The notes beneath the pieces were generated by a model. That model ran no database searches. It was not told the origin of the DNA and saw nothing but the letters and a program-made list of their open reading frames with translations. The position numbers and the translations under genes are program-made. Below, in pieces: positions 1 through 40,161 of a DNA stretch of 40,161 nucleotides (positions are counted from its first letter, which is position 1; the number at the start of each line of letters is the position of its first letter). The stretch is from a virus (lineage: Duplodnaviria; Caudoviricetes), in IMG/VR virus record IMGVR_UViG_3300017912_002988, positions 1 to 40,161 of that record, one strand, 5' to 3'.

Positions 1-915
1 AAATTGATTGATGGTATTGATAATCTTCATGAAGTTTGGAACTTTGATGCGGTTAGAAACTCATATCCACATGATCTTCAGTGGATGGCAGATTTTATTG
101 CTACTGCTCATGAACACACAGAACAGGTTTATTTGAAACATTTCCAAGAATTCATTAAACCTGATGATATTGTTGGATATAGTGGTGGTATTGCTCAGAA
201 TACAATCATCAATAAAGTTCTGAGAGATAACATTCCAAATTTAGTAATTCCTCCTCATGCAAATGATCAGGGATTGAGTCTAGGATGCGTTGAATACCTC
301 CGAAAACACTTCTCTGAAGCACCATTCCCTCGGGATGGTTTCCCCTACTGGCAGACGGACCAGGCACCCCCTCAGAGACCCTCTCAGGAGGTCATAAAGG
401 ACACTGCGGAGAGACTTGCTAGGGGTGAGGTTGTAGGGTGGTATCAGGGTCATGGAGAGGTCGGTCCTAGAGCATTAGGAAACAGGAGCATCCTTATGCG
501 ACCTGATCTTGAAGATGGGAAAGATCTTATTAATAAGAAGGTAAAGAAGAGAGAACCTTTCCGACCATTTGGTGCTTCTATATTGGAAGAAAAGGTATCA
601 CAATATTTCTATTGGAATGGTCCATCGCCCCATATGTTGTATGTAACTGATGTTCTGGAACCAGACAGATTCCCATCAATTACACATGCTGATGGAACTT
701 GTAGGCACCAGACTGTTTCTCTTGAACAGAATGAAGATTATTACAAATTAATTTCTGAGTTTGAAAAGTTGACGGGTATTCCAATGCTTCTCAATACCTC
801 ATTGAATGTCAACAAAAAACCAATCGCGGGAAGGATTAATGACGTTATTGGAGTTTTCCGTAAGAGTGAAATGGATACAATTGTTACAGGAAATAAACTG
901 ATTGATAAATCCTAA
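1..915 (+). CDS. Carbamoyltransferase (NodU/CmcH family), 5'-truncated by the window edge
   Basis: Motifs SGGIAQN, PPHANDQGLSLG, GWYQGHGEVGPRALGNRSIL, KKREPFRPF, THADGTCRHQTV, LLNTSLN. Confidence 0.9.
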   Translation, partial: KLIDGIDNLHEVWNFDAVRNSYPHDLQWMADFIATAHEHTEQVYLKHFQEFIKPDDIVGYSGGIAQNTIINKVLRDNIPNLVIPPHANDQGLSLGCVEYLRKHFSEAPFPRDGFPYWQTDQAPPQRPSQEVIKDTAERLARGEVVGWYQGHGEVGPRALGNRSILMRPDLEDGKDLINKKVKKREPFRPFGASILEEKVSQYFYWNGPSPHMLYVTDVLEPDRFPSITHADGTCRHQTVSLEQNEDYYKLISEFEKLTGIPMLLNTSLNVNKKPIAGRINDVIGVFRKSEMDTIVTGNKLIDKS

Positions 916-918
916 ATA
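912..918 (+). promoter_or_regulatory. T4-type late promoter-like CTAAATA
   Basis: CTAAATA about 22 nt upstream of the HNH ATG; the same motif recurs before other genes. Confidence 0.45.
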
Positions 919-940
919 ATTTTGTCTTCAGCAGAAATGC

Positions 941-1348
941 ATGGAAGTTTTTAGCTCACCCGAAGATTATCTTTTTAATCTTCACACTTGTTCACCAGGA
1001 GAAGCTAGACGCATATGGAAAGACTCTATAAAACAATCTTTTGATTACAAATGTGCCTACTGTGGGTCACGGGAACATCTCACTCTCGATCACGTTATAC
1101 CCCGTTTTGCAGGAGGCACCGACGAAACCAAAAATCTTGTTTGTGCATGTAATGACTGCAATAAAGACAAGTCCCATGAGGACTGGCGCACATGGTACAA
1201 TAGACAGTCATTCTATGATCCCTATAAAGAACAAAAAATTACAGAGTGGCAAAATCAAAACATTGGAAATTTCTCCAATTATATTGAAACGAAGCGGGCA
1301 GGACTAGTCTTGACCCGCAATAATTTTGTCTATAAAAAAAATAAATAA
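941..1348 (+). CDS. HNH endonuclease
   Basis: CAYCG...LTLDHVIPRFAGG...NLVCACNDCNKDK (zinc-binding HNH). Confidence 0.9.
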   Translation: MEVFSSPEDYLFNLHTCSPGEARRIWKDSIKQSFDYKCAYCGSREHLTLDHVIPRFAGGTDETKNLVCACNDCNKDKSHEDWRTWYNRQSFYDPYKEQKITEWQNQNIGNFSNYIETKRAGLVLTRNNFVYKKNK

Positions 1349-1350
1349 AC

Positions 1351-1366
1351 TGTATCACATATTACA
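1351..1366. promoter_or_regulatory. NtcA binding site (TGTA-N8-TACA)
   Basis: TGTATCACATATTACA matches the cyanobacterial NtcA consensus GTA-N8-TAC with flanking T/A; lies 7 nt upstream of a -35 box. Confidence 0.65.
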
Positions 1367-1373
1367 TAACTAC

Positions 1374-1402
1374 TTGCCTATATACTCTATAGGGTCTATA
1401 AT
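1374..1402 (+). promoter_or_regulatory. sigma70-type promoter
   Basis: TTGCCT (1374-1379), 17 bp spacer, TATAAT (1397-1402); predicted TSS ~1409-1410 coincides with the start of the riboswitch-like motif. Confidence 0.75.
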
Positions 1403-1419
1403 AGACCTACGTTCATCCA

Positions 1420-1620
1420 ATGATAAGCATACTGCTGGCATTAACCCTTGCCCATCATGATGACACCAACCCCTACGGGTGGCATATGTCTTGTGAAAGG
1501 TTCCTACAGAGAAGAGTTGAAATCCTTATGGATGACAACTTGGATCGACGATCTAAGTATAACCTTATTGGTTATCTTAAATCAAAGGTTGAAGGTAAAT
1601 GCGATGGTATGTTAATCTAG
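1420..1620 (+). CDS. Small hypothetical protein (66 aa), hydrophobic N-terminus, two Cys; nested in aptamer 1
   Basis: ORF track; resembles 1656..1829. Confidence 0.7.
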   Translation: MISILLALTLAHHDDTNPYGWHMSCERFLQRRVEILMDDNLDRRSKYNLIGYLKSKVEGKCDGMLI

Positions 1621-1655
1621 GACGCAAGTAAGTCGCGGAACGGAGCGTTCATCCT

Positions 1656-1829
1656 ATGATTGAGTTAGCACTATTGGCGAGTCTTAATCGGGGTCCTCAA
1701 ATGACCTGTTTACAGGTCAGAGAAGTTGCAGAGACCGTAATGGAATCCAACATGAGTGATCGCGATAAAGAAAAACTTCTATCAAAATTGTTTGGTAGAT
1801 TCATGACGCTAAAGTGTCTCAAAAACTAG
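1656..1829 (+). CDS. Small hypothetical protein (57 aa), paralog of 1420..1620; nested in aptamer 2
   Basis: Manual translation MIELALLASLNRGPQMTCLQVREVAETVMESNMSDRDKEKLLSKLFGRFMTLKCLKN; below the ORF-track cutoff. Confidence 0.7.
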   Translation: MIELALLASLNRGPQMTCLQVREVAETVMESNMSDRDKEKLLSKLFGRFMTLKCLKN

Positions 1830-1910
1830 GACGCAAACGACTGAAGGAACGGGAAAACGGATCCACCGAAAGGTGAGAAGGTTAACTTTCCATTCATTCA
1901 GGTACGACAA

Positions 1911-2075
1911 ATGAACACACTTACAATCATCAAAAAGCAAATTGAGAAAGCAGCACGTCTGCACGATGCACAAATCATGCACACTACATATCGTGGTGTC
2001 AAGTATGAGTGCAAGCAGGAAGGCGAAGAAGTGCATGGCACTTTTTGCTATCGCGGCCGCAACTACAGTAAGTGA
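1911..2075 (+). CDS. DUF4278-like YRG-motif peptide (54 aa)
   Basis: Manual translation MNTLTIIKKQIEKAARLHDAQIMHTTYRGVKYECKQEGEEVHGTFCYRGRNYSK; two YRG motifs, typical of peptides downstream of cyanobacterial glutamine riboswitches. Confidence 0.75.
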   Translation: MNTLTIIKKQIEKAARLHDAQIMHTTYRGVKYECKQEGEEVHGTFCYRGRNYSK

Positions 2076-2079
2076 TGTC

Positions 2080-2172
2080 ATGGAAGCACTACAAATCGTA
2101 GGGTCAATTACCCTTGGTTGTGTTGCGGCGATGACATTACTTTACGGAGAGATTCTTCTCCTCCAAAAATAA
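2080..2172 (+). CDS. 30-aa hydrophobic (single transmembrane) peptide
   Basis: MEALQIVGSITLGCVAAMTLLYGEILLLQK; starts 4 nt after the previous stop and ends just before a terminator. Confidence 0.5.
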   Translation: MEALQIVGSITLGCVAAMTLLYGEILLLQK

Positions 2173-2174
2173 AC

Positions 2175-2201
2175 GAGAGGGGTTGTCACCCCTCTTTTTT
2201 T
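2175..2201 (+). terminator. Rho-independent terminator
   Basis: AGAGGGGT-TGTC-ACCCCTCT followed by a T run. Confidence 0.85.
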
Positions 2202-2235
2202 GTGGTAGCATCTAAATATTATCTTTGGAGGGTGT

Positions 2236-2400
2236 ATGAATTCTTCTGATATTACTCTGTCTAGTACGGCAAAGATGTTTGAGTATGAGAAGATGTCCAG
2301 AGAGATTGATGCATGTAATGATGTAGAAACTCTCAAAGAAATGCTCAGATGTCAAGTAAAGATGTATATGAAACTTCAGGAAACCGTAGCAAGAATTTAA
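2236..2400 (+). CDS. nblA: NblA-like phycobilisome degradation protein (54 aa)
   Basis: Manual translation MNSSDITLSSTAKMFEYEKMSREIDACNDVETLKEMLRCQVKMYMKLQETVARI; NblA size and two-helix pattern; GGAGG RBS; CTAAATA at 2212-2218. Confidence 0.6.
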   Translation: MNSSDITLSSTAKMFEYEKMSREIDACNDVETLKEMLRCQVKMYMKLQETVARI

Positions 2401-2401
2401 A

Positions 2402-2980
2402 GTGACACTTATATACAATGGTCCAATTTTTCCAGAACCAAATTATTTGCACATAAGATCGGAAAATTGGGAAAGTAAAAAGAAAATATTGCTTTCTATA
2501 TTACGGTCTGACAAATTGATAAAAGATGATATGGATGGAACTCGCGTCTATACGGATTATCATCATCAACTGGATAGAAATCTTGATTATTACTCTAGTG
2601 ACTTGCCCACAATATTTGAAAACGAATTAGAAATTGCTCTTCATGAATTAAAGGCTTTTGATTTTAAAATTATAACATCTTGGTTTGAAAATTCGGAAAA
2701 ATATTGTTGCCATGGAATTCATAATCATGGATCTGCTGGTCATAGTGCAGTTTGTTTTGTGGAATATGACGAAAAAGAACATCTTCCTACTAAGTTTCTG
2801 AGTAGTTCATTGCTTCCTACTACTCATGAAGCGATGATTCATGTGCCCCCAAATGTAAAAGAGGGGGATATTATCATATTTCCTTCAAATGTAATGCATT
2901 TCACCGATCCTGTCGTATCAGATAAATCTCGTCTAATTATTTCTTGGAACATAAGATTTGAGTTCAATGATTATCAATGA
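2402..2980 (+). CDS. Putative 2OG-Fe(II) oxygenase
   Basis: HGIHNH...SAVCFV...EGDIIIFPSNVMH...RLIISWN. Confidence 0.75.
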   Translation: MTLIYNGPIFPEPNYLHIRSENWESKKKILLSILRSDKLIKDDMDGTRVYTDYHHQLDRNLDYYSSDLPTIFENELEIALHELKAFDFKIITSWFENSEKYCCHGIHNHGSAGHSAVCFVEYDEKEHLPTKFLSSSLLPTTHEAMIHVPPNVKEGDIIIFPSNVMHFTDPVVSDKSRLIISWNIRFEFNDYQ

Positions 2981-3191
2981 AGGCGACAATGTTGTATTTC
3001 TTGGGTGTTCTCCCGAACAAGTAAAGTGGGGGAATAATGACGATCCCAATGAAATCTTGGAAATAGGTTCTACATATAAGGTGGTATCAGTTGACATTCA
3101 TAGTCAACATACTAAAATATCTTTGGATGGATTTTTGGGTAAATTTAATAGTGTTTGCTTTTCTAAAGAATATGCCTCTCAGGAGATATGA
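2967..3191 (+). CDS. Hypothetical protein
   Basis: ORF track (ATG at 2967 preferred); overlaps both neighbours. Confidence 0.6.
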   Translation: MIINEGDNVVFLGCSPEQVKWGNNDDPNEILEIGSTYKVVSVDIHSQHTKISLDGFLGKFNSVCFSKEYASQEI

Positions 3192-3655
3192 TACGGACAT
3201 CTAAATATCCAGATTATGAAGAAATAAATCCAAAGTTAATCGAATGGATTGATTTCTTACCTAATATGGGCGAGGATGAGGATACCAATCTATATGTCCA
3301 TAAAAGAACTCCATATAATTGTTATCCATCAGTATTCAAAGAACTTGGCAGATGGGTTTTGAAAACATTTCAAATTTCTGAACCACGGGTATCCGTTCAC
3401 TCAGAAATTTGGGGAGCTGTTTATAATGAGGGACATTATGCTGAAGTTCATACTCATGGTGATGATACCACCTCTTTTGTTTATTATGTAAATGCTCCAC
3501 CTGGATCTTCACCAATAGTTTTTCCCGACCTAGGGAAACAGTTTGATCCAGAACCTGGGCTTTGCATAGTATTTGATGGAAAGGAACGACATGAAGTTCC
3601 TGAAAACAATTCACATAATAGAATTATCATAGCAGGAAACTTTTACACAAAATAA
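3188..3655 (+). CDS. Putative 2OG-Fe(II) oxygenase
   Basis: WGAVY...HTH...SFVYYV...GLCIVFDG..RHEV...RIIIAGN. Confidence 0.75.
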   Translation: MIRTSKYPDYEEINPKLIEWIDFLPNMGEDEDTNLYVHKRTPYNCYPSVFKELGRWVLKTFQISEPRVSVHSEIWGAVYNEGHYAEVHTHGDDTTSFVYYVNAPPGSSPIVFPDLGKQFDPEPGLCIVFDGKERHEVPENNSHNRIIIAGNFYTK

Positions 3656-3656
3656 C

Positions 3657-3791
3657 ATGGAAAACCTATCAGAAAAACAACTTCTAGTTATTCTAGATTC
3701 TCTTCGGAACACTCAAGCAAGATACACTGTTGGCGATAGATTTTGGCAAGACTATCAAGAAATTATTGACTTTCTAAAAAAAAAATTTTGA
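3657..3791 (+). CDS. Hypothetical protein (44 aa)
   Basis: Manual translation MENLSEKQLLVILDSLRNTQARYTVGDRFWQDYQEIIDFLKKKF; fills the gap between ORFs. Confidence 0.55.
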   Translation: MENLSEKQLLVILDSLRNTQARYTVGDRFWQDYQEIIDFLKKKF

Positions 3792-3796
3792 GCATC

Positions 3797-4048
3797 ATGA
3801 ACCAATCGGCAAAATGCCACATCGCAGAGGCAACTAAACATATTCGTAGTGCTATTAAGTATTCTGTTGAAACTGACGATACCGCTTTGATCTGTAAATT
3901 GACCGAAGTATTGCAACTATTTGATAGCTGGGTAGAGACTAAGACTAAGGAGATTTCAGAAACTGGAATTTTGAATAATACTAAATTCAGATGGAAAAAT
4001 GAATATTCTTTCGTTCCCGCTTTACAAACAAGCGATGATGTTCTATAG
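3797..4048 (+). CDS. Hypothetical protein
   Basis: ORF track (ATG at 3797 preferred). Confidence 0.55.
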   Translation: MNQSAKCHIAEATKHIRSAIKYSVETDDTALICKLTEVLQLFDSWVETKTKEISETGILNNTKFRWKNEYSFVPALQTSDDVL

Positions 4049-4069
4049 TATAAAAACCGTTATCATATT

Positions 4070-4366
4070 ATGAATACTTTTCTCACTATCATACTGAGTA
4101 ATTTTGTTTTTTATGTTTTAATTAGAATTAATCTAGTTAAAAAATTTCGTAATTCATACTCCATTTGGATTAAAGATGGTGACGGCAATCGACAAACATT
4201 ATCGGATACTATTGCTTATTTGATCGAACAAAATCAAATTCAAGAAAAAAGAATTATGTATTTGGTCGATGAAATAGAACAACAATGGTTGAACATTGAA
4301 CAAATTAAAACAGCTACAGGAACGGAACGTTTTTGTAGTGATAGGGAGGTAAAAAACCGTGTATGA
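4070..4366 (+). CDS. Hypothetical protein, N-terminal TM segment and coiled coil
   Basis: ORF track; hydrophobic first 20 aa. Confidence 0.55.
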   Translation: MNTFLTIILSNFVFYVLIRINLVKKFRNSYSIWIKDGDGNRQTLSDTIAYLIEQNQIQEKRIMYLVDEIEQQWLNIEQIKTATGTERFCSDREVKNRV

Positions 4367-4529
4367 GGAACTAAATTGCTTTGAAGAAGCACTAAAACAC
4401 TTTGGAACAAGAGTTGAGATCATTACTGCCATGGAAATGGCAAGAAAAATTTCTGCAGAAGATGCATATCAACTGATCAAAGACGAACTTAAAAGTGTAA
4501 AAAAATGTCGTAAGGAATGTAAGTCATGA
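4359..4529 (+). CDS. Small hypothetical protein (56 aa, GTG start)
   Basis: MYEELNCFEEALKHFGTRVEIITAMEMARKISAEDAYQLIKDELKSVKKCRKECKS; GGAGGT RBS; ATGA overlap with talC. Confidence 0.65.
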   Translation: MYEELNCFEEALKHFGTRVEIITAMEMARKISAEDAYQLIKDELKSVKKCRKECKS

Positions 4530-5179
4530 AAATTTTCTTAGATACTGCTAATTTTGATGAAATTCAAAAAAGAGACTCAACTGGTCTCATTGATGGAGTT
4601 ACCACCAATCCATCTCTTATCCTAAAGAGTGGTGGAGATCCTGTAGAGGTCATTAAACGTATTTCTGGGGAGTTTCCACACTTCGAGTCTATTTCCGCTG
4701 AAGTGGTTGCAGACAATGCTCCTGAAATGATTGATCAAGCTCAGGCTTTCAAGGAACTGCATAATGTTACAATTAAAGTACCTTGCACTGTTGAGGGACT
4801 AAAGGCATGTAAGGCTTTGCGTGGTGATGGATTCACTACTAATGTTACTCTCGTATTCTCTGTTGCTCAGGCAATTTTGGCTGCGAAATCAGATGCAACC
4901 TATGTCTCTCCATTTGTTGGCCGACTCAATGACAATTCTTTCAGTGGTGTAGAACTTGTGCGTTCTATCTCCATGTGTTATAGAGAACATATGGTTCGCA
5001 CTAATATTCTTTCAGCATCTCTTCGTGATGTTCATCACGTATCTAGATGTTTCGCTTATGGTTCCGAAGTATGCACTCTTCCCGTTGGAATTTTCGATAA
5101 AATGTATAATCACATTTTGACGGACAGTGGTTTAGAACGTTTTCAAAAAGATTGGGATTCAATTAATGGCACTAAGTAA
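4526..5179 (+). CDS. talC: Transaldolase (TalC/FSA type), auxiliary metabolic gene
   Basis: MKIFLDTA, GVTTNPSLI, IKVPCT, NVTLVFS, YVSPFVGR. Confidence 0.95.
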   Translation: MKIFLDTANFDEIQKRDSTGLIDGVTTNPSLILKSGGDPVEVIKRISGEFPHFESISAEVVADNAPEMIDQAQAFKELHNVTIKVPCTVEGLKACKALRGDGFTTNVTLVFSVAQAILAAKSDATYVSPFVGRLNDNSFSGVELVRSISMCYREHMVRTNILSASLRDVHHVSRCFAYGSEVCTLPVGIFDKMYNHILTDSGLERFQKDWDSINGTK

Positions 5180-5369
5180 ATCAGTATTAGAATCACTTAA
5201 AGACTCAGAATCTAGTTTGCGTAATGCACTTGCTTTTTCCGCTAGGTCCGAAAGACCTTTTGTTGCAAAAACAATTGCAACTATGATTGCAGAACTTGAT
5301 AGTTTAATTCATATAGATAGTTTGATGGACACTATGGAACATTCATTGGAAGATACTAATAATGAGTGA
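5166..5369 (+). CDS. Hypothetical protein
   Basis: ORF track; overlapping operon arrangement. Confidence 0.65.
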   Translation: MALSKSVLESLKDSESSLRNALAFSARSERPFVAKTIATMIAELDSLIHIDSLMDTMEHSLEDTNNE

Positions 5370-5565
5370 AGACTGGAGATATACCGAAGAACGCATGAAT
5401 CTTCGACAAGAAGTATTTTTAGCACTCAAAAAATACAACACACTTTCAAATGTCCGCTTCCTCTACGAATTTTGTCATGACTGGGTATCGCAAGGAAACC
5501 AGTCGGTATCAAACTGCGAGCAGCACTTTCTCCAATATAGAGAACAGGTTGCAACTAAAACCTGA
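5362..5565 (+). CDS. Hypothetical protein
   Basis: ORF track; overlapping operon arrangement. Confidence 0.6.
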   Translation: MSEDWRYTEERMNLRQEVFLALKKYNTLSNVRFLYEFCHDWVSQGNQSVSNCEQHFLQYREQVATKT

Positions 5566-5725
5566 TTGCATGGTCAAGATTCAAACGGCACCAGATCAAT
5601 ACGTTACGGGTAGAGTTCTTGTTATTCTAGATAGATACTTTACAGTTTGTATAAATGAAACTACGTTAACCGCATTATGTGTTTTTCGTGAAAACTGGTC
5701 CGAAGTAGAATTACTATCATTATAA
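5549..5725 (+). CDS. Hypothetical protein (start uncertain: TTG 5549 or ATG 5570)
   Basis: C-terminal part of ORF 5450..5725 fills the gap. Confidence 0.5.
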   Translation: MQLKPDCMVKIQTAPDQYVTGRVLVILDRYFTVCINETTLTALCVFRENWSEVELLSL

Positions 5726-5730
5726 AAAAA

Positions 5731-5964
5731 ATGTTTACAATTTACGGAAAAGAAGATTGTGGTATGTGCCACAAACTAAAAATGGTATTGGAACTGTTGG
5801 GGAAGGACTATGATTATCTCCTTCTAGGGGAAGATTATAGTGAGGAGGATTTTGAAATTAAATTCCCAGGAAAAACTCTCATGCCTCAAGTGGAAAAGGA
5901 CGGTGTATATGTCGGTAACGGCAATGAAACGGTTCAATATCTAAAAGAACAACGCATTTTTTAA
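5731..5964 (+). CDS. Glutaredoxin
   Basis: FTIYGKEDCGMC (CxxC)...MPQV...YVG; 77 aa. Confidence 0.85.
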   Translation: MFTIYGKEDCGMCHKLKMVLELLGKDYDYLLLGEDYSEEDFEIKFPGKTLMPQVEKDGVYVGNGNETVQYLKEQRIF

Positions 5965-6138
5965 GTGGAACGTCATAACTTTCACATAAATAAAGGTGTG
6001 GAATTAATATTAAGGGGGGAACCAAAGCCTAAAGACGAAAGGAACACCTGGGAGGTGAGCTTTGGAAAATTGGTTTCTCTTTTCAAACGAGAATACGACT
6101 TCTTTTTCAAGGTTTCACTAAACATAAAAAAGAAGTAA
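5965..6138 (+). CDS. Hypothetical protein (57 aa, GTG start)
   Basis: Manual translation MERHNFHINKGVELILRGEPK...FFFKVSLNIKKK. Confidence 0.5.
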   Translation: MERHNFHINKGVELILRGEPKPKDERNTWEVSFGKLVSLFKREYDFFFKVSLNIKKK

Positions 6139-6157
6139 GACCTCGGAGGAAAGACTC

Positions 6158-6385
6158 ATGGATGCTGCAATTATTGCGATATTTTGTCTACTTAATGTGA
6201 CATTACTGCTCGTCGGTGGTATAATTGGTTGGCTTGCACAACAAAACAACCTGTTTATCTCACAGACAGTACCCGCCCTCCATCCAGAAATGTATGATGA
6301 AAATGGTAATGTTTTGCCAGATGAAATTTTAGCTGTACGATTTGAGAATGACTATGACGACGAAGAAACCTACGACGAGGATTAG
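6158..6385 (+). CDS. Small membrane protein with acidic tail
   Basis: TM helix followed by HPEMYDENGNVLPDEILAVRFE; GGAGG RBS. Confidence 0.7.
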   Translation: MDAAIIAIFCLLNVTLLLVGGIIGWLAQQNNLFISQTVPALHPEMYDENGNVLPDEILAVRFENDYDDEETYDED

Positions 6386-6908
6386 AAAGACTACTGTCAA
6401 ATCCACGTCAAGTAAACCCAAAACGGTGGCAGTCAAAAAGAAAGAACTGCCACCCAATCCTATGGTCCATGAACTTCTGGAAGCAGTTGATTCCGAAAGA
6501 GTCAAAACCAAAAAAATCTCCCTACTCAAGCAACATGGAGATAATTCTGTTAAGAGTCTCTTTATTTGGAACTTTGATGAAACTGTAGTTTCTATGCTTC
6601 CAGAAGGTGATGTTCCTTATCAACCAGTAGATAGTGATCAAATCACCAATAGAGAAGCTGGAGTAGCAAATCGTAGCACTATTCGTGCTAAAGCTGATAT
6701 GTTCTATAATTTCGTAAAAGGTGGTAACGATGGGCTGAATAAGATCAAGAGAGAGTCTATGTTCATTGGTCTTCTTGAGACTTTACATCCATCAGAAGCT
6801 GATTTGCTCATTCTCGTTAAGGATAAACTTCTCGGAACCAAATATAAAATTACTAAAGAGTTGGTATCGGAAGCATATCCAGATATTCAGTGGGGAGGGC
6901 GTAGTTGA
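6348..6908 (+). CDS. Conserved T4-like cyanophage hypothetical protein
   Basis: ORF track; WNFDETVVSMLPEGDVPY, RESMFIGLLETLHP; start uncertain. Confidence 0.7.
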   Translation: MTMTTKKPTTRIRKTTVKSTSSKPKTVAVKKKELPPNPMVHELLEAVDSERVKTKKISLLKQHGDNSVKSLFIWNFDETVVSMLPEGDVPYQPVDSDQITNREAGVANRSTIRAKADMFYNFVKGGNDGLNKIKRESMFIGLLETLHPSEADLLILVKDKLLGTKYKITKELVSEAYPDIQWGGRS

Positions 6909-7162
6909 GTAAAATAACCATTCTCCATTCAAAATGTGATCCGAATCTCGCACAAGATAAAAATCTTCCATATACCGCTTACTTACTTGAATATGTTGAT
7001 GGTGAAACCACATGTTACGACATTGCAATGTCATCCAAAAAAGTAGATCTTTTTGATCATTACTGGGATACGTACAATACTGGGTTCAAAAATATGACCC
7101 AGACAGAAGGTAGAATCAATCCCAAACTTTATGGATACAGCAAAGAAAAAAAGAAAAAATGA
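6905..7162 (+). CDS. Hypothetical protein
   Basis: ORF track, TTG start near the previous stop. Confidence 0.65.
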   Translation: MSKITILHSKCDPNLAQDKNLPYTAYLLEYVDGETTCYDIAMSSKKVDLFDHYWDTYNTGFKNMTQTEGRINPKLYGYSKEKKKK

Positions 7163-7290
7163 CGGAAGAAAACCCCAAAGTAAAAGTAAGTGTTAATATG
7201 GATGAGTTTAATAAACTCATGAAGACTTACAAAAAACAAAAAAAGTATCTCAAATCAAACATTTTTGAAATTACCCGACTTACAAAATGA
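7159..7290 (+). CDS. Hypothetical protein (43 aa)
   Basis: MTEENPKVKVSVNMDEFNKLMKTYKKQKKYLKSNIFEITRLTK; ATGA overlaps at both ends. Confidence 0.6.
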   Translation: MTEENPKVKVSVNMDEFNKLMKTYKKQKKYLKSNIFEITRLTK

Positions 7291-7766
7291 ATTACGAAAT
7301 CATTGACAATTTTTTGCCTGAAGAGGTATATAAGACTGTCAATGAGGTAATGTTGGGAAAAGAAATAGATTGGAATTTTTGCCGTGGAGTAAACAGACCC
7401 GATGATGGGTTCTATCAGTTTACCCACGTTTTTTATTCTAATCATCAACCAGTAAGTAGATTTTACCCACTGATTCAACCCATTATTGATCAAATTAATC
7501 CAGTTGCTATTGTTAGGGTAAAAGCTAATATGCATGTTCAACAACCAGAAGTAATCCAACACGATTTTCATCATGACGTTGACAATTGCATTACAGCAAT
7601 ATACTATGTAAATACAAATAACGGAAAAACCGTTTTTGAAAATGGCATGGAGGTTGATAGTGTAGGTAACCGTCTCCTTGTTTTTGATTCAAATGAGAAT
7701 CATACGGGAACTACAAGCACTGACACCCTCCAAAGGTGTGTTATTAATTTCAACTATTTCGTTTAA
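7287..7766 (+). CDS. 2OG-Fe(II) oxygenase (prolyl-hydroxylase-like)
   Basis: IIDNFL...FHHD...TAIYYVN..NG.T...NRLLVFD...H......RCVINFN. Confidence 0.8.
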   Translation: MNYEIIDNFLPEEVYKTVNEVMLGKEIDWNFCRGVNRPDDGFYQFTHVFYSNHQPVSRFYPLIQPIIDQINPVAIVRVKANMHVQQPEVIQHDFHHDVDNCITAIYYVNTNNGKTVFENGMEVDSVGNRLLVFDSNENHTGTTSTDTLQRCVINFNYFV

Positions 7767-7779
7767 TGTGGTATAATCT

Positions 7780-7947
7780 ATGAACAAAGATCGACTAAAA
7801 CTTATCATAAAGAATTTAGAACTTCTTGTTAATGCTCTTAAATCCGAAGTCTATTCGGATGTAGAGTCTTACACTACTTCTTCCGAAGATCAAAAATCAC
7901 AATTTTTTTATCAAGGTAGAGATGATGACGACGGCTATCCTGATTGA
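7780..7947 (+). CDS. Hypothetical protein (55 aa)
   Basis: MNKDRLKLIIKNLELLVNALKSEVYSDVESY...DDDDGYPD. Confidence 0.65.
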   Translation: MNKDRLKLIIKNLELLVNALKSEVYSDVESYTTSSEDQKSQFFYQGRDDDDGYPD

Positions 7948-7950
7948 TTA

Positions 7951-8589
7951 ATGAACAGCGCAAAACTTATCACTATTACTCCTGATGCGGAGAAACTCAT
8001 GGCTTATGTTGCCAGAGTATCAAATCCAGCTAATCAGGACAATGAAAACTATGCAGGTCTCCTTCGATACTGCATCAAACACAATCATTGGAGTGTGTTT
8101 GAACAGAGTTCTATGACTCTTGAACTTGAGACTACACGAGCTATAGCGGCTCAAGTGCTGAGGCACCGTTCGTTCACATATCAAGAGTTTTCGCAACGGT
8201 ATGCTAGTACTCAACTTCTTTCCCAAGATATTCCTGTACCCGATCTTCGTCGGCAAGATACCAAAAATAGACAGAATTCTACAGATGATTTGGACCTTCT
8301 AACGAAAGTTCAACTTATGAGTAAGATTGAAGAACACTTCATGAAGAGTCGTGCTCTCTATGAAGAACTTCTTCTACATGACGTGGCTAAGGAATGTGCT
8401 CGCATGGTGATGCCGCTTGCTACGCCGACAAAAATCTACATGACGGGCACATGTCGTTCTTGGATTCATTATATCGAATTGCGGTCTGCAAATGGAACGC
8501 AAAAAGAACATATGGATCTTGCAGAGTCCTGCAAACAAATTTTTATTGAACAATTCCCCACAGTATCTGAAGCACTTGAATGGTCATGA
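7951..8589 (+). CDS. thyX: FAD-dependent thymidylate synthase
   Basis: HWSVFE, RHRSFTYQEFSQRY (RHRX7S motif). Confidence 0.95.
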   Translation: MNSAKLITITPDAEKLMAYVARVSNPANQDNENYAGLLRYCIKHNHWSVFEQSSMTLELETTRAIAAQVLRHRSFTYQEFSQRYASTQLLSQDIPVPDLRRQDTKNRQNSTDDLDLLTKVQLMSKIEEHFMKSRALYEELLLHDVAKECARMVMPLATPTKIYMTGTCRSWIHYIELRSANGTQKEHMDLAESCKQIFIEQFPTVSEALEWS

Positions 8590-8810
8590 AACTATTAACA
8601 CTTGAAGATTATCAAAAAGCAGGAGAAACTTTCTGGCCTAAGTATTGGTACATTGCCAAAGAACTTGGTGAAGATGCTAAATCGGAGGACATCTTGAAAG
8701 TTATGGAAGCAGTTGGTGGTGTTGCATTAAAACTTGCACTAGAAAAGAAAGATGGTCCTTTCGGATTTAATAAAGAGAAGGAGGAAGATGGCGACGTACC
8801 CAGTAGTTAA
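8586..8810 (+). CDS. Hypothetical protein
   Basis: ORF track (ATG 8586 or 8580). Confidence 0.65.
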   Translation: MKLLTLEDYQKAGETFWPKYWYIAKELGEDAKSEDILKVMEAVGGVALKLALEKKDGPFGFNKEKEEDGDVPSS

Positions 8811-9048
8811 CACAAAAACGGGGGAAACCCAAGAAGTGACGATGAGCGTTCACGATTGGGATCAGTGGAAAGAAGACAATCCCGAATGGATTCGAGACTT
8901 TTCAGACCCTAGTACTTGTCCTGGTGTTGGTGAAGTTGGTGAGTGGCAAGATAAACTCGTCAATAAGCACCCAGGTTGGAACGAAGTTCTCAAGAAATCA
9001 GAGAAATCTGCTGGTATCCGAGGACGAAGGAATAAACTATCGCGATAG
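8788..9048 (+). CDS. Conserved hypothetical protein upstream of phoH
   Basis: MATYPVVNTKTGE...; AGGAGG RBS before ATG 8788. Confidence 0.7.
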   Translation: MATYPVVNTKTGETQEVTMSVHDWDQWKEDNPEWIRDFSDPSTCPGVGEVGEWQDKLVNKHPGWNEVLKKSEKSAGIRGRRNKLSR

Positions 9049-9052
9049 AATT

Positions 9053-9811
9053 ATGGCACGAAGGAAGAGAAATCAAGATGATCCCATTGGAGTGGGAATG
9101 ACGGCTAAACAAATGCGTCGTCGCAAACCAATCAATGCCGACATGATGGTTGACATTGAACCTCTTACTGCTAATCAGAAGATTCTTTTTGATCATTATG
9201 GTGAAGGTAAGAACATCTTTGCATATGGTGCTGCTGGTACTGGTAAGACATTTATTAGTTTATTCAAAGCACTTAGAGATGTACTGGACGAAAATACTCC
9301 ATATGAGAAACTCTATATCGTAAGATCTTTAGTTTCTACCAGAGAGATTGGATTTCTCCCAGGAGACCATGACGATAAGTCTGCCTTGTATCAGATCCCA
9401 TATAAGAATATGGTTCGATACATGTTCGAGTTACCTACAGACGCAGACTTTGAAATGCTCTATGGCAATTTGAAAACTCAAGAGACTATTTCTTTCTGGA
9501 GCACTTCTTTTATTCGTGGTACAACCATGGATAATTGTATTGTGTTAGTAGATGAAATGCAAAACTTGAATTTTCATGAATTAGATAGTATAATTACAAG
9601 AGTTGGTGATAACTGCAAAATTATTTTTTGTGGGGACTCCACACAGACTGATCTTACCAAATCGTATGAGCGAAATGGAATTCTAGATTTCAAAAAAATT
9701 ATTGAAGTTATGGAAGAAGATTTCGGAGTTATTGAATTTGATCTTGATGATATTGTTCGTTCTGGTCTTGTTAGGAACTATCTGGTTACTAAATTAGCAC
9801 TTGCATTGTAA
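9053..9811 (+). CDS. phoH: PhoH-family ATPase
   Basis: GAAGTGKT Walker A, REIGFLPG, FIRGTT, DEMQN, GDSTQTDL, DIVRSGLV. Confidence 0.95.
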   Translation: MARRKRNQDDPIGVGMTAKQMRRRKPINADMMVDIEPLTANQKILFDHYGEGKNIFAYGAAGTGKTFISLFKALRDVLDENTPYEKLYIVRSLVSTREIGFLPGDHDDKSALYQIPYKNMVRYMFELPTDADFEMLYGNLKTQETISFWSTSFIRGTTMDNCIVLVDEMQNLNFHELDSIITRVGDNCKIIFCGDSTQTDLTKSYERNGILDFKKIIEVMEEDFGVIEFDLDDIVRSGLVRNYLVTKLALAL

Positions 9812-10488
9812 TGTTTGTTTATCTAAACACTCTTGGTGATAGTGATATTGAAGCTGTCAATATTGATGGAGTTAGATATTATTATCCGCCTGGGTGTAGT
9901 GGTCCTTATCCTTCGATCACATCCGTAACTAGTTTTTATAATAGGAAAGTTTTCCAAGATTGGAGACGACGAGTTGGGGAAGAGGAAGCCAACAAAGTAA
10001 CCACAGTTGCAACTCGAAGAGGAACAGATTTTCATGAAGTTTGTGAACAGTATATAAAAAATGTTCCTCTTTCTGAAATCGATATGTTGCCTACCACAAA
10101 GGCTTTATTTCTTACTGCAAAGGATAAAATAGACAACATAAATAATATACACGCAATAGAAAAAGCTCTATACAGCAATTATCTTGGTATTGCTGGCAGA
10201 GTTGACTGCATCGCGGAGTATAATGGAGAGTTGTCCATTATCGATTTCAAGACATCAAAGAAACCAAAACCCGAAAAGTGGATTGAACAGTATTTTGTTC
10301 AAGAAACCGCTTATGCCTGCATGTATTTTGAAATGACAGGTATCCCAGTTAAGAAGATTGTCACCATTATGGCGGCAGAAAATGGAGAATGTGTAGTTTA
10401 TGAAAAACGGAACAAAAGTGACTATATTAAACTTCTTACCAAATATATCAAAGAATTCGTCACATACAAACTCGGAGAGTATGGATAA
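9811..10488 (+). CDS. PD-(D/E)XK exonuclease
   Basis: YPSITSV, RGTDFH, AGRVDC...IIDFKTS, QETAY. Confidence 0.85.
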   Translation: MFVYLNTLGDSDIEAVNIDGVRYYYPPGCSGPYPSITSVTSFYNRKVFQDWRRRVGEEEANKVTTVATRRGTDFHEVCEQYIKNVPLSEIDMLPTTKALFLTAKDKIDNINNIHAIEKALYSNYLGIAGRVDCIAEYNGELSIIDFKTSKKPKPEKWIEQYFVQETAYACMYFEMTGIPVKKIVTIMAAENGECVVYEKRNKSDYIKLLTKYIKEFVTYKLGEYG

Positions 10489-10735
10489 AGAAGTCAACGA
10501 TCTATTGAAAGCAAAGTTTTTGTGTCAAACAAAATTTACTCAAGATATCGAAAAATTAGTTCAGTCTTCCGATCTGAATTATATTGAAGCAATTATCACT
10601 TATTGCGAAGAAAACAATATAGAGTTGGAGTCAACAAGCAAACTGATTTCAAAACCACTCAAAGAAAAACTAAAAGTTGAGGCTATGGATCTCAACTATC
10701 TGAAGAAAACCACTAGATCTCGTCTGCCCCTCTGA
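10481..10735 (+). CDS. gp33 late transcription coactivator
   Basis: YIEAI..YCEEN.IE...KLISKPLKEKLKVEA..LNYL; position before gp59-gp32; GGAGAG RBS. Confidence 0.85.
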   Translation: MDKEVNDLLKAKFLCQTKFTQDIEKLVQSSDLNYIEAIITYCEENNIELESTSKLISKPLKEKLKVEAMDLNYLKKTTRSRLPL

Positions 10736-11328
10736 TGGAAGCAGTCGAGGTCTATCAAACTTATTTGGCTTTTAAAAACCACTTTAGTAAGGAGACTTAC
10801 GACTTCTTTAAGTACAAAGGTAGAGTATCTGCATCTAAAGCTGGATTTAATAAAAGAAAGGATAAGTATTTCTTTGAACGGATGTCAAGAAAAAGATCTG
10901 ATGCCGAGATCAGAGATTTTTTCCTGGCAAATTTTAGTCAATCTTCCGATCCATCTAAACTGTGGATCGGAGAGATTATAAAATCGGGTGAAGGTGTCTA
11001 TACATCTTGGGTGTTTAGGCAAAAAACTTTAATGTCCACATTTCAGGTAGAATCTGAAGTGTTTTTGAGTCATAACTTCAACAACATTTTCAAAATTAAG
11101 GGATCCTCTCATCCCGATCTTCTAAGAAAACACATACAGGGTGTGCTTTCTATCGAAACTATGGTAATATTAGATTCGATCTTACAGTTTACTCACGAAT
11201 ACGATCAAAAACTCTTTGATCCAGTGTGGGAAACCGTAAGTTTTAAAATTAGAAAGTATAAACCCTTTCTAAATATTGATGTCAAAGACTGCAAGCGAAT
11301 TTTAAGGGAGACAGTTAGTTGTGAGTGA
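10735..11328 (+). CDS. gp59 helicase loader
   Basis: VYQTYLAFKNHF...YDFFKYKG...FNKRKDKYFF; synteny. Confidence 0.85.
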   Translation: MEAVEVYQTYLAFKNHFSKETYDFFKYKGRVSASKAGFNKRKDKYFFERMSRKRSDAEIRDFFLANFSQSSDPSKLWIGEIIKSGEGVYTSWVFRQKTLMSTFQVESEVFLSHNFNNIFKIKGSSHPDLLRKHIQGVLSIETMVILDSILQFTHEYDQKLFDPVWETVSFKIRKYKPFLNIDVKDCKRILRETVSCE

Positions 11329-11662
11329 TTTTTTCGATTCCCCAGTTGTTCGTTCCTCTATTGCTGAGATCAATGAACTTCAAGAAGAATTGATTAGTGG
11401 AATGATGAAACGTGGGTTCAATAAACCCATAGATTATGATGAAGGAATGGAACAACTCAGGGTTATGAGATCCATTCTTGAAAAACAAAAAAACTTTATG
11501 TTTAGATTGAAACTGTCTGATGATCCTCAAGCACTTGAAATGAAGAATGCAATTCTTGATTCTGCTAAGATGCTTGGTATGAGAGATGACCAAGACATTG
11601 AAGAGTTCTTTGTAGATCTCGAACAAACCCTTGATAGACTCGAAAAAGGTCTTGACGAATAA
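11321..11662 (+). CDS. Conserved hypothetical protein (DUF1825-like)
   Basis: FFDSPVV...LEKQ..FMFRLKLSDDPQA. Confidence 0.65.
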   Translation: MSDFFDSPVVRSSIAEINELQEELISGMMKRGFNKPIDYDEGMEQLRVMRSILEKQKNFMFRLKLSDDPQALEMKNAILDSAKMLGMRDDQDIEEFFVDLEQTLDRLEKGLDE

Positions 11663-11680
11663 CCCAAACACACGTATACT
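11652..11680 (+). promoter_or_regulatory. sigma70-type promoter for gp32
   Basis: TTGACG, 17 bp spacer, TATACT. Confidence 0.75.
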
Positions 11681-11681
11681 T

Positions 11682-11715
11682 AATACGTACAATACACACA
11701 ATACGAACAAATACG
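11682..11715 (+). repeat. Four AATAC-containing ~9-nt repeats in the gp32 leader
   Basis: AATACGTAC AATACACAC AATACGAAC AAATACG, then GGAG RBS. Confidence 0.7.
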
Positions 11716-11725
11716 GAGAACACAC

Positions 11726-12622
11726 ATGTCCTTTGCCGATCTGAAAAAACAATCCCGCGCTGGATCTCTCACCAATAAACTGATTAAGAAGGTGGAGAAA
11801 CTGAATGAAAAGCGTAGTAATGATGATGATCGTTTTTGGAAACCAACTGTAGATAAGGCTGGTAACGGCTATGCAGTAATTCGTTTCCTTCCTGCACATT
11901 CCAACTGTGAACTTCCCTGGAATCAAGTCTGGTCTCACGCTTTCCAAGGTCCTGGTGGATGGTATATTGAAAACTCCTTGACCACCATTGGAAAGGATGA
12001 TCCCGTTGGAGAACTGAACCGCAGTCTGTGGAACAGTGGCAATGATGCTGATAAAGAAATCGCACGTAAACAGAAACGTAAACTGTCCTACTACGCTAAT
12101 GTTTATGTGGTTAAGGATGCTGCCAATCCCGAAAACGAAGGACAAGTTAAACTTTACAAATTTGGCAAAAAGATCTTTGATAAGATCACCGCAGCAATGC
12201 AACCCGAGTTTGAGGATGAAGATCCTATCAATCCTTTTGATTTCTGGAAGGGTGCTAACTTCAAATTGAAGATCAAACAGGTTGCTGGTTATTGGAACTA
12301 TGATTCTTCTGAGTTTGGTCGTGTCGAACCTCTAATGGATGACGATGATCAACTAGAAGAAATTTATAACAAGGTTGTTGATCTTAATGAGTTTACTTCC
12401 GATGACAAGTTCAAAACCTATGATGCTCTCAAAAAGCGTCTAGATGCAGTTCTTGGACGTAAACAAAAACTTAATGCTCCAGAACCTGAAGTTGAAGAAG
12501 AGGAAACTCTAGAAGATCTTAGTGAAGGACGTGGAACTACTTCTTCTGCAGAAGAATCGGAAATCGTAGATGAGGACGCAGATGATGCTCTCTCATACTT
12601 CCAAAAACTTGCAGAAGACTGA
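11726..12622 (+). CDS. gp32 single-stranded DNA-binding protein
   Basis: DDRFWKP..DKAGNGYAVIRFLP, WYIENSLTT, KFGKKIFDKI, acidic C-terminus. Confidence 0.95.
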   Translation: MSFADLKKQSRAGSLTNKLIKKVEKLNEKRSNDDDRFWKPTVDKAGNGYAVIRFLPAHSNCELPWNQVWSHAFQGPGGWYIENSLTTIGKDDPVGELNRSLWNSGNDADKEIARKQKRKLSYYANVYVVKDAANPENEGQVKLYKFGKKIFDKITAAMQPEFEDEDPINPFDFWKGANFKLKIKQVAGYWNYDSSEFGRVEPLMDDDDQLEEIYNKVVDLNEFTSDDKFKTYDALKKRLDAVLGRKQKLNAPEPEVEEEETLEDLSEGRGTTSSAEESEIVDEDADDALSYFQKLAED

Positions 12623-12637
12623 TAAGTCTGGTATAAT
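12609..12637 (+). promoter_or_regulatory. sigma70-type promoter
   Basis: TTGCAG, 17 bp spacer, TATAAT with extended -10 TG. Confidence 0.65.
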
Positions 12638-12664
12638 GAGGGGGTCCTAAGACCCTCTTTTTTT
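12638..12664 (+). terminator. Rho-independent terminator after gp32
   Basis: GAGGGGGTC-CTAA-GACCCTC followed by T7. Confidence 0.75.
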
Positions 12665-13336
12665 ATGTGGAAATATATTATATCTGGACTTATTCTTAGT
12701 GCCTCACATATCCCTTCAGTTGAAGCTAATCCAACGAAGGGATATTATACATATGATGCTATGGGTTGTATGTTGTTGCGGGAGTGTACTGATGGAGTCG
12801 ATAAAGTCGAAAGTATCGCAACTATTGCTGATCAGTATCCTGATAGTGATTTTGATTTTGTTACTAACGAGTTCAACACAATGCTCGTTGCCCTTGATAA
12901 AGTCGGAGTTAACGTGTTTCTAGCAGATGAGAAGTATTTTCCTGTAGGTCATCGTGGAGTTTATCATACTGTAGGAAATAATTTCTTTCTGAATAAAGCA
13001 TTCATGCATCGTCCTGGTACGCTTATGAGTGTAATGCGTCATGAGGGATGGCACGCTGCACAAGATTGTATGGCAGGTACGATTAAGAACAATATGATTG
13101 CTATTATTCACAATGAGGAAGACGTGCCTGAGTTGTGGCAAGAGATGGCACGGAGAGCATATGCATTCCAACCTGCTGCTATACCCTGGGAGAAAGAAGC
13201 AACTTGGGCAGGAAAGACCGAAGGTATGACGATGAAAGCATTGCAATCATGTGCTGACGGCAATATGTGGGAAGTATATGAACCAACACCAAAGACTAGA
13301 GAATGGTTGATGGAAAATGGATTTATGACCCAGTGA
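12665..13336 (+). CDS. Signal-peptide protein with HExxH motif (putative zinc metallopeptidase)
   Basis: Signal-like N-terminus; MRHEGWHAAQDC; later E-x-E-A. Confidence 0.65.
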   Translation: MWKYIISGLILSASHIPSVEANPTKGYYTYDAMGCMLLRECTDGVDKVESIATIADQYPDSDFDFVTNEFNTMLVALDKVGVNVFLADEKYFPVGHRGVYHTVGNNFFLNKAFMHRPGTLMSVMRHEGWHAAQDCMAGTIKNNMIAIIHNEEDVPELWQEMARRAYAFQPAAIPWEKEATWAGKTEGMTMKALQSCADGNMWEVYEPTPKTREWLMENGFMTQ

Positions 13337-14084
13337 GTCTAGTATTATATACTGATTTGAGATTACTTGATAGTGTTTCGGAAGATTTTATGTCATAAGC
13401 CATAATTTTTTCAATATCACTAACAAATGTTGGAATGTATGATTTTTTAGGAAGTACAATGATTCTCTTGTTATCATTTATTTGAGACTCAAATTCAAAA
13501 TTTGTTATTTCTCTAATTTTGACATTTTTAAGAATATTTCCGTTTTCGTCCCGTGCAGTGCCATTGTCGTCAACAGTTGTAGCATTAGGTATCTTTGATG
13601 CGATATCACTATATGTAATTTCTTGTTCCCTTCCTGGATTTCTTTCCAAATAAGACATATCAAAATTTGAATCTACAATTAATCCTGCTGGAATAACTAT
13701 TCTAGAGTAGTCATCCAATTGCTCTGATGTTTCATAATGATGAATTTCTCCAATTTTTTCTTCTGAACCATACTTTTCTATCAAATATTTTCTAAATGTT
13801 AGATCATCCATAGGCCATTCATTACGAATGTCAATGATATTATTTGCTACTAAGATAACCCAATCATACCTTGAATCACCATAATAAGTTTCCGCTAACT
13901 GATCTGGTCTCGTATCGCCAGGAATGTAAAAGTCATCAAAAGCATAGACCACGGAAGCCTGGTCTTCCCGTACTTTTACTCTCCTAAAAATGTTTTTTAC
14001 ATCATTTGTTTCTTGAATAGATCTTCTATCAAGAGATCTGGAAAGATATCTTATGTTTGGTAAGTATGAGAAATAACCAGCCAT
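13323..14084 (-). CDS. gp53 baseplate wedge protein
   Basis: YFSYLPN, RPDQLA..YYGD...DWVILVANNI..IRNEWP, IHHYET. Confidence 0.85.
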   Translation of the reverse strand: MAGYFSYLPNIRYLSRSLDRRSIQETNDVKNIFRRVKVREDQASVVYAFDDFYIPGDTRPDQLAETYYGDSRYDWVILVANNIIDIRNEWPMDDLTFRKYLIEKYGSEEKIGEIHHYETSEQLDDYSRIVIPAGLIVDSNFDMSYLERNPGREQEITYSDIASKIPNATTVDDNGTARDENGNILKNVKIREITNFEFESQINDNKRIIVLPKKSYIPTFVSDIEKIMAYDIKSSETLSSNLKSVYNTRLTGS

Positions 14085-15676
14085 TAGTAACCTACGTCGA
14101 AAAGTCCGATTGGAGTTAAATCGCCCAATCCCCCTAAAGAAGAGTCTCTTTCTTCGGGAATATTTTGAGTATAATCAGTATTGTATATAGGTTCAAGTTC
14201 AGAAAATCTGAATGTTAGAAATACTTTAACAGGGGCCCCTTGGTCATAGGCCATCCATTGTTCACCAGGAGCGTAGTTAACGGAAAAACTCGTTAATGCA
14301 CATGGTTTAAATTTATTGACATGTTTATTCAGAGTACCACCTGTCAAATATTGTAATTGGAAAATGTTTGGTGTTCCCAAGAAGAACGAAGCTCCTCCTG
14401 CTTGTGGTCCTTGATTTACGTCTTCTGTTCCAGTTAATTTTCTTGGAGCTGACCATTGTTTAAAGCATCTAATCATTGTAGTGATAGCCTGAGTCTCTGC
14501 ATAACTTCTGGCAACTAAAGTGTAAGCAAACTCAAAAGTTCTCAGTGTCACACCCCTGAACATTAGTTCTGCGTTGCTGTTGGAGATGATTCCACCACCC
14601 CTTCCTAGAATTTGATCTGCACCAATATCAAATCCCAAATTTGCACCTAACATACTAACAATATTTGCTCCAAGTGCTCCTTTTATGGCCTCATTGCCAT
14701 TTCCTATCATGGATCCATAAACTGCCAATTTAGCTGCTGAACCAACTAGATTTCCGATTCCAAGTGGGTTTAATTTCTGGACCAGTCCAGTGGTCCCATA
14801 CGTAAACGCATTTTTAGCAATATGTTGAGCTGCTCCTAATTGAATATCTCCCATATAGTCAACTTCCCATCCCGCAGAAGTTCCATCTACAATTGAATTG
14901 GGCATTGGAAGTTTGATAGATCCTAATCTTTCTTTGAATGGACTAGTTCTTTTGACATTTCCTATGCTTGTTTCTTGGAGAGGAGCTGCATATGGAGGTT
15001 TGTATCTAAAACAAGTTATTTTCAGTGCATCCTGATTTGGGTTCATATTTTGTGGATATGTCAGGATATTACCAGGATACCCATTAAGAAGCGAAGCATC
15101 AAGATTAGTATCAAATTTTTTTCCTTGTAAACCATAATCTTTAACTAATCCAAATAAACCTTCAGTTCCAATAGTTGTTAAAAACTGTTGACCCTTTTGA
15201 AAAAAGTTGTCATCGGAGGAAGCGTCTGTTTCTTGATTAGATCCACCAAATAAACCCGTTACACCATCTATCGCACCCTGTATGCCACTTGCAGCTCCAG
15301 TGGGTGTTTGTCCTGGTGCTATGGGTTCAAGAACATCACTTCCAGCAATTTGCGCCCAACTAGGTATGGTTTTATTGGATTGAACAGCTAATTGTTTCGT
15401 TGCGATTTGTATTTTTCTATGAAAATCTTCTTGTTGTTGTTCTGTGAGTGTGGTGATCTGACTCTTAGACCACTCGCCATTTCTGTATAGAGGCTTGGCA
15501 CCTTTTAATTGTCTGCCTTCATTATCAATTGGAAACGCTCTTACTTGTGTAATTTTTTTGGTTGATTTTCCACGTTTATCTAGTGCATATTCGGCTATAA
15601 TCACATATTCCCTTGTCACACCATCAACTACTTGGGTAACAGGAGGTTCAATTTTTATTTTGTTTCGTGATGCCAT
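14084..15676 (-). CDS. gp48 baseplate tail-tube cap
   Basis: IKLPMP, NAELMFRGVTLRTFEF, PNIFQL, KFKPCALT..SVNYAP, FSELEPI. Confidence 0.8.
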   Translation of the reverse strand: MASRNKIKIEPPVTQVVDGVTREYVIIAEYALDKRGKSTKKITQVRAFPIDNEGRQLKGAKPLYRNGEWSKSQITTLTEQQQEDFHRKIQIATKQLAVQSNKTIPSWAQIAGSDVLEPIAPGQTPTGAASGIQGAIDGVTGLFGGSNQETDASSDDNFFQKGQQFLTTIGTEGLFGLVKDYGLQGKKFDTNLDASLLNGYPGNILTYPQNMNPNQDALKITCFRYKPPYAAPLQETSIGNVKRTSPFKERLGSIKLPMPNSIVDGTSAGWEVDYMGDIQLGAAQHIAKNAFTYGTTGLVQKLNPLGIGNLVGSAAKLAVYGSMIGNGNEAIKGALGANIVSMLGANLGFDIGADQILGRGGGIISNSNAELMFRGVTLRTFEFAYTLVARSYAETQAITTMIRCFKQWSAPRKLTGTEDVNQGPQAGGASFFLGTPNIFQLQYLTGGTLNKHVNKFKPCALTSFSVNYAPGEQWMAYDQGAPVKVFLTFRFSELEPIYNTDYTQNIPEERDSSLGGLGDLTPIGLFDVGY

Positions 15677-16170
15677 TACTTACTCCAAGAATATGCTCTG
15701 TGTTTAGGATACTTCATACCTCGTTTATCAATAAACTTCTCTGTAGGTAGAAGAGCAATATCACCCCAGTTTTCATTCTTTGGAATTTTATACAAACTCC
15801 CAATACCAGAAAATAGGTATCTATGTATAGAGTTTTTCGGCACAGTAACACCGCCCTTGCTATTTATTAAGCTTTTTGCAACTGCGTCTCGATAGTCTGG
15901 ATTTATATAATGTAAGTTTGCTCCCAAAAAACCATCTGAATAAAATTGAATGACGTATGATAGTGGTTGAACATCCCAGAATTCATATTTTTCTGGAAAT
16001 TTTGCACCGTATTGAAAGAATATGAGGTCTCCAACAGCAACTCCCCCAGTATCACTTTCACTAATGTCTGGATCTTGCACGGCTGATAATGCTGATTCTA
16101 GTGCAGAAATGTACCAATCTCCACTCCTTCTTTTTTTACCAGCTTGTTCTATAATCGTTTGTGCAATCAT
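15676..16170 (-). CDS. gp2-like DNA end protector protein
   Basis: FFQY..K......WD..PL......GFLGANLHY; synteny with gp4. Confidence 0.7.
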   Translation of the reverse strand: MIAQTIIEQAGKKRRSGDWYISALESALSAVQDPDISESDTGGVAVGDLIFFQYGAKFPEKYEFWDVQPLSYVIQFYSDGFLGANLHYINPDYRDAVAKSLINSKGGVTVPKNSIHRYLFSGIGSLYKIPKNENWGDIALLPTEKFIDKRGMKYPKHRAYSWSK

Positions 16171-16604
16171 ATCCCCAAATCGTCTTCAGTCATCACTCTG
16201 AATTCATATTTTCTATCCGCACAGTATTCTTCTGCAGCTTTCCATTTAGCCTGATTGATTACCCAGTTATGAACATCATGAGCCCAGGATTTGGTTCTCT
16301 TTTTTGGATTCTTTTCTGGCATTTTCAGTTGTCGTTTTGGTTTCACTTCAATTACAACTGATCTTCTTTTGCCTTCTCTATCAATATACTTGATAAAAAA
16401 GTCTGGAAAATATCTATGAATTTTATTATCAATGGGAGATTTGTACGGAATGATAATCTCCTCTGATTGCCACTGGTGAACACTTTCGTTTAGATCGCAA
16501 TATCTCATAAATTTTCTTTCCCACAAAGATCGATAAATGATGTTAGTGGGATCCCCTTTGTATTTTTTGGGGTACTCTGGTTTATATTTTCCTTTATAAG
16601 ACAT
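16167..16604 (-). CDS. gp4 head completion nuclease
   Basis: KYKGDPTNIIYRSLWE, HRYFPDF, IEVKP, NQAKWKAA; minus-strand CTAAATA at 16637-16631. Confidence 0.9.
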   Translation of the reverse strand: MSYKGKYKPEYPKKYKGDPTNIIYRSLWERKFMRYCDLNESVHQWQSEEIIIPYKSPIDNKIHRYFPDFFIKYIDREGKRRSVVIEVKPKRQLKMPEKNPKKRTKSWAHDVHNWVINQAKWKAAEEYCADRKYEFRVMTEDDLGI

Positions 16605-16637
16605 ATACATAGTATATAAGATCATAAAATTATTTAG

Positions 16638-17558
16638 ATGAGCTTCATACAACAACTTCAAGATATACTTGGTAGCTCAGCAAAAGTAAATACTAATGAT
16701 GCTACATTTGCGTCTAGACTTCAATCACCATCAACAACCAACACCTATAAAATATCTTTACTTTTAGCAAAAAACTTAGGTAATCCTTCCGCTGATTTGA
16801 GTTCTTGGTTGACTAGTGCTGGAGTGTTTGATCAGTCTGACCCAGATAGGTTTGATTTTCTGTGTTCCGAAACATTTATTCCTGGAACAAACATGACTCC
16901 ATTTGAAACTTTTGGAGATGTTCAGGGAATGTATGAGTCATTTAGTGGTCCCAGAAGAGACATGGAAATGGCATTTACATTCTATGTAGGATCAGATTAT
17001 CAAACTCTTAGATTATTTGAGGAGTGGGTTAATTATATGAATCCAATTTATGCTCCAAATCAACTTACCAGTGCCAGTCCTGGTGGATATGAATCTCATC
17101 TAAATCAAAGTGTAATGTATAGATTTAGATATCCATCTACATATAAGAGAGATATTGCTATTACTAAATTTGAACGAGATTATAGAGATAATATAACATA
17201 TGCATTTAAGTCTGCTTTTCCAACAAATATCGAAAGTATCCCCCTTACATATGATGCTGGACAACTTTTGAAGGTTACTGTTAGTATGAGATATGATAGA
17301 AAAGTAATCATTCAATCTCGAAAACAGGTCGTTAACAATCAAACATCTGCAAATTCTTTCCCCGCATTGTTTGCTGGAGATGCAAAACCTGGTGGCGTCA
17401 ATATAGATGCGGGCACACTAGTTGGAGAATTCCAAAGTGGTCCAGATACACTGACTCAAAATTGGTTAGTTAATGGTCAACTTTTAACCAGTGATACTAC
17501 TTTTGGATCAACTATAGTTACTGGATTTGATGGTGCAGAAGTCGGTGATTTGACCTAA
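16638..17558 (+). CDS. Tail-tube-fold protein (gp54/gp19-like)
   Basis: FLCSETFIPG, FTFYV......FEEWVNY, ITKFERD, Y.F..AFP.....L.Y...LLKVTV. Confidence 0.7.
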   Translation: MSFIQQLQDILGSSAKVNTNDATFASRLQSPSTTNTYKISLLLAKNLGNPSADLSSWLTSAGVFDQSDPDRFDFLCSETFIPGTNMTPFETFGDVQGMYESFSGPRRDMEMAFTFYVGSDYQTLRLFEEWVNYMNPIYAPNQLTSASPGGYESHLNQSVMYRFRYPSTYKRDIAITKFERDYRDNITYAFKSAFPTNIESIPLTYDAGQLLKVTVSMRYDRKVIIQSRKQVVNNQTSANSFPALFAGDAKPGGVNIDAGTLVGEFQSGPDTLTQNWLVNGQLLTSDTTFGSTIVTGFDGAEVGDLT

Positions 17559-17564
17559 TAAATA
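17558..17564 (+). promoter_or_regulatory. T4-type late promoter-like ATAAATA
   Basis: Intergenic, 24 nt before the gp26 ATG. Confidence 0.55.
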
Positions 17565-17588
17565 CTTTTATGAACTGAACTACTAGTC

Positions 17589-18311
17589 ATGCCTTTACCC
17601 AAAATTACAACATCCCAATATGAGTTGGTGTTGCCTTCCACAGGCAAAACAATTAAGTATAGACCATTTCTTGTAAGAGAGGAAAAAATTCTAATCTTAG
17701 CTCTTGAAAGTGAAGATACTAAACAAATTACTAATGCTGTAAAACAAGTCTTAAAAGAATGTGTTATTTCTAGACTTAAGATTGAAGATCTTCCTAGTTT
17801 TGATATTGAATATTTGTTTCTGAATATTCGTGGAAAATCTGTAGGAGAGTCGGTAGATATCATTGTTACTTGTGGTGATGATGGAGAAACCCAAGTTCCT
17901 GTTTCCTTGCCCATTGACACCATCGAAGTCGATAGACATCCAGACCACACTCAAGATTTGGAGCTTGGAGAGGGGTATGTATTGAGAATGAAATATCCTA
18001 CCATGGGACAATTCATTGATACAAACTTCAATGTTAAGTCCACGGAAGAGGATGAAGTAGAAAGATCATTCAATATTATCTGTTCATGTATTGAACAGGT
18101 TTATAATGAAGAGGATATGTGGTCTGCTTCTGAGTGTTCAAAGAAAGAACTAAGAGATTGGGTAGAAAGTTTAACCTCCGAACAATTTAAGAAAATTGAA
18201 AAGTTCTTTGAAACAATGCCCAAACTTCGTCATGAAATTAAAGTAATAAATCCCAAAACCAAGAAAGAAAATACTGTCGTTTTGGAGGGTTTATCAAGTT
18301 TTTTCGCTTAA
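17589..18311 (+). CDS. gp26 baseplate hub assembly protein
   Basis: MPLPKI...YEL.LPSTGK.IKYRPFLVREEKIL, FDIEYLFLNIRGKSVGE. Confidence 0.9.
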   Translation: MPLPKITTSQYELVLPSTGKTIKYRPFLVREEKILILALESEDTKQITNAVKQVLKECVISRLKIEDLPSFDIEYLFLNIRGKSVGESVDIIVTCGDDGETQVPVSLPIDTIEVDRHPDHTQDLELGEGYVLRMKYPTMGQFIDTNFNVKSTEEDEVERSFNIICSCIEQVYNEEDMWSASECSKKELRDWVESLTSEQFKKIEKFFETMPKLRHEIKVINPKTKKENTVVLEGLSSFFA

Positions 18312-18313
18312 TT

Positions 18314-18505
18314 ATGTCTCATATTGATCTTGAGGCATATTACCGAATCAACTTTGCTTTAATGCAGTTCCATAAATATTCTTTGACTGAAATTGAAAAT
18401 ATGGTTTCTTGGGAAAGAGATATTTACGTTGGTCTCCTAAGAGCACACATTGAAGAAGAGAATTTGAAACGCAAACAAGCAGAAGCGGCGAGACGTAATG
18501 CGTAG
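18314..18505 (+). CDS. gp51-like baseplate hub assembly catalyst
   Basis: YYRINFALMQFHKYSLTEIENM..WERDIYV. Confidence 0.8.
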   Translation: MSHIDLEAYYRINFALMQFHKYSLTEIENMVSWERDIYVGLLRAHIEEENLKRKQAEAARRNA

Positions 18506-20156
18506 TCCTATTACCCCACGAATAATGCCAAGAATATCTGGGATTCGTCCTGGAGCTTTCTTTGGTAGGGGTGCGGGTGCCTCTCAGGGGGCCACAGATT
18601 TTTTTGGAAGGAATAAGAAAGGAGTTGCTAGTCAGTCAAAGGTAAAGGCTGCTGGATCTCCACTCTTAGGTGCTGCACAGAATATATCTCAATCTCTTGA
18701 ACCACAACAAGAATATGAGGGAGTTAATGTAAATAGAATTAATCAAATTGTAGAGAATAAAGTCAATAGACTCATTCCTAGGATTGCGGAAAGAGTCGAA
18801 ACGCAAGTTAATGCTTTTGATCCAAATGAGTTGCTCTCTAGAATTTTTAGAGGAGGATTAGACGAACTCCAAAGATTCGGACAGAATTTGCAGAGCTTAA
18901 TGGTTCCTCTGCAGAGAACTTTTGATTTTATTTTCCAGTCTAGAGATATATTATTAAAATTAATCGATCAATTAGCTACTGCTTCAAAGAATTTAGGCAA
19001 TAGTAAGTCTCCTGGTATGGGACTTAGGGGACTCAAAACTCTTGCTCTTGCAGCCACTGCTGCTTATGCTGCAAAAATTACTTGGGATCAAATAAAAAAA
19101 GCCAATGACGAAGGACCTCCGCCACAGGGAGGAGAAATTAGTGGAACTCCACCCCCTATGGGAGGTGTTGAACAACAACAGTCTTTAACTGGAGGCGAAG
19201 AAATTAATACTGAACTATTCAATGAAACTGTTGGAAAGTTTGGTGCTATTTTATCTAGTATTGAGAAAGCTCTATATGGAGAAAAAAAAGATTCTTCTGG
19301 CGATGGAATTTCTCTTTCGCCTCCTGGAGAGTCCACCAGCATACCAGTAAGCCAACCAATGAGTTCTAGTGGTGGAATCACATTGCCAAATACCCCTCCA
19401 GAAATATCTGCTCTTATGGATGCAGTTTCTGCTGGTGAAGGTGATGCAAATTCTATTCAAGGTCAGGGAGTAATTCCTGGAGTGAATTTAGAAAACATGA
19501 CTATTGAGCAAGCTTTTCAAACTGGAGAGTCATATAGAGGTAAGGGAAAAACAACGACTGGTGGAATTGGCGCATATCAATTCCATCCAGATTTTCATAG
19601 AGAAACGGCAAAAGCTGCTGGACTTGATTTGAATAAAGATAAGTTTACGAAAGAAAATCAAATGCGAATGATGAGGACATATCTAACTCAGGTATATTCT
19701 CGTATGGGTGGAAAAGGGGGTGAAGCTGGAATAGTAAAATCTATTCAAGAAGGAAATTTAATGTCTGATGTAGTTCCAAAACTCGCAGTTGATATGGGAT
19801 GGCCCTCTCTTCCTGGTGGAAGTCAACCAAATGTAAATACTGCCAATTTTGAATCCACATTTAAGACCGCATATCAAACTTATGCAAATATGTTGGCCCC
19901 AGACAGTGGTGGATCTCAATTTAGGGAACAGTCCTCCAGAGAAATCGCTCAAGTTCCATCTCAAATGTTGACTGATGAAGATGTCCAGACCAATATCATT
20001 CCAATAAATATGGGATCTCAACAACAAAGTCAAGATGGTGTACCAGATAAAATTCCCGATGGACAAGGTGCTACGATTCCATTTCTAGTTCCTTTTGATC
20101 AGTCCAATATACATCTCATGTACTCCAGAATTGTTTACAATATTGTTGATGCATAA
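18498..20156 (+). CDS. Virion-associated protein with lysozyme-like domain
   Basis: AVSAGEG...LENMTI...GIGAYQF...FTKENQ resembles lambda-type/lysozyme-like muramidases. Confidence 0.65.
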   Translation: MRSPITPRIMPRISGIRPGAFFGRGAGASQGATDFFGRNKKGVASQSKVKAAGSPLLGAAQNISQSLEPQQEYEGVNVNRINQIVENKVNRLIPRIAERVETQVNAFDPNELLSRIFRGGLDELQRFGQNLQSLMVPLQRTFDFIFQSRDILLKLIDQLATASKNLGNSKSPGMGLRGLKTLALAATAAYAAKITWDQIKKANDEGPPPQGGEISGTPPPMGGVEQQQSLTGGEEINTELFNETVGKFGAILSSIEKALYGEKKDSSGDGISLSPPGESTSIPVSQPMSSSGGITLPNTPPEISALMDAVSAGEGDANSIQGQGVIPGVNLENMTIEQAFQTGESYRGKGKTTTGGIGAYQFHPDFHRETAKAAGLDLNKDKFTKENQMRMMRTYLTQVYSRMGGKGGEAGIVKSIQEGNLMSDVVPKLAVDMGWPSLPGGSQPNVNTANFESTFKTAYQTYANMLAPDSGGSQFREQSSREIAQVPSQMLTDEDVQTNIIPINMGSQQQSQDGVPDKIPDGQGATIPFLVPFDQSNIHLMYSRIVYNIVDA

Positions 20157-22039
20157 TGACTAAACCAATTAACATTAGAGCAGTAGCATCAGGTATACGG
20201 GGTCCTGTCGAGGATACCGAAAAAGTAATCGTTAAATTTAGCAAGTTTATACGAAGAAATGATACGAAGCTGAGAAACTTCAAGTTTCCTAGTCGAAACA
20301 GAATGAAATATCTCAAGACGCTGAACTTAACTGTCTTGGGAAAACACGAAAGGGGTGGATTTGCTTTAGGATTACCAAATCCATTCAGAACTGTTACTGA
20401 AGCAGCATTATCTCGAATACTTACGCCTCTGGCCGTCGGAACAATTTTTACCACTGCTGGAGCATGGTTACCTGCCTTAGTACCAGAACTAATTAATGAG
20501 CAGGAAAGAAAAACTGCAAAAACTCCTGGAAGTAGAGAAGAAAAACTTAGAGCACTATATGAACAGAAAAAGAATCTAAAATGGTGGGATTGGATTACTG
20601 GAGTTGCACAAGAAGTAGACGAACAAATCTATTTCTTAGAAACAGGACAAACTAAATCATATGGTAAAAACTTGACTCCAAGGACACCAAGTGACTTTGA
20701 TGCTGGTGAGTGGACAGAAAGAAAGCCCCAAGGTAAATTAGACCTTCAGAACTTTGCTTCATATGTAGCTACTTTTGACATGTTGGCTTCAAGGGGGGTT
20801 TTCACTAAGGGATTATCTATCAAACGTCCAGCTGGCCCAGCTGCTCGAGGCGCTGTTCCATCACAAGTTATTCCTACAAGTGGGATTTTAAATGCTGCAC
20901 AATATGGAGGGGGTGGATTGCATCCGTTCCCAGGAGGAAGCCGTATTAGTTCTGACGTTGGGATGAGAAATGGAAAGTATCATTGGGGAACTGATATGGC
21001 CGAGACAATGAAAAATGGAAAGTGGAGGCCAAATCCTAGGACTCCAATCGTTGCGATGCATGATGGCGTGGTTTTGGAAAAGCCATTTAACAATGAGAGA
21101 GATGCATATCTAGCTGGAGTGATGATTAATCATCCCGATTTAAAAGTAGATGCGAGATATTTGCATATGAATCCAAGTGTTCAACCTGGAGAAACTGTAA
21201 AACGAGGACAAATTATTGGAACTCTCGTTCCTTTGGGTGGAGCAAAAACACAATATAAAGATACTCACTTACATTTAGAACTATACAGACCAGGAACTTC
21301 AACTGTCTTAAAGAAAACAGAAGCTAGAAAATTTCTTGGTGGATTGCATAAGGTTCCTTTTGCTGATGTAAATAATGCTACAAAACTCAAACCAAGAAAT
21401 CAAATCCCAGATCCCAGTGAAGCACCAAAAGCTACTCCAAGTACACAAGTAATACCAACACAAAAAAATGCAAAAGAATCCAAAAAGAAGTTAAGAGAGT
21501 TAGCAACACAGATTGAAGAATTGAAATCTTCTAGAGACATGAGTAGAGTTGATGAGAAGGTAAGAATACCAGAAGTTGGAACATATGTGTTTGGTACGAA
21601 CTGGCTTAAAATGCCAGAAGACAAATATTTTAATCCAAATGGAGAACAAATTAGCAGAGAAGAATTTGAAAAAAGATTCGTAACATATGCAGAAAAATTA
21701 GAACAACAGTCAACTGCCTCTTCAACTCCAACTCCAACTCCAACTCCTACCCTAAGTCCAGCTTCACCCAATACCCCAAGTCCATCTATAGTTACCGATC
21801 CATCGACAGCAAATCCTACTAAACGCGAAAGACCTTCCGTAGAAACCTATCCATCATATAATAGACCCAACAGGGTAAATAATACCATCATAACAAATAA
21901 TCAATTGCCAGATAAAAAAGGATCGGTCCCACAATATAGTTCTAGACCATCTAGTTCTGGTGGGGGCATGGTTTATATTGGTTCGGATTTATCTTCAATG
22001 GCTTCTTCCATTTTACTCACACAATTATCAGGATCATGA
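20156..22039 (+). CDS. Virion-associated protein with M23 peptidase domain
   Basis: HWGTD (HxxxD), YLHM...VQPGETVKRGQIIG, HLHLE (HxH). Confidence 0.8.
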   Translation: MTKPINIRAVASGIRGPVEDTEKVIVKFSKFIRRNDTKLRNFKFPSRNRMKYLKTLNLTVLGKHERGGFALGLPNPFRTVTEAALSRILTPLAVGTIFTTAGAWLPALVPELINEQERKTAKTPGSREEKLRALYEQKKNLKWWDWITGVAQEVDEQIYFLETGQTKSYGKNLTPRTPSDFDAGEWTERKPQGKLDLQNFASYVATFDMLASRGVFTKGLSIKRPAGPAARGAVPSQVIPTSGILNAAQYGGGGLHPFPGGSRISSDVGMRNGKYHWGTDMAETMKNGKWRPNPRTPIVAMHDGVVLEKPFNNERDAYLAGVMINHPDLKVDARYLHMNPSVQPGETVKRGQIIGTLVPLGGAKTQYKDTHLHLELYRPGTSTVLKKTEARKFLGGLHKVPFADVNNATKLKPRNQIPDPSEAPKATPSTQVIPTQKNAKESKKKLRELATQIEELKSSRDMSRVDEKVRIPEVGTYVFGTNWLKMPEDKYFNPNGEQISREEFEKRFVTYAEKLEQQSTASSTPTPTPTPTLSPASPNTPSPSIVTDPSTANPTKRERPSVETYPSYNRPNRVNNTIITNNQLPDKKGSVPQYSSRPSSSGGGMVYIGSDLSSMASSILLTQLSGS

Positions 22040-23343
22040 GTTCTCCACTTCAACAGATTCAAATAAAAGAAGCATATCTAACAGGTCCAGAATCTGGTAA
22101 TTCATATAGTTTTTCTAGAGCAATTGAGAGTATTGATTACTATGAGGATTTATTGAGTCCTTCATTGACATGTTATGTGAAGTGTTTTGATACTGATAAC
22201 TTATATCAAACTTTACCAATTAGGGGACTGGATAGACTTGATTTAGACATACAAACTTCATTGGGCAACCTTAAATTTAATGAATCTAATAATACTCCAT
22301 TATATGTTACGAGTGTTCAAGATATTATCACAAAAGATTCTACAGAAAGTTTTACGTTATCTTGCTCAACAAAATCGGTTCTTGATAATGAAGTAACAAG
22401 GTGTTCTACTAAATTTAACAAGGCTCCTATATCTACTCATGTGGAGTCCATTTTAACAAATACTTTATCTGTCGATAGTCAAAGAATATTTGTTGAGAAT
22501 ACTGCTAACTCATATGGTTTTATTGGTAATCAGAAGAAACCCTTTCATACCTGCACATGGTTAGCACCAAAAGCAGTTCCGTTCTCAAATACTGCTCAAG
22601 TAATGGGAACTTCTGGAAAAGGGACTAATGCTGAAGCTGTAGGAACTTCTGGATTTTTCTTTTTTGAAAATCAAGAAGGATTTCACTTCAAATCAATTGA
22701 ATCTCTTTGCTCTGAAACCAAAGAATTGTTGTCTGCAGATGAAAAAGATATTATCACATATCAAAAAACCGATATTATAGAAGCTGGAGATTCTACGTTT
22801 AAAATCATCCACTCATATTTGGACAAAAATACGGATCTCATTAAAAATTTGAGAGTTGGATTATATTCAAACCTAACATATTTTTACGAACCATATGACT
22901 GGAATTTCGACGCTTTTTCTTATAAAATCAAAGATTATTTTGATCCTTCTTTGGGGAGAACCCAAGGATTGCCTATAGACGAAATTTCTGAAAAGGCTTC
23001 TAGAATTCTGGTTAGAATAGGTGATACTGGAATGATTAGTAAAGATTTTGGAGAAGATAGTGGTAGAGATAACGCTGATATGGCAAAATCATTTTCTAGA
23101 TATAATTTGCTTTTCACACAGTCACTAAATATTGTAGTGCCATGTAATGTCAATTTGAAAGTTGGTGATATTATTCGTTTAATTTTCCCAACGGTCGGAC
23201 CAGGAAGTTCTAGTGATGAAAAACCAGTTGACAAGGAATCAAGTGGTAATTATTTGATCCGAAGTTTAAGACATCATTTTGATGTCGCTGGTGGTCAAAA
23301 CACAACATCGTTGAATTTAGTCCGAGATTCATATAGAATATAA
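22036..23343 (+). CDS. Baseplate hub-type structural protein (gp27-like)
   Basis: YYED..SP, FFFFENQEGFHFKSIE, L.VGDII, SGNYLI..LRH, L.RDS. Confidence 0.6.
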   Translation: MSSPLQQIQIKEAYLTGPESGNSYSFSRAIESIDYYEDLLSPSLTCYVKCFDTDNLYQTLPIRGLDRLDLDIQTSLGNLKFNESNNTPLYVTSVQDIITKDSTESFTLSCSTKSVLDNEVTRCSTKFNKAPISTHVESILTNTLSVDSQRIFVENTANSYGFIGNQKKPFHTCTWLAPKAVPFSNTAQVMGTSGKGTNAEAVGTSGFFFFENQEGFHFKSIESLCSETKELLSADEKDIITYQKTDIIEAGDSTFKIIHSYLDKNTDLIKNLRVGLYSNLTYFYEPYDWNFDAFSYKIKDYFDPSLGRTQGLPIDEISEKASRILVRIGDTGMISKDFGEDSGRDNADMAKSFSRYNLLFTQSLNIVVPCNVNLKVGDIIRLIFPTVGPGSSSDEKPVDKESSGNYLIRSLRHHFDVAGGQNTTSLNLVRDSYRI

Positions 23344-23364
23344 TTATTCCACACTAAAAAACTC

Positions 23365-23592
23365 ATGGAAAACATCGAAAAGCACATCGAAGAAGATAAA
23401 AAGATTCTTGAGAATCCTACAACTTCTCCACAGCAACGTCGCCATATTGAACATCAATTGGATCAGTTGGAACGTTATGTAGAAAATCATAAAAAAGAAA
23501 TCGAATCAGGTGATCATCACGATCCTACCGATCTGGAATTATATTGTGAAGATTTTCCAGAATCGGACGAATGCAGAATTTATGAAGACTAA
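23365..23592 (+). CDS. cp12: CP12 Calvin-cycle inhibitor
   Basis: C-terminal DPTDLELYCEDFPESDECRIYED (CP12 Cys pair); no N-terminal Cys pair. Confidence 0.9.
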   Translation: MENIEKHIEEDKKILENPTTSPQQRRHIEHQLDQLERYVENHKKEIESGDHHDPTDLELYCEDFPESDECRIYED

Positions 23593-23594
23593 TA

Positions 23595-26375
23595 ATGATT
23601 GACCACTCTTTATTAAAAACTCAGTATGCTGGTAGAGACGGATTTATCTGGTGGATTGGCAGAGTTGCCGATCCACGGGTTTGGCGTGACGAATCTACCG
23701 ATCCTGAAACAGGGTGGCCATATAGATGTAAAGTAAGAATCATTGGATATCACCCATTTGATGGAGCCACTTTAGAAGAAAAGGATTTGCCTTGGGCTCA
23801 TGTCATGTCCTCTCCAACATCGGGTTCTGGACAAGGCGGTCTTGGCGAAACTAGTTCCATGATGGGTGGAGAAACAGTTTTTGGTTTTTTCCTTGATGGT
23901 GAAGATGCACAACAACCAGTCATTTTTGGATCTCTACAAAGAAATTTGACGGGAGTCAAAAATACAATCTCCAAAGAAGCAATTGAAGCAGAAAAATCTG
24001 CTGGATTTAGTGTTTTTACTGGCAAAATTGCTGGAGAGAAGATAGGTCCAACTACTCTACCACCAATAGGAGACAAGACTGTAGGTACTCCAACAGAAAA
24101 TGCAACTCAAACCTCTGCCAACCCCCAGACTGGTTCTGTGGGGGATGTGGAGGGTGTTAGAAGGAAAGTGCAGTCTTCTAGTCAAATATTTGGAAACGCA
24201 TCTCTTGGACCTCATAGTGGATCAAATGCTTGTGAAAATGATGCTATTTCCAAAATTACTCATGCAATAGGTAGTTTCTTAAAAACTATCAACTCCTTAC
24301 AAAAATTTGGTTCTACTTATATTAATGCTGCACAAAACTTTGTTGCGGACGTAAGAAGAATTGTAAGTAGAGCATCCAGAATCATTGTTGGCGCAATGAA
24401 AATGATTCTGAATAGTGTTCGTGATAAAATCTTTAAATTCCTAAACAAAAGATTTCGTGATTTTGTTGGTCTGATTGTACCAGAACCACAGAAATCTCCT
24501 GTTGCAGCAGCTTTAAAGAGAATCATGGATATTCTCTTTTGTATTTTGGAAAAACTAGGAATCAATATTTTTGATTATGTTTTTGGATTCTTGAAAGAAT
24601 TGGTCGATAAAACTATTGGTGCATCTGTTTGTGGTGTAGAACAAGCAGTAGCAACGTTAGTTGCAAAGATGACCGATGCCATTAATGATGCAATGAAACC
24701 AATTATAGATGGTTTGGACTGGTTAACTGGTGCTATGGGTGGTGTTGGGAGTCTGCTCGGTAAGGTAAGTGGATATATTAATATGATTATGAGCTTCCTT
24801 TCTTGTGATAATTTGCAGTGTAAGGATTATGATGATTGGTCACAGGGTTGGGGTCTGTCTACAAAAGCTGCTGGAAATATCTCTAATGTTCTAGATAATG
24901 TCACAATTATTAAGACAAATGATTTGGATATTGATCTTAATGATTTAGATGCTGCTGCAGGCGATGGAAATTTATCATTCTTGAGTCTTCTGGGTGGAAA
25001 TATATCTCAGTTTGTTGATTGTAACAATCGAACTCAAAATCCCACAGATCAGGATGACCTTTCCGATACCGTTCCCGAAGGAAGTCGATTCACTAAGTGT
25101 CTACCCCCTAAAGTCAAAATTGTTGGAAGATGCGATAAGAGAGCAAAAGCAATTCCAGTCATTTCGGATGTTGATGGAAGTATTCTTTGCATTGAAATTA
25201 CTAAGAGGGGTAGAGGATACAAAAATCCTCCAAAAATTTGCATTATTGATAAGACAAGATTTGGCGGAGGTGCAATTGCTGAATCTGAAATCGATGATCG
25301 TGGTAGATTAAGTAGAATTTTCCTATTGGAACCTGGGTCTGGTTATTGTCCATCGCCATTTGGGAATCCAGAACCACCAGAACCACCAGATGATGATACT
25401 GATTTTATTCCAAATGATCCCAATGATCTTTTGAATCCAGATCCATTCTCCAATGAGTGTGAAAAAGTTGCTAAACTTAGACAAAAGAAATTTAAAGGAA
25501 AACCAAGAATTATTAGAGAACAGGGATTTCTCTGGGTAGATCAAAAAACACAAGAAGAATATTTTTGTCCAAACTTTGATCCAGTGGTGATCGATCCCGG
25601 CGAGCCTTCAACGCCTCCATCACCGCCGCCATCACCGCCGCCAGGGCCTGGTCCAGATGATGGTGAAGATGGTACAGTTGTAACTCCAGATCCTGATACT
25701 CGGGATTTGGATCCACCGTTTATTATCTTCACCAATCCAGCAGATAATAATACGGGAATTTCAACATCTACTAATATCAGAATTACATTCAGCGAACCAG
25801 TTTCTAGAGGAACTGGATCAATCAAAATTTATGAATTGACAAGCAATCAATTGCATGAAAGAATTGATGTTACTGATCCAGATATTGTCAAGTTCAATAC
25901 AATTGATACCATTGTTATTAATCCAACTATAGATCTAAAACCATCTACTGAGTATTTTATTAATATTGATAGGGGAACTTTTCTTGATGGAGCTAACAAT
26001 GTGTTCGCTGGTATTGGAAACACTACTGAGTATAATTTCTCTACAAGATCAACTGCTGACCCAACAGCACCAGCAACTGGTATTATCACAAGTTTTGTAC
26101 CAATCAAACCAGGAATTGGATATACGTCAGGTGATTCGATTGCAGTTAATGGATGTACGTTTGGTCTGAATTTAACTCCAGCGGGAAGTATTATTGGTGT
26201 TGAACTTAGAGACTGTAATCATAAATTCGATAGAATTCCAAATATCACGATAAATACCAATACTGGGACAGGAGCAGATATACGACCTGTCCTCACATAT
26301 GATCCAAATCTAACAAGAGACATTGGTTTAGAAATCAATCAATCTCTCGTTATTCACGTTATCGACTGTATTTAA
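23595..26375 (+). CDS. gp5-like baseplate hub/spike protein with Pro-rich linker and Ig-like domain
   Basis: GFIWWIG.V...RCKVRIIGYH...LPWA...GETVFGFFLDG (gp5 OB fold); PADN...I.ITFSEPV..GTG.I (Ig-like). Confidence 0.8.
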   Translation: MIDHSLLKTQYAGRDGFIWWIGRVADPRVWRDESTDPETGWPYRCKVRIIGYHPFDGATLEEKDLPWAHVMSSPTSGSGQGGLGETSSMMGGETVFGFFLDGEDAQQPVIFGSLQRNLTGVKNTISKEAIEAEKSAGFSVFTGKIAGEKIGPTTLPPIGDKTVGTPTENATQTSANPQTGSVGDVEGVRRKVQSSSQIFGNASLGPHSGSNACENDAISKITHAIGSFLKTINSLQKFGSTYINAAQNFVADVRRIVSRASRIIVGAMKMILNSVRDKIFKFLNKRFRDFVGLIVPEPQKSPVAAALKRIMDILFCILEKLGINIFDYVFGFLKELVDKTIGASVCGVEQAVATLVAKMTDAINDAMKPIIDGLDWLTGAMGGVGSLLGKVSGYINMIMSFLSCDNLQCKDYDDWSQGWGLSTKAAGNISNVLDNVTIIKTNDLDIDLNDLDAAAGDGNLSFLSLLGGNISQFVDCNNRTQNPTDQDDLSDTVPEGSRFTKCLPPKVKIVGRCDKRAKAIPVISDVDGSILCIEITKRGRGYKNPPKICIIDKTRFGGGAIAESEIDDRGRLSRIFLLEPGSGYCPSPFGNPEPPEPPDDDTDFIPNDPNDLLNPDPFSNECEKVAKLRQKKFKGKPRIIREQGFLWVDQKTQEEYFCPNFDPVVIDPGEPSTPPSPPPSPPPGPGPDDGEDGTVVTPDPDTRDLDPPFIIFTNPADNNTGISTSTNIRITFSEPVSRGTGSIKIYELTSNQLHERIDVTDPDIVKFNTIDTIVINPTIDLKPSTEYFINIDRGTFLDGANNVFAGIGNTTEYNFSTRSTADPTAPATGIITSFVPIKPGIGYTSGDSIAVNGCTFGLNLTPAGSIIGVELRDCNHKFDRIPNITINTNTGTGADIRPVLTYDPNLTRDIGLEINQSLVIHVIDCI
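25617..25643 (+). repeat. 12-bp tandem repeat encoding PSPP
   Basis: CCATCACCGCCG x2 plus CCA. Confidence 0.7.
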
Positions 26376-26941
26376 TGACACAGGAAACAACCACATTAGA
26401 ATATTATAGAAATTATCCTGGATTCAGAATTGAATCTGGGGTTTTGATTGAAGATGGTGAATTGAAAGGAAAGACAAGCGATGTTTCCATCATAACTGAT
26501 GAGGGACAGGGGTTTGCATATTACAAAGATGGCTATTATAAGAGCATCTGTAATGGAACTTCTTATGAAATCTGTGGATTTAAGAGAACTACAGAAGATG
26601 ATTATGCAAAGATTCTCACTGCAGGATCTGGACATATTTTAATTGACGCTCAAGATGGCGATATTATCTTAAAAGGTCGAAATATTCGTTTATCTGCGGA
26701 AGATGGTGATGGTGAAATTACTTTAGTATCAGCAAAACACATTTATCTTAAGGGTGCGGTAACTCATATTCGAGGAACTAATGTAAATATTCTTGGTACA
26801 AATAACTTGTCTGTAGGTGGCGCTTTCGTTGAGACTACTGGTGGAGTATCTAATGAAGGTGGAACACAGACCGATATCGTTCAAGGTGGATTTTTTGGAG
26901 GAATTTTAAAATTTCTCGATAAATTCAAGGATTTTATTTGA
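26375..26941 (+). CDS. Beta-strand-rich protein, probable gp5 C-terminal spike-like piece
   Basis: Repetitive I.L.A..G.I.L.G.NI pattern; start overlaps the gp5 stop. Confidence 0.55.
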   Translation: MTQETTTLEYYRNYPGFRIESGVLIEDGELKGKTSDVSIITDEGQGFAYYKDGYYKSICNGTSYEICGFKRTTEDDYAKILTAGSGHILIDAQDGDIILKGRNIRLSAEDGDGEITLVSAKHIYLKGAVTHIRGTNVNILGTNNLSVGGAFVETTGGVSNEGGTQTDIVQGGFFGGILKFLDKFKDFI

Positions 26942-26947
26942 GGCAAT

Positions 26948-27835
26948 ATGGCAGTTACAGGATCTATTGGAATGTTCGGTGATAAAGTAATCATCGGAGC
27001 TTTAGATGTATCCTTCTTAGATGCTACTTCTAGAGTCTTTCCTGGAACATTGGTGTGTAATGGACCAGCATATTTTGGATTAAACGGTTCTGTTGGAGCA
27101 CCTAGAGCCACTGTAATGATTGGTCCTCCAGTTGGAGTATCTGCACCCGCATCTCTAGAAGTCATTGGCATTACCAATATTTTTGGTTCTTTAAACGTAT
27201 TGGCCGTTAGTTCATTTACTGGATTATGTACCAAATTGGGGACAACTATCAAAAATGCTTTAAGTCTTAAGAATGGTGTTGATGTAAAAAATGCGTTGGA
27301 TGTTGGAAATGCAACGGGAGTTAATAACGCGACATTTACTATCGCGGGAGCATTGAATGTTGGTGGGACAATTAACTGCGCTTGGTTGACAGCAGCTATT
27401 AACGCCGCAATGGCATCTCCACCAAAAGGATTTGATATGCACCATCCAACCAAGAAAGGTTGGAGACTAACACACATTTGCATTGAAGGACCTGAAGCTG
27501 CAGTATATTATCGTGGTCAACTTCAGGGAGGTAATTATATTGATCTTCCAGACTATTGGAGAGGATTGGTTGACTCGGAAACAATCACAGTTCAGTTAAC
27601 TCCTATTGGTGTATATCAAGAGTTGTCTTATGAAATTATTGACTGGGGCACTCGGGTTAAGGTGCTAAATAATGGGGGTGGCGCAGTAAACTGTAGTTAT
27701 GTGGTCTTTGGTGAAAGAAAAGATGTTGATAAGATCGTGGTTGAGTATGAAGGAAGGATTGAGGACTATCCTGGACGAGATCAACGTTCTATCGTTGGTT
27801 ATCATTATGATTATAGACAAGGAGTGAATGGATAA
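26948..27835 (+). CDS. Structural/tail-associated protein
   Basis: Beta-rich N-terminus; C-terminal FDMHHP.K.GWRL.H.CIEGPE..VYYRG...LPDYW...ITVQLTPIG domain. Confidence 0.6.
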   Translation: MAVTGSIGMFGDKVIIGALDVSFLDATSRVFPGTLVCNGPAYFGLNGSVGAPRATVMIGPPVGVSAPASLEVIGITNIFGSLNVLAVSSFTGLCTKLGTTIKNALSLKNGVDVKNALDVGNATGVNNATFTIAGALNVGGTINCAWLTAAINAAMASPPKGFDMHHPTKKGWRLTHICIEGPEAAVYYRGQLQGGNYIDLPDYWRGLVDSETITVQLTPIGVYQELSYEIIDWGTRVKVLNNGGGAVNCSYVVFGERKDVDKIVVEYEGRIEDYPGRDQRSIVGYHYDYRQGVNG

Positions 27836-29535
27836 TGGCTACAGCAGCGGATCCCGATAAGATTGTAAGCAGACTCAGAAAACAAAGAGATCAACAGGAT
27901 TCTCAGTTGGATCAACTTGAGGAACAGTTGGCTCTTGTCGATGCAATTATTGACGAATATGACGAACTTATTACCAAAATAGATAATAAGAGTCCTGGAT
28001 TAATTGAAGAACTTAATGATGCTATCAATGTAGTTAAAGATGCATATCTTGCAAGAATTAGTGCTGGATGTAGAAGTGATCTGGCCTGGGTTGAACAAGA
28101 ACCAACCAAATTCCAAGCCTTAAGTTTTGATGATGACGACGAATATACTATCTACAAAGTAGATAAAAATCCAGAAGTATATGATTTTCTTGGGTACTAT
28201 GGTATGAAATACTTTAGATATCCGAAAAATATCGAATATGGTGCTAACGTAACAGACACGTTGCCTAACTGCAATGTAGACTTATTTTCAACTGCTGTTG
28301 TTCTTATTCCACAAAATCCCGCACCAATTGGAGGATCTGGAACGACATATTTTGAAACTACAGATGCTGAGACAAAACAACTTTCTAATGGGAAAAAAAC
28401 AGTAAAGGTTGGAGATTTTATAACTGATGACCTCAGGCAGCCAGAATATTTTCAAATTGGAGATTTGCCAAAAATTGTTGGTTTTGGAACTACCAGTTAC
28501 CCTGGGAGAAGAGTAAACCTTACTGGATTTACCACCGCTGCAGACAACAAAATCTACTTCGATGGTATTGTGGGAGGCATTGCTACAGTAGCCAGGGTTG
28601 GAGATTTTGTTTATGATCGGAGTGGAAATGGATATGTTGCTAATGGTTCATATATTCAAAGTATTGGAGTGTCAACCATATCACAAGATGTAATTAATGC
28701 ATCTGGCATCACAACGCAAATCACAATTAATATTGATTTTGTTGTTCTTAATAATGTATCTCTAGGAACTACAGAAAATCATACTTTCCAAGTTGGAATT
28801 GTTTCTACATATGATACTATTTTTATTAGCACTGGACCAGTGTCTAAAGCTGTGGAGGGCGATAGTCTTTTGGTTCTTAGACCTCCTGAAGTTGGTGATA
28901 TTGAATTTAATGCGACAGCAAGTCCTATTGATCCAGTAGAAATTGGTATTGTACAAGGCAACGATATCGGAAAAGGACACAAAATTGATCTGATTAATAA
29001 TGGAGTCGAAAATAAAAAGGACAGTTGGCATGAACAAAGATATGATCCAGATCCACCATACAGTGATGAACCAGTTCACCCAGAACCCCCTGTAGGTAAT
29101 GGACGTGCATCATATTGGATTGGAAATAGTCAATGGCCACAACTTACTGTTAATGATGGGGAAGATTCGGATACCTTTTATGCTCCAATAGGCCAAACCG
29201 CCGTTGTTGGTTCTGGGAATACCGCAGGAGCAAGTGTAAGTATTACTTATACTTCAATTAGTCCAACAAATCCGTCATTGAATGGTTGTGGATCTTTAGA
29301 CACCGCAATTACTAATGCAGAAGCTGCTCTTCAAGTAGTTATCGATAAAAATGTTCCTATCATTGAAAATTATATTGAAGGTGCAAAGGCATTGAGAAGA
29401 CTTAGGAATGAAGAGGAAACCGCAGCTTGGTCATTCCAACAGGGCATTGGATTTATTAATAACAAAAAATCAACTCTAAATGAAGAATCAAATGAGTTAG
29501 AATCATTGAATTGGAAAGATCTCCTTGCGGACTGA
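27835..29535 (+). CDS. Structural hypothetical protein (coiled-coil ends, beta-rich centre)
   Basis: 566-aa ORF with GIxT-type motifs; located in the structural module. Confidence 0.6.
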   Translation: MATAADPDKIVSRLRKQRDQQDSQLDQLEEQLALVDAIIDEYDELITKIDNKSPGLIEELNDAINVVKDAYLARISAGCRSDLAWVEQEPTKFQALSFDDDDEYTIYKVDKNPEVYDFLGYYGMKYFRYPKNIEYGANVTDTLPNCNVDLFSTAVVLIPQNPAPIGGSGTTYFETTDAETKQLSNGKKTVKVGDFITDDLRQPEYFQIGDLPKIVGFGTTSYPGRRVNLTGFTTAADNKIYFDGIVGGIATVARVGDFVYDRSGNGYVANGSYIQSIGVSTISQDVINASGITTQITINIDFVVLNNVSLGTTENHTFQVGIVSTYDTIFISTGPVSKAVEGDSLLVLRPPEVGDIEFNATASPIDPVEIGIVQGNDIGKGHKIDLINNGVENKKDSWHEQRYDPDPPYSDEPVHPEPPVGNGRASYWIGNSQWPQLTVNDGEDSDTFYAPIGQTAVVGSGNTAGASVSITYTSISPTNPSLNGCGSLDTAITNAEAALQVVIDKNVPIIENYIEGAKALRRLRNEEETAAWSFQQGIGFINNKKSTLNEESNELESLNWKDLLAD

Positions 29536-29565
29536 TTCTAAATAAAATTACCTTGTACATTCATT

Positions 29566-30219
29566 ATGATACATATTGACTGTTCTAAAGAACCTCTAGA
29601 TTTTTCAAAATATGATCTGGCACAAGATGAGATCTTTGTGATCGATAATCTATTTCCATGGTGGTTTGTTCATCACATAGACAAAACAATCCTGCATGGA
29701 TTTGGATGGCAATATGGTCTCTGTAGTGGTCATAAAAGTAAACCAGATGGTACTCCAGATTGGGATTATGATAAGGGTGCCGATTTCGACTTTGAAGTTC
29801 CTTGTTTCAAACAATCAATTTATCCACCTAGATCAGAATCTGCAAGTGACAGTGCCTACGGAATGTTGTATAATGCAGTGGTAGGTTCTATTGATTTCGA
29901 TTTAGAACTGGGAGAAATCCTAGTAAATGGACAACAATATATTCATGACACTACTATTCATCAGGATTGTAGTTGTGACAATGGATTAAGCTGGATCTAT
30001 TATGTAAATAAAAGATGGGAACCAGAATGGGGTGGTCCAACTATTATTGAACATAATGGAGAAACTGTAGAAGTTCTACCAAAACCAGGAAGAGTATGTT
30101 TCTTCAAAGGTAATATTCCACATAGAGGTGCTCCTCCCAATGGAGAATATTACCGAGGACTTAGAGCAACTCTAGTATATAAAACTATGAGAAAGGATCC
30201 CTTACCTACTAGACAATGA
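29566..30219 (+). CDS. 2OG-Fe(II) oxygenase
   Basis: IHQD...IYYVN..W..EWGGPT...PKPGRV.FF.G.IPH....R; CTAAATA at 29538-29544. Confidence 0.8.
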   Translation: MIHIDCSKEPLDFSKYDLAQDEIFVIDNLFPWWFVHHIDKTILHGFGWQYGLCSGHKSKPDGTPDWDYDKGADFDFEVPCFKQSIYPPRSESASDSAYGMLYNAVVGSIDFDLELGEILVNGQQYIHDTTIHQDCSCDNGLSWIYYVNKRWEPEWGGPTIIEHNGETVEVLPKPGRVCFFKGNIPHRGAPPNGEYYRGLRATLVYKTMRKDPLPTRQ

Positions 30220-30746
30220 AAAAAGAAATCTTTGCTATTCCAATCTTTGAAGACACTATTGATTTAGAACTATTCAAAGTTCCTCCATGTAAAGATGGAG
30301 AAGTTAAAGAAACTTGGGATTCAAAAACTCCAACGTCGTTTGATTCCAAACTAGATATTAGTGAAGATGCTATGCAGCATCTAGTCAATGTTATTGAGAG
30401 AAATCTTGGTCCTGAGGGTTTAATTGCTATGAATCCTCGCATTGAACATATCTGGAGGAATGTATATAAGGAGAGTGATTATCAGGATCCACATATTCAT
30501 CCAGTATGTCAATGGAGTTTTATCATTTATGAAACTGTCAGATCCAAAACATCATTCTTAAATCCCTCATTGGCTGTCATTCAAGAAAAGTATGGTATGA
30601 ATTGCCGTGCTTTTCCACCAGACTACAAACCAGATCTGGGACCAGGAAGTATTATTATTTTCCCGTCAATGTTGCTTCATTTCGTAAATAGTGGTAATAT
30701 TGGCAGTACAATCTCAGGAAACATCTACATGGATTATGGAGGATAA
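30216..30746 (+). CDS. Putative 2OG-Fe(II) oxygenase
   Basis: WRNVY...QDPHIH...WSFIIY...GSIIIFPSMLLHFV....TISGN. Confidence 0.75.
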   Translation: MKKEIFAIPIFEDTIDLELFKVPPCKDGEVKETWDSKTPTSFDSKLDISEDAMQHLVNVIERNLGPEGLIAMNPRIEHIWRNVYKESDYQDPHIHPVCQWSFIIYETVRSKTSFLNPSLAVIQEKYGMNCRAFPPDYKPDLGPGSIIIFPSMLLHFVNSGNIGSTISGNIYMDYGG

Positions 30747-30747
30747 C

Positions 30748-30963
30748 ATGGAAGAAGAAAAGGTAATTAGAAGTGAACCTAATGCCAAGTATGGCAATGA
30801 ACTCCTACTAGACAATATTGATTATATTGGTCAAGCAGTGGGTGATATCATTACTAGACTCAAGAGACTGGAACAACGGATGGATGCCGTTGAAGTTGAT
30901 GCAAGATCAGCTAACTTCCAAATCAACAGAGTTTTAGATTACACTATTGGAGATGGAAAATGA
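30748..30963 (+). CDS. Hypothetical coiled-coil protein
   Basis: GGAGG RBS before ATG 30748. Confidence 0.6.
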   Translation: MEEEKVIRSEPNAKYGNELLLDNIDYIGQAVGDIITRLKRLEQRMDAVEVDARSANFQINRVLDYTIGDGK

Positions 30964-31100
30964 CTACAAAAACTTTCAAAAAAATTGACAAAAAAGGTCA
31001 TGAAGAAATTTGGGAGTGGGAAGAAACTCCCGAACTTCGAGCATTTATCAAGAAGCAGTCAATCACAAAACTGTCCGATCCTCCTAGAAGACCCCAATAA
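30960..31100 (+). CDS. Hypothetical protein (46 aa)
   Basis: MTTKTFKKIDKKGHEEIWEWEETPELRAFIKKQSITKLSDPPRRPQ; ATGA overlap. Confidence 0.55.
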   Translation: MTTKTFKKIDKKGHEEIWEWEETPELRAFIKKQSITKLSDPPRRPQ

Positions 31101-31102
31101 TA

Positions 31103-31111
31103 TGGTATAAT
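31103..31111 (+). promoter_or_regulatory. Extended -10 promoter for the tRNA/tmRNA cluster
   Basis: TGGTATAAT ending 8 nt before the first tRNA. Confidence 0.6.
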
Positions 31112-31119
31112 AACATAGT

Positions 31120-31192
31120 GCTTCCTTAGCAATCTGGTGAATGCTCCGAACTCATAATTCGGTTAAGGAGAGTTCGATCCCCTCAGGAAGCA
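31120..31192 (+). tRNA. tRNA with CAT anticodon (elongator Met or Ile2)
   Basis: GCTTCCT/AGGAAGC acceptor stem, CCGAA-CTCATAA-TTCGG anticodon arm, TTCGATC T loop. Confidence 0.85.
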
Positions 31193-31197
31193 CTTAT

Positions 31198-31283
31198 GCG
31201 AGTATGGCGGAATCGGTAGACGCACCAGACTTAAAATCTGTTGACTATATAAGGTCGTGGGAGTTCAAGTCTCCCTACTCGCA
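31198..31283 (+). tRNA. tRNA-Leu(TAA)
   Basis: GCGAGTA/TACTCGC acceptor stem, CAGA-CTTAAAA-TCTG arm, long variable arm. Confidence 0.92.
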
Positions 31284-31287
31284 CCTT

Positions 31288-31359
31288 GCCCTTGTAGCTC
31301 AGTGGTAGAGCAGCGCTTTTGTAAAGCGAAGGTCATCGGTTCAAATCCGTTCGAGGGCT
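31288..31359 (+). tRNA. tRNA-Thr(TGT)
   Basis: GCCCTTG/CGAGGGC acceptor stem, CGCT-TTTGTAA-AGCG arm, GGTTCAAATCC. Confidence 0.92.
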
Positions 31360-31360
31360 T

Positions 31361-31640
31361 TCACTCTTTTGAGTGAATAGGTTGCACCATCGACATTTCG
31401 GACAGGAGTTCGATTCTCCTCGCTTCCACTCATGGGGGCGCAATGGTTTCGACGGGGTATACGGAGTGTGACTGAAACCTGCTTGGATAAGCAACCAATA
31501 GATGCAAAAACATCTGATGTCGCTGCGAACAATATCGTAGCATTCTCCCGCACTCGCGAACTCGCGACTGCCTGAATGGGAGATCGGGGTTAGACTAGCC
31601 TTGTTACCCAAGTAGTCCGTGGGGGTGTAATGCCCCCTTA
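31361..31640 (+). ncRNA. ssrA: Circularly permuted (two-piece) tmRNA, tag ANNIVAFSRTRELATA*
   Basis: T arm AGGAG-TTCGATT-CTCCT plus acceptor 3' strand CGCTTCC-A (31404-31428) precede the 5' strand GGGGGCG-CAATGGTTTCGAC (from 31434); G3:U70 pair; tag frame 31525-31575; outer boundaries approximate. Confidence 0.9.
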
Positions 31641-31652
31641 TTCAGGAGTATT

Positions 31653-31850
31653 ATGAAGATTAATCTATGGTATTCTAAGAGTATGTTGCAATGGCGATGG
31701 ACTCTTTGCGAAGAATTTAAAAACGGTGTTACATACAGAGAACAACACTCTGGTCAACAACCGATGCTTCGTGATGCCATGGATGATGTTGCGAACACTG
31801 TTGAGTATATTCTTGAAGCTAAAGAAAAGAGGGAAAACAAGGGGAATTAG
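31653..31850 (+). CDS. Hypothetical protein (65 aa); stop codon lies inside tRNA-Ala
   Basis: AGGAG RBS; ORF track. Confidence 0.7.
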   Translation: MKINLWYSKSMLQWRWTLCEEFKNGVTYREQHSGQQPMLRDAMDDVANTVEYILEAKEKRENKGN

Positions 31851-31913
31851 CTCAATTGGTAGAGCACCTGCTTTGCAAGCAGGGGGTTAGGGGTTCGAGT
31901 CCCCTATTCTCCA
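31841..31913 (+). tRNA. tRNA-Ala(TGC)
   Basis: GGGGAAT/ATTCTCC with G3:U70, CCTGC-TTTGCAA-GCAGG arm, GGTTCGAGTCC. Confidence 0.95.
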
Positions 31914-31926
31914 TATATAATAGGAA

Positions 31927-32667
31927 TTGGATGACAATATGTTTGAACTAAGTGATGCGATGGAGGTCGCTCAAATTGATAACATCGGACCAAATGCTGT
32001 TACTTGTGTTGTTGTCGATAACCTTTATGCAAATCCAGATGAAGTTAGAAGATTTGCACTAGAACATAGGGGCGAAGCGGGTAAGATTAATGAACACTGT
32101 GACTTTGGTGATAGATTAGCAATTAAACATAAGGATATCCGCAACATAAAAGAAGTTGTTGATGATTTTGTTAGGAACCGTGCTATCTGGAATAACTGGT
32201 ATGACGAGTTATCATATGAAACTAACTGGCATGATGCCGAGTTTCTAGTAAATTTCACTAGTCACCAAACTTTGGTTAATAATCCATTTGGATTAATTCC
32301 ACATCAAGACACATATCTAAGATTTCAACTCCCAAGTAGATTTGGAGTTGTAATCTATTTAAATACTCCTGAGGAGTGTGAGGGAGGCACAAACTTTTAT
32401 AGTTACCTTGGTAAACAAGGACTCGAAAGATCTTTATTGTATGAGAAACAATTTAAAGATATTACGAGTGCCGATAATAAATGTACTGAGACATATGAAG
32501 AGTTATTCAATACAATTCAAATGTCCTCTGCACTGAAAATTGAAGCAGAGATTGGAATGAGATATAATAGAATGCTCATTTACCCTGTAGATATTCTTCA
32601 CGCACCAAGTATGGCTCCTGGATGGTTTAAAAATCATGAAAGAATTGCACAAGTAATGTTCTTATGA
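31927..32667 (+). CDS. 2OG-Fe(II) oxygenase-like protein (DUF6445-like)
   Basis: VVVDNLY.NPD.VR, PHQD...VIYLN..EEC.GGT.FY, YNRMLIY....LH, R..Q. Confidence 0.7.
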   Translation: MDDNMFELSDAMEVAQIDNIGPNAVTCVVVDNLYANPDEVRRFALEHRGEAGKINEHCDFGDRLAIKHKDIRNIKEVVDDFVRNRAIWNNWYDELSYETNWHDAEFLVNFTSHQTLVNNPFGLIPHQDTYLRFQLPSRFGVVIYLNTPEECEGGTNFYSYLGKQGLERSLLYEKQFKDITSADNKCTETYEELFNTIQMSSALKIEAEIGMRYNRMLIYPVDILHAPSMAPGWFKNHERIAQVMFL

Positions 32668-32673
32668 TATAAT
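32645..32673 (+). promoter_or_regulatory. sigma70-type promoter
   Basis: TTGCAC, 17 bp spacer, TATAAT with extended -10 TG. Confidence 0.65.
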
Positions 32674-32695
32674 TAGTATGTGTGAAGGAAGTGCG

Positions 32696-32728
32696 ACCTC
32701 TCTGACCTTAGGGTTGGAGGGGTTTTTT
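32696..32728 (+). terminator. Rho-independent terminator
   Basis: ACCTCTCTGACC-TTAG-GGTTGGAGGGGT followed by a T run. Confidence 0.8.
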
Positions 32729-32734
32729 CATTGT

Positions 32735-32741
32735 CTAAATA
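32735..32741 (+). promoter_or_regulatory. T4-type late promoter-like CTAAATA
   Basis: 30 nt before the tail fibre ATG. Confidence 0.6.
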
Positions 32742-32771
32742 CAGAAAGGAATCATATATTGAGCAGATAAG

Positions 32772-35700
32772 ATGCCTCTATCAAGATTAGAAAATTTTCT
32801 GAAGAACGCAGAAGGTAACATTCTATATGTAAACCCAAGTGATTTTGACGCTACCGATAGTATTGAAAACCGTGGTAACTCGCAGACGAGACCTTTCAAA
32901 ACTATTCAAAGAGCATTGATCGAGGCTGCTCGTTTTTCATATCAAACGGGAAAAAATAATGACAAAATCGACAGAACAACTATTCTGGTTTTTCCTGGCG
33001 TTCACTACATTGATAACAGACCAGGATATACTGTAACAAATAACAATGGAAGTGCTGAGTTTAGAGTAAGAAAAAATGCTGGTTGGCTAACTGCTGACCT
33101 GACTCAGTTCACTTCCGAGACTAACTTTGATGTTTTAGATCCAAACAACGAACTATATAAGTATAACTCTACAGAAGGTGGAGCAATTCTCCCCCGTGGT
33201 ACTTCCATCATCGGTTTAGATCTCCGCAAAACTAAACTGAGACCACTATATGTACCCGATCCTCTAAATGATAACCAACTATATGGTGGTATTCTTCGTG
33301 TCACTGGTACTTGTTACTTCACTGCTTTCACAATCTTTGATGCAGATATTTCCAAAACAGCATATTATGATTATGACAGCAATACAAAAATTCCAACATA
33401 TTCTCACCATAAACTTGCTGCATTTACATATGCGGATGGTGTAAATAATGTATTGATTAATGGAACCGACTCTGGTCTAACTGACCTGGATATGTTCTAT
33501 TTCAAAGTAGCACAAGCTTATGGTGATGCTTCGGGTAGACCAGTTCCCGACTTCCCCACATTCGATGATTTTGAACCAAGTGTAGACGAATTTAGAATTG
33601 TTGGTGACCTAGCTGCGGACCCCGTTGGCATTACTTCTATTAAGGCCGGTGATGGTAACACTCCTAACAATGTCATTACCGTCGATACAACTAAAGCACA
33701 TGGATTATTCAAAGATACTCCTGTTCTTATTGCTGGTATCACAACATCTGTCAACTCATATAACGGATCCTTCTTAGTAGAAGAAGTTATTAGTGACACA
33801 CAGTTTAGATACTTAGCTCCCAGTGTTCCTATTACTGCACTCCCAACTCCACAAGAAATTCAAAACTCTTCTGTAATTATTGAACCAGATACTGTTGGTT
33901 CTGCATCTCCATATGTTTTCAACTGTTCTCTTCGTTCCGTTTTCGGTCTAAACGGGTTAGATTGTGATGGAGATAAAGCTACTGGATTTAAATCCATGGT
34001 TTGTGCTCAGTTTACAGGCATCTCTATTCAAAAGGATGATAATGCTTTTGTCCTCTATAATCCAGATACCGCAGTATTTAACGATGACTTAAGTGTATCG
34101 GATTCTGATAGACCTCTGCACTCAAACTCCAGAGCAATCTATAAACCAACCTTTGAGACCTCTCACATGAGAGTGAGAAACAATGCTGTTGTTCAGTTGG
34201 TTTCTATCTTCGCTATTGCATATGCACGTCACTTCCATGCAGAAAGAGGTGGTGATGCATCTATTACTAACTCCAACTCTAACTTTGGACAAACGGCTCT
34301 AGAGTCTAGTGGTTTCAGACCAGAGTCATTTAACCGTGATGATGTTGGATATATCACTCACGTTCTTCCCCCCAGAGAGATTCCAAAGAATGAAACTACA
34401 GCATCTTGGTTAACACTCGACACACAGAAGACGGTTGGTATTGGCATTACAGATCGACTATATCTTTTCGGTTATAACACTGAAGAGATTGTTCCACCTG
34501 CACAGGTTGACTCATATAGAATTGGTGCGAAGAAAAGAGATAAATTATTCCTCTCTATTGTAAATACTCTCTCTGGACAAGCTATTCAAGAGACTTATGA
34601 AACCCCGATTCTTATGCAGGTTCCTTCTGGGACGGGTGTTGAATCGGAGAAAGAATATCAAGTCATCAGAAATTCTGGTGTTAATGCTATTATTTCTAAC
34701 GTCATTAGTTTTAACACTAATCACCAACTTAACAATGGAGAAAAGATTAGAGTTTTTTCCAATACTGGTGAAACTCCAAATGGTATTGTAAATGATAAAA
34801 TCTATTATGCTATTGCTGGTGGAAATCTCGCTGCAAATAGAATTCAGTTAGCATCTACATTTAATGATGCACTATCTCGTAGACCTTTAACTGGTATTTC
34901 TAATGGTGGTGGAGAACTAACTATAGTTTCTAGAGTTAACGATAAATTGCCAGGAGATCCTGGACACCCAATTCAATTTGATAGTGTCAATAACCAATGG
35001 TACATCTTGGGTCACCCAAGTGAAACCTTTAACCAAATTACCCCAGCACTTAGAACTATTGGTGCAGGTGTTATTGGAAATGAAACTGGTTCCACTTATG
35101 TAAAACGTAGAGTAGATAATAGATCTCTGATTGATAGGTTATATCGTGTAAGATATGTTCTGCCTAAGGAACATGTTGATGCTCGTGCTCCTAAACCTGG
35201 ATTTGTTCTACAAGAATCTAAGACTGTTGGTATTGGTAGTGCATCATTCCTGACCGCTGATCTGTCCAACCCAACTCAACTTAAGAATGTTAAGATTATC
35301 AAAAAAGCTAATTATAGCAATACTACCTTAACATTTGAGACAGAACTTCCTCACAGATTGAGTGAAGGTGATTTGGTAAAGGTAAGAAACGTAGAATCTG
35401 TTAATAATCCTCTCAATAATTTTAACGTTGGATATAACGGAGAACATGTTGTCGATAATATCATTTCCAGCAAAGCATTTACTGTAACTGGAATCACCAC
35501 AGATCCTGGTCTTTTCCTCAATGAAAACAACCAGAGAACAACACAACAACAAATTGAAGATTTACCAACATTAGAAAGATCCAAATCTAAGGATTCTTTC
35601 TATGTTTATCGAGTACAGGAATCTAAACCACATATTCCTGGAACTGCTGGACAAGATGGTGTATATAACATCACTCTAGTTTGTGGATCTATCCCATTAG

Positions 35701-38700
35701 ATAAAGATCTTGGTTTTGGTGTATCCTTCAAATCATTTTCACAAGACATTAGAAATCTTTATCCGCAACAGGATAGAGATAACTATAACTCTGATCCACA
35801 AGCGTCTATCTCACATGCAAATGCAAATGTCATTGGTAATGTAGTCTCCAATGATAGACAAGGATCACTAACTCGCGAAGCGTTATCTTACTTCATGCAG
35901 GGTCAAGAAGTTGGATATGCTGTTACTGGTGCAGTTGTTACTGGTACAGGTAATACCACTCTTACGATGTTTACAAAAGCTGAACATCGATTCAATCAAA
36001 TTAAGGGGTTACGTATTATCAATCCTGGAGCAGGATACAATAATGGTTCTGGTATTGCAACTGTTATCTATTCCGCAGATCTTGAGAACGTTGCTCTAAC
36101 TGGTAGACAAGCATCGGCTAAGGTACAGATATCTGCTGCGGGTACTGTAACTAGTGTAGAGATTATTGATGGTGGTACTGGTTATGGTATCGGAAATACC
36201 ATGACTATCTCTGCATATCCAGCAGGATCTCCTACGACTGATGCTGTTGTTGAAGTTACTGGTGTATTTGATAATGTTTATGATGGTATGCACTTATCTG
36301 GCTTTGCAGATCCTCTTCTGAACGGAACATTTAAGATCGTAGATATTCCATCTTCCAAGTCTATTTCTGTTGAGATACCTGAATCAAGAGGACTTGGACC
36401 TTACTATACTGAAAGAGATGACAGAAGATTGCCATCATATCACCTGGCAAACATTGGTGTTGGTGTAACCTATATCCATGTTACTAATAGAGATGCAGGC
36501 ACAGTACAGATTTTGACTGATGCAAACCATACTTTAGTTGCTGGTAATTGTTTCACCATTCAAGGAACTGGAAATACTAACTGGGATGATCAAATCTTTA
36601 TCGTTGATGATGTTGATCAGAACAATCCACTAAGAAGTATTCACTTCAATGTTGGTGTCCATACTGTTGGTTTTGTAACCTCTTATGATACAATCAACAC
36701 CAGATTGTTTGGTACTGGTATTAGTGCAAATGCCAAGACTCTTGGTTTGGGTGAAAACAATCTTGCTGGTAGAGCATCTTACTTCTATACTGGTATTTCT
36801 ACCACGGTTGCTTCTCCAATCACAACAACAGATACCCAACTTACTCTTACTTCTATAGAAGGATTTAAGAAAGGGGATTATATCATTATTGGATCGGAAA
36901 TCATGCGATTCACCAATGATAACATCAATAATGTTCTCCGTGGTCAGTTTGGTACAGTCAACGCATCTGCTCCTGTTGGAGCAACCATCAAAAAGATTAA
37001 TGTTCTACCAATGGAATTGCGTAGACCATCTATTCTTCGTGCATCTGGTCATACGTTTGAATATCTTGGTTATGGATCTGGTAACTACTCCACATCTCTG
37101 CCACAAAAACAGGATAGAGTTCTAACAGACCAAGAAACACTTGCTGCACAGAAGAAAGAACTTGATGGTGGTAAAGTTGTCTACACTGGTATGAATGACA
37201 GTGGTGACTTCTATACTGGATACAAGAGACTATCTTCAATCACTGGTGAAGAAGAAGTTGTTGGCGCACCTATTTTCACTTATACTGGTGATGATGCAGA
37301 GGCAGAGGGAACTAAAAGAGTTGCGGGTGTATTTGACGAATTACTTGTTAGAGAATCTATCACAGTTGAGGGTGGAGATAACAACAATAGAACATCACAA
37401 TTCTATGGTCCCGTAAACTTCACAGAAAAACTCGCCAATAGTTCTGAGGATGGTATTGAAACCAAGAACTTCTTCTTACGAGGAAATGCACCTCAGGGCA
37501 AATTATTAACTGTTGGTATTCAAACTCCAACTGGTGCAGCTCGTGCTGGAGATCTTTCATTTGCTGGTATTCCAGATAATGGTGGATACCTTGGACATAT
37601 CTATGCTGAGGGTGATTGGAGAAGATTTGGTGTTATTTCTAGAGAAAAGAATAGAAATTTCTATACTGTAGATCAAGTATCTATTGGAGCTAGTGACGGA
37701 CAAACTTTTAGATGGAGAGATGCTCTTGAAGTTAATGGTGTCACCAAACTGGATCACCTATTTGTTACTGGTATTGTTACGTTTGCATCTAACCAGACAT
37801 TCTCTGGTGTTACCTATGATTCAATTGTTGTCAGACAACTTGCAAACTTCTATGGTTATAACGTAAGTGGTGGATTTTCGGATGAAGGTATTGCTTGGGA
37901 AAACTATGGATTCTATACCATTGTTGATGAAGGTGGTACAGCAAGACTCAACAACATGGAAGTTGTTGGTACTTATGTTTCATTTAAAGCTTCTGCACAA
38001 GTTGACATTCTCTCAGAGTTAACTTCTGGGTATACTGGTATTAACTCTTTCAAGGGTGACATTAAATGTAGTAATATCTCTGTAAGAGAACAAGATCCTC
38101 TGAATAGCAGTGGCAAGTTCTTCGCTGAAGATCTCGCAGTTCAAACTGGTTTTGCTACCGATTTCAATGTTGGATCTAATGGAACTGGTGGAGTCCTGAC
38201 AGTTGGTAATAGATCAGGATCTACACTTAATGGTCATGCAAACATTGTAAGTATCACTGGTCCTGGTATGCCAGATGATACTGGTGGAGGTTCTGTTGCA
38301 CTACCACCACAAGGTGGCGGTGAAACATATCAAGGTGTTCCTAGAGTTGCTATTACTAGTGCATACGTAAATGTTGGTGTCATCACCAACTTCCATGCAC
38401 CTTCTGTCTCTTACCTAAGTCAACCAAAAATTGCAACAGGTGTTGCAACTGCCTTTGAGGTTACAAATAATCTAACTGTTACTGATCCTAGTTCTAGTGC
38501 AACTATTAAGAATCTGAACTTCACCACTGGTAATGGCACAAATCTAACCTTGACTGGAGATCTACAAGTTCAAGGCACCAATTCTGTTGCAAGACTCAGA
38601 GAAATTGAATTTGACCAACAAATTGTAGGACCAGATGGAATATTCAATGATGTAAAATGCACTACTTTGAAACCCAAAACGGGCGGTGAATTAGCAATTA

Positions 38701-40043
38701 ATTGCACTACATTAACAGCAACAAATACGATTACTTGCCAAGGAAGTTCCTTCTCAAGAATTAATAAACTCAATTCTCAACAGATTGAGATGGAACCATT
38801 AGCTGGTGGTTCTATCAAAACTGGTAAATTGCAAGTTGGCGATACAAGTTCCGGCTCATCAGCTTCTGATGCTAAAATTAGATATTTGAATGGATTGTCA
38901 GTTGGTAGTGCCAACCCAAGACTGGATATTAATTGTGGTCCCCAAGGAAAAGTTACAGCTTTCCAGATTAAATCTGTTGCAGCTACTGGTAATCCACCAT
39001 TTGAAGTAACATCTACGACCAAAGTTTCTAATCTAAATGCCGATTTATTGGATGGACTCAACACATCTTCCAGCGATAAAAGTGGAAATAGTGTTGTTGT
39101 TAGAAGCGGTGGTAATTTTCAGGCGGGAACTATTACAGCTGATAACTTCAATGGGGGAGATTTCGATGGCTCGAGCCTTAGTCTTTCTGGAAATCTTTCA
39201 TGTACTGGTACAGTTACAAGTACATTTTCGGGCAACTTAACAGGAACTGCATCTAATGCAACTAAGGCACAAGATGTTGATGTTGCAAAAGGTGTTCTAT
39301 ACAACACTGCACAAACTGCAACAACAGTTGATACTAGTAAGTTCTATTATCAGTCAAATGTACTATATGCTCCTACATTCTCTGGTAGTCACAGCGGTAA
39401 TGGTTCTGGACTAACCAACCTTCAGGCTAGTGCTATTAGTGGAACATTAGATTCAGGTCTACTTGGTGATCTGGATGCGGACATAATCACAAGTGGAACT
39501 TTTGATAAAGCTAGAATCCCAACTCTAAACCAGGATACAACTGGTACTGCCTCTCAGGCAAATGATATTAGAGTTAATGGTTTGGGAAATAGTTCGGGAC
39601 CACATTATCTTCTCTTGCAAGAGGGAACAGCACCAGGAAATCATTATGCCAGAGCAAAAGTTGATAGTGGTATTAAATACAATTCATCTAGTAATACACT
39701 TTCTCTTAATGGAGATGTTATTGCGTTCGCATCTGATGATCGCCTGAAGACCAATAGAGTTGCACTAACAGGTGCTCTCGATAAAGTCTGCTCATTGAAC
39801 GGATTCACATTTAACTTTAATGAAACTGCTGCGGAACTTGGATACTCAACAGATATTACATATGTTGGTGTTTCTGCTCAAGAAGTTCAAGAAGTTCTTC
39901 CAGAAGCAGTTAAACCCGCAGGAGCAAGTGATGATTACATGACTGTTCAATATGAGAAGATTGTCCCACTTCTGATTGAGGCAATCAAGGAACAGTCTGA
40001 TCAGATCGATGCTCTCAAACAGGAGATTGAAAAACTGAAATAA
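32772..40043 (+). CDS. Giant tail fibre / virion structural protein with C-terminal peptidase S74 intramolecular chaperone
   Basis: N-terminal LYVNP...RPFKTIQRAL; Gly/Thr/Ser-rich beta repeats; SDDRLKTN...GVSAQEVQEVLPEAV...YEKIVPLLIEAIKE. Confidence 0.85.
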   Translation: MPLSRLENFLKNAEGNILYVNPSDFDATDSIENRGNSQTRPFKTIQRALIEAARFSYQTGKNNDKIDRTTILVFPGVHYIDNRPGYTVTNNNGSAEFRVRKNAGWLTADLTQFTSETNFDVLDPNNELYKYNSTEGGAILPRGTSIIGLDLRKTKLRPLYVPDPLNDNQLYGGILRVTGTCYFTAFTIFDADISKTAYYDYDSNTKIPTYSHHKLAAFTYADGVNNVLINGTDSGLTDLDMFYFKVAQAYGDASGRPVPDFPTFDDFEPSVDEFRIVGDLAADPVGITSIKAGDGNTPNNVITVDTTKAHGLFKDTPVLIAGITTSVNSYNGSFLVEEVISDTQFRYLAPSVPITALPTPQEIQNSSVIIEPDTVGSASPYVFNCSLRSVFGLNGLDCDGDKATGFKSMVCAQFTGISIQKDDNAFVLYNPDTAVFNDDLSVSDSDRPLHSNSRAIYKPTFETSHMRVRNNAVVQLVSIFAIAYARHFHAERGGDASITNSNSNFGQTALESSGFRPESFNRDDVGYITHVLPPREIPKNETTASWLTLDTQKTVGIGITDRLYLFGYNTEEIVPPAQVDSYRIGAKKRDKLFLSIVNTLSGQAIQETYETPILMQVPSGTGVESEKEYQVIRNSGVNAIISNVISFNTNHQLNNGEKIRVFSNTGETPNGIVNDKIYYAIAGGNLAANRIQLASTFNDALSRRPLTGISNGGGELTIVSRVNDKLPGDPGHPIQFDSVNNQWYILGHPSETFNQITPALRTIGAGVIGNETGSTYVKRRVDNRSLIDRLYRVRYVLPKEHVDARAPKPGFVLQESKTVGIGSASFLTADLSNPTQLKNVKIIKKANYSNTTLTFETELPHRLSEGDLVKVRNVESVNNPLNNFNVGYNGEHVVDNIISSKAFTVTGITTDPGLFLNENNQRTTQQQIEDLPTLERSKSKDSFYVYRVQESKPHIPGTAGQDGVYNITLVCGSIPLDKDLGFGVSFKSFSQDIRNLYPQQDRDNYNSDPQASISHANANVIGNVVSNDRQGSLTREALSYFMQGQEVGYAVTGAVVTGTGNTTLTMFTKAEHRFNQIKGLRIINPGAGYNNGSGIATVIYSADLENVALTGRQASAKVQISAAGTVTSVEIIDGGTGYGIGNTMTISAYPAGSPTTDAVVEVTGVFDNVYDGMHLSGFADPLLNGTFKIVDIPSSKSISVEIPESRGLGPYYTERDDRRLPSYHLANIGVGVTYIHVTNRDAGTVQILTDANHTLVAGNCFTIQGTGNTNWDDQIFIVDDVDQNNPLRSIHFNVGVHTVGFVTSYDTINTRLFGTGISANAKTLGLGENNLAGRASYFYTGISTTVASPITTTDTQLTLTSIEGFKKGDYIIIGSEIMRFTNDNINNVLRGQFGTVNASAPVGATIKKINVLPMELRRPSILRASGHTFEYLGYGSGNYSTSLPQKQDRVLTDQETLAAQKKELDGGKVVYTGMNDSGDFYTGYKRLSSITGEEEVVGAPIFTYTGDDAEAEGTKRVAGVFDELLVRESITVEGGDNNNRTSQFYGPVNFTEKLANSSEDGIETKNFFLRGNAPQGKLLTVGIQTPTGAARAGDLSFAGIPDNGGYLGHIYAEGDWRRFGVISREKNRNFYTVDQVSIGASDGQTFRWRDALEVNGVTKLDHLFVTGIVTFASNQTFSGVTYDSIVVRQLANFYGYNVSGGFSDEGIAWENYGFYTIVDEGGTARLNNMEVVGTYVSFKASAQVDILSELTSGYTGINSFKGDIKCSNISVREQDPLNSSGKFFAEDLAVQTGFATDFNVGSNGTGGVLTVGNRSGSTLNGHANIVSITGPGMPDDTGGGSVALPPQGGGETYQGVPRVAITSAYVNVGVITNFHAPSVSYLSQPKIATGVATAFEVTNNLTVTDPSSSATIKNLNFTTGNGTNLTLTGDLQVQGTNSVARLREIEFDQQIVGPDGIFNDVKCTTLKPKTGGELAINCTTLTATNTITCQGSSFSRINKLNSQQIEMEPLAGGSIKTGKLQVGDTSSGSSASDAKIRYLNGLSVGSANPRLDINCGPQGKVTAFQIKSVAATGNPPFEVTSTTKVSNLNADLLDGLNTSSSDKSGNSVVVRSGGNFQAGTITADNFNGGDFDGSSLSLSGNLSCTGTVTSTFSGNLTGTASNATKAQDVDVAKGVLYNTAQTATTVDTSKFYYQSNVLYAPTFSGSHSGNGSGLTNLQASAISGTLDSGLLGDLDADIITSGTFDKARIPTLNQDTTGTASQANDIRVNGLGNSSGPHYLLLQEGTAPGNHYARAKVDSGIKYNSSSNTLSLNGDVIAFASDDRLKTNRVALTGALDKVCSLNGFTFNFNETAAELGYSTDITYVGVSAQEVQEVLPEAVKPAGASDDYMTVQYEKIVPLLIEAIKEQSDQIDALKQEIEKLK

Positions 40044-40066
40044 ATACCAAAAATGGTGATTTTATA

Positions 40067-40161
40067 ATGAAAATAAATTTTGTCGAACCTAATGAAATTA
40101 GAGTCAATCCAGATGCCATCATCAACAACAAAAATATTGGGGAGAAAAATCACCCTCTTAT
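40067..40161 (+). CDS. Start of the next ORF (3'-truncated)
   Basis: MKINFVEPNEIRVNPDAIINNKNIGEKNHPL, open to the window end; ATAAATA at 40040-40046. Confidence 0.5.
   Translation, partial: MKINFVEPNEIRVNPDAIINNKNIGEKNHPL

Follow-up and report, generated by a model that had tools for sequence, protein, structure and literature searches.

Covariation among related phages indicates that the locus described here contains an outer glutamine-I aptamer, which closes over ~440 nt around a second, circularly permuted core and shares its P3 with it. Because one unit supplies one strand and the other unit the partner strand of P1, of P3 and of the long-range pair, the outer aptamer spans two complete protein-coding ORFs (Table 1). 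The window, by which we mean the whole 40,161-nt stretch of DNA analysed, is a virus record of a T4-like cyanophage with tRNAs and a two-piece cyanobacterial tmRNA, and the locus is 87% identical to Synechococcus phage Sf-FS3. The tmRNA lies together with three tRNAs at 31120-31913. Counterparts of the three ORFs of the window (ORF1, ORF2 and the gene at 1911) are gp196-gp198 of phage Syn9.

Table 1. Features of the locus, with positions in the window
Feature	Position	Strand	Description	Basis
NtcA-type box	1351..1366	+	TGTA-N8-TACA; centre ~51 nt upstream of the aptamer's first C	sequence
Sigma-70-type promoter	1374..1402	+	TTGCCT-17-TATAAT; inferred start ~1408-1409	
Inverted repeat around the -10 box	1393..1407	.	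arms vary between phages	
Outer P1, 5' strand	1410..1414	+	C1, G2; partner 1847-1851	covariation
P2a	1416..1622	+	TCC 1416-1418 with GGA 1620-1622; the ORF1 5' and 3' ends pair and lengthen the stem	folding and covariation
ORF1	1420..1620	+	66 aa (ATG 1420, TAG 1618-1620); PHROG 6471, Syn9 gp196 homolog; hydrophobic N-terminus, two-Cys helical hairpin	
Outer-core junction	1623..1635	+	CGC (G22, C23), E-loop strand AAGUA, P3 5' strand AGUCG (1631-1635)	sequence, Rfam alignment of L029
Inner, circularly permuted P1	1638..1650	+	GAACG 1638-1642, loop GAG (G60' = 1643), CGUUC 1646-1650	12 P1-variant records
P2b	1652..1831	+	TCCTA 1652-1656 with TAGGA 1827-1831, extended through ORF2	folding and covariation
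ORF2	1656..1829	+	57 aa (ATG 1656, TAG 1827-1829); distantly paralogous to ORF1, with which it shares the two-Cys family; PHROG 504 in most relatives at this slot	
Inner core and 3' strands	1832..1852	+	CGC, AAA, P3 3' strand CGACU (1838-1842), E-loop strand GAA, outer P1 3' strand (1847-1851), G 1852	
Predicted ligand-free hairpin	1841..1901	+	CUGAA 1841-1845 with UUCAG 1897-1901, overlapping SD-like AGGU 1900-1903	
YRG-repeat, DUF4278/IF17-like gene	1911..2075	+	54 aa; PHROG 545; likely switched output	
Fourth operon gene	2080..2172	+	30-aa hydrophobic ORF; ends in YGEILLL-like motif	
Intrinsic-terminator-like hairpin	2175..2204	+	hairpin with T tail	sequence

Topology and class of the paired aptamer units

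A sequence-only reading of the window had described two copies of a glutamine-riboswitch-like motif, each enclosing one ORF, and these positions are borne out: CGTTC-A-TCC is present at 1410-1418 and again at 1646-1654, the 3' motif halves of units 1 and 2 occupy 1620-1643 and 1829-1852, and both ORFs lie where they had been placed. One detail needed mending: the final P1 strand is 1847-1851, with the G of the long-range pair at 1852. The G of the stop codon opens the 3' P2 strand (GGA) in unit 1 as proposed, and unit 2 pairs its whole TAG.

Relatives were collected by motif scans (at least 120 loci each, from 2 of 64 database parts) and by protein-first scans, and we estimate from the motif scan that 4,500 viral stretches carry the 3' motif. 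From 342 sequences, 171 distinct complete tandems were recovered; as a specificity control, the parser found no tandem among 120 chance genome matches. Classified by the loops of unit 1 and unit 2, 85 tandems are filled/filled, 51 empty/filled, 17 empty/empty and 8 filled/empty, and 10 have an intermediate loop, with filled unit 1 overrepresented because 80 loci were drawn by an ORF1 query. The P2 loop of these phages is either a short hairpin or a gene of 50-68 codons. A junction scan over 1/64 of the genome contigs gave chance matches only and has no bearing on bacteria. The junction pattern also matched in 5 of 401 genomes of the family of a Cyanobium MAG, where control patterns matched more often; one of these five (L705) is a true copy in phage-like DNA, and in the other four the core was absent from the matched text.

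For the topology we scored 179 distinct tandems, namely the 171 and 8 records from a variant scan, leaving out 5 rows in which the loosened parser had mis-set the P1 5' strand. At P1 position 5, 12 records fit nested pairing only, none fit independent units only and 167 fit both, and at the 23:60 pair the corresponding numbers are 9, 0 and 165, with 5 fitting neither; the P1 and long-range variant records are mutually related (8 of the 9 long-range variants share a downstream sequence) and stand for fewer independent events than records. The P1 variants read CGUUC / CAACG / CGUUG / GAACG in 10 records and CGUUU / CAACG / CGUUG / AAACG in 2. The 23:60 pair is C-G in 165 of 179 tandems, and the nine nested-only records swap the outer pair to G-C, with G after P2a and C after the last P1 strand. 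P3 likewise forms between the units, as AGUCG with CGACU in 125 records and in compensatory AGUCA/UGACU and ...ACA/UG... forms. The E-loop is divided between the units, with unit 1 supplying the AAGUA half and unit 2 the GAA half, and in the window the E-loop and P3 three-way junction of the outer core is present (AAGUA 1626-30, GAA 1843-45, P3 1631-35/1838-42). A search for an outer-P1 CAACG variant returned none in the 120 loci parsed. The inner core has AAA and CG in place of an E-loop, and we do not file it as a glutamine-I member; its own long-range pair, which must be reached from a 3-nt loop, showed no covariation in the 179 tandems.

These records contradict the two side-by-side aptamers of the sequence-only reading, a topology that the 2010 alignment of empty units also uses and that we regard as very improbable. 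Independent tandem units would each need a P1, a long-range pair and a P3 of their own, which is not what was found: such pairing is broken by all 12 informative P1 records and by the 9 long-range-pair records, and window-type units have no P3 of their own. Constrained folds of 1408-1915 gave -145.2 kcal/mol for the nested and -138.1 for the independent arrangement, which is thus 7 kcal/mol less stable, and the unconstrained fold gave -152.6. Independent closure gains some credit from the 167 of 179 records that are uninformative at P1, from single units that score against RF01739 and from unit 1 itself, whose own P1 closes both when the unit is folded alone and in the unconstrained fold of 1408-1915. 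This closure may be a co-transcriptional intermediate, and the independent topology may survive only as such.

The proposed glutamine-riboswitch type is supported: relatives with empty loops pass the RF01739 cut-off, and the ligand-contact bases are kept. The glutamine contacts named in the available text of PMC6698751 are C1, G2, G22, C58, G59 and the 23:60 pair, and all of these are kept in both cores; C1:G59, G2:C58 and G22 correspond to 1410/1851, 1411/1850 and G1624 in the outer core and to 1646/1642, 1647/1641 and G1833 in the inner core. On the native locus, Rfam gave nothing at the cut-off and, up to E 10, only a chance snoRNA match and a 9-nt RF01704 fragment (best RF01704 E in the window 5.4), and natural empty alleles were used as a stand-in for the ORF-deleted sequence. 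The RF01739 cut-off was reached by 8 of 20 chosen loci (7 tandems and 1 single aptamer) and that of RF01704 by 1 of 20, and the doubly filled loci L016 and L045 had no Rfam match. The empty allele L029, whose core equals that of the window bar one linker base, scored 43.6 bits against the RF01739 cut-off of 35, and cmscan aligned the 5' half of its unit 1 with the 3' half of its unit 2, that is, in the nested register. Of the two classes that had been named for the motif, glutamine-I (glnA) is the closer one and Downstream-peptide was dropped: glutamine-II (RF01704), a single-unit P1 pseudoknot without an E-loop junction, does not fit the between-unit P1 swap and the E-loop.

Genes inside the P2 loops

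When the two units are folded, a lengthened P2 encloses the ORF in both (z = -3.46 and -3.53; 0 of 200 shuffles as stable), and the P2 base pairs covary across inserts of 140-220 nt. Beyond the two pairs demanded by the parser, P2a pair 3 is intact in all 92 distinct filled inserts (48 C-G, 43 U-A, 1 U-G) and P2b pair 4 in all 141, with four pair types. The 5' and 3' ends of one insert pair better with each other than ends taken from different loci in 91 of 92 cases for P2a and in 113 of 141 for P2b. P2 closing over whole coding ORFs, as first proposed from the window alone, is therefore supported for P2a and P2b by covariation across the gene. A permuted-only reading, in which the unit 1 3' P2 strand pairs with the unit 2 5' strand, was ruled out (2.5 versus 5.4-5.8 contiguous pairs).

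The proposed locking of the ORF boundaries to the stem also held up in the relatives. Of 238 filled units, 230 have their ATG at an offset of 3-5 nt within the P2 5' strand, and the stop is found at 0, +11, +15 or +18 in 224 of 238, with 14 elsewhere: 82 stops lie at the P2 3' strand, 10 in the unit 1 E-loop strand (+11, tail GRK) and 132 in the unit 2 core (+15/+18, tails DAND/DAKAD). Both ORFs of the window terminate at the stem. Start and stop regions base-pair with each other in many alleles.

A single ORF takes up at least 85% of the insert in 232 of 233 inserts, and pN/pS values of 0.24 (185 pairs) and 0.41 (43 pairs) indicate that the nested ORFs are under purifying selection. Their products belong to PHROGs 6471, 504 and 13397; exactly two Cys are present in 224 of 225, and 224 join one family at E < 1e-3, a linkage to which common tails may contribute. 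AlphaFold predicts for a nested product a hydrophobic N-terminal helix followed by a helical hairpin (pLDDT 85), and searches of Pfam, PDB (Foldseek) and named Atlas entries gave no match. Such a product may be a disulfide-bonded protein that is exported or anchored in the membrane.

Homologous ORFs without the flanking motif halves had been named as evidence that would speak against the nesting. This applies in part: such aptamer-free copies exist among the distant homologs, although every close homolog whose flanking sequence is on the contig proved to be nested. Among 80 ORF1 homolog loci, pattern matching places the 5' half in all 80 and the 3' half in 75. The five exceptions are two loci cut off by a contig edge and three with a longer frame, and in the two of these three that were inspected the 3' half is intact. 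The junction precedes the ATG in 14 of 15 ORF2 loci, and the remaining one is a deletion allele. In L215, a window-type ORF2 is internally deleted with the P2 base kept (94 nt), and this allele may represent a stage in the emptying of a filled loop. Aptamer-free homologs were found in two podoviruses and in one host-family genome, and a further one is a phage gene that stands alone. Among the best 150 distant matches, 85 are without read-through tails, and two distant-homolog scans with query P0243 found no locus.

In the T7-like cyanopodoviruses (P-GSP1, L217:1216-1353, and L218:1200-1360), the unannotated aptamer-free ORF1 homolog lies between hli and psbA, and its frame runs upstream over hli as a hydrophobic, signal-peptide-like stretch. 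The host-family genome (2.8 Mb; 1 of 301 genomes searched) carries two aptamer-free ORF1-family copies (L707:1459-1758 and L708, G232; PHROG 6471, E 5.5e-21). The free-standing PHROG 504 gene (L709:501-662) lacks an aptamer, and a promoter-like sequence immediately precedes its ATG.

Endonuclease genes were found at several places in and around these loci. A second nested double aptamer follows the first in L209:1030-1660 (also in L048; its start is seen in L202 and L210), and one of its P2 loops carries a 182-aa endonuclease VII/HNH-like gene (PHROG 1035, E 1.5e-18), which reads into the core and is preceded by a TATAAATA late-promoter-like motif. By inspection its between-unit P3 has a different sequence, GAGCAUA/UAUGCUC, which is not the MFE structure. 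In L184:490-1062, the linker that joins the units has taken up a homing-endonuclease-like gene of 190 aa (PHROG 314, E 1.8e-7), which lengthens the inner P1 loop to ~590 nt. In the window, an HNH endonuclease gene (941-1348) lies directly 5' of the promoter, and S-TIM5 likewise has one there.

The operon and its possible nitrogen switch

Upstream of the aptamer, GTA-N8-TAC is present in 123 of 159 distinct upstream regions; among control stretches it occurs in 4 of 155, and shuffling gave a mean of 6. A GTA/TAC spacer of 8 occurs in 107 regions versus 2, 3, 0 and 6 for spacers of 6, 7, 9 and 10. Most boxes lie 45-57 nt upstream, and 20 overlap the -10 region. The window box equals the NtcA consensus as given in the accessible part of PMC3037559, which describes NtcA sites generally in cyanophage genomes. 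An NtcA-type box at a fixed distance from the promoter is what marks NtcA-regulated promoters, and the locus has this arrangement at the sequence level. A second TGTA-N8-TACA box lies at 21367-21382 of the window. A -35/-10-like pair was found in 137 of 159 relatives. Inverted-repeat arms of at least 5 were present in 131 of 159, versus 15 of 159 in the control region. The arms of this repeat around the -10 box (1393-1407) covary between phages and could form a cruciform or a read-through hairpin.

A YRG-motif gene had been expected downstream of the aptamers, and a YRG peptide indeed lies 3' of the tandem in 150 of 152 loci with enough sequence. In the window, the gene at 1911 is DUF4278-like (Pfam PF14105: E 1e-4, 23.1 bits, below the cut-off of 25.3). 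Among 157 relatives with an SD call, 145 are predicted to pair the E-loop strand close to that SD; 9 further relatives gave no SD call. TTCA accompanies CTGAA as SD-blocking partner in 54 of 113 cases and CTAAA in 0 of 35, and the ligand-free hairpin of the window covers only two SD bases. Glutamine-I and -II leaders are described as ON switches for IF17 and IF17-like genes in the available text of PMC6212724. An ORF of 22-40 aa, the counterpart of the fourth gene of the window, comes next in 69 of 154 loci; in the window this ORF had no Pfam or PHROG match. Promoter (1374-1402) and terminator (2175 on) enclose a four-gene operon. RNA-library contigs of relatives cover ~1395-2224 in pieces, and we gave them no weight as contigs cannot show starts, strand or level.

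The NtcA-type box, the sigma-70 promoter, the SD-blocking hairpin, the aptamer and the DUF4278-like gene together likely constitute a nitrogen-responsive operon. At low glutamine, strand 1841-1856 would pair with 1887-1901 and cover the SD of the gene at 1911, while the cores would be open and both nested starts accessible to ribosomes, the one at 1420 behind an 11-nt leader and the one at 1656 with GGAG in the linker. Formation of the nested fold at high glutamine would free the SD of the 1911 gene and lock the P2 bases. Glutamine would in this way probably turn the DUF4278-like gene on and at the same time clamp the two nested start codons, which amounts to reciprocal control. P2 would be unwound by ribosomes translating the nested ORFs, and in most relatives the frame of the second ORF continues into the binding core, so that translation would oppose ligand binding and host nitrogen sensing would likely compete with nested-gene translation on one mRNA. 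The NtcA-type box would add transcriptional nitrogen control. We infer glutamine binding, ON control, repression of the nested genes and interference by ribosomes from sequence. The main weakness of reciprocal control is the long P2 stems predicted in all states: they are present in every predicted fold, with or without the cores, and nested-gene translation may therefore depend little on ligand. Counting against it are also the common empty loops, the family members without an aptamer and the unrelated endonuclease gene in a P2 loop.

Several of these points would be expected if the same nested glutamine switch controlled the DUF4278-like gene only and the P2 loops were merely permissive sites where small genes can park and profit from a strong promoter under nitrogen control, which we consider less likely than reciprocal control. 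The long pairing would then have evolved solely to keep the aptamer folding, and nested translation would be largely independent of the ligand. Every fill combination occurs, 24 of 131 pairs with at least 90% identical downstream peptide differ in fill class, and the free-standing homologs, the endonuclease cargo and the P2 stems in all folds agree with such parking. It does not account well for start codons located in the P2 base, for stops confined to a few fixed registers that mostly lie within the core, for the pairing of start and stop regions in many alleles or for loops occupied almost solely by one protein family. It is improbable that the fold is right and the phage RNA has a different ligand or serves as a binding site for a protein or RNase. 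The inner core without E-loop and a C23-G60 pair that is the reverse of the Rfam consensus G-C could be read in this way, but every ligand-contact base is kept, C-G is the form in the crystallised glutamine-II aptamer as far as described in the accessible part of PMC6698751, and nitrogen is what both the NtcA-type box and the DUF4278-like output suggest. The RNA-structure signatures of the locus, namely covariation across 170-440 nt, Rfam matches and the SD-blocking hairpin, leave hardly any room for a DNA-level repeat or recombination cassette without RNA function, even though conserved repeats could anchor gene exchange and one cargo subfamily is found in either slot.

Going beyond reciprocal control, and quite tentatively, the locus might be a polycistronic riboswitch that builds genes of its mRNA into the structure of an aptamer with two sites and cooperative folding. 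A single glutamine signal would shut two nested genes and open a third, and ribosomes entering the core would veto the switch. Such an AND gate (glutamine high AND nested translation low) could let most T4-like cyanophages meter host nitrogen and translation capacity.

Relation to known RNAs and meaning for cyanophages

According to the available text of PMC6212724, the closest known system, glutamine-I (RF01739; gifB/IF17 leader of Synechocystis), shares with the phage RNA P1 CGUUC/GAACG, P2, the E-loop, P3, G22 and the 23:60 pair, as well as a DUF4278-type gene downstream, a predicted ON switch by release of an SD-blocking helix and an NtcA-type box. The phage locus differs in that its P2 loops hold whole genes, that it has two cores, one of them nested and permuted, that it spans ~440 nt and that it is invisible to the Rfam model. 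With glutamine-II (Downstream-peptide, RF01704) it has in common the binding pocket, the C-G long-range pair and short YRG peptides downstream; unlike the single-unit pseudoknot described in the accessible part of PMC6698751, it has an E-loop three-way junction and a swapped P1. Tandem glnA RNAs and phage glutamine riboswitches are already known from the accessible parts of PMC2864571, PMC9481103, PMC9964418 and PMC9004378, including 157 glnA doublets termed pseudo-cooperative in PMC9481103. The tandem glnA alignment of 2010 (PMC2864571), in the portion available, lists empty phage-type units as separate RNAs with poor or no P3, whereas the phage units swap P1 strands and share one P3 by covariation; a term search of this alignment file returned no ATG-filled rows, which gaps could hide.

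Our literature search, with incomplete coverage of the relevant papers, returned no description of nested glutamine aptamers or of genes in P2. Coding sequence that loops out of a functional RNA fold or competes with it is found in the loop ORFs of group I and II introns, the tag ORF of tmRNA and leader-peptide attenuators. In contrast to these, the host RNA of the phage genes is a metabolite aptamer that lacks any sign of splicing, and the encoded proteins are conserved and folded.

Riboswitch aptamers are usually treated and searched for as compact non-coding leaders, whereas the phage aptamer appears to close over ~440 nt and two real genes. Its inner unit looks like a naturally circularly permuted core, the locus was missed by Rfam, and the known phage-type tandem glnA RNAs can be reinterpreted as one interlocked fold. 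Since the second-slot protein matches 311 phage records, all of them named Synechococcus, Prochlorococcus or cyanophage, a common nitrogen-sensing module of marine cyanophages would so far have gone unrecognised under the label 'hypothetical proteins'. Whether phages sense host nitrogen becomes directly testable in cultured phages (Syn9 gp196-198, S-TIM5, P-HM1), and our findings suggest that other riboswitches may be overlooked for the same reason.

Follow-up and report, generated by a model that had tools for sequence, protein, structure and literature searches.

Two small genes of a T4-like marine cyanophage are nested inside an RNA aptamer, and the ends of each gene are predicted to pair with one another in a long stem that brings start and stop codons together. 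As far as sequence can tell, these stems extend both P2 helices of an interlocked double aptamer of the glutamine-I (glnA) type that lies ahead of a DUF4278 gene, and in the family of the first gene, ORF1, the end pairing appears to be under selection. The window, by which we mean the whole stretch of 40,161 nucleotides analysed, carries this locus near its left end. Its region 1380-2200 matches 429 phage records, nearly all of them Synechococcus or Prochlorococcus phages, the best being Synechococcus phage Sf-FS3 (88.8% across the entire length). Among cultured relatives, the locus occurs in Sf-FS3, Syn9 and S-CAM1. The parts of the locus are the following.

1374-1402, plus strand: sigma-70-type promoter TTGCCT-17-TATAAT, 10 of 12 matches
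1410-1414, plus strand: P1 5' strand CGTTC of the outer glutamine-aptamer core, pairing with 1847-1851
1416-1446, plus strand: 5' arm of extended P2a, TCC plus ORF1 codons 1-9
1420-1620, plus strand: ORF1, 66 aa, PHROG 6471
1594-1622, plus strand: 3' arm of extended P2a, the last ORF1 codons and UAG stop, then GA
1623-1635, plus strand: outer junction strand CGCAAGTA (C1625 is position 23) and P3 5' strand AGTCG
1638-1650, plus strand: inner, permuted P1 hairpin GAACG-GAG-CGTTC
1652-1679, plus strand: 5' arm of extended P2b, TCCT plus ORF2 codons 1-8
1656-1829, plus strand: ORF2, 57 aa, with 15 related loci
1807-1831, plus strand: 3' arm of extended P2b, ending in the UAG stop and GA
1832-1852, plus strand: inner junction strand, P3 3' strand CGACT (1838-1842), GAAG, P1 3' strand GAACG (1847-1851) and G1852 (position 60)
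1841-1903, plus strand: predicted expression platform, a TGAAG-containing strand (1841-1846) and its partner TTCAG (1898-1902)
1911-2075, plus strand: DUF4278 (IF17-like) gene, 54 aa, PHROG 545
2175-2204, plus strand: intrinsic-terminator-like hairpin at the end of the unit

The DUF4278 domain match (E 1e-4) is slightly below the curated cut-off; according to the accessible part of PMC6212724, such a gene is the usual target of glutamine riboswitches. A free-standing HNH endonuclease gene (941-1348) is found immediately upstream of the riboswitch promoter. Downstream, a 32-codon ORF at 2070-2172 overlaps the DUF4278 stop, and its region contains an imperfect 25-nt inverted repeat (2070-2094/2118-2142). 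Farther along the window, 31120-31913 holds a two-piece (permuted) tmRNA of cyanobacterial type and three tRNA genes.

The earlier note had claimed that the 5' and 3' ends of each nested ORF base-pair, and every pairing it listed was recovered in place. In ORF1, 1422-1434 pairs with 1605-1617 at 12 of 13 positions (9 Watson-Crick and 3 G-U pairs, with one A-A mismatch) and stacks with the pairing of 1416-1418 and 1620-1622; the stem also exceeds what had been described, running through 1436-1446/1594-1604. The ends of ORF2 form 5+5+5+6 = 21 pairs, 2 of them G-U. The listed pairs of both ORFs occur in the minimum free energy and centroid structures with pair probabilities of 0.71-1.0, and P1 (1410-1414/1847-1851) forms at 0.94-0.96 in a fold of 1408-1853. 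The AUGs of the window sit in internal loops between helices, with about 1.3-1.4 of their 3 bases paired. Since both long stems appear in free, nested, tandem and anti-Shine-Dalgarno (anti-SD) folds, they need no ligand.

That the stems are extended P2 helices, as had been proposed, is borne out by their flanks, which are the conserved core of the glnA aptamer. Set against the RF01739 consensus, P1 and the conserved junction CGUUCAUC...GACG.AAGUA...GAAGGAACG are present at 1410-1418, 1620-1630 and 1843-1851. The outer core has the three-way junction with P2, P3 and the E-loop strands AGUA/GAA; the inner core is without the E-loop, which is described as a defining feature of the glutamine-I aptamer (PMC5393176, accessible part). 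The two units are joined by P3, the AGUCG of the first pairing with the CGACU of the second, and P3 varies among 176 loci as AGUCA/UGACU and by length-matched changes. The long-range 23-60 pair, a glutamine-I riboswitch feature in the accessible text of PMC6212724, is present twice as a Watson-Crick pair, C1625-G1852 in the outer core and C1834-G1643 in the inner. In 13 of the 176 loci (11 distinct) the outer pair has become G-C while the inner stays C-G; the inner pair is switched in 1 locus, and one pair is broken in 4.

Rfam scans of the window gave no riboswitch match. A match to RF01739 at gathering score is absent from the window and from four gene-bearing loci (L002, L005, L045 and L335), and 3 of 3 gene-free relatives sharing this core score above the RF01739 threshold, at 35.3-43.6 bits; the gene-bearing units are missed because of the length of the insert. 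The gene-free locus L013 matches at 43.6 bits as one nested unit. A serial tandem fold was considered and rejected, given the crosswise covariation of P3 and of the 23-60 pairs and the single nested match of L013. A pseudoknotted architecture is a feature of the glutamine-II riboswitch; the glutamine-II model (Downstream-peptide, RF01704) matched nothing in the window at E <= 10.

Complementary gene ends might also arise by chance or from generic folding along the ORF (PMC5318159, accessible part), if biased codon use for an N-terminus that is hydrophobic and a C-terminus that ends in Cys happened to yield them. With the aptamer flanks fixed, three nulls of 200 controls each were generated: synonymous redraws, within-gene synonymous shuffles and codon permutations. 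The ORF2 end duplex (-18.3 kcal/mol) was equalled or bettered by 2, 2 and 1 of 200 in these nulls, and its expected end-to-end pairs by 1, 3 and 3. The ORF1 end duplex (-24.4 kcal/mol) was matched or beaten by 3 of 200 redraws and 1 of 200 codon permutations; against within-gene shuffles, 24 of 200 were as good and the difference is non-significant. Its expected end-to-end pairs were equalled or bettered by 19 redraws, 37 shuffles and 1 permutation. The comparison with synonymous controls thus favours a selected stem in ORF2 throughout, and in ORF1 against redraws alone; we read the failure of ORF1 against the shuffles as due to their often restoring the same end codons. The base of P2 closes with a probability of 0.93 in the ORF1 unit and 0.96 in the ORF2 unit of the native sequence, as compared with control medians of 0.02-0.19 and 0.00-0.01; native closure was equalled by 9 and 27 of 150 ORF1 controls in two nulls, the 27 being within-gene synonymous shuffles, and in neither null did any of 150 ORF2 controls reach it. 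Of 343 control ORFs at these loci, 60 were examined, and 7, 1 and 3 of them passed the three nulls. DUF4278-like control ORFs (60 of 83) passed in 16, 4 and 2, so that the redraw null must be regarded as lenient.

Covariation was analysed in 131 distinct homologs of ORF1 with 66 codons, 107 after removal of near-duplicates (mean identity 74%), using home-made tree-aware G-tests rather than R-scape. Part of this set was found with a pattern fixing the last Cys codon (TGY) and the stop, and part of the conservation (Ala and Cys codons, the pattern-fixed TGY) follows from the protein. Over the 23 in-register coding pairs of the window itself the summed covariation is 184, as against 0 +/- 25 in tree-simulated nulls, none of 500 reaching it; when the helix registers are slid by 1-3 positions it falls to 14-48, values reached by 19-150 of 500 nulls. 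The helix therefore covaries as a whole. The strongest covarying pairs are all complementary (1418-1620, 1443-1597, 1419-1619, 1428-1611 and 1431-1608); singly, only 1418-1620 is significant at E < 0.05 (E 0.03), the best coding-coding pair having E 0.26. A first run, with 63 and 106 sequences, gave no pair at E <= 0.5, and in a second the top four pairs were complementary and on the helix with E 0.56-1.4. RNAalifold on a gapped alignment of 33 sequences recovered the inner part of the stem only and missed the outer.

Counts of paired cells point the same way. In 36 of the 107 homologs, 76% of cells are paired in register and 35-50% in slid registers, and double-change cells number 53 against 24 +/- 6 in a shuffle control that ignores kinship; in the register of the family, 80% of cells are paired in these 36, with 65 double-change cells. 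In 41 of 43 members of the family, cognate ORF1 ends outpair swapped ones, a count uncorrected for kinship and composition. The A of the AUG lies opposite the U of the stop in 107/107 homologs, and the stop codon tracks the two bases before the AUG: UGA goes with UC in 27 of 29 and UAA with UU in 17 of 17, and UAG is mostly found with C at -2 (38/61). In most homologs the AUG lies within the helix; the window has a shifted register. In the ORF2 family of 15 loci, Sf-FS3 retains the stem and L123, L201 and L212 retain part of it, G1664-C1818 becoming A-U in L123 and L212 and G-U in L201; L202 and L209 fold otherwise.

The argument that two ORFs make the same long-range stem from different sequences, and hence that structure is selected, is thus supported by the controls, by the advantage of cognate ends and by the register-specific covariation. 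The non-significance of ORF1 against synonymous shuffles and the scarcity of significant single pairs speak for chance or generic folding. The covariation in one register largely refutes it, and it is opposed as well by the cognate-end advantage, by control ORFs that remain near the null and by two ORFs of little or no kinship closing at the same positions of the aptamer; we regard it as very improbable.

ORF1 is coding, as follows from its substitutions at the three codon positions (477:255:1045 among the 107 homologs). Its product has a hydrophobic N-terminal helix, a two-helix hairpin and two invariant Cys, and ORF2 shares this plan with a hydrophobic start and two Cys; on these features both proteins look as if they were exported. 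ORF2 has no match in Pfam or PHROG, and the ORF1 homologs have no Pfam domain and no name among the 120 listed of 730. No PDB fold matched a model of ORF1 (pLDDT 81) at E <= 0.001, and the sole match in a viral fold library is a direct homolog. A profile comparison of ORF1 with ORF2 is weak (probability 5.7%, E 0.007). The ORF2 counterpart in Sf-FS3 is annotated as a hypothetical CDS, and ORF1 is intact in that genome (L335, PV340856.1), yet without annotation there. Contigs from four RNA runs (X1, X2, X7 and X8) cover ORF1, the linker and DUF4278 of relatives; none covers the ORF2 body, and they carry no information on start, strand or level.

About 3300 viral stretches carry the 3' half of the aptamer. 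An unbiased sample of 120 viral loci contains 218 units, whose P2 span is bimodal, being <60 nt in 127 units and 141-232 nt in 91. Of the 91 long inserts, 90 are ORFs whose start adjoins the P2 base and whose end falls between -12 and +20 nt from the P2 closing purines. Among 123 cellular matches from 120 loci (for 3 of which no 5' half was found) no such nested ORF was seen; the P2 span exceeds 60 nt in 11 and reaches about 119 nt, none having an AUG at the P2 base. Dereplication of 217 usable distinct nested ORFs left 155. The 46 that stop before the core pass the three nulls at p <= 0.05 in 38, 32 and 39 cases. The 109 that read through the core, ending in ...GRK or ...DAND-type tails, do so in 23, 16 and 19, and have a median of about 8 predicted P2 extension pairs. 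The commonest family (94 of the 155) has a short P2 only, with a median z of -0.7 to -0.2, and a gene can therefore be nested without a long stem. Long start-to-stop stems characterise one class, which includes both ORFs of the window, and the larger class of core-reading ORFs manages with a short P2 around the AUG. Core-encoded C-termini of the ...DAND/DAKAD or ...GRK types are found in L002, L003, L009 and most second units, as well as in the first units of L007, L012 and L024, and the stop of the ...DAND/DAKAD-type ORFs falls inside the anti-SD strand CUGAAG/CUAAAG. A three-unit array, with a gene-bearing unit between two short ones, is seen in the 330-760 region of L115.

Transcription probably starts near 1409, one base 5' of P1, to judge from the sigma-70-type promoter. 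Its spacing is conserved, the distance from the end of a TAnnnT hexamer to P1 being 7 or 8 nt in 75 and 59 of 178 upstream sequences. ORF1 would then likely be short-leadered, with a leader of about 11 nt, which would account for its lacking a Shine-Dalgarno sequence (SD). The earlier statement that neither ORF has one is correct for ORF1 and extends to its kind (0 of 50 first-unit ORFs), and does not apply to ORF2, which has GGAG at 1642-1645, 10 nt 5' of the AUG and within the inner P1 hairpin. Among second units, the linker opens with GGAG in 35 of the 60 that bear a gene and in 0 of the 25 empty ones, kinship being uncorrected; the same SD test is passed by 6 of 27 long ORFs of the window. 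A hairpin directly 5' of P1 (1392-1408, plus strand), with the -10 hexamer TATAAT in its loop, makes the start site less certain. A hairpin just before P1, with varied arms, is found in 129 of 139 relatives, and that of the window may serve as a stem at the 5' end of transcripts that read through or are made late, or else may form in the DNA of the promoter. The T4-like late-promoter motif ATAAATA lies <=70 nt from P1 in 28 of 173 loci, 12 of which are without a sigma-70 hexamer at the usual place. Two promoter-like sites on the minus strand are within chance expectation.

It had been inferred previously that an extended P2 hides the start codon when folded and may allow reinitiation or a translation-dependent resetting of the switch. 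Reinitiation would mean that the stem juxtaposes start and stop, allowing a ribosome that terminates to begin anew on the ORF it has just read, in place of an SD. This would fit the A of the AUG facing the stop U throughout the ORF1 family and the missing SD of first-unit ORFs. However, a ribosome at the stop codon would, from its usual footprint size, cover the 3' arm of the stem, so that 1594-1622 must be single-stranded within it; stem and terminating ribosome require the same bases. In addition, the short leader would already explain the want of an SD in ORF1, ORF2 has one, and the 109 core-reading ORFs stop 12-19 nt past the stem. Reinitiation by proximity is therefore not supported, and we consider it very improbable.

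Hiding of the start regions is plausible on the folding models. When transcripts of increasing length are folded at equilibrium, it takes 4-9 kcal/mol to open the ORF1 start region until about 1605 and about 14 once 1620-1625 are transcribed; for ORF2 the cost is 7-11 kcal/mol, rising to about 15 after 1832, so that at no stage does the model show this start region as very open. Resetting by translation is likewise plausible, because the stops lie in or adjoin the aptamer core. We lean, by a small degree, towards the view that the P2 extensions are ligand-independent scaffolds which close the sensor around a gene of 170-200 nt and hide its start. Another account is that of accommodation only, the stems keeping the aptamer foldable after invasion by a gene, with ribosomes opening them freely and the fold exerting no control. 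P2 is a variable element of the aptamer, reduced to a GAAA loop in crystal constructs (PMC5393176, accessible part) and long in some cellular copies, its closure collapses in synonymous controls, the longest stems occur where the ORF stops before the core, and the AUGs of the window lie in internal loops, all of which would suit accommodation. Against it stand the position of the AUG, 9-13 nt from P1 in all 155 nested ORFs and facing the stop in the ORF1 family, the cost of about 14-15 kcal/mol for opening after folding, and the placement of an SD in a hairpin of the aptamer itself. Accommodation alone is unlikely, if worth keeping in mind.

Under the preferred scaffold reading, transcription would begin at about 1409 and the ORF1 start would be presented on a short leader without an SD. 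The starts of ORF1 and then of ORF2 would stay comparatively accessible until the last codons of each ORF exist, and ribosomes would load during this co-transcriptional period. A translated message would remain open, because each ribosome would melt P2 and, on reaching the stop, also the strand of the core next to it; without translation the message would zip shut, its nested genes silent. The pre-organised, closed sensor could then bind glutamine, whereupon the DUF4278 ribosome site would be freed, so that each mRNA would serve either as a template for small proteins or as a riboswitch.

The DUF4278 gene, at 1911, lies 3' of the aptamer with a predicted anti-SD platform. The core strand CUGAAG can pair just 5' of the DUF4278 SD, five or more of the 6 pairs being possible in 165 of 194 relatives (a count without a null control), and this platform strand is predicted to pair at the ribosome site when the aptamer is unformed. 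To open the start region of DUF4278 takes 8.1 kcal/mol when the RNA folds freely and 3.5 when P1 and P3 are enforced, a drop as expected for an ON switch of the gifB type, the gifB glutamine riboswitch being such a switch in the accessible part of PMC6212724. A ribosome at the ORF2 stop lowers the modelled cost from 8.1 to 5.2 kcal/mol; ORF2 translation may thus provide a basal coupling to DUF4278.

A reciprocal glutamine switch would go further, the ligand closing P1 and P2 so that the nested genes are off and DUF4278 on at high glutamine, and the reverse at low. The binding-core sequence and 23-60 pair are intact, the short P2 of the read-through majority could depend on ligand, and the predicted anti-SD platform would serve such a switch. 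The stems of the window, at -24 and -18 kcal/mol, are however formed in every ligand-free model, and their energies far exceed what a ligand of millimolar affinity can add (the gifB glutamine KD is about 2.3 mM; PMC6212724, accessible part). For the window we judge reciprocal control improbable; under the scaffold reading, glutamine would steer mainly DUF4278 and affect the nested genes solely by holding the closed state.

With the glutamine-I riboswitch (RF01739) of the Synechocystis gifB leader (PMC6212724; motif PMC2864571; both in their accessible parts), the phage RNA shares P1 CGUUC/GAACG, the P2 base, the junction ACG.AAGUA, P3, the GAAG strand and the 23-60 pair, as well as the downstream DUF4278 gene and the predicted release of its ribosome site. 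Unlike in the glutamine-I riboswitch, two cores here interlock through one P3, and each P2 encloses a whole gene whose codons add 20-25 pairs; the 23-60 pair is C-G here and G-C in 116 of 123 cellular copies. Phage glnA RNAs have already been reported in print. Among the tandem glnA RNAs of marine metagenomes described in PMC2864571, the available supplement contains short-P2 units with the same first- and second-unit tails; they are treated there as separate units, whereas the crossing covariation found here favours a nested fold. Nested ORFs were not found in the text and the portion of the alignment of PMC2864571 that was available, nor was an AUG beside the P2 base in those alignments, in which gaps could hide such a motif. 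The literature searched likewise contained no account of genes lying within glutamine aptamers or of the pairing of their ends; Additional files 1 and 3 of PMC2864571, which deal with the motif and its contexts, may bear on this novelty.

Type I toxin-antitoxin systems combine a toxic small membrane protein with an antisense RNA antitoxin. Their toxin mRNAs (aapA, hok; PMC6733600, accessible part) resemble the nested genes in that a small ORF is silenced by end pairing once the 3' part has been made. In the toxin mRNAs the partners are untranslated ends, activation needs 3' processing and early hairpins are added that prevent co-transcriptional translation (PMC6733600, same part); here, the partners are coding ends and the helix belongs to a metabolite aptamer. 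In the MS2 maturation gene (PMC4615214, accessible part), translation is similarly limited to the period before an inhibitory long-distance helix forms. The delay there is due to a metastable hairpin, and here, as we propose, to the length of the gene itself, in a DNA phage and a riboswitch context.

As a joint reading, to be taken as tentative and a little short of evenly balanced, we suggest that cyanophages have made riboswitch hairpins into gene cassettes, in which start and stop codons and synonymous sites are parts of the sensor, the RNA is either mRNA or sensor, and the outputs are coupled by ribosomes that terminate within the anti-SD strand. These outputs would be two small exported proteins on the one hand and a glutamine-synthetase-inhibitor-like gene on the other. 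If true, this would be a riboswitch in which the nested genes form the aptamer and also reset it. Riboswitch aptamers are usually regarded as non-coding and compact, and those described here escape standard scans; with some 3300 stretches carrying the 3' half and a long insert in 91 of 218 units, glutamine sensing by phages is likely undercounted. The stems show how a sensor tolerates an entire gene inside it and offer a natural example in which RNA structure dictates the choice of stop codon; they would also allow a direct test of ribosome traffic versus ligand binding on one RNA. The finding bears on how cyanophages may read and steer the nitrogen status of their hosts.
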